From NCBI GenBank assembly GCA_016208235.1, contig JACQYN010000003.1, forward strand, positions 1-49,097: a stretch of DNA of 49,097 nt. The letters run 5' to 3'. Source of the stretch: Deltaproteobacteria bacterium. Its GTDB lineage: Bacteria > Desulfobacterota > Desulfobaccia > Desulfobaccales > 0-14-0-80-60-11. The number at the start of each line of letters is the position of its first letter. The first letter of the stretch is position 1. Both the position numbers and the translations under genes were made by a program. Positions 1-49,097 of the stretch are shown in pieces. The notes below the pieces were generated by a model, which made no database searches, was not told where the DNA came from, and saw nothing but the letters and a program-made list of their open reading frames with translations.

Positions 1-4
1 GGAG

Positions 5-910
5 ATGTGGCCCTTAATGGCGGAGGCCCAGCGCCTCCGGGAGCGCCATTTCGGGCGGCAGGTCAGTTTTTGCGTTATTACTAACGCCAAATCCGGGCTT
101 TGTTCCGAAGACTGCGCGTTCTGTTCCCAGGCGGCCACCGCCAGGGGAGAAATTCCCCGCTACCCTTTGACTCCCCAGGAAGAGTTGGTGGCGGCCGCGG
201 CCCGGGCGGCCCAGGCCGGGGCCTCCCGCTTTTCCCTGGTGACTTCCGGCCGGGGTATTATCTCCAGGAAAGAGCAAGAAACTCTGCTACGGACGGTGGC
301 GGCTATTGCGGACGCGGTTCCTATTCAGATCTGCGCCTCCCTGGGGATCGTGGATCTGGGTTTCCTGAAGGAATTAAAGGCCGCGGGGGTATCCCGCTAT
401 CATCACAATCTGGAAACCGCGGCTTCCTTTTTCCCCCAAATTTGCACCACGCACTCTTATGAAGAGCGGGTGGCCACCATCGAGGCGGCCCGGGAAGCGG
501 GGCTTTCCGTGTGCGCCGGGGGTATTCTGGGGTTAGGGGAGAGTGTTGCCCAACGCTGGGAACTGGCCCAGGCCTTGAAGGAAATGCCGGTGGACGCCAC
601 TCCCCTTAATTTCCTGCACCCCTTGCCGGGCACGGCGTTGGCCCAAAGGCCGTTGTTGGCCCCCCTGGAGGCTTTGCAAATCATCGTGGCCTTCCGCCTC
701 CATTTTCCGGATCGGCCCCTCATCATCTGCGGCGGCCGCCAGGCGACTTTGCGCTCCCTGGCCCCCTTGATATTCGCCGCGGGGGCCAACTGCCTGATGA
801 CCGGAGACTACCTGACCACCAAGGGCCGCTTGCCTGAGGAAGACCGGCAGATGCTGGCCGACCTGGGCCTGGAGCTGGTGCAGGAGGGGACAGGAAGCAG
901 TGAGCAGTGA
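5..910 (+). CDS. bioB: Biotin synthase (radical SAM), probably 5'-truncated by the window edge
   Basis: CSEDCAFC radical SAM motif, YHHNLET, GDYLTT; first gene of the bio cluster. Confidence 0.95.
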   Translation: MWPLMAEAQRLRERHFGRQVSFCVITNAKSGLCSEDCAFCSQAATARGEIPRYPLTPQEELVAAAARAAQAGASRFSLVTSGRGIISRKEQETLLRTVAAIADAVPIQICASLGIVDLGFLKELKAAGVSRYHHNLETAASFFPQICTTHSYEERVATIEAAREAGLSVCAGGILGLGESVAQRWELAQALKEMPVDATPLNFLHPLPGTALAQRPLLAPLEALQIIVAFRLHFPDRPLIICGGRQATLRSLAPLIFAAGANCLMTGDYLTTKGRLPEEDRQMLADLGLELVQEGTGSSEQ

Positions 911-998
911 GCAGTGGCCAGTAGCCAGTGGCCAGTGGTCAGTGAAAAAACAGCGAGTCAAGATGTTATTAACTTTGAATCTTGAACTTTGAACTTTT
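898..998. repeat. Heptamer tandem repeats (cagtgag/cagtggc, then ttgaact)
   Basis: cagtgagcagtgagcagtggccagtagccagtggccagtggtcagtg and ttgaatcttgaactttgaac read directly; overlaps the bioB 3' end. Confidence 0.75.
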
Positions 999-1048
999 TT
1001 GGGCAGTCATTCATGGCCCATAGCCCAGCCATAAATTATGAAAAGGTG

Positions 1049-1108
1049 GTAGGGCGGGCGTCTCGCCCGCCTCGGTAATCCGCACAGGCTGGAAAGCCTG
1101 TGCTACCA
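1049..1108. repeat. GTAG-type REP palindrome doublet
   Basis: gtagggcgggcgtctcgcccgcc ... cacaggctggaaagcctgtgctac; related copies at about 1896, 4958, 9865 and 23630. Confidence 0.7.
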
Positions 1109-1128
1109 CTTAAAACTTTTCGAAGCAG

Positions 1129-1872
1129 ATGAACCCGAAACTACCTGATATCCCTGTAGTCAGGGGCATTTTCGTCACCGGCACGGATACCAATGTGGGC
1201 AAGACCCAGGTGGCGGCCGGGCTCACTGCGGCCTTAAGGCAGCGGGGGCTTAAGGCCGGGTATTTCAAGCCCGTCCAGAGCGGCTGCCCGGAAGAGAATG
1301 GGCGGCTGATTCCCACCGATGCTTTGCTGGCCCGGGATCTGGCGGAACTGCCGGACCCCCTGGAGCTGCTCACCCCCATCGCCTTGCGGCTCCCCCTGGC
1401 CCCGGGAGTGGCCGCGGCCCGGGAAGGGATCAAGGTGGACCTGGAAAAAGTGGCCGCATCTTTCCGAGACCTGGCCTCCCGCTACGACTTCCTGGTGGTG
1501 GAAGGCGCCGGCGGCCTTTATGTGCCCCTGGTGGATACTAAATTTTTAGTCTTGGACCTGGCCCGCTGGCTTAAGCTCCCCCTCCTGGTGGTGGCCCGAG
1601 CGGGCTTGGGGACCATCAACCATACGGCCCTCACCGTCCTGGCGGCGCGCCAGGCCGGGTTGCCGGTGGCCGGGGTGGTCCTGAACCGCTGCTCCGCCAC
1701 CCCGGGATTGGCCGAGCAGACCAACCCCGGGGTGATTGAGGCCATTACCGGGGTTCCCATTCTGGGGAAGGTGCCGGAAATTGCCAACCTGGACGAACCA
1801 GAGGGAAGAAAGAATTTTTTAAGCGCAATCATCGAAGTCTGCGCCCAGACAGCTATTTTTAGAACCCTATAA
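1129..1872 (+). CDS. bioD: Dethiobiotin synthase
   Basis: VTGTDTNVGKT P-loop, KPVQSG, VEGAGG, LGTINH. Confidence 0.96.
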   Translation: MNPKLPDIPVVRGIFVTGTDTNVGKTQVAAGLTAALRQRGLKAGYFKPVQSGCPEENGRLIPTDALLARDLAELPDPLELLTPIALRLPLAPGVAAAREGIKVDLEKVAASFRDLASRYDFLVVEGAGGLYVPLVDTKFLVLDLARWLKLPLLVVARAGLGTINHTALTVLAARQAGLPVAGVVLNRCSATPGLAEQTNPGVIEAITGVPILGKVPEIANLDEPEGRKNFLSAIIEVCAQTAIFRTL

Positions 1873-1961
1873 GGGGTTGGGGGGGGCAGGGACCCGTAGG
1901 GCGGGCGTCCCCGCCCGCCTCTGGTCCTCTCCAAATCCTAATTCCAATTTTTGCTGAACCC

Positions 1962-3137
1962 ATGTTCCCGGAACTTGCCCAAGAATTAGCGGCTTTAGAG
2001 GCCCAAGCCCTGCGGCGCCGCCTCCAGGTGGTGGAGGAGGTGTTGCCCGGCGGTAAGGTGCGGGTGGCGGGGCAGGTGCTGCTGAACCTGTCTTCCAACG
2101 ATTACCTGGGCCTGGCCCAGGACCCCCGGCTCATTGCCGCGGCCCAGGCCGCCGCGGCCCGCTGGGGGGTGGGGTCCGGAGCCTCCCGGCTGGTGGTGGG
2201 CCACCTGGGTCTGCATGAGGCCGTGGAAGCGGACCTGGCCGCGTTCAAAGGCACGGAGGCCGCGGTCATCTTCAGCACCGGTTATATGGCCAACGTCGGC
2301 GTGATCGCCGCGCTCATGGGGCCGGGGGATATCATCTTCAGCGACCGGCTCAACCATGCCAGCATCATGGACGGCATCAAGCTTTCCGGCGCGGCCCTGC
2401 AGCGCTTTCCCCACCGGGACCTGAACCGGCTGGAGAAGATCTTTAAACAAGCTCCGGCAGGTAAAAGACGCCTGCTCATCACCGATTCCGTCTTTTCCGT
2501 GGACGGAGACCTGGCTCCTTTAAAGGAACTGGTGGAACTGAAGGAACGTCACGGCGCCTGGCTGATGATCGACGAGGCCCATGCCACCGGCGTCTTGGGG
2601 CCCGGGGGTGCGGGTCTGGCCCAGGCCCTGGGCCTGACCGGAGCAGTGGACATCCACATGGGCACCTTCTCCAAGGCCCTGGGTTCCCTGGGGGGGTATG
2701 TGGCCGGGGCGCGGCGGCTCATTGACTATTTGCACAACCGGGCCCGCTCCTTCATCTATTCCACAGCCCTGCCGCCGCCGGTTTTGGGCGCCATCCAGGC
2801 AGCTCTGCAGATTGTCCAGGAAGAACCGGAGCGGCGCCTCAATTTATTGGAGAACGCGGCTAAGTTCCGCCGGGGCTTGCAGGCCGCGGGCTTCGACACC
2901 CTGGGGAGCGAGACCCAAATTATCCCCGTGCTGGTGGGGAAAAACGAGCCCACCCTCAAATTCGCCGCGGCTCTCAGGCAGCGGGGCTTGATGGCCGTGG
3001 CTCTGCGGCCCCCCACGGTGCCTCCGGGGAAGGCCCGGGTCCGCTTTTCCCTGTCCGCGGCCCACCGGGAAGAAGACCTGTCCCGGGCATTGGAGACCAT
3101 CGTGGAGACGGGCCGGGACCTGGGGCTGGCCCGATGA
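1962..3137 (+). CDS. bioF: 8-amino-7-oxononanoate synthase
   Basis: SSNDYLGL, DRLNHAS, DEAH, GTFSKALG PLP lysine, RPPTVP. Confidence 0.96.
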   Translation: MFPELAQELAALEAQALRRRLQVVEEVLPGGKVRVAGQVLLNLSSNDYLGLAQDPRLIAAAQAAAARWGVGSGASRLVVGHLGLHEAVEADLAAFKGTEAAVIFSTGYMANVGVIAALMGPGDIIFSDRLNHASIMDGIKLSGAALQRFPHRDLNRLEKIFKQAPAGKRRLLITDSVFSVDGDLAPLKELVELKERHGAWLMIDEAHATGVLGPGGAGLAQALGLTGAVDIHMGTFSKALGSLGGYVAGARRLIDYLHNRARSFIYSTALPPPVLGAIQAALQIVQEEPERRLNLLENAAKFRRGLQAAGFDTLGSETQIIPVLVGKNEPTLKFAAALRQRGLMAVALRPPTVPPGKARVRFSLSAAHREEDLSRALETIVETGRDLGLAR

Positions 3138-3883
3138 AGACTCTGATCCTGCTGCACGGTTGGGGCGCGGACGGCTCGTTCTGGGAAAAGCAGGTTCTGG
3201 CCTTCCGAGGGCAGATCAAGGTGGAAACCCCCACCATCCCGGCCTGGGACCCGGCCTGGTTAAAGGCTTATCTGCAGAATTTTTCCTTGGTGGATTGCCT
3301 CCTGGTGGGCTGGTCCCTGGGGGGGATGATGCTTCTCGAGGTGTTGGCCCGGCAACCCGCCACCGTGGGCGGCCTGATCCTGGTGGGAGTAGCCCCGGTC
3401 TTTTGCCGGCGGTCTGATTACCCCTGGGGACAGCCCCCGGTCGCGGTCCGGGCCATGCGCCGGGCCTTGCAGAGCAACCCCCGGAAGGTGGTGCAAGATT
3501 TTGCCGGGAGTTGTTTAAGTCCGAGTGAGGGGACTTTTCAGGAAGAGGTTACTTCTTTATTCTCCACCGGCAACAGCGCCAATCTGGCTGCCGGCCTGGA
3601 TTATTTATTGAGCCAGGACCTGCGGCCCTTGCTCCCAAACCTGGCAACACCATGCACCATCATTCAGGGGGACGAGGACCGCATCGTGCCGCCGGGGCAG
3701 GCCCGGTTTCTCCATGAACACCTATCCGGCTCTAAATTGCACCTCGTGCCAGCCGCGGGCCACCTCCCTTTCTGGACCCAGGACGGGAGGTTTAATGGGA
3801 TTTTGGAGGAGATTGTGGGCGGAGGGCAACAAGCCCCTAATTTAAAAAATTTTTGTCATTCTGAACGGAGCGAAGCGGAGTGA
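3134..3883 (+). CDS. bioH: Pimeloyl-ACP methyl ester esterase (alpha/beta hydrolase)
   Basis: LHGWG, GWSLGG nucleophile elbow, AGHLPF; lies between bioF and bioC. Confidence 0.85.
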   Translation: MKTLILLHGWGADGSFWEKQVLAFRGQIKVETPTIPAWDPAWLKAYLQNFSLVDCLLVGWSLGGMMLLEVLARQPATVGGLILVGVAPVFCRRSDYPWGQPPVAVRAMRRALQSNPRKVVQDFAGSCLSPSEGTFQEEVTSLFSTGNSANLAAGLDYLLSQDLRPLLPNLATPCTIIQGDEDRIVPPGQARFLHEHLSGSKLHLVPAAGHLPFWTQDGRFNGILEEIVGGGQQAPNLKNFCHSERSEAE

Positions 3884-3947
3884 AGCGGAGTGAAGAATCT
3901 CTATTTTCCAATGAAATTAGAGATTCTTCGCTGCGCTCAGAATGACA
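3854..3947. repeat. TGTCATTCTGA...TCAGAATGACA palindromic element (family B, copy 1)
   Basis: Inverted repeat read directly; overlaps the bioH C-terminus; copies at 17111 and 45986. Confidence 0.9.
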
Positions 3948-3970
3948 ATAGAGCCTTATGTTAGCGCCTA

Positions 3971-4016
3971 TGGGGGTGAGGAGGGGTAAGGGTCCACGGC
4001 CTTAGCCCCCTCCCCC
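3971..4016. repeat. G/C-tract palindrome (family E: ggggagggg...ggccccctcccc)
   Basis: Similar elements at about 12061, 29015, 37472 and 38902. Confidence 0.65.
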
Positions 4017-4033
4017 AAATCACAATACCAAAC

Positions 4034-4825
4034 ATGGATATTAAGCAAAGCATACGGCGGAATTTCGCACGGCGGGCCGGGTCTTATGACCGGCATGCGG
4101 AGGTGCAGCGTCTCATGGCCCGGGGGTTGATGGAGCGGGTGCAGGAAGAATTGCCCCGGGCCCGGCGCCTTCTGGAGATCGGCTGCGGTACCGGGTACCT
4201 CACCGATTTGCTGCGGCGGCACAATCCCCAAGCGGAGGTGGTGGCCCTGGACCTGGACGCGGCCCTGATCGAGCAGGCCCGCCGTCGTCTGGGGCCGGAT
4301 CCCAAAGTCTCCTGGCTGGTGGCGGACGGCGAATCTTTCAGCCGGGGCTGCTTCGACCTCATCATTTCCAACGCCACCTTTCAGTGGTTCACCCATCCCC
4401 GGGAAACTTTAAGGGCCCATTTCCAGGCCCTGGGGCCGGGAGGTTGTCTGGCTTTTTCCACCCTGGGCCCCCAGACCTTCAGGGAGCTGGATGCTTCCTG
4501 GCGGCAGGCGGCGGCCGCGCTGCGCCTGCAAGAAGTGGCCGAGATACCGGCCCGGGGGTTCTTGACTCTCCAGGATTGGGAAAAACTCTTAGACCTGGCG
4601 GGGTTTTCCCAGGTGCAGTTGGCGCAGCAAATACTCGAGGCCCATTTCCCCTCGGTGCCGGATTTTCTCCAGGCCCTTAAAGCCACAGGGGCTACGAACC
4701 CCCGGCCCCGGGCCTTTTCTCCCCGCCTCTTCGCAGCCCTGATCCAGTCCTATGAGGCCCGGTTCCGGCAAAACGGCAGCATCCCGGTCACCTACGAGGT
4801 CATCTGGGCTCTGGCCCGGAAGTAG
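4034..4825 (+). CDS. bioC: Malonyl-ACP O-methyltransferase
   Basis: LEIGCGTG SAM motif, N-terminal FARRAGSYD, ISNATFQW, C-terminal TYEV. Confidence 0.92.
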   Translation: MDIKQSIRRNFARRAGSYDRHAEVQRLMARGLMERVQEELPRARRLLEIGCGTGYLTDLLRRHNPQAEVVALDLDAALIEQARRRLGPDPKVSWLVADGESFSRGCFDLIISNATFQWFTHPRETLRAHFQALGPGGCLAFSTLGPQTFRELDASWRQAAAALRLQEVAEIPARGFLTLQDWEKLLDLAGFSQVQLAQQILEAHFPSVPDFLQALKATGATNPRPRAFSPRLFAALIQSYEARFRQNGSIPVTYEVIWALARK

Positions 4826-4875
4826 GAGCGAATCTGTATTCGCCCAAATTAGCAGGCGAGCACAAGGTTCCCCCG
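4822..4875. repeat. Degenerate GTAG REP doublet (RAYT2 type)
   Basis: gtaggagcgaatctgtattcgccc...ggcgagcacaaggttccccc; its GTAG supplies the bioC stop. Confidence 0.7.
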
Positions 4876-5183
4876 ACATTTCAATGCCTTTTTGAGGCCC
4901 CTCAGTATTTGAGGCGGCCAGAGACGGCCGCTCCACCAAGAAAATCCACCATTTTATGGTGGGGCGGGCCTCCGTGCCCGCCATCATTAAATTTTCCTGG
5001 TTCGTTGTGACCTTTGGGCCAGATGGTTCGCTCAATTTTCTGCGTCCCGCCGGGCGTTTTTTATTGGCAAAATCTGGAAATATGTTAATTATAAAAGGTT
5101 TTACACTATAGACTGCTTATATTTTTTTGCAGTTCAACCAGCTTAAAGAAACTCAATTTTTAACCGAAGACCTAAGACCGAAA

Positions 5184-7061
5184 ATGTCCGAATTACTTAC
5201 AGGCCAGCCAGGAGAGCGTCGGTTATTCTTGGGAAACGAAGCCATCGTCCGGGGCGCGTTGGAGGCCGGCGTCGCCCTGGTCACCACCTACCCCGGGACC
5301 CCGGCTTCGGAAATCGGCGACCGCTGTTACGAAATCTCCCGGCAGTCGGACCTCTATTTCGAATACTCCGTCAATGAAAAGGTGGCCCTGGAAGTGGCCG
5401 CGGGGGCCGCGGCCTCCGGTTGGCGGTCGCTCTGCTCCATGAAGCACGTGGGCCTCAACGTGGCTGCGGACACCCTCATGACCCTGGCCTACGTGGGCGT
5501 CAAGGCCGGGATGGTCATCGTCAGCGCCGACGACCCTTCCCTATTCTCCAGCCAGAATGAGCAGGACAACCGCTTTTACGCCAAAATGGCGGGGTTGCCC
5601 ATGCTGGAGCCGGCCTCCCCCCAGGAGGCCAAGGAGATGGCCCGGGCCGCGTTCGCCCTCTCTGAGGAGCTGCAACTGCCCGTGCTGCTTCGCACCACCA
5701 CCCGCGTCAACCATACCCGGGGCGCGGTCACCCTGGGAGAACTGGCCCCCCATCCTGGCCCCGGCTTCTTCTCCAAGGAGCCTTTCCAGAAGGTGATGGT
5801 TCCGGCGGTGGCCCGCCAGGCCCATGCCCGGCTGCTGGAGGCCCAGGCCCGGGCCGCGGCCCTGAGCGAGACCTCTGCGTTTAATAAGATTTGCGGTAAA
5901 GGTACCTGGGGCATCGCCACCAGCGGCGTGAGCAGCAATTACGTGGAAGACGCGGTGGCCGAACTGGGGCTGCAAGACCGGGTCCAGGTCCTCAAACTGG
6001 GTTTCACCCATCCCCTGCCGGTGAACCTCATCCTCAAATTTCTCGCGCCCCTAGAAAGGGTGCTGGTGGTGGAGGAACTGGAGCCTTACCTGGAGGAGGG
6101 CCTGCGGGCCATCGCCCAGGCCCAGGGCCTGACCCTGCCCGTCCAGGGGAAAGGCCAGGCCTTGTTCTCCCGTCTTTACGAATATCACCCGGCCCTGGTG
6201 CGCCGGGTCACGGCCCGCTATTTCGCCTTGACCGACAAGGCCGCGGAGCCTCTGGAACCGGCCCAGATCCTGGGGCAACCCCTCCCGGACCGGCCCCCCA
6301 ACCTCTGCCCGGGATGCCCCCACCGGGCCATGTATTATTCCGTGAAAATAGCCCTCAAGGACTTAGGCGTAGAAGGGGTCTTCCCCACAGACATCGGCTG
6401 CTATACCCTGGGGCTGCTGCCGCCACTAAGCATGGCCGATTTTCTCATCTGCATGGGCTCTTCCATCAACACCGCCGCGGGCATCTCCAAAGCCACGGAT
6501 CAGAAGGTAGTGGCCTTTATCGGCGATTCCACTTTTTTCCATTCCGGGCTTCCCGGTTTGGTCAACGCGGTGCACCAGGGCCATGACTTCCTCCTGGTCA
6601 TTCTGGACAACGGCACCACGGCCATGACCGGCCACCAGCCGCACCCCGGGGTTACCCTCACCCCTCCCGGGTACCCCTGCGAACACGTTCCCCTCAAGCG
6701 GGTGGTCCAGGCTCTGGGCGTGGAAAAACTCTGGGTGGTCAACCCCTTTAAATACCAGGAGGCCTTGGCGGCCACCAAAGAGGCGGTAAACGCCACCGGG
6801 GTACGGGTGCTCATTGCCGAGGCCCCCTGTCCTCTCCACGTGCATCGGCTCCAAGGACGCAAAAGCAGAGCCCGGTTCCGCGTCACCGATAAATGCCAGG
6901 ACTGCCGACACTGCCTGGACTACTTCGGCTGCCCGGCCATGCAACTGAGCGACAAGCTGGAAGGGGGCCGCATGCTCATCGACACCGACCTCTGCTCCGG
7001 CTGCGCCTTCTGCGTCCAATGGTGCGAGGCGATTCGGCCGGTTAAGGCGAGGGGGAAATAA
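5184..7061 (+). CDS. iorA: Indolepyruvate:ferredoxin oxidoreductase alpha subunit
   Basis: LGNEAIVRGA, YPGTP, MKHVGLNVAAD, CPGCPH, GDSTFFHSG, C-terminal 2x4Fe-4S cysteines; ATG at 5184 preferred. Confidence 0.95.
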   Translation: MSELLTGQPGERRLFLGNEAIVRGALEAGVALVTTYPGTPASEIGDRCYEISRQSDLYFEYSVNEKVALEVAAGAAASGWRSLCSMKHVGLNVAADTLMTLAYVGVKAGMVIVSADDPSLFSSQNEQDNRFYAKMAGLPMLEPASPQEAKEMARAAFALSEELQLPVLLRTTTRVNHTRGAVTLGELAPHPGPGFFSKEPFQKVMVPAVARQAHARLLEAQARAAALSETSAFNKICGKGTWGIATSGVSSNYVEDAVAELGLQDRVQVLKLGFTHPLPVNLILKFLAPLERVLVVEELEPYLEEGLRAIAQAQGLTLPVQGKGQALFSRLYEYHPALVRRVTARYFALTDKAAEPLEPAQILGQPLPDRPPNLCPGCPHRAMYYSVKIALKDLGVEGVFPTDIGCYTLGLLPPLSMADFLICMGSSINTAAGISKATDQKVVAFIGDSTFFHSGLPGLVNAVHQGHDFLLVILDNGTTAMTGHQPHPGVTLTPPGYPCEHVPLKRVVQALGVEKLWVVNPFKYQEALAATKEAVNATGVRVLIAEAPCPLHVHRLQGRKSRARFRVTDKCQDCRHCLDYFGCPAMQLSDKLEGGRMLIDTDLCSGCAFCVQWCEAIRPVKARGK

Positions 7062-7144
7062 TGTGGGGGGGAAAAGAGCTTGCTCCCCGCATCTGGGCAA
7101 AAATAATTTAAACCCTGCAAATTAAATAACTGTTGGCCATTAAC

Positions 7145-7819
7145 ATGACCTTATCATTTACCGAAAACCGAAAACCAAAAACCGAAAACCCCAAGATCAA
7201 GCTCCGCATCTTCCTCACCGGCGTGGGCGGCCAAGGCACCCTCCTGGCCAGCCGGGTGTTGGGGGAGGCGGCCCTGGAGGCCGGGTTTTCGCCCCTGGTG
7301 AGCGAAACTCACGGCATGGCCCAGCGCGGCGGCATCGTGGTCTCCACCGTGGTCCTGGGGGAGGTGAAAAGCCCCATCATTTCCCCGGGGGAAGCGGACG
7401 TGCTCCTGGGGTTTGAAGCCCTGGAGACCTTTCGGGCCCTGGACCGCTGCCACGCCCGCAGCCTGGTGATCGCCAACACCGCGGCCATTCCGCCCTATCC
7501 GGTGGCCACCGGCCAGGCCCAGTATCCCCCCGTGTCGCACCTGCTGCAACTCATGGGGGAGCACGTGGGCGGGCTCTTGGCCTTTGATGCCGGCGACAGG
7601 GCGCGGCAGGCCGGCAGCGCCCTGGCGGTGAACATGGTCCTCCTGGGGGCCCTGGCCGCCACCGCTTGCCTCCCCTTTAGTCAGGAGGACCTGCTCCACA
7701 TCCTCCGCACCCGGACCAACCCCAAATTTCTGGAGGCCAACCTAAACGCCTTCCAAGCAGGAGTGGACGCGGCCCAGGATTCTCAGAATTGGGTACGCCG
7801 CCCGGCATCCTGGCATTGA
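7145..7819 (+). CDS. iorB: Indolepyruvate:ferredoxin oxidoreductase beta subunit
   Basis: GVGGQG, SETHGMAQRGG, NMVLLGA; follows iorA; start uncertain. Confidence 0.93.
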   Translation: MTLSFTENRKPKTENPKIKLRIFLTGVGGQGTLLASRVLGEAALEAGFSPLVSETHGMAQRGGIVVSTVVLGEVKSPIISPGEADVLLGFEALETFRALDRCHARSLVIANTAAIPPYPVATGQAQYPPVSHLLQLMGEHVGGLLAFDAGDRARQAGSALAVNMVLLGALAATACLPFSQEDLLHILRTRTNPKFLEANLNAFQAGVDAAQDSQNWVRRPASWH

Positions 7820-7882
7820 CGCACACCTGAACCATAGTTATTTTCTGAGGGAGGGGTTTGTATTTCTTTTGCAGGCGGGGCC

Positions 7883-8326
7883 ATGACGACTGCTCCCGGT
7901 GGATCGAGGAAGGCTAAATACCGGCAACTGCCCCACACCGCGGACCTGGGCCTGCGTATCTGGGGGGCCACCAGGGAAGAACTCTTTGAAAACGCCGGAG
8001 CCGCGTTAGCAGCCGTCCTCACGGACCGCCGGCGCTTGCGGCTGCAAAAAACCGAGAAAATTATGGTGGAAGCCCCCGATCTGGAAGCCCTCCTGGTTGC
8101 GTGGCTGAATCACCTGCTTTATCTTTATGACGTGGACGCCTTTTTGGGACGGGAATATCAGATATTGGCATTGACCCCCCAGCGCCTGTCAGCCCAGGCC
8201 CGGGGGGAAACTTATGATCCTGAGCGGCACGTGGCCCGGACCGCGGTCAAGGCCGCCACGTATCACCATTTGGAAATTGTTAACTTAAATGGTGGCTGGC
8301 AGGCTACCGTGATTCTGGATTTGTGA
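7883..8326 (+). CDS. Archease
   Basis: HTADLG N-terminal motif and VKAATYH...ILDL C-terminus; directly upstream of rtcB. Confidence 0.93.
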   Translation: MTTAPGGSRKAKYRQLPHTADLGLRIWGATREELFENAGAALAAVLTDRRRLRLQKTEKIMVEAPDLEALLVAWLNHLLYLYDVDAFLGREYQILALTPQRLSAQARGETYDPERHVARTAVKAATYHHLEIVNLNGGWQATVILDL

Positions 8327-8412
8327 GAGGGTTTATCAGTGGCCAGCTCAGATATAGGGCGGCCCGTGGCCGCCGTTGTGCTGATCACTGACCACTGACC
8401 ACTATCTTTAAC

Positions 8413-9861
8413 ATGGCCCCACAAGTCAAGCTGCGGCAGGTGGATGAGTATCGCTGGGAGATCCCCCGGGAGGGGAAGATGCGCACCCGGGGTTTGATCT
8501 TCGCCTCCCAGAAGATGATCTCCAAGATCCAGGAGGATCAGAGCCTGCAGCAGGTGGCCAACGTGGCCACCTTGCCGGGCATTGAAGGCGCTTCCCTGGC
8601 CATGCCCGACATCCATTGGGGTTACGGGTTTCCCATCGGCGGGGTGGCGGCCTTTAATTTAGAAGAAGGGGTGGTTTCCCCCGGCGGCGTGGGCTACGAC
8701 ATCAACTGCGGTGTGCGCCTGCTCCGGACCAATTTACAGCGGCCGGAGGTGGAGCCCAGCATCGAGGAGCTGGTCAACACCCTGTTCAGAAACATCCCCT
8801 CGGGCCTGGGCTCCCGGCGCAAGGATTTAAAGCTCTCGGTTCCCACCTTGCATGAGGTAATGCGCTATGGAGCCGCCTGGGCGGTAAAAAACGGCTATGG
8901 GGATAAGGATGATCTGGCGCATATTGAGGCCCAGGGCCAGATTTCCGGGGCCGACCCGGAGTTGGTGTCCGATTTTGCCAAGGACCGGGGCAAGGATCAG
9001 TTAGGCACCCTGGGCTCCGGCAACCACTTCGTGGAAGTGGGTTATGTCCTGGACCTCTATGATGATGATCTGGCCTACAAGCTGGGGCTGTTTCGGGACC
9101 AGATCACCGTCATTGTCCATACCGGCTCCCGGGGTTTGGGGCACCAGGTGTGCGACGATTATATCAAGGTGATGCTCAAAGCTGCCCAGAAATACGGTAT
9201 TGAACTGCCGGACCGCCAGCTTTGTTGCGCGCCTTTAAGTTCGCCGGAGGGCAAGCAATACCTGGCAGCCATGGCCGCGGCGGCCAATTTCGCGTTCGCC
9301 AACCGGCAGATGATCACCCATTGGGTCCGGGAGAGCTGCCAGCAGGTCCTGCAGATGGGCCCCAAGGACCTGGGCCTGGAGCTGGTTTACGACGTGGCCC
9401 ACAACATCGCCAAGATCGAAGAGCACCGGGTGAACGGCAAGACCAAAAAACTCTGCGTGCACCGCAAGGGCGCAACCCGGGCCTTCCCTCCGGGCCATCC
9501 GGAGACGCCCGCGGCCTACCAAAAGACCGGCCAGCCGGTGCTTATCCCCGGGGATATGGGGCGCTATTCCTTTGTGTTGGTGGGCACGGAGCAGGCTCTC
9601 ACCGAGACCTTCGGCAGCACCTGCCACGGCGCGGGCCGGGAGATGTCCCGGCATGCGGCCATGAAGGTGGCCAAGGGCCGGAACATCGTCCGGGAGTTGG
9701 CGGCTCAAGGCATCGTGGTTCGGGGCGCGGGCCGGGGCACCATTGATGAGGAGATCTCCGAGGCCTACAAAGACGTGGAAGAGGTAGTGGAAGTGGCCCA
9801 CGGCGCGGGCATCAGCAAGAAGGTGGCGAAGTTGAAGCCGTTGGGGGTCATTAAAGGATAA
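8413..9861 (+). CDS. rtcB: RNA-splicing ligase RtcB
   Basis: MPDIHWGYGFPIGGV, DINCG, GSGNHF, HTGSRG, HRKGATRA, STCHGAGR. Confidence 0.97.
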   Translation: MAPQVKLRQVDEYRWEIPREGKMRTRGLIFASQKMISKIQEDQSLQQVANVATLPGIEGASLAMPDIHWGYGFPIGGVAAFNLEEGVVSPGGVGYDINCGVRLLRTNLQRPEVEPSIEELVNTLFRNIPSGLGSRRKDLKLSVPTLHEVMRYGAAWAVKNGYGDKDDLAHIEAQGQISGADPELVSDFAKDRGKDQLGTLGSGNHFVEVGYVLDLYDDDLAYKLGLFRDQITVIVHTGSRGLGHQVCDDYIKVMLKAAQKYGIELPDRQLCCAPLSSPEGKQYLAAMAAAANFAFANRQMITHWVRESCQQVLQMGPKDLGLELVYDVAHNIAKIEEHRVNGKTKKLCVHRKGATRAFPPGHPETPAAYQKTGQPVLIPGDMGRYSFVLVGTEQALTETFGSTCHGAGREMSRHAAMKVAKGRNIVRELAAQGIVVRGAGRGTIDEEISEAYKDVEEVVEVAHGAGISKKVAKLKPLGVIKG

Positions 9862-9924
9862 TGAAGGGCGGGCACCGCCCGCTGAAAAATGGTGGGCAGA
9901 GCGCACCCCCCGACTAATAAAATC

Positions 9925-10336
9925 ATGCCAACTAAATATTTTTATAGAAAAATTATCTTTTCGTGCGTTTTATTATTTTTATTATTTTCCTTTATAACTA
10001 ATTTTGTTGATTTAGAAAAGTTATTTTTGCCTAAGAAATATTGGGAAAAACAAGTTATTTCATTGCAGAAAAATATTAATTTATTAGAAATGCTAATAAG
10101 AGATAAGCTATTAGAAATAGAGAAAAAGGACCTAACAATGGATTTAGATATACAACGATCTTATAATATTTTTTCTCAACATGGTTCTTTTAAGATTAAT
10201 AAAGAATAATATAATTGAATTGCACAAGATAGAAAAACTCAAATTGCAAGCAGAAGTTGAGGATTTGATTGATAAAATAAATAAGTTAAAGAATAAGCTT
10301 GAGAAGACCCAAATGGAGCTTGAGAAACATTCATAA
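9925..10336 (+). pseudogene. AT-rich membrane-anchored coiled-coil protein, apparently frameshifted near 10205
   Basis: ORF 9925-10209 has an N-terminal TM segment; a shifted frame continues IIELHKIEKLKLQAEVEDLIDKINKLKNKLEKTQMELEKHS to a stop at 10336. Confidence 0.5.
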
Positions 10337-10435
10337 TTTAAAAATCGGTTATTGCTTTAGCTCCAATTTCAAGCACACCCAAGGAGCAAGGGAATCCAAT
10401 AACCCACCGATACTTGAGAAATAGGCAGCAAGGGT

Positions 10436-10543
10436 TCCCCCTCCCTTGAGGGGAGGGGGTTAGGGGGAGGGTGGCGACTTTGGGAAACCAGGGTTCAAAG
10501 ACGCCACCCCCTCCCTAACCCTCCCCCCTCAAGGGGGAGGGAA
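10436..10543. repeat. Long hairpin element (family D: ccctcccttgaggggaggg)
   Basis: Near-perfect inverted repeat of about 108 bp; related arms at 23583-23716. Confidence 0.85.
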
Positions 10544-10627
10544 TCAAGTGGGGTCGCCATTGATCTAATGGAGTTCCGGCGAATTTTGTAGTTAAGGGCA
10601 TAATCGAATTTAAAATATTAATAAGGT

Positions 10628-10683
10628 GTCCAAGCAGAGCTTGGACTGAAAATATCGTTCCCAAGCAGGAGCTTGGGAACGAG
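10628..10683. repeat. REP family C (aagcagagctt...gttcccaagcaggagcttgggaacgag)
   Basis: Copies at 24176-24320, 25793-25821, 26627-26683 and 27974-28029. Confidence 0.85.
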
Positions 10684-10717
10684 AAGAAAGCTGACCGCTG
10701 AAAGCTGATAAGCTAAT

Positions 10718-12055
10718 ATGTTCGATAGACTCACCGACAAACTGGCCGTGGTCTTTAAAAAACTGAAAGGCCATGGCAAACTCACCGAGGCCCAGGTGGA
10801 AGAGGCCCTGCGGGAGGTGCGTCTCGCGCTCCTGGAAGCCGACGTCCACTATAAGGTGACCAAGAGCTTCATCGAGCGCATCAAGGAAAGGGCCGTGGGC
10901 GAGGAAGTGATGCGCTCGCTCACTCCGGCCCAGCAGGTGGTGAAAATCGTCCACGAGGAGCTGACCCAGCTTCTGGGGGGCGAATCCCCCCGCCTGGACC
11001 TGGGCGGCAAGCCCCCCATCGCCCTGATGTTGGTGGGCCTCCAGGGCTCCGGTAAGACCACCACCGCGGGCAAACTGGCCCGGCGCCTCAAAAGCCAGGG
11101 CCGCCAGCCTTATCTCGTGCCCGCGGACGTACAGCGGCCCGCGGCCATTGAGCAATTGAAACGCCTGGGCGCGGATATCGGCGTGGACGTCTATCCCTCC
11201 CAGCCGGACCAGAACCCCGTGGCCATCGCCGACGCGGCCATGGAAGCGGCCTATACCGCGGGCTACGATATCGTCATCCTGGACACCGCGGGCCGCCTCC
11301 ATATTGACGCGCCCCTGATGGATGAACTCAAGGCCATCAGGGAAAAGACGGAGCCCAAAGAGATTCTCCTGGTGGCCGACGCCATGACCGGCCAGGACGC
11401 GGTGCAGGTGGCCCAAAAATTTCATGACCTCCTGAAGCTCACCGGGGTCATCCTCACCAAGATGGAGGGCGACGCCCGGGGCGGCGCGGCCCTGTCCATG
11501 CGCGCGGTGATCGGCAAACCCATCAAGTTCCTGGGGGTGGGGGAAAAACTGGACGCGCTGGAGGTCTTCCACCCGGATCGCCTCAGCTCCCGCATCCTGG
11601 GCATGGGGGACATCCTCACCCTCATCGAGAAGGCCCAGGAGACCTTCGACGCCGACCAGGCCCAGGCCCTGGAAAAAAAGCTGCGGAAAGAAGGCTTTAC
11701 CCTGGAAGATTTCCGGGACCAATTGCGGCAAATTAAAAAGATGGGTACAATGGAACAATTGCTGAATATGATCCCGGGCATCGGCAGGAACAAGGCCCTC
11801 AAGGACCTGAAGCCCGACGACCGGGAACTGAAACGGGTGGAGGCCATCATCAATTCCATGACCCCTAAGGAAAGGGCCGACCACCAGCTCATCGACGGCA
11901 GCCGGCGCCGCCGCATCGCCCTGGGCAGCGGCACCACCGTCCAGGACGTCAACCGGCTGCTGAAAAATTTTAGTACAACCCAGAAAATGATCAAGCAGAT
12001 GACCCAGGGAGGCAAAAAGGGGAAAGTCCCCTTTTTCCCGGGGAAGTTTTTTTAA
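10718..12055 (+). CDS. ffh: Signal recognition particle protein
   Basis: GLQGSGKTT, DTAGR, TKMEGDARGG, M domain. Confidence 0.98.
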   Translation: MFDRLTDKLAVVFKKLKGHGKLTEAQVEEALREVRLALLEADVHYKVTKSFIERIKERAVGEEVMRSLTPAQQVVKIVHEELTQLLGGESPRLDLGGKPPIALMLVGLQGSGKTTTAGKLARRLKSQGRQPYLVPADVQRPAAIEQLKRLGADIGVDVYPSQPDQNPVAIADAAMEAAYTAGYDIVILDTAGRLHIDAPLMDELKAIREKTEPKEILLVADAMTGQDAVQVAQKFHDLLKLTGVILTKMEGDARGGAALSMRAVIGKPIKFLGVGEKLDALEVFHPDRLSSRILGMGDILTLIEKAQETFDADQAQALEKKLRKEGFTLEDFRDQLRQIKKMGTMEQLLNMIPGIGRNKALKDLKPDDRELKRVEAIINSMTPKERADHQLIDGSRRRRIALGSGTTVQDVNRLLKNFSTTQKMIKQMTQGGKKGKVPFFPGKFF

Positions 12056-12148
12056 AGATTGTGGGGAGGGGGCAGGGGCCGGCAGCACAGGCGTTCACCC
12101 CGGGCATCCTCCCCAAAGACCAAACCTAAAGGAGGGTAAAACAGCCTC

Positions 12149-12412
12149 ATGGCCTTACGTATCCGGCTGGCCCGTTTCGGCGCCAAAAAGCGCCCTTACT
12201 ATCGCCTAGTGGTGACTAATAATGAGTCTCCCCGGGATGGCAAATTTCTGGAGATTGTGGGCTCGTATGATCCCAATCAAGATCCGGCTGCGGTCACGGT
12301 GAAAGAGGAGCTCCTGGCCTTGTGGATGAGCCGGGGAGCCACGCCTACGGACACCGTGGCCAGTCTCTTAAAAAAGCGGGGAGCGCCCGCCGCAGCCGCA
12401 TCGGCAGACTAG
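12149..12412 (+). CDS. rpsP: 30S ribosomal protein S16
   Basis: IRLARFGAKKRPYYR, PRDGKFLE. Confidence 0.98.
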   Translation: MALRIRLARFGAKKRPYYRLVVTNNESPRDGKFLEIVGSYDPNQDPAAVTVKEELLALWMSRGATPTDTVASLLKKRGAPAAAASAD

Positions 12413-12476
12413 ATCGAGCCCACCCGGGAGACCGTGAAGAGGTGGAGCCCACCCCATCCTCGACGAGGTGGCGACA

Positions 12477-12707
12477 ATGAAAGACTTGGTAAAGTTCATC
12501 GCACAGGCTCTTGTGGACCAACCTGACCAGGTGCAGGTCAACGAAATTGAAGGGGAGCAGACCTCCGTCATCGAGCTCAAAGTGGCCAAGGAAGATCTGG
12601 GGAAGGTGATCGGCAAGCAGGGGCGTACGGCCCGGGCAATCCGCACCATTCTGAGTGCGGCCTCCACCAAGATTCGCAAGCGGTCGGTCCTGGAAATTCT
12701 TGAGTAA
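12477..12707 (+). CDS. khpA: KH-domain RNA-binding protein
   Basis: [17 protein letters not shown]; conserved position between rpsP and rimM. Confidence 0.93.
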
Positions 12708-13242
12708 AGGACAAGGGGCCGCACCCTCATTAGTGGGATTGGGGCGAATATCCGGAGTCCATGGGCTCCGGGGCGCGCTGAAATTAAGGGCGGATGCCGC
12801 CACCGCGACCACCGACCCGGCAGTGATTGCCGCATTGGGGGAAGTGGAAATCGGGGGCCTTCGCCACCGGGTGCTGGACGCCGACCGCCTGAAAGGACAG
12901 ATTTTGCTCCGCCTGGAGGGCATCCAAACCCGGGACCAGGCGGAAGCCCTCATTGGTCAGGAGGTTAAAGGAGAGTCCGGCCGCTTCCCGCCGTTGCCTC
13001 CGGGAGAATATTACTGGTTTCAGGTTCTGGGATTGCCGGTCCTCCAGGCGGCTGACGGGACCTTGTTGGGACATCTTTGGGAGATTATTCCCACCCCGGG
13101 CCATGACGTTTACGTGGTGCGCCAGGGGGAGAAGGAGTTGCTCCTCCCCGCGGTGGAGGAGGTGATTACCGAAATCAATCTGGAAGAGGGGTGGATCAAG
13201 GTGGCGCCGCCTCCGGAGCTGTTGGAGGCTTATGCTCATTGA
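12700..13242 (+). CDS. rimM: Ribosome maturation factor RimM
   Basis: [30 protein letters not shown] start inferred. Confidence 0.93.
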
Positions 13243-13969
13243 GCTGCTGACCCTGTTCCCGGAATTTTTCAACTCCCCTCTCAGCCAGAGCATGCTTCAA
13301 CGGGCCCAATCCCAGGGGGCCGTGGAGTTCCGGGTCCTGAACCTCCGGGACTTCACCTTCGACCGCCACCGGGTGGTGGATGACCGCCCCTTTGGGGGCG
13401 GCCCGGGCATGGTCCTGAAGATCGAGCCCCTGGTGCAGGCCATTCGCGCCGTCAGGGAGCAGGACCCGGAAGTGCGGGTTATTTTGCTCAGCCCCCAGGG
13501 TTTTTTGTTTTCCCAGGACAAGGCCCGGGAACTGGCTGGACAAAAACACTTACTGTTAATTTGCGGCCATTATGAAGGAGTGGATGAGCGCATCCACTTT
13601 TATATTGATGAAGAGCTGTCCATCGGCGATTATATCTTAACCGGGGGGGAGATTCCCGCCCTGGTGGTGGTGGACGCAGTGACCCGGCTGCTTCCCGGAG
13701 TCCTGGGGGGCGAAGGGGCCGTGGAAGAAGAGTCCTTTCAAACCGGGTTGCTGGAATATCCCCACTATACCCGGCCCCGGGACTTCGAAGGCCACGAAGC
13801 GCCGGAAATCCTGCTCAGCGGCGATCACCAGCGTGTCGCCAGGTGGCGGCGTCAGGAGGCCCTGCGGCGCACCGCTAAGGCGCGGCCCGATTTGTTGGAA
13901 AAAGCGGTCCTGGAAGACGCGGACCGAGAGTTTTTGGCAACTTCAACCGATTCCGATAAGAAAGATTAG
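13232..13969 (+). CDS. trmD: tRNA (guanine-N1)-methyltransferase
   Basis: [39 protein letters not shown]. Confidence 0.98.
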
Positions 13970-13980
13970 GTGGTATTTTT

Positions 13981-14334
13981 ATGGAACGCGTAGACCAATT
14001 ATCCCGGGAACAGATGCGGGCGGATCTTCCCGCCTTCCGCCCGGGAGACACCGTGGAAGTGCACGTGCGCATTGTGGAAGGGGACAAAGAACGGATTCAG
14101 GTCTTTAAAGGAGTGGTTATCCGCAAACGAGGCGCGCTCACCGGCTCCACCTTCACCGTACGCAAAGTCTCTTACGGCGTGGGCGTGGAGCGTATCTTTC
14201 CCCTACACTCCCCGAATATCGAGCAGGTGGTGGTTCTCACCCGGGGGGATGTCAATCGCAGCCGTCTTTACTACCTGCGCCAGCGGGTGGGCAAAGCGGC
14301 CCGGATCAAAGAAAAGCGGACCCCCCAGGCATGA
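13981..14334 (+). CDS. rplS: 50S ribosomal protein L19
   Basis: [30 protein letters not shown]. Confidence 0.98.
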
Positions 14335-14966
14335 AAAGGCCCCGGGCCGGCAAGCAGGTCTTTGCTGACCCGGAGGCTTATTGGCGTTTACAGGGGATTC
14401 CCCTAATCGCCGGGGTGGATGAAGTGGGCCGGGGGCCCCTGGCCGGGCCAGTAGTGGCCGCGGCCGTAATCCTGCCGCCGGAGGCCCGGTTTCCTGGGCT
14501 CCGGGACTCCAAGCTCCTTACCCCTGAAGCCAGGACCGCTCTGGACGCCGAAATCCGGAGCCGGGCCCTGGCTTTTGCCGTTCGCGAACTGGGTCCCCGC
14601 CACATCGAGCGTCTGGGCATCCTGGCCGCGTCCCTGAAAGCCATGGCCCAGGCGGTCCAGGCCCTCTCCCTGCTCCCCGAAATGGTGCTGGTGGACGGCC
14701 CTCACCCCCTGCCCCTGGCCTTTCCCCAACAGCCGGTGGTCAAGGGGGACGACCTCTGCCCCTCCATCTCCGCGGCCGCGGTCCTGGCCAAGGTGTACCG
14801 GGACCGGCTGATGACTTCCTTCCACCGTCAATATCCCCAATACAATTTCCCGCGCCACAAAGGCTACGCTACGCCTGAGCACCTGGAAGCCCTGCGCTGT
14901 TGGGGGCCCTGTCCCATACACCGCCGCACCTTCAGCGGGGTTAAGGAATGGCTAGAGGAGAGATAA
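14331..14966 (+). CDS. rnhB: Ribonuclease HII
   Basis: [34 protein letters not shown]. Confidence 0.97.
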
Positions 14967-14975
14967 TGATCTCAG

Positions 14976-15759
14976 TTTGCAGCATTTCTAATACCAGGAT
15001 GCGATTAAACAGGTGTTTTCCCTTGTAGGGGCGGACCCATGTGTCCGCCCCGGAGGGTCGCACACGCGGATGCGCCCTGGAGGGGGCACACATGGGTGCC
15101 CCCCTACTTCCATGATCGTATTTATTTTTAAGGACTGATTAAAATGCCTGTTTGGCCATGGAGACGTAAGTCCCCTCGTTTAGAAGAATACGACTATTCC
15201 AGTGAAGGTGCTTATTTTGTTACGGTTTGCATCCAGAAACGTGAATGTTTATTAGGGAGGGTGGCTGAAGGGATTCTTCAGTCAAATGATGCCGGGAAAA
15301 TGGTGGAAAGGTGGTGGCAGAAACTGGAGAATAAATTCCCTTCAATCAAAATAGACTCTTTTTATGTGGTTATGCCCAATCATTTTCACGGGATTGTGTT
15401 TTTGCGAGCGGCCGGGGGCGCACACATGGGTGCGCCCCTACAAAAGATAGTGCAGTGGTTCAAGACCATGAGCACTAACGAGTATATTCATGGAGTTAAG
15501 GAATACGGTTGGCCGCCGTTTAAAGAAAAATTGTGGCAACGCAGTTTCTATGATCATGTTATACGTAATGAAGAATCTCTGAGCCGCATTCGCGAGTATA
15601 TAGCCACCAATCCCCTGCGTTGGGATCTGGACCGGGAAAATCTTCAAGCCAGAGGGAAAGACGATTTTGACGGCTGGCTTGATACTTTTAAAGCCAGGCC
15701 GCAATCATCCCCCTGTAGGGGTGCACCCAGTAGGGGCGGACCCATGTGTCCGCCCTCAG
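14976..15759 (+). mobile_element. RAYT-REP cassette inserted in the yraN 5' end between CTCAG direct repeats
   Basis: CTCAG at 14971-14975 and 15755-15759; removing the cassette gives ATG ATC TCA GAT GAT AGG (MISDDRRQLG). Confidence 0.65.
15025..15107. repeat. GTAG REP cluster (RAYT1 type: gtaggggcggacccatgtgtccgccc)
   Basis: Inverted doublet upstream of the RAYT; copies at 15414, 15715, 19796, 26415 and 27688. Confidence 0.88.
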
Positions 15760-16109
15760 ATGATAGGCGACAGTTAGGCGACGCGGGCGAAGCCCTGGCC
15801 GCCGCGGCCCTGAAGAAACAGGGCTATAAGATCCTGGAGCGCAATTACGTCACTCCCCTGGGGGAGATTGACCTCATCGCCCGGCACGGCCGCGCGCTGG
15901 TCTTCATTGAAGTGAAAACCAGGCGCAGCCTCCGGTTCGGGGAGCCCCAGGACGCGGTGACCCCGGCCAAACAGGCCCGAATACAAAAACTGGCGGATTA
16001 TTATTTGCAGCGCAAACGCGTGGGGGAGGTGGAAGTGCGGTTTGACGTGGTGGGGATTACCTTTTCTGATAATAGGTCTAGCGTTGAAATCATTCAGAAT
16101 GCTTTTTAG
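15144..16109 (+). CDS. REP-associated tyrosine transposase (Y1 HUH) fused in frame to a YraN-family nuclease
   Basis: RRKSPRL-YDYS-GAYFVT, VMPNHFH, WQRSFYDHVIR, YIATNP; then from about 15756 GEALAA, GEIDLIA, VFIEVKTR, RFDVV with no stop in between. Confidence 0.88.
   Translation: MPVWPWRRKSPRLEEYDYSSEGAYFVTVCIQKRECLLGRVAEGILQSNDAGKMVERWWQKLENKFPSIKIDSFYVVMPNHFHGIVFLRAAGGAHMGAPLQKIVQWFKTMSTNEYIHGVKEYGWPPFKEKLWQRSFYDHVIRNEESLSRIREYIATNPLRWDLDRENLQARGKDDFDGWLDTFKARPQSSPCRGAPSRGGPMCPPSDDRRQLGDAGEALAAAALKKQGYKILERNYVTPLGEIDLIARHGRALVFIEVKTRRSLRFGEPQDAVTPAKQARIQKLADYYLQRKRVGEVEVRFDVVGITFSDNRSSVEIIQNAF
15756..16109 (+). CDS. yraN: YraN (UPF0102) nuclease domain, C-terminal part of the fusion ORF
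   Basis: GE..A..L...GYKILERN, GEIDLIA, FIEVKTR; canonical position between rnhB and rsmI. Confidence 0.92.
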   Translation, partial: SDDRRQLGDAGEALAAAALKKQGYKILERNYVTPLGEIDLIARHGRALVFIEVKTRRSLRFGEPQDAVTPAKQARIQKLADYYLQRKRVGEVEVRFDVVGITFSDNRSSVEIIQNAF

Positions 16110-16148
16110 TTAATCTGTAGGGCGGCGCTGTCCGCCACTATTTGCCAT

Positions 16149-16979
16149 ATGCTTTACATCGTCGCCACTCCCATCGGCAATCTGGAAGACATTACCCTCC
16201 GGGCCCTCCGGGTCCTCAAGGAAGTGGACCTGATTGCCGCGGAGGACACCCGCCACACCCGCAAGCTCCTCACTCACTATGGTATTTCCACGTCCCTCAT
16301 CAGCTACCACGCCCATAACCAGAAGACCCGGGGCCCGGAGCTGATCCAGCGCTTGCAAAACGGCCAGAATATCGCCCTGGTAAGCGACGCGGGCACCCCG
16401 GGATTCTCCGACCCCGGAGCCGACCTGGTGGCTTTGGCTTGGGACGCGGGCGTCAAAGTGGAAGCCGTGCCCGGCCCCGCCGCCGGGGTCGCAGCCCTGT
16501 CCATGTCCGGGTTTAAGGGCGACGTCACCTTTGTGGGCTTCCTCCCCCACCGGGAGGGCAAGCGCCGGGAATTGCTGGGCCGGTTGGCGAATGAGCCCCG
16601 GGCGGTTATAATATATGAGTCTCCTCGACGCCTCCTTACTACCCTGGAGGAAATCGCGGCGGTGATGGGCAACCGCCAGGTGCTGGTGGTCCGGGAGCTT
16701 ACAAAAAAATTTGAGGAGGCCTGGCGGGGGCCGGTTAAGGAAGTGGCGGCCGAACTCGCGGGCCAAGAAATCAAAGGGGAATGCGCCCTGGTCCTCTCGT
16801 GCCCTGAAGGAGAGCCGGCCCCGGAAGTGGACCTCACCGGGCACCTGATGAAAAGGGCCCGGGAAAGCGGCCTCCAGGGACGGCAGCTCACCGACCTGGT
16901 GGCCGGAGAACTGAAAATGCCCCGGCGCCCGGTGTACCAGGCTTATCTGGTTTTGAAGGCCCGGGGTCGCGTTAAATAG
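16149..16979 (+). CDS. rsmI: 16S rRNA C1402 2'-O-methyltransferase
   Basis: LYIVATPIGNLEDIT, AEDTR, SDAGTP, YESPRR, RELTK. Confidence 0.97.
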   Translation: MLYIVATPIGNLEDITLRALRVLKEVDLIAAEDTRHTRKLLTHYGISTSLISYHAHNQKTRGPELIQRLQNGQNIALVSDAGTPGFSDPGADLVALAWDAGVKVEAVPGPAAGVAALSMSGFKGDVTFVGFLPHREGKRRELLGRLANEPRAVIIYESPRRLLTTLEEIAAVMGNRQVLVVRELTKKFEEAWRGPVKEVAAELAGQEIKGECALVLSCPEGEPAPEVDLTGHLMKRARESGLQGRQLTDLVAGELKMPRRPVYQAYLVLKARGRVK

Positions 16980-17110
16980 AATAGACTTGTGGAGAGAGAG
17001 ATAGAGGATTAGCTAGCAGCGGTCAGCTATCAGTTGTCAGCTTAAAAATGATTTTAGATGAAAGCTGATAGCCCTATTCCCACTTGAGACTTTTGCGAAA
17101 GTCTTTAAGC

Positions 17111-17191
17111 TGTCATTCTGAACGGAGCGAAGCGGAGTGAAGAATCTCGTATTTTGAGATTCTTCGGTCGCTCCGCTCCCTCAGAATGACA
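17111..17191. repeat. Family B palindrome (copy 2)
   Basis: tgtcattctgaacggagcgaagcggagtgaagaatctc...tcagaatgaca. Confidence 0.9.
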
Positions 17192-17232
17192 ATTTATGCA
17201 TTCTAACAGAGGTTTCCACTTGAAATTCGCAT

Positions 17233-17541
17233 ATGTCTAAGTTAGCCGTGTCACACAAGAAATCGAAGATCCCAGTAGTGGAAAAGGAAATTTGGGTGGA
17301 AAACCGTCTGGGACTCCATGCCCGCCCTGCGGCCCAGGTGGCGCTGCTGGCCCAGAAGTTCGACGGGGACGTCATCCTGGAAAAGGACGGCACCCGGGCC
17401 AACGCCCGGGACTTGCTGGCCCTCCTGGCCCTGGATTGCCCCCAGGGGACCCGCCTGGTGTTGCGGGCCACCGGCCCCCAGGCCCAGGAGGCCGCGGTGG
17501 CCCTGTTTTCCCTCTTTGCCAGCAAGTTCGGAGAAAAATGA
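17233..17541 (+). CDS. ptsH: HPr phosphocarrier protein
   Basis: NRLGLHARPAA His15 motif; upstream of enzyme I. Confidence 0.92.
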   Translation: MSKLAVSHKKSKIPVVEKEIWVENRLGLHARPAAQVALLAQKFDGDVILEKDGTRANARDLLALLALDCPQGTRLVLRATGPQAQEAAVALFSLFASKFGEK

Positions 17542-19325
17542 CTCGTAAGAACCTGGTCCTCGAGGGTATTCCCGCCTCCCCCGGCATTGTGCTGGGCCGC
17601 GCCAAGGTGCTGGCGGAAAAGGTGGAGGCCCAGCCTTACTACTGTCTTCTCTACTCCCCGGAAGAGATCAACGACGAGATGGGCCGCTTCCTGAAGGCCG
17701 TGGAGCAGGCGGAAGCGGACCTCATCGTCTTGAAGGAATCCCTGTCTCCGGAATATCAGGAACACGCCCACCTTCTGGACCTGCAAATCCTGGTGCTCAA
17801 AGAGCGGATGATCTTTCAGGAAACCCAGCGGCTCATCCGGGAGGAGCGCTACAATGCCGAATGGGCCCTGTTCCAGGCCTGGCAGAAGGTGCGGGAGCTG
17901 TTTAAGGGGATCGGCGACCCTTACATCAAGGGCCGCATTCAAGACGTGGAAGAAGTCTACCGCCGCCTGCAGAGCATTCTCGCCGGCAAAGAGGCTCTGA
18001 GCCTCTCCTCCCAGGAGCCGGTGGTCATCGTGGCCCGGGACCTTTCCCCCGCGGAAGCCACCCAGATGACCAGCTCCCAGGTCCTCGGGTTCATTACTGA
18101 GCGGGGCGGGAGAACTTCCCATACCGCCATTATTGCTCAATCCCTGGAAATTCCGGCAGTAGTGGGAGTGGACTTTGCCACCCGGGAGATCGCCACCGGC
18201 GACGCCTTGATCCTGGACGGGTTGACGGGCCGGATCATCCTGGAGCCGGACGAGGAGCTGAGTCACTCCTATCGGGCCCGCAAGGAGGAATTCGAGGTCT
18301 TCAAGGGGGAAGTGGCCCAATCCAGCAGCCTCCCCGCCACCACCATGGATGAATACCCCACGCAAATCCTGGCCAATATCGAGTTGCCGGAAGAGGTGGA
18401 ACTGGGGCTCAAGTACGGCGCGGACGGGGTGGGGCTCTATCGCACCGAGTTCCTCTATCTCCGGCAGCGGCATCTGCCCACCGAAGAGGAGCTTTTCCAG
18501 GATTACCGGCGGGTGGTGGAGGCCATGCAGCCCAAGGTAGTGACCATCCGCACCCTGGATATCGGCGGCGATAAGTTTCTCTCGGCCCTGGAATACGCGC
18601 CGGAAATGAACCCGGCCCTGGGGCTCCGGGCCATCCGCTTCTGCCTCAAAGAAGTGAATATCTTCCGCACCCAATTAAAAGCCATCCTTCGGGCTTCGGC
18701 CCACGGCCGGGTCCGGGTTATGTTTCCCCTCATCTCCAGCGTCCGGGAAATAAAAGACGCCCGCCAGCTACTGGAGGGGGTGAAGCAAGACCTGGAGCGG
18801 GAAGGCCTGCCCTTTGACCCCCGGATGCCGGTGGGAGCCATGATAGAAGTGCCCGCAGCGGTGACCCTGGCCCATCTTTTGGCCCAGCACGCGGACTTCT
18901 TTAGCATTGGCACCAACGACCTGATACAATATGCTTTGGCTATTGACCGGGTCAACAAGCAGGTGGCCGACATGTATCAACCCCTGCACCCCGCGGTGAT
19001 GCTGATGATCCGGGAGGTGGTCCACGCCGCCCGGGTGGCCCGCATTCCCGTGGCCATGTGCGGCGAGATGGCCGGTGACCCCCTCTATATCCCCGTGCTT
19101 CTGGGGTTGGGAGTAGCGGAATTGTCCATGAACGCGGTGGCCATACCCATGGCCAAGCACATCATCCGCATGATCACCATTGAGGAGGCCCGGAAGATCG
19201 CCCGCCACGCCTTGCGTCTGGTCACGGTGGAAGAGGTCAATGACTATGTGGACCAGGAGATTAATCGCCGCTTCCCGGAAATTTTTCGGTTCGGCCGTAC
19301 CATGGCCGCCAATCATGCAATATGA
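17538..19325 (+). CDS. ptsI: PEP-protein phosphotransferase (PTS enzyme I)
   Basis: GGRTSHTAII, GVGLYRTEF, RTLDIGGDK, SIGTNDL, CGEMA; ATG at 17538 overlaps the ptsH stop. Confidence 0.96.
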   Translation: MTRKNLVLEGIPASPGIVLGRAKVLAEKVEAQPYYCLLYSPEEINDEMGRFLKAVEQAEADLIVLKESLSPEYQEHAHLLDLQILVLKERMIFQETQRLIREERYNAEWALFQAWQKVRELFKGIGDPYIKGRIQDVEEVYRRLQSILAGKEALSLSSQEPVVIVARDLSPAEATQMTSSQVLGFITERGGRTSHTAIIAQSLEIPAVVGVDFATREIATGDALILDGLTGRIILEPDEELSHSYRARKEEFEVFKGEVAQSSSLPATTMDEYPTQILANIELPEEVELGLKYGADGVGLYRTEFLYLRQRHLPTEEELFQDYRRVVEAMQPKVVTIRTLDIGGDKFLSALEYAPEMNPALGLRAIRFCLKEVNIFRTQLKAILRASAHGRVRVMFPLISSVREIKDARQLLEGVKQDLEREGLPFDPRMPVGAMIEVPAAVTLAHLLAQHADFFSIGTNDLIQYALAIDRVNKQVADMYQPLHPAVMLMIREVVHAARVARIPVAMCGEMAGDPLYIPVLLGLGVAELSMNAVAIPMAKHIIRMITIEEARKIARHALRLVTVEEVNDYVDQEINRRFPEIFRFGRTMAANHAI

Positions 19326-19792
19326 AAGAAGAAAAAGAAGAAAATCTCAAGGTCATCTGCCGCAATCGCAAGGCCTACTTCGACTACGCCATCGACGCCT
19401 TCTATGAGGCCGGGATGGTCTTGAAGGGCACCGAAGTAAAGGCCCTGCGCGAGGGTAGAGCCAACATCAACGACGCCTACGCCCGCTTCCGGGACGGGGA
19501 AATCTTTCTCTATAACGCCCATATCAGCCCCTATTCCCACGCCGCGGCGGATAGCCACCAGCCCGAGCGGCCCCGGAAACTGCTTCTGCATCACTGGGAA
19601 ATGAAGCGCCTCCTGGTCAAACTCCAGGAACGGGGCTACACCCTGATTCCTTTAAGGCTGTACTTCAAAAATGAACATGCTAAGGTGGAACTGGGCCTGG
19701 CCAAAGGCAAAAAAAAGGCCGATAAACGGGAAGCCATCCGCCGCCGGGAAGAACAGCGGGAAATAGACCGGGCCCGCAAACGGCGGAAATGA
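19322..19792 (+). CDS. smpB: SsrA-binding protein
   Basis: NRKAYFDY, GTEVKALR, RKLLLH, KGKK..DKR. Confidence 0.97.
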   Translation: MKEEKEENLKVICRNRKAYFDYAIDAFYEAGMVLKGTEVKALREGRANINDAYARFRDGEIFLYNAHISPYSHAAADSHQPERPRKLLLHHWEMKRLLVKLQERGYTLIPLRLYFKNEHAKVELGLAKGKKKADKREAIRRREEQREIDRARKRRK

Positions 19793-19795
19793 GGA

Positions 19796-19880
19796 GTAGG
19801 GGCGGACCCATGTGTCCGCCCTTGGGTGGGCGGACCCATGCTTCCCCCCCGGGTGGGCGCACACATGGGTGCGCTTCTAC
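19796..19880. repeat. GTAG REP cluster (RAYT1 type)
   Basis: gtaggggcggacccatgtgtccgccc ... gggcgcacacatgggtgcgcttctac. Confidence 0.85.
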
Positions 19881-19937
19881 AACTCACCGTTCACAGGTCT
19901 CCTGACCCCAGAAAAATTGATCAAACAAGGAAACACC

Positions 19938-20315
19938 GTGGAATTTTTTCAAAGGATCGCGGAGAATCGCATCTTGGAGGCCATTGAAAATGGCCTTTTT
20001 GACAATCTCCGGGGCAAAGGGAAGCCCCTCAAACTCGAGGATGAGAGCCATATCCCCCCGGAGTTGCGCATGGCTTACAAGATCTTAAAAAATGCCGACT
20101 GCCTGCCTCCGGAGCTGGAGCTGCGCAAAGAAATCGTGCGTCTCCAGGACCTGGTGGCCGACCTCCCCGACGAAGCGGAGAAGCTCGCGCAGATGCGCCG
20201 CCTCAATTTTCTGATGATGAAGCTGGGTATGACTCGGCCGGTCTCCGCGCAATTGCTGGAGCATGACCTTTACACTCCCAAGATTCTCGAGCGTCTGGAA
20301 TCCCGGCGCAGTTAA
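19938..20315 (+). CDS. DUF1992 family protein
   Basis: IAENRILEAIENGLFDNLRGKGKPL, RMAYKILKNA..LPPE; GTG start after aagga. Confidence 0.88.
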   Translation: MEFFQRIAENRILEAIENGLFDNLRGKGKPLKLEDESHIPPELRMAYKILKNADCLPPELELRKEIVRLQDLVADLPDEAEKLAQMRRLNFLMMKLGMTRPVSAQLLEHDLYTPKILERLESRRS

Positions 20316-20324
20316 ATCAGTCAA

Positions 20325-21002
20325 ATGAAGCTCCGCTGGGATCATCCCCTCTGGCGCCGCCTGGCCCCGCCCCTGGCGAAGACCCTGGCCCAGGCCTACC
20401 TGCGCACCTGCATTGCGGATTTGAGCATCGGTACGGAAGTGAAAAACCTGGCGCTTTCGGGCCGGCCGCTGATCTACACCGTCTGGCACTGCCACCTCCT
20501 TTATCCCCTTTATTATTTCCGGCGCTACTATCCGCAACTGCCGCCCACGGTGGTGATGGCCAGCCCCAGCCGGGACGGGGAATTTATCGGCGAAGTGGCC
20601 CGGGGCCTGGGTTTCACGGTCTGCTTCGGCTCCCGGCGCAAAGGCGGGGTGCAGGCCCTGCAGCAGATGGCGGATTATTTCCGCCGGGGTTACAATTGCG
20701 GCCTGATTGCCGACGGCTCCCGGGGACCGGCCCGGGTGGCCCAGAAGGGCCCCCTGTACCTGGCCCGGGAGACCCAGGCTCCCATCATCCCCCTGGCCGT
20801 GGCCGGCAGCCGGAAGATCACCTTCAACACCTGGGACCGTTTTGAATTGCCCCTGCCTTTTAGCCGCCTGGTGGTGATGGTGGGCGAGCCCCTCTATGTC
20901 CAGCCCACAGACCGGGGCCGCCTTCTGGAGGACCGTCGCCTGGACCTGGAAACCCGCCTCAATCTCCTCTTCGACCAGAGCCAACAATATTTTTCCCTTT
21001 AA
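20325..21002 (+). CDS. DUF374 / lysophospholipid acyltransferase family protein
   Basis: VWH, SPSRDGE, GSRRKGG, DGSRGP, WDRFELPLPFSR. Confidence 0.87.
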   Translation: MKLRWDHPLWRRLAPPLAKTLAQAYLRTCIADLSIGTEVKNLALSGRPLIYTVWHCHLLYPLYYFRRYYPQLPPTVVMASPSRDGEFIGEVARGLGFTVCFGSRRKGGVQALQQMADYFRRGYNCGLIADGSRGPARVAQKGPLYLARETQAPIIPLAVAGSRKITFNTWDRFELPLPFSRLVVMVGEPLYVQPTDRGRLLEDRRLDLETRLNLLFDQSQQYFSL

Positions 21003-21007
21003 AAAAA

Positions 21008-21037
21008 TTGACATAAAAGTGGGGCAGCCAGTATAAA
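21008..21037 (+). promoter_or_regulatory. Candidate sigma70 promoter for the SWIM gene
   Basis: TTGACA-18 nt-TATAAA. Confidence 0.45.
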
Positions 21038-21099
21038 TAGTTTCCCCTGGGGGCGTAATATGGTAAATTTAAAGGAAATCCTTTATTTGATGGTATGAC

Positions 21100-21903
21100 A
21101 TGCGATTTGAAGAATTGGACGCCCAAACCCTGAGCCAGATCGGCACGCCGGAGGCCATCGCCAAGGCCAAGGCCTTGGTTCAGGGACATCACGTGCTGCA
21201 CGGTTACCGTCTGCCTGACCGGGTCCGGGGAGTGGTTTGGGATGACCAGGCCATCCAGGTGGAGGTCAGGACGCAAAATGACCAGATATCCTATGTCTGT
21301 TCCTGCCCCCAGGTGGAAAGCGGCGAGATCTGCTCCCATGTCCTGGCTTTGTTATGGGGCTGGGTGGAGGAGCCCGGCAAGTTCCTGAACCGGACGGAGC
21401 TCACGGATAGGCTGAAGAAGTATTCCAAGAAGGAGCTGCTGGAGATCATCCTGGACCTGGCGGACCGGACCCCGGAAGTCCGGGAAATCCTGAAAGAAGA
21501 GGAAGAAGGCCTGGAGGATATCCTCGAGTCCATTGACCATGTGGTGGAGGAGGTCTCCGGTGATTCCACCTCTTTACCCGACGCCGAGAAAAGGCTGCGC
21601 CGGGCCCAAGCCCGGGCCGACCGTCTGGCCCAAAGCGGGCAGTTGGCAGAGGCCCGCTCCATCTATTTCTATATCCTGGACAATATCCTGGGCCTGGAGG
21701 AACGCTTCCAGAAAGGTCAGGGTTTTTCCCCGGAACTCAAAACCGAACTTTTTGAGGAATATTGCCAGTTCATCCATGAGGACCGGCACCTGGAAAAGGA
21801 GCTGGTGCAGCAGGAGATCGAGCAACTGGAGAGCCGCCCCCCCGCATCCCGGGAGGGGTTGGACCTAATGGAACTGAAGCGGGAGGTTCTGGGGATAGCC
21901 TGA
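21100..21903 (+). CDS. SWIM zinc-finger protein
   Basis: CSC-x8-CSH motif followed by a helical domain. Confidence 0.8.
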   Translation: MRFEELDAQTLSQIGTPEAIAKAKALVQGHHVLHGYRLPDRVRGVVWDDQAIQVEVRTQNDQISYVCSCPQVESGEICSHVLALLWGWVEEPGKFLNRTELTDRLKKYSKKELLEIILDLADRTPEVREILKEEEEGLEDILESIDHVVEEVSGDSTSLPDAEKRLRRAQARADRLAQSGQLAEARSIYFYILDNILGLEERFQKGQGFSPELKTELFEEYCQFIHEDRHLEKELVQQEIEQLESRPPASREGLDLMELKREVLGIA

Positions 21904-21934
21904 ACCACCAAAAACCAAAAACTGAAAACTGTAT

Positions 21935-23182
21935 TCAGGACCCATCCCCCGCCGGGGCGATGGGTCCTTCTTTTTCCGGCAGGGGCGCGGCGGGCGCAAG
22001 GACCGGTTTCATCAGGATGGTCTTCTGGTAGATGCGCAGCAGCGACAGGAGAAAGGAGAGGATCAGCGGCCCCAGGATGAAGCCGATCATCCCGAAATAG
22101 GTGATCCCCCCCAGGATGCTGAAGAGAATGAAAATTGAGGGTGTGGAACGGCTGCCCTTCATCAGCAGGGGTTTGAGGAGATTGTCGATGACGCTCACCA
22201 AGACCCCTCCCCAGATGATCAGCCCCACCCCGGGGCCCACTTGCCCGGCAACAAGGAGGTAAATCGCCGCGGGCCCCCAGATAATGGCGCTGCCCACCAC
22301 CGGGATCACCGCCGCGGGGATCATCACCGTGCCCCAGAACGCGGGCTGGGGCAGGCCGAAGATCCAGAACCCCACCCCTCCCAGGATGCCCTGGACAAAG
22401 GCCACGATCACCGTGCCCCAGAGAGTGGCCTTGATGGTGGTTTCCGTCTCATGGAGAATCTCTTCGTTGTGCGCGGCATCCAGGGGGGAGAGTCTCTTGA
22501 TCTCCTCAATGAAGTCATCCCCCTGCAAAAACATGAAAAACGCGATGAACAGCACCAGGACCAGGTCCAGGAAAAAGTAGGTGAATCCTTTGAGCAGCCC
22601 GATGGCGTTGGTATAGATGAATTCACTGGCCTTGGTGAGGACCGTCTGGACGATCTGGTCCAGCTTGATCTGCTCCGGGGGCAGGGGTAGGTTCAAATGA
22701 ATCAGCCAGGCGTGGAGGGCGTTGGCCTTGGCGTCCACCCACTGCCAGAGCTGGCCGCTTTGTATACCCTGGCGCACCACCCCGGAGAACTCCAGGGCCT
22801 GGTTGGCGATGATGCTCACCAGGCTGAAGAGGGGTATCAAAATCACCAGGGCCAGAATGAGACAGGTGATAAGAGAGGCCAGGGTGCGCATGCCGTAAAA
22901 AAGCCGGGTGAGGGCCCGGTGCAGGGGTCTGGCCGTGAAAAAGAGCACCATGGCCATGAAGATGTCCAGGAGATAGGGCTTGACCACCAGATAAGAGAAA
23001 TAGAGGACCAGCAGGGTGATGGCCCCGAAGAAGAGGCGGGCGAAATGGGTGGGGAACGCGGCCCGCTCCTCCGCCGGAGGGCAGGGGGGGCAAGGTTCCC
23101 CTGGCGGGCCCGGCGGCGGGGCTGCCCCGGGAGCTGCCCCGGGCTGGCACTGGCTCTCTTTCTGGGATTCCGGTTCGGCCAT
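21935..23182 (-). CDS. AI-2E family transporter
   Basis: Multi-TM; IPVVGSAIIWGP, IDNLLKP, GMIGFILGP. Confidence 0.92.
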   Translation of the reverse strand: MAEPESQKESQCQPGAAPGAAPPPGPPGEPCPPCPPAEERAAFPTHFARLFFGAITLLVLYFSYLVVKPYLLDIFMAMVLFFTARPLHRALTRLFYGMRTLASLITCLILALVILIPLFSLVSIIANQALEFSGVVRQGIQSGQLWQWVDAKANALHAWLIHLNLPLPPEQIKLDQIVQTVLTKASEFIYTNAIGLLKGFTYFFLDLVLVLFIAFFMFLQGDDFIEEIKRLSPLDAAHNEEILHETETTIKATLWGTVIVAFVQGILGGVGFWIFGLPQPAFWGTVMIPAAVIPVVGSAIIWGPAAIYLLVAGQVGPGVGLIIWGGVLVSVIDNLLKPLLMKGSRSTPSIFILFSILGGITYFGMIGFILGPLILSFLLSLLRIYQKTILMKPVLAPAAPLPEKEGPIAPAGDGS

Positions 23183-23204
23183 GGTTGATTACTTGTTGAT
23201 TACC

Positions 23205-23279
23205 TTAGCCGCAGGCTTTAGCCTGCGTGGTTTGACTATTTCGGGCCTGTTCTGCGCAAGCCAAAGCTTGCGGTTACCA
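23205..23279. repeat. REP-like doublet (tagccgcaggctttagcctgcg / cgcaagccaaagcttgcggttac)
   Basis: Two hairpins in inverted arrangement, read directly. Confidence 0.7.
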
Positions 23280-23582
23280 AAGACCTTTAACCTATGTTTT
23301 CGTAGGCAATATACGGCAAAAATCAGGGTTTGCAAAGACGAAAAGGAGGGGAGGGCAACGGCAGCAGCCCGCTGCCCCCTGACTCGCCTATTTTAGTGGA
23401 CCGGCATCCCTGCCGGTGCGAGATAAAAACCCCAGGCTGGAAGCCAGCGTCACCAGTTGCAGGGATTTGGGAAAAATAAATAAATTTTGAGGGAAATTTG
23501 TGCTATCATTCCCCCCACAAGACAAATTGACCACACCCAGTTTGCCGCCTCGGGATTATCATAAATTTTGAGGCCGCTGCTT

Positions 23583-23716
23583 TCTCCCCCTTAAGGGAGG
23601 GAGGGCCGGGGTGGGGCTGATCATTTTGCGGTGGGGCGGGCCTCCGTGCCCGCCACCCATGACGGCCGAGACGGCCGCCCTACGCTCCCTCTCCCCAACC
23701 CCCTCCCACCTGGAAA
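23583..23716. repeat. Composite palindrome: family D arms enclosing a GTAG-type doublet
   Basis: ctccccccttaagggagggaggg...ggggcgggcctccgtgcccgcc...ggccgccctac...ccccctccc. Confidence 0.7.
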
Positions 23717-23783
23717 AGGGAGTTTGAGGACCATGATTTTGTAAAGTATACTCAGGACAGGATAGAGGAACCTTCTCCAGGCC

Positions 23784-24104
23784 ATGCCCGAACGACGCCG
23801 CCATCGCCGTTATCCCCGCCAACTGCGGGTTCGCTGTAAGAACCCGCAACTGGCCTTTGAAAGCCTGACCCGGGACATTTGCGCGGGCGGGGTGTTCATC
23901 ATCACCAGTCATCAATTGCCTCTGGACAGCTCCATTGACCTGGAAATCTCCTTTGGGGCGGACGAACCGTTCATTCACTGCCGGGGCCGGATCGTCTGGA
24001 TCAATGCGGGCCAGTTGGAGACCTTTCCGCCGGGTTTCGGAGTGGAATTTCTGGAGGAGGACGAACAGGTGATGGGGCGGCTGTTACATGATTTGGGCGT
24101 TTGA
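23784..24104 (+). CDS. PilZ domain protein
   Basis: RRHRR (RxxxR) and DICAGG (DxxxxG) motifs, GRIVW, GFGVEF. Confidence 0.88.
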   Translation: MPERRRHRRYPRQLRVRCKNPQLAFESLTRDICAGGVFIITSHQLPLDSSIDLEISFGADEPFIHCRGRIVWINAGQLETFPPGFGVEFLEEDEQVMGRLLHDLGV

Positions 24105-24175
24105 AGGAGGAGAGAAGCAAGGCAAAGAGGCCGTTGGGAAAATCAAATAAACCGGCTCCCAATCTCCCGTCCATC

Positions 24176-24320
24176 TCCTGGTTCCCAAGCCCCCGCTTGG
24201 GAACCTTTTTTGTAACAAAGGCCTGCTTGCCCAAAACCCGGCAACCCCCAGGGCAACCTGATTTTCACCAAGCAGGAGCTTGGCAACCAAGATGCGTTCC
24301 CAAGCAGGAGCTTGGGAAAG
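24176..24320. repeat. REP family C cluster
   Basis: gttcccaagcccccgcttgggaac, ccaagcaggagcttggcaac, gttcccaagcaggagcttgggaa. Confidence 0.8.
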
Positions 24321-24493
24321 AGGGGAAAGACCGCACATAGTCTAAGTTTTTGGGCGCAAGTTGGTATCATCCCTTCAAATCCGGGAAAATTTAACTGAAA
24401 TCCCCTTGGGGCCGAAATAATTTTCAAGGCCCAAAGCTTGCTTGTGGCCAAGGGACCTTTGCCGCCCCGGAAGCACCGAAAAGGACGACAACC

Positions 24494-25087
24494 ATGAGGT
24501 TTTCCCCCCAACTCGACAGGGTCTGGAAACGAAACCCCAGCCGGGTGTTCCTGATGAACATCCTGGGCGGCCTCATCATCGTGGCCATCCTGGGGAGCGT
24601 GGCGTACCCGGTATACCAGGCCAGCCGCGCGGGCGAAAAGACCCGGTACCTGAAGCAGGAGAAAGTAAGGCCCCCCTGGGCCCAGGATTTTTGGGCGGAT
24701 CCCAAAAACTATTTTGCCGTTTATGCATATATCCCCCTGGTGGTGCTGGGTACGGTGCTGGTCACCAGCATGCTCCTGGTAGGGCGGGACCTGCGGGAGA
24801 TTCCCAAATACGTGGAATTGACGGGGGAAGGAGTAAAAATCGGCCGGTGGCTTGCCGGTGAGGAATATATCCCTTACGCCGATATCACTGGAATTTACGA
24901 GCGGCCTTTTTATGGGTATGCCTCGGCGGCCGTCTGCCTCCGCACCTTCAGCAGAGGTTCCAAAAAAATTTGCATCCTCAAGTACGCCTATGACAACTGG
25001 GAGGAGTTATACCGGCAGCTCCGGGAAAGGACGGTTTTGAAAAGATTTGATGAGCGGTTATTAGAAACTGCTTCGAAAAGTTCTTAG
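24494..25087 (+). CDS. Hypothetical membrane protein (2 TM segments plus a possible PH-like domain)
   Basis: Two hydrophobic segments; SD aaagga upstream. Confidence 0.7.
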   Translation: MRFSPQLDRVWKRNPSRVFLMNILGGLIIVAILGSVAYPVYQASRAGEKTRYLKQEKVRPPWAQDFWADPKNYFAVYAYIPLVVLGTVLVTSMLLVGRDLREIPKYVELTGEGVKIGRWLAGEEYIPYADITGIYERPFYGYASAAVCLRTFSRGSKKICILKYAYDNWEELYRQLRERTVLKRFDERLLETASKSS

Positions 25088-25136
25088 TGGAAGCGCATTT
25101 TCCCTCCTGGCCAGTAAAGACCTGCAAGAATTCCGG

Positions 25137-25460
25137 ATGAAGAGAAGGGTCCCCCGACAAGCGCAGCGTTATCCGGCAAAACTGGCGGTGACCAATCTCA
25201 ACGGCCGGCCAGTGACTGATACCTTTTTGATGGATATCAGCGCGCTGGGCGCCAAACTGGAGTCCTCCACCCCCCTGGCCCGCCGATATCCCGTAGAAAT
25301 TAATATCCTCTTCCCCGGGGCGCAGACCGAGACCAAGCTTGCCGGGATGGTAGTGTGGATGCGGCCGTCGGTGGCCTCTCCCGGACGCTATCTAATGGGG
25401 GTGAAATTCCATCAGCGATTTTGGGACCTAGACCAACTGGGCCGCGCCGGCAAAATCTGA
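25137..25460 (+). CDS. PilZ domain protein
   Basis: RQAQR, DISALG, VVW, GVKF. Confidence 0.85.
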   Translation: MKRRVPRQAQRYPAKLAVTNLNGRPVTDTFLMDISALGAKLESSTPLARRYPVEINILFPGAQTETKLAGMVVWMRPSVASPGRYLMGVKFHQRFWDLDQLGRAGKI

Positions 25461-25503
25461 GTTACCACGTGGTTTTCCCCTGGCTCTCAGGACCCAGGGG
25501 CAG

Positions 25504-25749
25504 TTAGTCGGTAATAGGGGGCTTACATGTGTTGCATGGTTTATACCCTGCAGCCTGAGCTTCTTTTGCTGAGTTAAAATAGAGCAGTAATCTGGAATCT
25601 ACCCTCTGAGCATATTCACAGGTGGGGTAATGATACTTTTTCCCCCTTTTTAACGCCACATACTTATAATCGAGGGCAAGGGCTACCGAAACTAAAAGCA
25701 ATGCCGCAATCAGAATAAGAGCCGGAAACGCACGATTCCTCCTAATCAT
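25504..25749 (-). CDS. Secreted Ada-type metal-binding domain protein
   Basis: Signal peptide, KYHYPTC, EAQAAGYKPCNTCKP; SD aggagg. Confidence 0.85.
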   Translation of the reverse strand: MIRRNRAFPALILIAALLLVSVALALDYKYVALKRGKKYHYPTCEYAQRVDSRLLLYFNSAKEAQAAGYKPCNTCKPPITD

Positions 25750-25831
25750 GATACGCCTCCTAAAGATTCGCGGTCTCAAAGCTTCATATTTCTGGTTCCC
25801 CAGCTCCCGCTTGGGAACGAGGGAAAATTGG

Positions 25832-25856
25832 AAAAGGCGGCCGGTAGGCCGCCTTC
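25832..25856 (-). terminator. Candidate intrinsic terminator
   Basis: Minus strand gaaggcggcc-tacc-ggccgcctttt downstream of the 25880 ORF. Confidence 0.55.
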
Positions 25857-25879
25857 GAGGTTAAGATCAGGTTATCTTT

Positions 25880-26074
25880 TTATGAATGACGATTTTTATC
25901 TCTTGCGGAGGAATTGAAGTGACCTGTTTTTACCCAATTTAGCAAATCCTCACGCAACCCATTGGGAGAATGAAACCGTTGGGCCCCTTTTACGAACTCC
26001 AGTCTCATTCTTAACGGCATGGTAAAGTATAGCGGACTTTCCATGCACATCGCGATAACCTTCTTCCTACCCAT
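25880..26074 (-). CDS. Small hypothetical protein (64 aa, MGRKKVIAMCMESPLYF...)
   Basis: Strong SD ggggagga, upstream promoter and downstream hairpin. Confidence 0.65.
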   Translation of the reverse strand: MGRKKVIAMCMESPLYFTMPLRMRLEFVKGAQRFHSPNGLREDLLNWVKTGHFNSSARDKNRHS

Positions 26075-26097
26075 AACATCCTCCCCCAGGACATCAT

Positions 26098-26183
26098 GAC
26101 CTATCTCCGCGACCTTGATTTTTAGGCATAAGTTACCGGGTGATAATCCCACCCTCAAGGTTGCGCTGCAAAGTTGATAGGTC
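26098..26183 (-). ncRNA. Candidate structured 5'-leader RNA (multibranch)
   Basis: GACCTATC/GATAGGTC outer stem, 11-bp second stem, two inner hairpins; I recognise no known riboswitch. Confidence 0.45.
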
Positions 26184-26287
26184 GGTTAGGTAGAATCTCC
26201 CCCCTTAACCATTAATAACCTATGGGCTTCTTTGCCATTTCCTCCTTTCTATGCGAGATTTTCCACCAAACTTTTACTAGGAGTAAG

Positions 26288-26315
26288 ATTATATTTCGTA
26301 ATATTATTTTGTCAA
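26288..26315 (-). promoter_or_regulatory. Consensus sigma70 promoter
   Basis: TTGACA (26315-26310), 16 nt, TATAAT (26293-26288). Confidence 0.7.
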
Positions 26316-26318
26316 TGA

Positions 26319-26352
26319 ATATCTCAATAACTTGCATATCTCAATAACTTGC
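26319..26352. repeat. Perfect tandem 17-bp direct repeat ATATCTCAATAACTTGC
   Basis: 26319-26335 and 26336-26352 are identical; adjacent to the -35 box. Confidence 0.9.
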
Positions 26353-26414
26353 AGGAAAAAGTTAATAAGCCAAAAATAGGGCTAATACCCAGTCGCAAAC
26401 AAAAGACGCAGTTC

Positions 26415-26470
26415 GTAGGGGCGCACCCGTGTGTGCACCCAGAGACCGGGCGGACACATGGGCCCGCCCA
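26415..26470. repeat. GTAG REP doublet (RAYT1 type)
   Basis: gtaggggcgcacccgtgtgtgcaccc...gggcggacacatgggcccgccc. Confidence 0.8.
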
Positions 26471-26489
26471 ATAATTACCGCGTAGTTGT

Positions 26490-26608
26490 ATGGAGTGGAT
26501 GAGAATATCTAAATAGGGCTTGCGGGTGAAGGTGGGAATCCCTTTGACCTTCTTGCAGGTGATGAAGTAGGTGCCGCCCGGCTCTTTAATAGTATAGCGG
26601 CTTCTCAT
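26490..26608 (-). pseudogene. RAYT 5' stub (MRSRYTIKEPGGTYFITC...)
   Basis: Y1 transposase N-terminal YFIT motif, truncated after about 40 codons; preceded by a family C REP. Confidence 0.75.
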
Positions 26609-26683
26609 GGGCCCAGAGGGAAAAGGAGGCGAAGCAGAGCTTCGCCGGAAAATGGCGTTCCCAAGCTGGAGCTTGGGAACGAG

Positions 26684-26790
26684 TTTAAATGACATCATCC
26701 GGGGGAACCGGACTATTACCGCGGACACCGCGCTCAGGCTGGCCCGGTATTTCCGCACCACGCCTCAATTCCGGCTGGACCTCCAGCCCC
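26684..26790 (+). pseudogene. HigA-type HTH antitoxin fragment
   Basis: LNDIIRGNRTITADTALRLARYFRTTPQFRLDLQ resembles the HigA core; no start codon, cut by the REP. Confidence 0.75.
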
Positions 26791-26792
26791 GG

Positions 26793-27458
26793 CTAAGGGG
26801 TAAGGAAGACAGCCTCCGGGTCTTGCGCATTTATTTCCTTGATGACGGCTTTGCCGGTATTCTTGCCGAACTCTTTAAAATTCGCCACTATCAGAAAATT
26901 AAGGACCGTCCGGAGGTCCGAGGAGGGGCCCAGGCTGTGGGCCTCCCCCACCCAAACCGGCCGCGAGATCTTCTGGGTCCGGTACGGGGGGCCCTCCACC
27001 ACGGTGAGCTGGAGCCAACGGTCATAAAGGGGGGTGACGTCGGCGGAGTAGCCTGCCAACGGTATCCCGACATAACCGGCGGGGCCGCCCCAGCCCCAGT
27101 CGCCCCCGCCCAAGCCCACCCCCCAGCCGATACCGCCGTAATAACCCGGGGCGGTGACGACGCTCCGAGGTTCTCCCATGCCATACTTGAAAAACAGGTA
27201 AAAATCAGCCTTATCAAAAGTGGTGACCGGATACCCGCGCATTGACAGGAGTTTATTCAGTTTTTCCTTGATTTCCTTGTCCAGGAGAGGGTTTGGGGCC
27301 TCCGGGTTCTCCATGATGAAAAAGGAGCCCCCGGGTCTGACCTGCGCCTGCGTGCCGGGATCGGTGTAACCGTTTACCTTGATCGTGTAAGTCGTGCTGC
27401 AACCTGGCAGGCACCAGCCCAAAACCAGTATGGCCAGAAATCCGATGGCTTTCTGCAT
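26793..27458 (-). CDS. Lipoprotein, DUF4136-like
   Basis: Lipobox LPGC, Gly/Trp/Tyr-rich loop, VWVGEA C-terminal motif. Confidence 0.75.
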   Translation of the reverse strand: MQKAIGFLAILVLGWCLPGCSTTYTIKVNGYTDPGTQAQVRPGGSFFIMENPEAPNPLLDKEIKEKLNKLLSMRGYPVTTFDKADFYLFFKYGMGEPRSVVTAPGYYGGIGWGVGLGGGDWGWGGPAGYVGIPLAGYSADVTPLYDRWLQLTVVEGPPYRTQKISRPVWVGEAHSLGPSSDLRTVLNFLIVANFKEFGKNTGKAVIKEINAQDPEAVFLTP

Positions 27459-27687
27459 CGCTAGCCTCCAAACCGCAGAGGAATTATGGCTGCGGCCCCG
27501 GGATATCGTGGTAACCGAGATTACGCGGCGGCCTTGGCCACCGAAGTCAGAAAATGGTTTAGATGAAAATTATGAACCATCAATTTTCTTAAAAATAACA
27601 TTTTGAATCCAGTTATTCATTAACCTTTTGGAAAAGCTAATGAGCAGATAATGCAGTGGGGATATCCTTATGCTGACGGCAAAACTT

Positions 27688-27856
27688 GTAGGGGCGCACC
27701 CATGTGTGCGCCCCTGGGGCCGGGCGGACCTCAGGGGCGGACACGTGGGTCCGCCCCATCCATTTGATACCAATTCGACATCAAACGGATATTTTCCGTA
27801 GGGGCGAACCTTGTGTTCGCCCAGCAGCATTTGGGGCGAACACAAGGTTCGCCCCT
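27688..27856. repeat. Adjacent RAYT1-type and RAYT2-type GTAG REP doublets
   Basis: 27688-27757 gtaggggcgcacccatgtgtgcgccc; 27798-27856 gtaggggcgaaccttgtgttcgccc. Confidence 0.85.
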
Positions 27857-27889
27857 TCATGTCAATAGCTTTTGAATGCAACTCAGTAT

Positions 27890-27952
27890 GACCATTGTAC
27901 AGGTGATGAAGTACGTCCCGCCTGGTTCTCTAATCGCATAGCGGCTTCTCAT
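27890..27952 (-). pseudogene. Second RAYT 5' stub (MRSRYAIREPGGTYFITCTMV)
   Basis: Hand translation from ATG 27952; homologous to the stub at 26608 and preceded by the same family C REP. Confidence 0.72.
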
Positions 27953-28041
27953 GGGTCAAGGGGGTGAAAAGGTGGCGAAGCAGAGCTTCGCCGGAAAACG
28001 GCGTTCCCAAGCTGGAGCTTGGGAACGAGTTAAAAAATCTA

Positions 28042-29001
28042 TCATCTGAGAGGTATACTTGAGATAAAAATCTTGTCTCTGGGATCTCTAACACCAGCCT
28101 CCAAAAGTAGGTCAGAGAAAGCTTCATACATTACTTGAGGATATTGCGTTGGTCCAATAATTATCCTATCTATCAAGGCTGGAATTTCAATGCCTATCAG
28201 TCCTTCATCTGGGATGTCCTTGAGGGGAATTTTGTATATAGGTTGAGGAACCCCTCTGACCACTATAATTTCTTTTTTCAAGTGTTCCGATTCTTCCAAG
28301 CTAGGCGAATAAACAACACGCCATTCAATCTCTTCGGCAAACCCTGGATGTTTTGTACAAAGCACAGCATATTTAAATGCATTAAAAATAAGTTTTATTA
28401 TTATTTGTCTATCTTGTTGTTTTAGAAAAGGTTTATCATTAATAATGTTTTCGGCTATTTTTAAAAACTCTTTTTCAAATTCCTGGTCGCTCAAATATGC
28501 AACTGGACTTACATAAGCCTTGAGGGCCTGGGATGGGGTTACGAAGGGCAAGCTATTCATTACAAAGGCTACACCAGTAGTCTCACTATAGGCCCTCCAC
28601 ATAGAAAGGCGGCCAAAGCTGTCTTCTGAGTCCTTATGCTCTGAAAAGCAAGTAAAATAAGTATTTGTTTGAAAATGGGGTATCCACCCATCGAATAGTT
28701 GCTCAACCTCGGTTAGAATACCTTCAAAGATGTCATTTATTGCGCTTTTGAACGCCTTGCCGGCTTCGCTTTCCCTATATGTCTTGAGTAAACAGTCTAG
28801 TCCGTGCTGAACTTCTAAAAAGTCATTCATGCAGGATGATTTTCGCATCCATACTTCTTTACTTCTTAGAATGTTTATAGCCGCGTCTGCACTTGTGTAA
28901 TGGACGAAACGTATTCTGCCCGTCAACACGGCAGATTGCCGTTCATATGCATATGGGAAAAAAATTTTTAAGAGTCGTTCTTGCTCAGAAGTAAGTTGCA
29001 T
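28042..29001 (-). CDS. DUF2971-like protein, AT-rich
   Basis: HYTS, MND..E, CFSEH..LSMWRAY, KHPGFAEEIEWR, IIIGP. Confidence 0.8.
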   Translation of the reverse strand: MQLTSEQERLLKIFFPYAYERQSAVLTGRIRFVHYTSADAAINILRSKEVWMRKSSCMNDFLEVQHGLDCLLKTYRESEAGKAFKSAINDIFEGILTEVEQLFDGWIPHFQTNTYFTCFSEHKDSEDSFGRLSMWRAYSETTGVAFVMNSLPFVTPSQALKAYVSPVAYLSDQEFEKEFLKIAENIINDKPFLKQQDRQIIIKLIFNAFKYAVLCTKHPGFAEEIEWRVVYSPSLEESEHLKKEIIVVRGVPQPIYKIPLKDIPDEGLIGIEIPALIDRIIIGPTQYPQVMYEAFSDLLLEAGVRDPRDKIFISSIPLR

Positions 29002-29082
29002 GCATTATCTCTTTGTAGGGGTGGGAAGGGAGATTCAGGAGGGCAGGGACCCGCGGCCCCTGGCCCCCTTCCCCAAAAATCA

Positions 29083-31284
29083 TTAGCTACACCGTGAAAA
29101 CCCGCACCCCCTACACACCAAGCACCCGCTCTCGTGTTCAATCGTTCCGCCGCAGTCGGGGCAGGAGGCCATGATCATGGTGGGGGCCGGGGCTTCTACT
29201 TGGGCGATGTTGGAGAGGACTTTGGCGATGGCGTCCGGGCAGGAGAGCACCTGGTGGCCGTTTTGCCAGATGGAGCTGGGGCAGCGGATGCCGGTGATTT
29301 GCTTGATGATGGCGTCGATCTTCACCCCGGAGCGCAGCGCCAGGGAAATGAGCCGGCCGGTGGATTCGATCTGGCTGGACGCGCAACCCCCGGTTTTCCC
29401 CATCTGCGCAAAAACCTCGCAGAAGCCCAGGTCGTCTTTGTTCACCGTGACGTAGAGCTTGCCGCAGCCGGTGTTGATGAGCTCCGTGGCCCCGGTGGTG
29501 CGCGCGGGCCGGGGCCGGGGGGTGATGTACTCCAGCTCTTTGGGCTTGGCGCCGAAGCTCAACACCTGCTGGTCCCGGCTGCCGTCCCGGTAGATGGTCA
29601 CGCCCTTAAGGCCCATCTCAAAGGCCTGGAGATAGACCTGGCGTACGTCTTCGGGAGTGGCCTGGTGGGGGAAGTTCACGGTTTTCGACACCGCGTTGTC
29701 GGTGTATTTCTGGAACGCGGCCTGGAGCCGGATGTGCCAGACGGGGGAGACCTCGTGCGCGGTGACGAAGCGGCGGCGGACGTCTTTGGGAATCTCCTTG
29801 AAGTCCCGGATGGAGCCGCTCTGGGCGATCTGGCGCATGAGCTCGGTGCTGTAGAACCCCCGCTCCTTGGCCAGTTCCTCGAAGTAGGGATGGACCTCCA
29901 CCAGTTCGGTGCCCTCCAGGACTCGGCGCACGTAGGAGACCGCGAAAAGCGGCTCGATGCCGCTGGAGCAGCCGGCAATGATGCTGATGGTGCCGGTGGG
30001 CGCGATGGTGGTGGTGGTGGCGTTGCGCATCCGGCCCACGCCGTTGCCGTCAAAGCGGCTGCCCGCGTAGTAGCGGAAATTGCCCCGGCGGTCGGCTAAA
30101 TGCGCGGAGGCCTGGCGGGCCTCTTTCTGGATAAAGGCCATGACCTCTTCGCCCACGGCCACCGCCTCGTCGGTATTATAGGAGATGCCCAACTGAATAA
30201 GCATATCCGCGAAGCCCATGACCCCCAGGCCGATCTTGCGGTTGTCCAGGGTGCGTTCCTTGATGCTCTCCAGGGGAAAGTTGTTGGCGTCGATGACGTT
30301 GTCCAGGAAATGCACCGCGGTGTGCACAATCTTTCTAAGCAGGGTGTAGTCCACGGTGCCGTTTTTGACCACCTTGGCCAGGTTTAAGGAGCCCAGGTTG
30401 CAGGACTCGTAGGGGAGCAGGGGCTGCTCGCCGCAGGGGTTGGTGGCCTCAACCTCACCCAGGTGGGGCAGGGTGTTGGCCCGGTTGATGGCGTCCAGGA
30501 AGATGATGCCCGGCTCCCCGGTGGCCCAGGCGCTCTCCACGATGAGGTCGAAGAGTTGGTCGGCCCGGACCCGTTTCACTTCCTCCCGGGTGCGGGGGTT
30601 GATCAGGGGGAAATCCGCCTTTTCCTTCACCGCGTCCATAAACGCGTCGGTGAGGCCCACGGAGATGTTGAAGTTGGTGAGGCGCTTGGTGTCGTTCTTA
30701 CAGGTGATGAAACGTTCGATGTCCGGGTGGTCGATGCGGAGTATCCCCATGTTTGCCCCCCGGCGGGTGCCGCCTTGCTTGATGGTCTCGGTGGCCACGT
30801 CGAAGATGTTCATGAAGGAGATGGGTCCGGAGGCCACGCCCTTGGTGGACAGCACCCCATCGTTTTCCGGGCGGATGCGGGAGAAGGAGAAGCCGGTGCC
30901 GCCGCCGGATTTGTGGATGATGGCGGTGTGTTTGATGGCGTCGAAGATGCTCTCGATGGAGTCCTCCACCGGCAGGACAAAACAGGCGGAGAGCTGGCCC
31001 AGCTCCCGGCCGGCGTTCATCAGGGTGGGGGAATTGGGCATGAAATACAGCCCGGCCATGAGCTCGTAGAATTTACGGGTGGTGGCGGCCACCTCTGCCT
31101 GGGGATCATAGTCGCGGTCCACCTGGGCGATGGTCTCCGCCACCCGGCGGAACATCTCCTGGGCCCCTTCGGTGACTTCGCCGTTGTCGTCCTTTTTCAG
31201 GTAGCGGCGCTTGAGCACCACCACGGCGTTGGGGCTTAAAGGCAGTTCACCGGCTATGGTCCTGGATTCTGCGAGTTGGCCCAT
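29083..31284 (-). CDS. nrdJ: Vitamin B12-dependent (class II) ribonucleotide reductase
   Basis: PNSPTLMNAG, SACFV, TNPCGEQPL, IAPTGT, SCPD domain, C-terminal CPDC/CRGC. Confidence 0.95.
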   Translation of the reverse strand: MGQLAESRTIAGELPLSPNAVVVLKRRYLKKDDNGEVTEGAQEMFRRVAETIAQVDRDYDPQAEVAATTRKFYELMAGLYFMPNSPTLMNAGRELGQLSACFVLPVEDSIESIFDAIKHTAIIHKSGGGTGFSFSRIRPENDGVLSTKGVASGPISFMNIFDVATETIKQGGTRRGANMGILRIDHPDIERFITCKNDTKRLTNFNISVGLTDAFMDAVKEKADFPLINPRTREEVKRVRADQLFDLIVESAWATGEPGIIFLDAINRANTLPHLGEVEATNPCGEQPLLPYESCNLGSLNLAKVVKNGTVDYTLLRKIVHTAVHFLDNVIDANNFPLESIKERTLDNRKIGLGVMGFADMLIQLGISYNTDEAVAVGEEVMAFIQKEARQASAHLADRRGNFRYYAGSRFDGNGVGRMRNATTTTIAPTGTISIIAGCSSGIEPLFAVSYVRRVLEGTELVEVHPYFEELAKERGFYSTELMRQIAQSGSIRDFKEIPKDVRRRFVTAHEVSPVWHIRLQAAFQKYTDNAVSKTVNFPHQATPEDVRQVYLQAFEMGLKGVTIYRDGSRDQQVLSFGAKPKELEYITPRPRPARTTGATELINTGCGKLYVTVNKDDLGFCEVFAQMGKTGGCASSQIESTGRLISLALRSGVKIDAIIKQITGIRCPSSIWQNGHQVLSCPDAIAKVLSNIAQVEAPAPTMIMASCPDCGGTIEHESGCLVCRGCGFSRCS

Positions 31285-31326
31285 GTTCTCCTCCTTCTTT
31301 CAAGGGGTTGCTTATTTCTCTTTGCA

Positions 31327-31342
31327 ATACAACATATTGTAT
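31327..31342 (-). promoter_or_regulatory. NrdR box
   Basis: atacaatatgttgtat resembles the acaCwAtATaTwGtg consensus and lies upstream of the RNR gene. Confidence 0.7.
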
Positions 31343-31355
31343 ATTTAGCAATTCC

Positions 31356-31383
31356 ATTATACAAAATAGTGGGAGAAAGTCAA
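31356..31383 (-). promoter_or_regulatory. Sigma70 promoter of nrdJ
   Basis: TTGACT-16 nt-TATAAT. Confidence 0.6.
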
Positions 31384-31614
31384 AAGATTTTGGAAAGATT
31401 TTCAAGTGGAGTGGAAGATTGCCGGAGGCGTGCTCTGTTGCCATTTAAAGCTAAATTTTATCTAAATTTTATCCTATAAAATAAGAAGTTGCCACTAGTT
31501 ACCAAATCCATTTGCCCCATTTCCCGGTGTCTGCAGACGTCCATTCCGTTTGCCTTTTCCCTGGTTCTGAGTTATAAACTCATGCAAATACTCTTGTGAG
31601 ATCAGGGGGCGAAA

Positions 31615-32604
31615 TTGGCCGCTAAAAATATCAACATCCTGGGGACCGGAGCCTACGTGCCGGAGCGGGTCCTCACCAATGAAGACCTGGAAAAGATCGT
31701 GGACACTTCGTCCACCTGGATCATGGAGCGCACCGGCATCCGGGAGCGCCGCATCGCCGCGCCGGATGAAGATATCGTCACCATGGGAGTGGCGGCCGCC
31801 CGCCTGGCCCTGGCCGCGGCCGGGTTGGAGGCGAGGCAACTGAGTTATATTATTTTGGCCACCAACAGCCCCAATTATCTCTACCCCGCGGCAGCCATCC
31901 GGGTCCAGGACGCCCTGGGGCTGAACGGCGTCATCGGGGCCTTTGACCTCCAGGCCGGTTGCTGCGGTTTCAACTACGCCCTCTATGTGGCGGAGCGCCT
32001 GGTGGCCCAGGAGGGTAAATACGCCCTGGTCATCGGCAGCGACGCCAATTCCCGCTTCACGGACTGGACCAACCGCTCCACCTGCATCCTCTTCGGGGAC
32101 GGGGCCGGCGCGGTGGTGGTGGGACCGGCCCAAAAAGGGCGCATCGTCACCTCTTTTATCGCCTCCAGCCTGAATATGAACCTCCATTGTGAAACGGAAT
32201 TCAACCAGGAGGTGAGCCCGTTCCTTCCCCCCCAGACCCACACCGAACGCCATTTCCTGACCATGGACGGTCCGGAGGTCTTTAAGTTTGCGGTGGGCGC
32301 GGTGAAGGAGTCCATCCGCCGCATCATGGAGACGACCCAACTCAACCGGGAGGACCTGGACTTTCTCATCCTCCATCAGGCCAACTGGCGTATCCTGGAC
32401 GCAGGCGCCCGTTTCGCCAAGGTGCCCATGGAAAAGGTCTTCGTCAATGTGGACCGGTACGGCAACACCTCCGCGGCCTCGGTGCCCATCGCCCTGCACG
32501 AAGCCGTGCAAGAAGGCAAGATTAAGGAAGGAGACAAGGTGCTCCTGGTGAGCTTCGGGGCCGGAGCCACCTGGGGCGCGGCATTAATAGAATGGGGGAA
32601 GTAG
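31615..32604 (+). CDS. fabH: Beta-ketoacyl-ACP synthase III
   Basis: RTGIRERR, catalytic Cys in AGCCGF, FGDGAGA, HQAN, GNTSAAS. Confidence 0.95.
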   Translation: MAAKNINILGTGAYVPERVLTNEDLEKIVDTSSTWIMERTGIRERRIAAPDEDIVTMGVAAARLALAAAGLEARQLSYIILATNSPNYLYPAAAIRVQDALGLNGVIGAFDLQAGCCGFNYALYVAERLVAQEGKYALVIGSDANSRFTDWTNRSTCILFGDGAGAVVVGPAQKGRIVTSFIASSLNMNLHCETEFNQEVSPFLPPQTHTERHFLTMDGPEVFKFAVGAVKESIRRIMETTQLNREDLDFLILHQANWRILDAGARFAKVPMEKVFVNVDRYGNTSAASVPIALHEAVQEGKIKEGDKVLLVSFGAGATWGAALIEWGK

Positions 32605-32732
32605 CTTTCAGCTATCAGCTATCAGCAGTCAGCCAAAAAAATTTCAGGAACCGTATTACCTTGGTAACACGGTTCCTTTCTTTTTTTCTGAAAGCTGAAA
32701 GCTGAAAGCTGAAAGCTGATAGCTGATAGCTT
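32603..32732. repeat. Inverted arrays of heptamer repeats (gctatca/gctttca versus gctgaaa/gctgata)
   Basis: Read directly; same family at about 10688, 17011, 36442 and 36691. Confidence 0.85.
32646..32688 (+). terminator. Intrinsic terminator after fabH
   Basis: ggaaccgt...acggttcc stem followed by a T tract. Confidence 0.75.
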
Positions 32733-32734
32733 TA

Positions 32735-33427
32735 TCACATAATCCGAATCTTCTTAGGTTGCTCCGGTTCGGGCTCCTTGACGGGAGCTGGTTTCTCTGG
32801 AGGAGCAGGCTTGGCCGCCGGGGGCGCGGGCTTTTCCGGCGCGGGAGCAGGCTTGGGAGCAGGCTTGGCAGCAGGCTCCGTGGGCTTGGCGGGCCGGGGT
32901 TCCTCCGGCTTTTTCTTGGGGGGCGCAGGCGCTTCCCCGGGTTTAGCGGGTTTAGGCTTCTCCACCACCGGGGGTTTGGCCGGAGGCGGCTTTTCCACCG
33001 GGGGCGGCGCGGGGGCTACCAGCGGGGGAGGAGGCGGCGTCACGGCCGGGGGCGGCGGTGCTTCGGGAGCGGCGGTCACCGGCTCCGGGGAGAGATAGCG
33101 AGTCGTGACCCAGCCCCGGCGTCCGTCCCGCTTGACTATGACTTCGCACCAGTCATCCATTTCCCCTATTTTTTCCACGACTTCATTCTGTTCCAGCGTA
33201 GAAATTTTGGGGCAGTCCATGCCCGCACAGCCCCGGAGATTGAGGCGGGTAGCCGCGACGTAAAATACCGGACGCTGGACTTCGGGGGGCGGCGCCGGCT
33301 TGGGGGGCAGCGGTGGGGGTACGTAAGGGGTCTCGTAAATCCTGGGAGCGCAGCCAATCAGCCAGAGAGCCAGGCAGCATCCCAGGAGCCGCGGCCATAG
33401 AAGCATTCCTGCAGACAGGGTTTTCAC
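32735..33427 (-). CDS. SH3-domain lipoprotein with a Pro/Ala/Lys-rich tail
   Basis: Lipobox LIGC; LNLR...W..V...GWV..RYL bacterial SH3 pattern. Confidence 0.82.
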   Translation of the reverse strand: MKTLSAGMLLWPRLLGCCLALWLIGCAPRIYETPYVPPPLPPKPAPPPEVQRPVFYVAATRLNLRGCAGMDCPKISTLEQNEVVEKIGEMDDWCEVIVKRDGRRGWVTTRYLSPEPVTAAPEAPPPPAVTPPPPPLVAPAPPPVEKPPPAKPPVVEKPKPAKPGEAPAPPKKKPEEPRPAKPTEPAAKPAPKPAPAPEKPAPPAAKPAPPEKPAPVKEPEPEQPKKIRIM

Positions 33428-33428
33428 C

Positions 33429-34181
33429 TTAAGAAGGTCCCCCTCCCTCTTCCCGGCTATCCCGGATTTTCCAATTGTCGTCGGTTTTCTCCAGCATTAT
33501 CTTGTAGCTGGGGCGGAGCAAGGTATAGTCATGGGTGCGGTGATCCCAAACCTGAATGTTCCACACCAGGTCGGCGTTGGCCTGGCGGTCGCCCTGGCGC
33601 TGGACGTTGGAAATGCGGTAGGATACTTCCCGGACATCATAATTTTTCCACAGTTCCAGGATCTGGCTTTCCAGGCGTCCCAGGTGGGGATAGGCGGAAT
33701 GATAGCAATTGAGCCATTTATTGATGTCTTTATTGAGATGGGCGGAGCGGATCTTTTCCGCCAGCTTTTCCACCTCCAGCCGCATATCGTCCTGGGGAGT
33801 GGCCACGGTGGGCACTCGCGGCGTGGGCGCGATCTTGGGCAGGCGAGACCACAGGTAGACTCCCCCCAGGCCCAACAGCATGATGCCCACTAGAAACAGG
33901 GCCAGCTTGGGCCGCCGCCGGGGACGGCGGGAGCGGGGCTCGGAGTTGCGGGGATAAAATAAGGGAGGCCGGGCCGCAGGCTCCTCTTCTTCCGTGGTGA
34001 CCCGGGCCACCCGCAAGGGCAACCCGCAATCGGTGCAAAATTTCTGTCCGGGAAAGGTCCCGGTGCCGCAGCGGGCGCAGGGTCTGCCTCCGGCCTGGGA
34101 GCCTTTTAACAATTGCCCGCAACGTTGACAGAAACGGTGTTCTTCGCCGTGGATTATTTGACATTGTTTACAATAGGGCAT
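33429..34181 (-). CDS. Double zinc-ribbon membrane protein with an NTF2-like C-terminal domain
   Basis: Four CxxC pairs, one TM segment, C-terminal WKI motif. Confidence 0.78.
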   Translation of the reverse strand: MPYCKQCQIIHGEEHRFCQRCGQLLKGSQAGGRPCARCGTGTFPGQKFCTDCGLPLRVARVTTEEEEPAARPPLFYPRNSEPRSRRPRRRPKLALFLVGIMLLGLGGVYLWSRLPKIAPTPRVPTVATPQDDMRLEVEKLAEKIRSAHLNKDINKWLNCYHSAYPHLGRLESQILELWKNYDVREVSYRISNVQRQGDRQANADLVWNIQVWDHRTHDYTLLRPSYKIMLEKTDDNWKIRDSREEGGGPS

Positions 34182-34409
34182 CTTTATCTCTGATTCTCCG
34201 AGGTTCCCAAAATTTCTAACACATTCCCAGGCAAAAGCAAAGAATAATCAAACATGTACCTGCCGGGATGAAAAACGCCCAACGCCGTGGGAAAGACAAA
34301 GTTCTAGAGGTAAAATAGCCGGAATAGGGGAAAATCATGTATGCGCCCCTTGACAACCCCTTGGCGGCCCGGATATAAATATACGGTTATCAATCAGGAG
34401 CGTTATCTC

Positions 34410-34844
34410 ATGAAAAGCTATATGGCCCGGAAGGGAGAAGTGCCCCGCCAGTGGTATGTGGTGGATGCCCAGGGCAAGGTGTTGGGTCGTCTGGCCAGTC
34501 GCGTGGCTATGGTCCTCCGGGGCAAAAACAAGGCCAATTTTACTCCCCATGCGGACGCCGGGGATTTTGTGGTGGTGGTGAACGCCGCCCAGGTGCTCTT
34601 GACGGGACGGAAGCTGGATCAGAAGTTCTATTACCGGCATTCCGGTTACACGGGAGGTTTGAAGACCACCACCGCCCGCCAGCTCCTTAACAAGAAACCC
34701 GAAGAGGTCCTGCGCCACGCAGTGCGGGGGATGCTGCCGAAAACCAGCCTGGGCCGGCACCTGTTGAAGAAATTGAAAATCTACGCCGGAGGCGAACATC
34801 CCCACCAGGCCCAGCAGCCGGTTTCCTTAACTTGGGAGGATTGA
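34410..34844 (+). CDS. rplM: 50S ribosomal protein L13
   Basis: WYVVDA, LGRLAS, LRGKNK, HSGYTGG, GMLPK. Confidence 0.98.
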
Positions 34845-35239
34845 TGACTGCCATTACCAACATTCAGGCCACCGGCAAACGCAAGTCCGCGATAGCCCGG
34901 GTTTATATGCGGCCCGGCACCGGCCGCATCGTCGTGAACCATAGGGCTTTTGAAGAATATTTCCCTATGGAGACCACCCGCAACCTGGTGCGCCAGCCAT
35001 TAAACCTGGTCAACGCCGGCCCCGAGCTGGATATCCTCATCAATGTCATGGGTGGAGGGTTGGAAGGCCAGGCCGGCGCGGTCCGCCACGGACTCAGCCG
35101 GGCGCTGGTAGCACTCAACGCCGAGTTTCGGGGCGTCCTGAAAAAGGCCGGGCTCCTCACCCGGGACCCCCGGATCAAAGAACGGAAGAAATACGGCCGC
35201 CGGGGCGCCCGCCGGGGCTGCCAGTATTCCAAACGGTAA
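34844..35239 (+). CDS. rpsI: 30S ribosomal protein S9
   Basis: GKRKSAIARV, GQAGAVRHG, LTRDPR, QYSKR. Confidence 0.98.
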   Translation: MTAITNIQATGKRKSAIARVYMRPGTGRIVVNHRAFEEYFPMETTRNLVRQPLNLVNAGPELDILINVMGGGLEGQAGAVRHGLSRALVALNAEFRGVLKKAGLLTRDPRIKERKKYGRRGARRGCQYSKR

Positions 35240-35273
35240 GTTATCCTCACGGAAACTCTGGGCCTTTGCCCTG

Positions 35274-35367
35274 AAAAGGGTTAAAAGGGGAAAAGGCGAA
35301 AAGGGGAAAAGGGTTTATCCCTTGCTCTCACCCTTTTCCCCTTTTCCCCTTTTATCCTTTTACCCCC
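35274..35367. repeat. Inverted arrays of octamer repeats (aaaagggg / cccctttt)
   Basis: Read directly between rpsI and argC. Confidence 0.8.
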
Positions 35368-35397
35368 TGGGCACCTACAGGGCAGGAGCAAGTTTTT

Positions 35398-36441
35398 ATG
35401 AACAAGATCAAAGTCGCGATCATCGGCGCGTCCGGCTATGCCGGCCTGGAATTGGTGCGGCTTCTGGCCCGCCACCCCGGCTGTGAGCTGGTGGCCCTCA
35501 CTTCCCTGGAATACCCGGGCCGTTCCTTTGACCAGGTCTTTCCGGCCCTGGCCGGCATCGTCCGGCTTCCCTTCAGCGACTCCGGGCCGGAAGAAATCGC
35601 GGCCCAAGCCGAGGTGGTCTTCACCGCGGTGCCCCACCAGGCCGCCATGGGCATGATTCCCGGTTTCCTGGAGCGGGGGTGCAAGGTAGTGGACTTGAGC
35701 GCGGATTTCCGCTTCCCGGAAGCAAACCTTTATGAGAAGTGGTATCAGGCCCATACGGCTCCCGAGCTGTTGGCGGAGACGGTTTACGGCCTTCCCGAAC
35801 TACACCGGGAGGAGGTGCGCAAGACCCGCCTGGTGGGCAACCCCGGATGTTATCCCACCTGCGTCATCCTGGGGCTGGCCCCCCTGGCCAAGGCCGGTCT
35901 GCTCCAGCCCGATTCGGTGATCGCCGATTGCAAATCCGGGGTGAGCGGCGCCGGCCGCCAGGCCCTGTTGGGCATTACCTTCTGCGAAGTCAATGACGGC
36001 TTCCGGGCTTACAAGGTGCTGGAGCACCGGCATACCCCGGAGATGGAGCAAGAGTTGAGCGCACTCGCGGGGACGCGGGTAAAAGTTACCTTTACCCCCC
36101 ATCTCGTCCCCATGAGCCGGGGTATCCTGGGGACCCTTTACGCCGGCTTGACGGAGTCCCGGTCGGAAGAGGAACTCCGGGGACTCTACTACCGGTTTTA
36201 TGAAGGGCACCCCTTTGTGCGCCTCCACCCGCCGGGGAGGCTGCCGGATACCCGGGACGTCAGGGGCGCAAATTTTTGCGACCTGGCCCTGCGGGTGGAC
36301 CCGGAAACCCGGCGGGTCATCGTCCTTTCGGTCATCGACAATCTTAACAAAGGCGCGGCGGGCCAGGCGATTCAGAATTTCAACCTTATGGTGGGATTCC
36401 CGGAGACCATGGGGCTGGAGGTAGTGCCGTTCGTTCCATAG
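35398..36441 (+). CDS. argC: N-acetyl-gamma-glutamyl-phosphate reductase
   Basis: GASGYAG, DLSADFR, NPGCYPT, SGVSGAGR, DNLNKGAAGQA. Confidence 0.97.
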   Translation: MNKIKVAIIGASGYAGLELVRLLARHPGCELVALTSLEYPGRSFDQVFPALAGIVRLPFSDSGPEEIAAQAEVVFTAVPHQAAMGMIPGFLERGCKVVDLSADFRFPEANLYEKWYQAHTAPELLAETVYGLPELHREEVRKTRLVGNPGCYPTCVILGLAPLAKAGLLQPDSVIADCKSGVSGAGRQALLGITFCEVNDGFRAYKVLEHRHTPEMEQELSALAGTRVKVTFTPHLVPMSRGILGTLYAGLTESRSEEELRGLYYRFYEGHPFVRLHPPGRLPDTRDVRGANFCDLALRVDPETRRVIVLSVIDNLNKGAAGQAIQNFNLMVGFPETMGLEVVPFVP

Positions 36442-36569
36442 TAGCTTTCAGCTATCAGCTTTCAGCGGTCAGCTTTAAGCAACCAAATATGAAAATCCGA
36501 TGTAGGGGTGACGCCTGAGTCACCCCTTTTTCTTTATAATAACTATCAGTTATTAAAAGTATGTTTTGA

Positions 36570-36629
36570 GTAGGGGCGAACCTTGTGTTCGCCCTGAATG
36601 GCGGGGGCGAACACAAGGTTCGCCCCTAC
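36570..36629. repeat. GTAG REP doublet (RAYT2 type, REPIN-like)
   Basis: gtaggggcgaaccttgtgttcgccc-spacer-gggcgaacacaaggttcgcccctac. Confidence 0.9.
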
Positions 36630-36728
36630 TCGGTATAATCTCTTTAAATGCAATTCCTTATTGGCTATAAGATAAGTATTTAACTGAAAAAAGCTGAAAG
36701 CTGACCGCTGAAAGCTGATAGCTACTAT

Positions 36729-37466
36729 ATGCGCAATATCCGTCTCCTCCTGGAATACGACGGCGCCGCCTACCACGGCTGGCAGCGCCAGAAAAACGCC
36801 CTGACCATCCAGGAAGTGGTGGAAAAAGCCCTGGCCAAACTCATCGGCGAGCCGGTCAAGCTCCTGGGTTCCGGCCGCACCGACGCAGGCGTGCACGCCT
36901 GGGGCCAGGTGGCCAATTTCCACACCGCCAGTCATATACCGCTGAAAGCCTTTCACGCGGGCTTGAATTCCCTCCTGCCCCGGGATATCGCGGTGCTGGA
37001 CGCGGCGGAAGCCCCGGCGGACTTCCACGCCCGCAAGTCCGCCCGGGCCAAGACCTATGAATACCGGATTTTGAACCGCAAGGAGCCCTCGCCCTTAAAC
37101 CGCCGATATGCCTGGCTGGTGCGGCAAACCCTGGACCTGGAAGCCATGGCCCAAGCTGCAGCTATGCTCCTTGGGGAGCACGATTTTTCTGCATTCCGGG
37201 CCAGCGGCGGCAGCCCCGGCCATGCGGTCAGGCAGATTCTGGCCGCGGCCTGGCATCCGGGAGCGGAAGGTAGCCTCCGTTTCTCCATCACCGCCAACGG
37301 CTTCCTCCGGGGCATGGTGCGGAGCCTGGTGGGCACCATGGTGGAGATCGGCCAGGGCAAACGTCCCCCGGAGGACCTGGCCGGACTGCTGGCAAGCGGC
37401 GACCGCTCTGGTGCCGGCGCCACCGCCCCGGCCCATGGCCTTTTCCTGGTGGAGGTGGTTTATTGA
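36729..37466 (+). CDS. truA: tRNA pseudouridine(38-40) synthase
   Basis: YDGAAYHGWQ, GRTDAGVHA, FHAR, GFLRGMVR, APAHGL. Confidence 0.97.
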   Translation: MRNIRLLLEYDGAAYHGWQRQKNALTIQEVVEKALAKLIGEPVKLLGSGRTDAGVHAWGQVANFHTASHIPLKAFHAGLNSLLPRDIAVLDAAEAPADFHARKSARAKTYEYRILNRKEPSPLNRRYAWLVRQTLDLEAMAQAAAMLLGEHDFSAFRASGGSPGHAVRQILAAAWHPGAEGSLRFSITANGFLRGMVRSLVGTMVEIGQGKRPPEDLAGLLASGDRSGAGATAPAHGLFLVEVVY

Positions 37467-37529
37467 GCGGATTGTGGGGGGAGGGCCAGGGACCTCAGAT
37501 CCCTGGCCCTCCCCTCAGGCAGACCTTTT

Positions 37530-38553
37530 TTACTTCGCCAGCACGAACTTCCCGTCTTTTACCTGGACCATGACCATGGAATCCACGTCCAGGCCGTTGT
37601 GGTCTTCCGGCGTCAGATTATAGATCCCGGAAATCCCCACGTAGCCCTTGGTGCCCTCGATGGCTGCGCGCAGAGCCTTGGGGTCCGTGCCCGCCTTTTT
37701 CATGGCGTTGGCCACAATGTAAATGGCGTCCCAGGCGTACCCGGAGTGGGTGTTGATGGGAAATTGCTTATCGTACTTATACTGGTCTTTGTAAAGCTTG
37801 ATGAATTCCTGAATCGGCCTTGTTCTTGGAAACAATGGCCCCAGCCGGCCCGATGGTCCAGCAGATGATAGCCTGGGGCTTGGCGTTCTTAATCTTGGTG
37901 AGCTGCGCGGTCATATCCGTGTCGCTGGGGCCGAATGACTCCTTGGCCACGAAGGTGATGCCGAAGTCCGGGGCCAGTTTCTCCAGCCACATGGCGCCGT
38001 CCTTGCCGAAAGCGTCGGACGCGGTGAGCAGCGCCACCTTGGTCAGCTTCTTCTCTTTCAGATAGCCATAGAGCTTTTTCACCGCGGTGGAGGACCGCTG
38101 GGGGGATTTAAAAACGTAATCAAAAGCCCCTAATTTCTCGCCACCCATGATAACCGGATCGCCCCCCACGGTCATAAAGGTGGGAATGCCTGCTTCCACC
38201 ACGATCTTTTTGACGTTCATGCCTTCGCCCGTGGAAGTGGGGCCGATGATGGCCGCCACCTTATCGGCATGGATGAACTTCTTGGCGATGGTGGCGGCCT
38301 TGGCCGGGTCGCTCTCGGTGTCGCCGATGATCAACTGAATGGGCCGGCCATTGATGCCCCCTTCTTTATTGATCTTATCCACCACCATCTCCGCCACCAG
38401 CTTGGTGGGGGTGCCGATGTGGGCCGCAGGTCCCGACAAGGCAAAGAACGCGCCAAGTTTGATGGGCTCTTTTGGGTCCGCAGCCTGGGCCGATAATGAC
38501 ACGGTTCCCACCAGGGCGACCGCCACCACGATCGCAATCCACCTGCTCTTCAT
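37530..38553 (-). pseudogene. Liv-type ABC substrate-binding protein, split by a frameshift with apparent internal deletion near 37817
   Basis: N part (37777-38553: signal peptide, LSGPAA, GGINGRP, IIGP) and C part (37530-37835: AWDA, GISGIYN) are in different frames. Confidence 0.8.
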
Positions 38554-38597
38554 GAATGGTTCCTCCTCTGTTTTCCTTAAGCGCATTTTTCACCTTT

Positions 38598-38680
38598 ACC
38601 ACAGAGACGCTGAGGACACAAAGAGGAAACAAAAAAAAGATTGTGCCCGGGCACAATCTTTTTCTCTGCGTCTCTGCGGT
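38598..38680. repeat. Palindromic element with an inner perfect 30-bp palindrome
   Basis: accacagagacgc...gcgtctctgcggt arms; inner aaaaagattgtgcccgggcacaatcttttt. Confidence 0.8.
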
Positions 38681-38704
38681 TAAAACCTCTGGGCGCCGAC
38701 TTCC

Positions 38705-38884
38705 TCACCAGGAACCGCTCATCCCCGGCGGGCAGCCTGGGGAGCAGGTGGCATCCGCACCCCAATTATAATTGGATGACGGAATCGGCCGGGGTGACGC
38801 CGTTCCCTGGCCCTCCATGCCGCCGGCGCACCCGGCCAGGGCCAGCATCAGCAGCAAGGCAAATATTAGTCCAAACTTCTTCAT
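38705..38884 (-). CDS. Small lipoprotein (59 aa), absent from the ORF track
   Basis: Hand translation MKKFGLIFALLLMLALAGC...CSPGCPPGMSGSW; SD aggag; lipobox LAGC. Confidence 0.72.
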   Translation of the reverse strand: MKKFGLIFALLLMLALAGCAGGMEGQGTASPRPIPSSNYNWGADATCSPGCPPGMSGSW

Positions 38885-38978
38885 GATTAACTCCTGTTAT
38901 AAGGGGTTGGGGGAGGGGGTTTGGGGGAGGGGGCAGGGGCTACGAGCCCCTGGCCCCCTCCCCTAACATCCTTTCTAT

Positions 38979-39086
38979 TTATATCACGGAATCCGTGATG
39001 CGCGTATCAAAAACCCTCTTGCTCTTCCGGTCCGTGCGGGGGAGTGCGCCGTATTCCACCACCTCCACCTCCGGGGTGGCCAGGAG
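38979..39086 (-). repeat. 108-bp orphan duplicate of the paaK 3' end
   Basis: Encodes LLATPEVEVVEYGALPRTDRKSKRVFDTRITDSVI*; matches 39887-39994. Confidence 0.92.
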
Positions 39087-39104
39087 TCAGCCGATTTACT
39101 TTTT

Positions 39105-39518
39105 TCAAGTACGAACTTCCAGGGGCAATCGGCCAAGGATAGCCTTATGAATCTCATGGGCCACTTCCAAAGCCTCTTGTGTTTCCTGAAGGGTAGGTTC
39201 CTCCGGATCTCCAGGATAACGGAACTTCCAAGCGTACTCGGTCAAAGGCACCGCCCGGTCCACCTGTTTCCGTAAAGTGGCATCCAGATCCAGACACTGC
39301 TCGCCAAGCTCTTCCAAACTGTGGGTTTTGCGAAAAGGCACGCCGTGCCACATAAGGAAGGCTTTTAGACTTTTTTCCACTGCCTGCTGGCAGTGGAACG
39401 CGGCATCCGCAAGCAAAGGCGGGGATGCGGCCAGGTCATGCTGTGCGGCCCGGAGGTCCGTGGACGCTTTCCGCAACCAAGAATGGGTATCGGCCACGAG
39501 TACCGGGTCAAGCGGCAT
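39105..39518 (-). CDS. HEPN domain protein
   Basis: WLRKA..DL, FHCQQAVEKSLKA, KTHSLEEL, RYPG. Confidence 0.9.
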   Translation of the reverse strand: MPLDPVLVADTHSWLRKASTDLRAAQHDLAASPPLLADAAFHCQQAVEKSLKAFLMWHGVPFRKTHSLEELGEQCLDLDATLRKQVDRAVPLTEYAWKFRYPGDPEEPTLQETQEALEVAHEIHKAILGRLPLEVRT

Positions 39519-39846
39519 AGACCAGCTTTCCTTCCCGGATAATGGTGGCCGGGAGCGAGGCAGGAAGGTGTAGGCGGCTGTCAAAAGCCTCCCGGGTCCA
39601 TACCAAAACGTCAGCCGCGGCCCGGGTGCCCCGCAGAGCTTGATAAGCCAGGCGGCTCCGTCTTTTCTCCGGTGGGGCTTCATCTGGAACCACGATCATC
39701 AGATCGTAATCGCTGTCCGGGCCCGCGTCGCTCCTGGCTTTGGACCCGAAAAGATAAACCTGCTCCGGTTGGAAGGCCGCCACCAGGCGTCTCAGAATCT
39801 CCCGCAACACCTCATCATCCGGCAGGCTCGGTCTTTGGCTGGTCAT
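39508..39846 (-). CDS. Minimal nucleotidyltransferase (MNT)
   Basis: YLFGSKAR, SDYD, EGKLVYA; overlaps the HEPN start. Confidence 0.9.
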   Translation of the reverse strand: MTSQRPSLPDDEVLREILRRLVAAFQPEQVYLFGSKARSDAGPDSDYDLMIVVPDEAPPEKRRSRLAYQALRGTRAAADVLVWTREAFDSRLHLPASLPATIIREGKLVYAA

Positions 39847-39886
39847 TTCCCTAACCACTTAAAAATAAGCTTATTATTGCTTATCC

Positions 39887-41194
39887 CTATACCACAGAAT
39901 CCGTAATCCTGGTATCAAAAACCCTCTTGCTCTTCCGGTCCGTCCGGGGGAGTGCGCCGTATTCCACCACCTCCACCTCCGGGGTGACCAGGAGCTTGTG
40001 TTTGGCTGTGTAAATTATTTCCCGGCCCAACTCATCCGCCCGGCCCGGCTCCACCCCTTCCCCCCGCTCCACTTTGAGCAGCATGTGGTCCCGGCCTCCC
40101 GGATCCCGGGTCAGGTGGATCTGGTACTCGGAGCCCAGGCCCGGAATCTCCGAGAGAATCTTATCGATGCTGGAGGGGTAGATGTTCACCGCCCGGAACT
40201 TGAACATGTCGTCCGTGCGGCCCCGGATGCGGGAGTGCCGCGGCAAAATGGACCCGCAGGTGCAGGGCCCGGGGATGATGCGGGTGATGTCCCGGGTGCG
40301 GTAGCGGATCAGGGGCGCAGCCTCCTTGGTCAGCGTCGTCACCACCATCTCTCCCCATTCGCCGTCGGGGAGGGGTTCAAGCGTCTCCGGGTCCAGGATT
40401 TCCAGGATATAGTAGTCCCCCCAGTAATGGATGCAGTCATGGTCCGGGCACTCGATACCTGTCCCCGGCCCGTAAAGCTCGGTCATGCCGGGGATGTCGA
40501 AGAGCTCCACACCGCCGAAGAGTTCCGAGACCTTGCGGCGCATGGACACGCTGGAGCGCTCCGAGCCGTAGATGACCTTTTTCAGATTAATCTTGTCGGC
40601 GATCCCCCGTTTGTGCACCTCTTCGGCCATCAGCAGGCCCATGGACGCGGTGCAACACAAAACAGTGCTCTGGAGGTCCACCAGGAACTCGCAGTGCATG
40701 TCCACGTTCCCCGGGCCCACGGGCACGGCCATGGCCCCCAGTTTTTCCACCCCCGCCTGGAAGCCCACGCCTGCGGTCCACACGCCGTAGCCCACCGCGA
40801 TCTGCACCCGGTCCAAAGGCGTGACCCCGGCCATTTCGTAGGCCCGGGCGAAAAAGCGCTCCCAATCGTCGATGTCCTTTTGGGTATAGCAAAGAATCTT
40901 GCGCTTGCCCGTGGTGCCGGAGGAGGCGTGGATGCGCACAATCTGTTCAAACGGCACGGCCCGGAAGGGGAAGGGGTAGCCGTCCCGGAGGTCGTCCCCG
41001 GTGGTCAGGGGGAGCTTTTTCAGATCGTCCAGGGAACGGATATCATCAGGCGTGACGCCCGCGGCCTCCAATTGGGCCCGGTAAAAACTGGAGCCCTGGT
41101 AAGCGTGGCGCACGCTCCATTTCAGGCCCTGAAGCTGGTGGGCCTGAAGTTCTTCCACAGTTTTAAAAGAAGGCATAAAAGTTTGCTTGCTCAT
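39887..41194 (-). CDS. paaK: Phenylacetate-CoA ligase family protein
   Basis: IHASSGTTGK, PLIRYRTRD, GRTDDM; ANL-family pattern. Confidence 0.88.
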   Translation of the reverse strand: MSKQTFMPSFKTVEELQAHQLQGLKWSVRHAYQGSSFYRAQLEAAGVTPDDIRSLDDLKKLPLTTGDDLRDGYPFPFRAVPFEQIVRIHASSGTTGKRKILCYTQKDIDDWERFFARAYEMAGVTPLDRVQIAVGYGVWTAGVGFQAGVEKLGAMAVPVGPGNVDMHCEFLVDLQSTVLCCTASMGLLMAEEVHKRGIADKINLKKVIYGSERSSVSMRRKVSELFGGVELFDIPGMTELYGPGTGIECPDHDCIHYWGDYYILEILDPETLEPLPDGEWGEMVVTTLTKEAAPLIRYRTRDITRIIPGPCTCGSILPRHSRIRGRTDDMFKFRAVNIYPSSIDKILSEIPGLGSEYQIHLTRDPGGRDHMLLKVERGEGVEPGRADELGREIIYTAKHKLLVTPEVEVVEYGALPRTDRKSKRVFDTRITDSVV

Positions 41195-41912
41195 ATCCGG
41201 TTTTTCCAGTCTGATATTGCTTGTCGCTCCGGCCCTGGCCCACGATTTTGCCGTTGGCCAGCAAGTAAGCGGATTTGGACGCGGTCAGGGCCCGGGCCGC
41301 GTTCTGCTCCACCAACAGGATGGTCACCCCGGCCCGGGTGAGTTGTTTGATGATTTCGAAGATTTCATCGGTGATCAGTGGCGCCAGGCCCAAAGAAGGC
41401 TCATCCAGCAGCAGCAGCCGGGGCTGGGCCATCAGGGCCCGGCCCATGGCCGCCATCTGCTGCTCGCCGCCGGAGAGGGTGCCGGTGCGTTGGTTGATGC
41501 GCTCTTTCAGTTTGGGGAAGCGGGTAAAGACCTCCTCCAGGCGATTATAAACCTCTCCCCGGCTGATTTTCAGGGCCAGCGCGCCCAACTCCAGGTTTTC
41601 CTTCACCGTCAGGTCCCCGAACATCTCCCGGCCTTCGGGGCATAAGGCCACGCCCCGGGCAGCCATGGCCGCAGGCGGGCTGCCGGTGACGTCCTTGCCA
41701 TCCAGGATGATGCTCCCCCCGGAGGGGGGCACCAACCCCATGACGGCCTTCAGCAAACTGGTCTTCCCCGCGCCGTTGGCCCCCACCAGGGCCACGGTCT
41801 CCCCCCGGCCCACAGCTAGGGAGACGCCAAAAAGGGCCTGCGCCGCGCCGTAGTGAACGGTGAGGTTGGAGATATTCAATAAAACGTCATTTTTGTCGGC
41901 GGTTATGGTCAT
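41163..41912 (-). CDS. livF: Liv-type ABC ATP-binding protein (LivF-like), atypical C-terminus
   Basis: GANGAGKT, LSGGEQQM, LLLDEPSLGLAP, VEQN. Confidence 0.87.
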   Translation of the reverse strand: MTITADKNDVLLNISNLTVHYGAAQALFGVSLAVGRGETVALVGANGAGKTSLLKAVMGLVPPSGGSIILDGKDVTGSPPAAMAARGVALCPEGREMFGDLTVKENLELGALALKISRGEVYNRLEEVFTRFPKLKERINQRTGTLSGGEQQMAAMGRALMAQPRLLLLDEPSLGLAPLITDEIFEIIKQLTRAGVTILLVEQNAARALTASKSAYLLANGKIVGQGRSDKQYQTGKTGYEQANFYAFF

Positions 41913-42061
41913 TTTGCTTTATATAATAATCGCATGAAGGAGGAAGATGCACAATATGAGAGAAATCCGTTAACTAAGAATAAAGGGTTGAAGCACACTT
42001 GGGGTCATTCGCCTACGCACATGCCTCAATAATCGCCTTCTATATCGTCTGGTTTATCAAA

Positions 42062-42849
42062 TTAATTAATACGAATGCGGCCTTCATAGTCCCATTGATT
42101 GATTTTGGTTTTTCGGACTATATTTCTTATCAGCAGTTCATCTCGGCCAATTAGAAATCTTTCAGTATACTGGGCGACATTCAAGTTAATATTTCTAACT
42201 GTTTGTTTATTTGCTTTATGATGAATTAATAAATCTCCATGGTCCAACATGATTAGGCATGTGCTTTGAGAAATTGGAAAAACTTTGCGGACCCCTTTAA
42301 ATAATATTCCCATTCCATAAGGTCCTTTTGGAAAATCTTCAGAAGGAATTAAAACTATAGGATTATCGGTAGTTATAAAAGATGTGTCTTTAGGCGCATG
42401 TAGAAAAAGCCAATCCATTTGCTTAAAATGCTGAAATATATTAAAAGGACTCTTTCTTCATTGCAATACATCATCTTCAATGTATGCTTGATAATATTCT
42501 CATAAACATCATTAACTGATTTTTCAAAATCTGGGACGCGATTCATCATAAAGGCTATAAATAATGAAAGATTTTCTTTTTCTTCTGAAGTAATATTTTC
42601 CATATTAATAACTTTATTAAAAATATTCTTTGCGTTGCCCTCTATTTGTGATAACAACTGCTCAATATCAGTTACCTTATTCCCTCCACTATCTTCAAAA
42701 GTATAATAATTTGATTTCAAAGCGGTGTTTATGGGTGTTTGTATTCTGAACTCCTTTGATTTTCTGTCGAATATCCAAAAATTACCGTCTTTGCAGAAAT
42801 ATTGTAGATAAAATTGTGGCAAATAATGATGCCTTTTAGGTTTGGTCAC
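42062..42849 (-). pseudogene. DUF4238-like protein split into two frames, AT-rich
   Basis: KRHHYLPQFYL N-terminus (42373-42849) and FITTDNP...FPIS C part (42062-42418). Confidence 0.75.
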
Positions 42850-42935
42850 GTTAATTCCTCTGGGTTAGTCCTTTAGGGTGGGTATCGCCCACTATAACTT
42901 TAGCGGCGGACAGGTCCAGCTCCATGACGATATGC

Positions 42936-43595
42936 CTACACCTGCCAGGGCTCATCCGCCCTGATCTTTCCCGCCTCCCGGTTCTCCCGGTCCAGGGCCC
43001 AGTTTATGGGGTTGGCGGCAATGTATTCGGAGATGCGTTGCCATTCCTCCTCATCTCTGACGATACGTTCGTAATAGTTGCGCTGCCATAACTTCCCCGG
43101 GAAGGGCTGCCAGCCATATTCCCGAATGCCCCGGAGGTATTGGTGGGTCGTCATGGATTTAAACGCTTGGACGATACGCCCAATCGACCCTGCCGCGGTC
43201 CCCTGGGGACGAATTTTCCCGTAGGGGCGATCCTTGTGATCGCCCAGACGCCGGTCCCGGTCTAGGGATATAAAATTATCAGGAGGCGCACAAGAGGGGC
43301 GAATACAAGATTCGCCCCTACGGATGACCGCGATGGCATGGAAATGGTTGGGCATGAGAACCCTGGCGTCCAATTCCAGGACCGGAAACCGCCTGGGTAA
43401 TTCTTCCCAGGTCAGGAGAACCATTTCTCCAGAGGCATTGGGATGCATCGAGCCATCGACAATCTCGCCGAAAAGATATTCCCGATTCTGGGTGCAAACC
43501 GTGAGGAAATAGACCCCTTCCCGGGAATAATCCCAGCCGTGGAAACGCAGGGAGCGCCGCCGCTTTTGCGCCGATTTAATCATGCCGATGGCCAA
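42936..43595 (-). mobile_element. REP-associated tyrosine transposase (RAYT2) with an in-frame internal REP doublet
   Basis: RRSLR..WDYS..GVYFLT, LMPNHFH, FKSMTT, WQRNYYERIVR, YIAANP. Confidence 0.9.
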
Positions 43596-43612
43596 CCGTC
43601 CATGTCAGGCCC

Positions 43613-43696
43613 GTGGGGGCGAACCTTGTGTTCGCTTTAGTCGTGAGCATCCTACAGCATGGGCGCGTCAGGGGCGAATACAAGATTCGCCCCTAC
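43613..43696. repeat. GTAG REP doublet upstream of RAYT2
   Basis: gtgggggcgaaccttgtgttcgc...ggggcgaatacaagattcgcccctac. Confidence 0.85.
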
Positions 43697-43941
43697 GGAT
43701 TACGGATGTCTAGTTCCCCTCTCAAGGCCCGGAAATCAGGGAGATCGTCTCTCTCCCGCCACATCCCCCAGGCCTGCTGCAAGAGCGCCTGGCGGTCCCC
43801 TGGCTCCAGAGGTTTAAACCTGCAAATAAAATCGGCAATGGCCCGGCGAATCAATTCACTCTGCGTCTTGCCGGTTTGACGGGCAAGGTTGCGGAGCGCG
43901 TCCCGTTCCTTTTCCGTCAAATAAATCTGAGTCCTCACCAT
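43693..43941 (-). CDS. CopG/RHH antitoxin-like protein
   Basis: RTQIYL...SELIRRAI ribbon-helix-helix; WGMW..R.D VapB-like tail. Confidence 0.82.
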   Translation of the reverse strand: MVRTQIYLTEKERDALRNLARQTGKTQSELIRRAIADFICRFKPLEPGDRQALLQQAWGMWRERDDLPDFRALRGELDIRNP

Positions 43942-44144
43942 GGGGACTATCCTAAATGATGTATATAAATAATGGATAATAAATTTTCTTTTTTCAAGTA
44001 ACCTTAGAAATATATGGAGCTTCTGTCTTGGCGATCAGAAACTCCTGCCCTGTTCGCCGCGGCCTGGTAAAATTTCCCGGGAAGATTATATTATGATAAT
44101 GATGGTAGCAACAAAGGCGAAAGATTTACAGGAGAAGTTCAAGA

Positions 44145-44351
44145 ATGCAGGAATACCATGTTGATCCCTTCCCCGAGGTGGTGGAAGAACCGACCCAGTT
44201 GGTGACCGCGGTTTTTTCCCATCCTTTACACGGGCGGTTGGTGGAACGGCTCATTCTCTGGGTGCGGCCCCATTTGGACATGGAGGGCGAGCGCTATAAA
44301 CTGACCTGGTGGGGGAACGGAGTGGCCTATTATGAGCCGGTCAGCCGTTGA
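44145..44351 (+). CDS. Small hypothetical protein (68 aa)
   Basis: SD aggag upstream, host-like codon usage. Confidence 0.6.
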   Translation: MQEYHVDPFPEVVEEPTQLVTAVFSHPLHGRLVERLILWVRPHLDMEGERYKLTWWGNGVAYYEPVSR

Positions 44352-44391
44352 AGCCCCTGGATGGCCCAGGGAATGAGGGAAATGGCTTTTC

Positions 44392-44592
44392 TCAACTCTC
44401 CCGGAGAAGTGCCAACGCGGCCTCCAGGTGCTCCAGGATTTTATAATGGGATTCGCACAGGAGGCAGGGGACGATGTTGTCCCGACCCCGGGCGGTGAAG
44501 ATAGTTTCCCGGGTCCCTTCGCATTGGCAGTTTTGTGCGGCCTGCCGTACTTCCGCAACCAGCTGAGTCAGGGTCAAATTATCAATATCCAC
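44392..44592 (-). CDS. Small Cys-containing hypothetical protein (66 aa)
   Basis: SD aaaggag before GTG; CQC...CLLC..H. Confidence 0.6.
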   Translation of the reverse strand: MDIDNLTLTQLVAEVRQAAQNCQCEGTRETIFTARGRDNIVPCLLCESHYKILEHLEAALALLRES

Positions 44593-44808
44593 TTGTTAGC
44601 TCCTTTGAAGAACGGATTTCCCATAGTATCCCCTAGCCGCCGCCCCCCGGCAATATATATCGACCGCCGGCTGCAGGGCCGGGGTCATTCCTCCCCGGAG
44701 TAGCCTCCATAAGATCCCCACCGGCAGCGCGCCAACTTGACATCCCTACAAACAGCCTTAATTTGAGGGAAATTCAGGAAAAAACTTTCATCCAGAAAGG
44801 ACCAAACC

Positions 44809-45252
44809 ATGCGCGCGCCAAGGATTTTTATGGGTCTAGCCGTTCTGGCAATTGTCCTTCTGGCCGTCTCCCCCGGTATCGGCCAGCAATCTTATCCAGC
44901 CAAGGGCACAGTGTCCATTGACATCACCGGCGTGGCCGCAGGGGTAGGCGTCAGTTGGGGCTCGGGCACCCTTTCGTTCGAAGGTAAGCGCTATCCCTTT
45001 AGTATCCAGGGAGTCAGCGTGGGGGACGTGGGCATCTCCACGGCCCGGGCCGTGGGCACGGTCTATAACTTAAGGAGTGTGGCCGATTTTCCCGGCAATT
45101 ACATGGCAGTGGGCGCGGGGGTCACGGTGGCCGGAGGTATGGCCGGCCAGACCATGCAAAACCAGCGGGGGGTGATCATCGATCTTTATTCCGTAACCCA
45201 GGGGGTCCAACTGACCATCGGCCCCCAGGGTTTCAGCATCGAGATGCGGTAG
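44809..45252 (+). CDS. Secreted DUF1134/EipA-like protein
   Basis: Signal peptide; AAGVGVSWGSGTL, VYNL, FPGNY, MQNQRGV. Confidence 0.72.
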   Translation: MRAPRIFMGLAVLAIVLLAVSPGIGQQSYPAKGTVSIDITGVAAGVGVSWGSGTLSFEGKRYPFSIQGVSVGDVGISTARAVGTVYNLRSVADFPGNYMAVGAGVTVAGGMAGQTMQNQRGVIIDLYSVTQGVQLTIGPQGFSIEMR

Positions 45253-45482
45253 GCAGGCAGGGCCCCGGGGCCGGCTTGTAAGGGGCGAATACTGCGAAAA
45301 ACCGCGGTCTTAGCCCCTTGTTTCTTTGATATACATTAAACTTAATCTGTAATCTTTGAACGATTTTTTAATTTTTTTAGCCGAAAAACCGAAAAAGATA
45401 GGAGACCGCATGCTTGACTATCAGGCAGACGGTCTTAATTTGAAGAAAATGCAGAAAAAACTTTAAACAAAGAAAGGGCCAA

Positions 45483-45932
45483 ATGATGGGTGCGAAAAGG
45501 ATTCTTTGCAGTCTGGCTGTGGCGGCAATGCTTCTGGGCGTGGTGTGCGCGGTTGGGGCCCAACCCCAGGACCCTTATCCCATCGGGGAAGTGACCATTG
45601 AGAGCAAACAGATAGCCGCGGGCGTGGGCATTACCTGGGGAGATGGAACTCTGAAATACAAGGGCAAGGAATACAAATTCACCGTCCGGGGTCTGGACGC
45701 GGGCGCGGTGGGCATCTCCCGGATCAGCGCCAAGGGCGACGTCTACAACATGCAGAAAGTGGAAGACTTTGCTGGCAACTTCGTGTCGGCCCAGGCTGGC
45801 GTCGCAGTGATCAAAGGCCCTGTCGGTCTGTTAATGAGGAACGCCAAGGGCGTGGTCATCAACCTGAAGGCCACCCAGACGGGCGTGCAACTGAGCCTGG
45901 GAGCCCAGGGCCTGAGCATCGCCATGAAATAG
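45483..45932 (+). CDS. Secreted DUF1134/EipA-like protein (tandem paralogue)
   Basis: AAGVGITWGDGTL, VYNM, FAGNF, MRNAKGV; aligns with the 44809 gene. Confidence 0.72.
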   Translation: MMGAKRILCSLAVAAMLLGVVCAVGAQPQDPYPIGEVTIESKQIAAGVGITWGDGTLKYKGKEYKFTVRGLDAGAVGISRISAKGDVYNMQKVEDFAGNFVSAQAGVAVIKGPVGLLMRNAKGVVINLKATQTGVQLSLGAQGLSIAMK

Positions 45933-45956
45933 CGGGTCACCCCCAGAGAGATACTA

Positions 45957-46092
45957 ATACCAAGTTGCGGTCAAAAAAGTAACATTGTCATTCTGAGCGC
46001 AGCGAAGAATCTCAAAATACGAGATTCTTCACTCCGCTTCGCTCCGTTCAGAATGACAGCTCAATATTACTTCTATGACAGCAACTTGATAT
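45957..46092. repeat. Family B palindrome (45986-46058) nested in 26-bp outer inverted arms
   Basis: ataccaagttgcggtcaaaaaagtaa / ttacttctatgacagcaacttgatat. Confidence 0.85.
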
Positions 46093-46183
46093 AATCTATT
46101 CTTTCACGGGGGCGGGCTTAAGAAATACTGCCGGTTAACTCCCGGCCAAAGGCCTCCCTACTCTTTGACATATTCTGGACTGT

Positions 46184-46966
46184 TTAAGCCGTAAGGCTCA
46201 TCCGGCCCAGGTAGGCCTCGAGGACCAGGGGGTTGACCCGCACTTCGTCGGGGGTCCCGGCGGCGATGCGGCAGCCGCCGTCCAGGACCACCACCTGGTC
46301 CGACACCCCCATGACCATCTCCATGTCGTGCTCCACCAGGATCATGGTCTTCCCATACATGCGCATCTGCCGGATGAGTCCGGCGATCTGGGCGGTCTCT
46401 TCGGGATTGAGGCCGGCGACCGGCTCATCCAACAGGGTCAGCACGGGCTGGGACACAAAGGCCCGGGCCATTTCCACCCTTTTTTTGTCCCCGTAGGAGA
46501 GGACGCCTGCGGGCAGGGCTGCCTTGTCCGCCAGGCCGAAGGTGTTCAGGGCCTCCAGGGCCGTGAGCTTGAGGCGCCGCTCCCGGTTCCGCAGGCCCGG
46601 CAGCCTGAGCAACGCCTCCAGGAAGGAATCCCCGGCCTGGACCGTGAGGCCGCAGAGCACGTTGTCCAACACCGACAGGCGGGGGAAGAGGCGCAGGTTC
46701 TGGAAGGTGCGGGAGATCCCCAGTCGGGCCACCCGGGGGGCGGACATGCCGGCAATGTTGGCGCCGTCGAAGAGTATCTCCCCGGCATCCGGCTTGATAA
46801 CCCCGGAGAGACAATTGAGCAGGGTGGTCTTCCCCGCGCCGTTGGGACCGATGAGCGCGGTGACCTGGCCCCGGGCCGCCCGGAAACTAACCTCCGAGAG
46901 GGCCGGGAGGCCCCCGAAGCGTTTGCTGAGGCGAGAAATTTCCAGAAGGTTTTTAGACACGCGCAT
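46184..46966 (-). CDS. livG: Liv-type ABC ATP-binding protein (LivG-like)
   Basis: GPNGAGKT, RTFQN, LSYG, LDEPVAG, VEHDM, EAYLG. Confidence 0.92.
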   Translation of the reverse strand: MRVSKNLLEISRLSKRFGGLPALSEVSFRAARGQVTALIGPNGAGKTTLLNCLSGVIKPDAGEILFDGANIAGMSAPRVARLGISRTFQNLRLFPRLSVLDNVLCGLTVQAGDSFLEALLRLPGLRNRERRLKLTALEALNTFGLADKAALPAGVLSYGDKKRVEMARAFVSQPVLTLLDEPVAGLNPEETAQIAGLIRQMRMYGKTMILVEHDMEMVMGVSDQVVVLDGGCRIAAGTPDEVRVNPLVLEAYLGRMSLTA

Positions 46967-47363
46967 AACTTCTCATCTTCCCTGCCAGGAGGGGACCCAA
47001 AAGGGTAACCAGCAACACCAGGGGCCAAAGCCTTCCCTGGAAAACGTTATAATCCGCGAGGATAAGCTGCCAAGAAAGGCCCAGCAAATAGCGGCCGAAA
47101 AGGCATTCAAAGGCGATGGTCAACACCGTCCAAAATATCCCTAAACTCAAAAGGGCGTTTGGGGTCGCGTCCTTTAATTTTCTCACATAGATGTATATCA
47201 GCAGAAAAATACTTGCGCACACCAACAAGGTGCCGCCGGCCCTGCCGCCCAGGGGCCCTAACGCCGGGGTCAGAATTTTTTCCCGAACAACCCCGAAGGC
47301 GATGGCTACTGCCAGAAATCCCAACCAGAAGAAGAAAGCTTTTGCATAATTCATCAAAGGCAT
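46953..47363 (-). CDS. Hypothetical membrane protein (about 4 TM)
   Basis: Hydrophobic; GIFWTVLTIAFE, ADYNVFQGRLW. Confidence 0.72.
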   Translation of the reverse strand: MPLMNYAKAFFFWLGFLAVAIAFGVVREKILTPALGPLGGRAGGTLLVCASIFLLIYIYVRKLKDATPNALLSLGIFWTVLTIAFECLFGRYLLGLSWQLILADYNVFQGRLWPLVLLVTLLGPLLAGKMRSYARV

Positions 47364-47396
47364 CTTATGCCAATCCGCCAGCAAACGCGTATTTTT

Positions 47397-47450
47397 GCAG
47401 GGGCGAATCTTGTATTCGTCCTAAATTGCTGGGGGAACACAAGGTTCGTT
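47397..47450. repeat. Degenerate GTAG REP doublet (RAYT2 type)
   Basis: gcaggggcgaatcttgtattcgtcc...gggggaacacaaggttcg. Confidence 0.72.
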
Positions 47451-47460
47451 AAATTTGTTA

Positions 47461-48477
47461 TCAAAGAGAAGTATTTCCTTTAACCGCTCCTAACTTGAGG
47501 CGGCGCTTCGCTACCCGCATCCTGAAATAATCCACCAAACCGGAGACAAACCCCTGGGGCAGGAAGAGGAGGATCACCACCAGGATCAGGCCGTGGATAA
47601 TGTCCATATAGGTCTCGAAGAATTCCAGGAAGTGGGGCAGAATGGTGATCAGGGCCACCCCGAAGAGGGTGCCCCAGATGGAGCCCATGCCTCCCACCAC
47701 CACCATGATGACCAGGTCCAGGGATTTGAAGATGCTGAACCCGTCCGGGTTGACGTAGCCGAAATAGTGGGCGTAGAGGCTGCCGGCCACCGACGCGAAA
47801 ACCGCGGAGAGCACAAAAACCTGCACCTTGTCCCGCTGCACGTTGACGCCCAGAGTGGCCGCGGCCACTTCGTCCTGGGCCAGCGCGGCCAGGCCCCGGC
47901 CCACGCCGCTGCGCACCAGGTTAAGGCACAGGGTCAGGGCCGCCAGGGCGCAGGTCCAGACCAGGTAGTGAAATTTGATGTCGCTGTTAAAGGCGAAACC
48001 GAGAATAGACAGGGGTGGCACCCCGGAGAGACCCGCAGGGCCGCCGGTAACGGCATCCCATTGGACGAAGACGCCGTGCACCACATAGTTGAAGCCCAGG
48101 GTGGCCATGGCCAGGTAGTGGCCGGAGAGGCGGAGGGTGGGCACACCCAGGGCCAGGGCCACCAGCGCCAGCACGGCTGCGGTCAGGCCCATGGCCGGCC
48201 ATGCCGGGAAATTATAGCCGGCAGTGAGCACCGCGGAGCCGTAGGCCCCCAGCCCGAAAAACGCGGCGTGCCCCAGGGAGATCTGGCCCGCGTAGCCGAT
48301 GAACAGATTGAGGCCCAACACCACGATGACGTAAAGGCCGATGAGGTTGAGGATCCCCAGATTGTAAGGGTTGTTGACCACCAGGGGGGTGAGCAGGAGG
48401 ATTATCGCCAGGACCCAGACTGCCAGGCCGGTGCGGTGGCGGATAACAAAAAATTTTGCTCTTTCCCAACCCCTCAT
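47461..48477 (-). CDS. livM: Liv-type ABC permease (LivM-like)
   Basis: GYAGQISLGHAAFFGLGAY, LRLSGHYLAMATL, VVGGMGS. Confidence 0.93.
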   Translation of the reverse strand: MRGWERAKFFVIRHRTGLAVWVLAIILLLTPLVVNNPYNLGILNLIGLYVIVVLGLNLFIGYAGQISLGHAAFFGLGAYGSAVLTAGYNFPAWPAMGLTAAVLALVALALGVPTLRLSGHYLAMATLGFNYVVHGVFVQWDAVTGGPAGLSGVPPLSILGFAFNSDIKFHYLVWTCALAALTLCLNLVRSGVGRGLAALAQDEVAAATLGVNVQRDKVQVFVLSAVFASVAGSLYAHYFGYVNPDGFSIFKSLDLVIMVVVGGMGSIWGTLFGVALITILPHFLEFFETYMDIIHGLILVVILLFLPQGFVSGLVDYFRMRVAKRRLKLGAVKGNTSL

Positions 48478-48493
48478 GCCGAGTCTTCCATAA

Positions 48494-48691
48494 CTACCGG
48501 GAAGACTTTAAAAATCGGGCAATGCTGCGATCGTAAGTCCGTTCCACTTCCGGAGTAAAATAGCATGCGGGCAACTCGCTCCGATCCCGGTGATAGCGCA
48601 GGCACTCGCAACAGAGTCCCTTGCGTTCACAGGGTTCATAGGTGCAGGAGCATTGCGTTAAATTAATTTGTTGCCGGGGGCATTCATTCAT
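48494..48691 (-). CDS. Small Cys-rich protein (DUF6485-like)
   Basis: [21 protein letters not shown]...LPACYF. Confidence 0.75.
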
Positions 48692-48749
48692 ACTTCAAGC
48701 CTCCTTCGCCTCAAGACGTCTTTGCAGGTGTTTTCTCCATGTGCCTCTA

Positions 48750-49097
48750 TTATAATCCTTTTTTTGCCGCGGCCGCTCCCAGACGCAGGGCCTTGAGGTT
48801 CATGTCCCGGAAGCGCTCCGGGGTTTGGTCCCGGATGATCTGCTCCAGCAGTTGCGCGCTGCAAAAAAGCCCCTTTTTAGCTGCCACATAACCCAGGAGG
48901 ATGAGGTTGGCGGCCACGGGCGCGCCCATCTGCCGGGCCAGACCCTGGGCGTCAAGGCCCTGGTAATCGCCGGGAGATGCGGCATTGACAAAGACCTTGG
49001 CGTCCCCTTTCAAGTAGAAGCGGTGCACCGTCAGGTTTCTGGGGTCCAGGAACAGGCCCACGTCCGCCCGGCCCGCGGGAATCAGGGGCCCGCGAAA
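48750..49097 (-). CDS. 2-oxoacid:acceptor oxidoreductase gamma/IorB-like subunit, 5'-truncated by the window edge
   Basis: ANLILLG and NLKALRLG C-terminal pattern; paaK/Liv context. Confidence 0.75.
   Translation of the reverse strand, partial: FRGPLIPAGRADVGLFLDPRNLTVHRFYLKGDAKVFVNAASPGDYQGLDAQGLARQMGAPVAANLILLGYVAAKKGLFCSAQLLEQIIRDQTPERFRDMNLKALRLGAAAAKKGL

Follow-up and report, generated by a model that had tools for sequence, protein, structure and literature searches.

The locus studied here raises the question of what a RAYT transposase is doing at the start of a bacterium's yraN gene. The continuation of the RAYT reading frame into yraN could be an assembly error, it could mark a cassette able to leave again, or it could belong to a lasting two-nuclease protein. 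The window, by which we mean the entire 49,097-nucleotide stretch of Desulfobaccales DNA that was analysed, holds the following features at this place.

14331..14966, plus strand: rnhB (RNase HII), the upstream gene (Pfam RNase_HII); 3' end GAGGAG-AGA-TAA
14966..15028, plus strand: ATG-initiated 20-codon ORF over the rnhB stop, seen in the sequence; probably no gene
14971..14975, plus strand: left CTCAG, a chance repeat (sequence, shuffle test)
14989..15024, plus strand: degenerate left end (TAA, then TACC...) of a MITE with TIRs and TNA duplications; a likeness seen by eye and unscored
15025..15107, plus strand: left REP cluster, made of a GTAG-footed REP, a central hairpin and an inverted REP (sequence, folding)
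15144..16109, plus strand: RAYT-YraN fusion ORF, 321 aa (translation, domain profiles)
15381..15389, plus strand: HUH motif H80-F-H82, both His kept in 119/120 of the best homologues
15416..15443, minus strand: internal REP, in frame (GAHMGAPLQ) between the HUH and Tyr motifs, a hallmark of subclass 2.4
15597..15599, plus strand: predicted catalytic Tyr152 (YIATNP), in 120/120 of the best homologues
15715..15755, plus strand: partial and full REP encoding the linker RGAPSRGGPMCPP; includes ATG 15744 (M201)
15755..15759, plus strand: right CTCAG, formed by the REP foot (CC, then TC; Ser205) and the first base of YraN codon 3
15759..16109, plus strand: YraN domain; E216, D243, E256 and K258 in 120/120 of the best homologues, fold match to 3FOV
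16149..16979, plus strand: downstream methyltransferase gene (Pfam TP_methylase, synteny), which we take to be rsmI

The fusion reading frame and its protein

The gene order rnhB-yraN-rsmI is conserved across the genomes compared. The end of rnhB is as the sequence-only reading described it, with an SD-like GAGGAG (14955-60), a TAA stop codon (14964-66) and an ATG at 14966 that overlaps this stop. By reading, the 20-codon ORF that this ATG opens terminates at the TAG within the GTAG of the first REP. The left REP cluster folds into a single hairpin of -57.6 kcal/mol, and the sequence in front of it resembles the left end of the MITE type that holds most genomic copies of the fusion-locus REP. 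The terminal REP occupies the place of the RAYT stop codon and of the first two yraN codons.

The earlier proposal of a RAYT that lacks a stop and reads through a REP-encoded linker into YraN is borne out by the 321-aa ORF, which spans both domains and has counterparts in other genomes. It is the sole yraN match in this genome, which is 91% complete. The ORF is likely to be translated as one two-nuclease protein. Y1_Tnp is matched at residues 68-155 (Pfam score 25.9, cut-off 23), the RAYT profile NF047646 covers residues 19-161 with 63.3 bits, below its cut-off of 80, and a profile search places UPF0102 at residues 215-305. Two YraN profiles exceed their cut-offs, NF009154 with 133 bits (cut-off 109) and TIGR00252 with 82 (cut-off 69). 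The motifs NHFH (79-82) and YIATNP (152-157) have the form expected of the HUH and Tyr motifs of subclass 2.4. An AlphaFold2 model (mean pLDDT 71.5, pTM 0.49) predicts two domains, which match 4ER8 (E. coli TnpA-REP) and 3FOV (YraN), and residues 184-206, the linker, are modelled with pLDDT below 50.

There are about 110 full-length fusion clusters (90% clustering, 60-85% identity) among the best 120 protein matches, and the search for proteins with both Y1_Tnp and UPF0102 that the earlier reading called for thus reveals a protein family. These 120 matches, a list ordered by similarity in which broken copies are under-represented, are 227-349 aa long, mostly span the whole query at 58-85% identity and are near full length in 111 cases (112 of 121 rows with the query counted). 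Those that are named come from Desulfobaccales or Deltaproteobacteria. All four motif strings are intact in 111/120 and Ser205 is present in 93/120, while the spacer between the catalytic Tyr and YraN measures 48 aa in 96 of 116 fusion homologues. Both halves occur together in 4 of the best 150 matches among 1.8 billion representatives; all four are members of the fusion family, and no RAYT-YraN fusion of independent origin is found among these 150. A search of viral contigs returned a single weak match of 20 residues, and one of the ESM Atlas returned one match at 0.89, a YraN cluster that we treat as a lead only.

One genome (G002) carries a larger insert between the HUH and Tyr motifs of its RAYT, and the conserved helix that precedes the linker is also found in stand-alone RAYTs. 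A C-terminal GKDxFDxWL helix is shared between the fused RAYT and stand-alone RAYTs from other clades of the order (L140, L142-L144, L146, L149, L151 and L152), and is absent from closer core relatives in other taxa. This distribution of the motif suggests that tails may have been swapped among RAYTs.

One alternative is that YraN is made chiefly from an ATG or GTG within the REP, with the long product as a tolerated by-product. The ATG at 15744 has AGGGG 7 nt upstream, and the database gene caller picked the 121-aa start (P0121). As had been proposed, this ATG can start YraN alone, and it does so in two genomes (G065 and G070) in which the RAYT is lost and YraN begins MCPPPTTRRQ. In two others (G066 and G068) the frame is shifted at the RAYT-yraN junction and the genes are still adjacent. 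However, the start lies in a GC hairpin, and position 201 is Met in 46 and Val in 35 of the 120 best homologues. One fused genome (G046) has no ATG, GTG or TTG across the 51 codons preceding L211, another (G047) has a TTG at L211 as its sole candidate start, and no stop has been regained in the approximately 110 clusters, which come from a biased, similarity-ranked list. Judged from these codons, separate translation of YraN is not a universal feature, and we consider this alternative very unlikely.

Empty alleles and the question of excision

The fusion is not an assembly artefact, because contigs from two groundwater sequencing runs (X1 and X3, from one study and possibly the source sample) span it and other genomes share it. 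These contigs cover positions 15025-16500 with one substitution and contain neither the stop nor the indel that an error between the domains would have introduced. An assembly error is therefore excluded.

The sequence-only reading further viewed the locus as the footprint of RAYT movement together with its REPs, bounded by CTCAG repeats and capable of clean excision as a switch for yraN. The repeats do exist, at 14971 and 15755, 784 nt apart, and an in-silico deletion between them yields an in-frame YraN of 119 aa that starts MISDDRRQ behind a good SD. Short rnhB-yraN gaps of 6-17 nt are also found in 11 of 71 loci, where such coupling is usual in a sister family and occurs in a few others, although none of these loci is in the genus of the window. 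However, the CTCAG pair is present in only 1 of 17 RAYT-yraN loci. When the 56-nt flank is shuffled 20,000 times, an in-frame 5-mer repeat arises by chance in 15% of cases, or in 6% when it must lie inside the first 13 nt of that flank. A second 5-mer, ATGAT, is likewise repeated at both junctions, and its deletion would by our reading be out of frame. A genome from another genus (G018) lacks CTCAG in an otherwise similar left flank. The repeat is no more than chance.

Empty alleles speak to the same point. There are eight genomes in the same genus, of which seven lack the RAYT, and their yraN genes begin MKDPRR(Q/L) in six cases and MKTASRQ in one, 97-898 nt past rnhB. The deletion product is different and one residue longer, and the start of yraN in these relatives does not correspond to the CTCAG junction, which was the comparison on which the earlier reading was said to depend. 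In the eight fused genomes of another genus (g3) the start of the RAYT and the stop of rnhB overlap, and there is therefore no left REP or flank from which excision could proceed. No excised joint is seen in the contigs of four runs, in which rare events would not be visible. We reject CTCAG as a target duplication or excision site, given its presence in 1/17 loci, the chance rate of 6-15% and the mismatched empty alleles. An excisable element resembling IS200/IS605 would be expected to have copies away from the locus, a shared repeat and corresponding empty alleles; among the rows listed there are no off-locus copies, no shared repeat is found and the empty alleles differ. These observations do not support a recent RAYT and REP insertion, and a CTCAG-bounded cassette whose excision returns yraN to a coupled state seems to us extremely improbable.

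Distribution and ancestry of the fused allele

There are 12 genomes with an intact fusion among the 83 surveyed from the order, in which 71 yraN loci were read, and they represent four genera (two genomes in g1, eight in g3, one in g11 and one in g14). The 12 loci outside the 71 gave no two-domain match in the 83-genome search. Four more genomes have a RAYT at the yraN locus with a broken frame. These are G066 and G068, described above, G051, in which several frameshifts are possibly assembly errors, and G072, which combines a decayed RAYT with a normal yraN start. Fused and plain alleles are also found in close relatives. In the sister pairs G045/G042 and G044/G048, which have opposite fusion states, the codons beside the junctions are 92-100% identical. 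The unfused sisters begin yraN with MKDPRRQ and an outgroup with the same gene order begins it with MPDPRQR; by comparison of these starts, MKDPRRQ is the ancestral form.

G002 retains, before its REP, the upstream element of unfused alleles from the same genus (36 nt, 89%), and G065 and G070 resemble, as judged by eye, chimeras in which a REP-derived start follows upstream DNA of the unfused type. The upstream elements are weaker as markers because they are partly dispersed repeats. Across the loci L002-L099 the rnhB-yraN spacer is a hotspot in which palindromic repeats that are unrelated to one another, and also entire genes, are found; in G004 and G005 it contains an ORF of about 200 codons.

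The RAYTs of yraN loci fall into a single clade (16 of 62 rows, support 100/99). When metagenome loci are added, this clade comprises 20 of 155 rows, and among the matches listed all 20 adjoin yraN and none lies elsewhere. Conversely, yraN is found beside none of the at least 154 RAYT loci listed outside the clade, which come from metagenomes and GTDB and include many short contigs. The median dN/dS of the RAYT is 0.12 (18 unsaturated pairs of 66), as opposed to 0.21-0.24 for yraN, rnhB and rsmI, and within genera YraN has the same value of 0.17 whether fused (29 pairs) or unfused (87 pairs). Both halves of the fusion are under purifying selection.

On a tree of rnhB and rsmI, RAYT presence changes 12 times, and at least 11 of these changes are forced by well-supported branches. 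A clade of fused yraN genes is rejected (AU p 2e-62), and YraN follows the host tree. RAYT distances nevertheless track host distances (Mantel rho 0.75), with three host clades unrejected by the RAYT data. The correlation between the RAYT and YraN halves is 0.69, whereas none of 200 random column partitions falls below 0.73, and the two halves are therefore mosaic; the RAYT's own halves are likewise mosaic. An AU test run on a subset picked for its discordance is given no weight here. The simplest reading is that the fusion arose once and that fused and plain alleles have since coexisted for a long time, with exchange among close relatives. The fusion is a long-standing allele, conserved yet optional in the family, and is likely swapped by recombination between relatives.

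A purely vertical history, in which the ancestor was fused and the RAYT was deleted independently many times, would also suit a RAYT tree that is broadly congruent with the host, and RAYT loss is common elsewhere (in the part of 10.1101/2021.07.10.451892 consulted). However, the ancestral MKDPRRQ start of the unfused sisters cannot arise by deletion, and the halves are mosaic. We regard this history as highly improbable.

Another possibility is repeated site-specific insertion, wherein the RAYT mobilizes its own cassette, bounded by REPs, in single-stranded form into the yraN start in many lineages. The sharp borders of the sister pairs, the unfused-type element before the REP of G002 and a junction that follows the REP foot at CT, the dinucleotide known for RAYT cleavage (PMC8266576, as far as the portion consulted extends), all agree with this scheme. 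So does the RAYT GC3 of 0.45-0.57, which despite the apparent age of the gene is far below that of its neighbours (0.69-0.88) and counts against allele exchange. Recent inter-species recombination might also leave a linked fused-type tract in the rnhB and yraN flanks, and its absence counts against exchange: of 24 window tests, three have nominal p<0.05 and none survives correction. Because of the missing tract and the low GC3 we retain repeated insertion as a rival. However, there is no clade member at other sites among the rows listed, the left ends vary (they are absent in g3) without a common target duplication, and the yraN start has been replaced rather than displaced. In addition, the synonymous divergence of the RAYT is equal to or greater than that of the flanking genes wherever it is measurable. 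On balance, repeated insertion appears quite unlikely.

Cognate REPs and a proposed role for the fusion

Each RAYT clade of the order is paired with its own REP type. The type at the fusion locus (15025-15107, 15416-15443 on the minus strand, and 15715-15755) flanks all 16 yraN-locus RAYTs, as opposed to 1 of 59 other RAYT loci. There are 135 copies of it in this genome, among them intergenic ones in the window at 19796-19880, ~26419-26469 and ~27688-27760. Its median density is 11 per Mb in the five carrier genera (51 genomes) and 0 in 14 other genomes of the family. Genomes with the RAYT have 18 copies per Mb and those without it 10, a comparison that includes related and hence non-independent genomes. 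Among sister comparisons, 7 of 11 show the higher density on the side of the RAYT carrier, which is not significant.

Most near-identical REP pairs in this genome lie within a TIR element of about 130 nt, and a different transposase may therefore have spread copies recently. This MITE occurs genome-wide (for example at C197:2050 and C242:25013), has the ends TACCAAGT..ACTTGGTA and is bounded by 3-nt TNA duplications in 46 of 50 copies. Its passenger is a REP pair in 44 copies and an unrelated palindrome in 6. No full-length IS or transposase sharing its ends is found in this draft genome. One copy (C270, ~15670-15865, minus strand) contains the REP, the 5' leader of the fused RAYT and, of its coding region, codons ~83-99 including the internal REP, and is an internally deleted derivative of the fusion locus.

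A second, stand-alone RAYT is located in the window at 42936-43595 (minus strand). It encodes 219 aa, is 40% identical, belongs to a separate clade and has a different REP type (GTAGGGGCGAA...) both flanking it and inside it. An AT-rich and apparently truncated DUF4238 gene (42373-42849, minus strand) adjoins it.

The fused RAYT closely resembles TnpA-Y1 subclass 2.4, which corresponds to RAYT group 4 (PMC6006769, Quentin et al. 2018). Members have NH[IFV]H, WQ and YIxNNP-like motifs, for which the fused RAYT has NHFH, WQ and YIATNP, and the likeness extends to long REPs with a GTAG foot, to a REP set in frame between the HUH and Tyr motifs and to a patchy distribution. An in-frame REP inside RAYTs of this subclass has already been described in that study. 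Unlike these RAYTs, the fused one has no stop and its REP encodes a linker to a host enzyme, and the terms 'fused', 'YraN' and 'UPF0102' are absent from the main text of PMC6006769. Similarly, the E. coli REPtron (TnpA-REP, 4ER8) and IS200/IS605 TnpA share the HUH/Y1 fold and a gene bracketed by cognate hairpins, but the present RAYT is fused to a core gene, is not multicopy, has no excision signature and lacks tnpB.

The YraN half is equally recognizable. YraN has been characterized as a relaxed endonuclease of single-stranded DNA; it interacts with ComM, nicking of the displaced strand is its proposed role, and its catalytic residues in Legionella pneumophila are D37 and E50 (Hardy et al., 10.1101/2024.02.06.579203, in the portion consulted). 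D243 and E256 of the fusion (PF02021) have the same 13-residue spacing. The gene is single-copy, and comM, dprA and comEC are present in this genome, all above their profile cut-offs. Unlike known YraN proteins, this one has an N-terminal HUH transposase of about 205 aa, linker included, in place of Met-Lys, and a natural YraN fusion is unmentioned in the main text of Hardy et al. Among the 12 fused genomes, comM is full-length in six and is cut, frameshifted or not found in the draft assemblies of the others. In the fused genome G047 (L238, G047:C2:133500-138500), the first ~63 codons of comM are missing from the 2 kb upstream, and the gene is possibly interrupted.

We favour, with a little better than even confidence, a bifunctional two-nuclease protein whose halves are independent and whose allele is exchanged by homologous recombination. 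One ancient in-frame fusion would have joined a RAYT to the sole yraN of its host. By analogy with characterized RAYTs, which cleave single-stranded REPs between C and T and perform strand transfer (PMC8266576, portion consulted), the RAYT half would nick single-stranded REP hairpins at this dinucleotide and maintain its cognate REP family. The YraN half would still work with ComM on transformation D-loops, and the two halves would act largely independently on a flexible tether. The RAYT would then persist by riding a selected host gene, and would be regained or lost via allele replacement, not by its own transposition.

Perhaps, instead, the halves are functionally coupled, and YraN, through its interaction with ComM, takes the RAYT along to the D-loops of transformation. 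There, single-stranded REP hairpins of the incoming strand or of the displaced one would be cut and joined, which would spread REPs or bias inheritance towards the fused allele. Both enzymes act on single-stranded DNA (according to the portions consulted of 10.1101/2024.02.06.579203 and PMC8266576), the spacer length is well conserved and fused and plain alleles have switched frequently. However, most genomes of the carrier genera retain the REP without the fusion, RAYT and yraN are adjacent but out of frame in G066 and G068, the conserved pre-linker helix is shared with stand-alone RAYTs and the 150 best representatives contain no independent fusion. Coupling of this kind is unlikely. It is equally unlikely that the RAYT hijacks natural transformation by being delivered through ComM and writing REPs into incoming DNA or favouring its own allele. 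If true, the RAYT would be a selfish element using transformation for homing, which would account for the 11 or more switches at a core locus and for their junction-sharp borders.

Inteins and IStrons are mobile elements that shelter in conserved genes. The fused RAYT is like them in persisting within a selected host gene and in the coexistence of occupied and empty alleles, but no splicing element is evident and the RAYT passenger would remain an attached domain. The switching between alleles, the estimates of selection and the specificity for the cognate REP come from the present analysis, whereas the internal REP was known; no description of a RAYT-YraN fusion was found in the main texts searched, which lie largely outside subscription journals.

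Among the open questions about RAYTs are why bacteria keep them, how they move between lineages and how they encounter single-stranded REPs in vivo (PMC6006769; 10.1101/2021.07.10.451892, each in the portion consulted). Here a RAYT would be covalently tied to a nuclease that processes transformation D-loops, and a REP hairpin has turned into a conserved protein linker and later into a new start codon. Because fused, split and RAYT-less alleles occur naturally in near-identical backgrounds, a link between RAYTs and transformation becomes directly testable.
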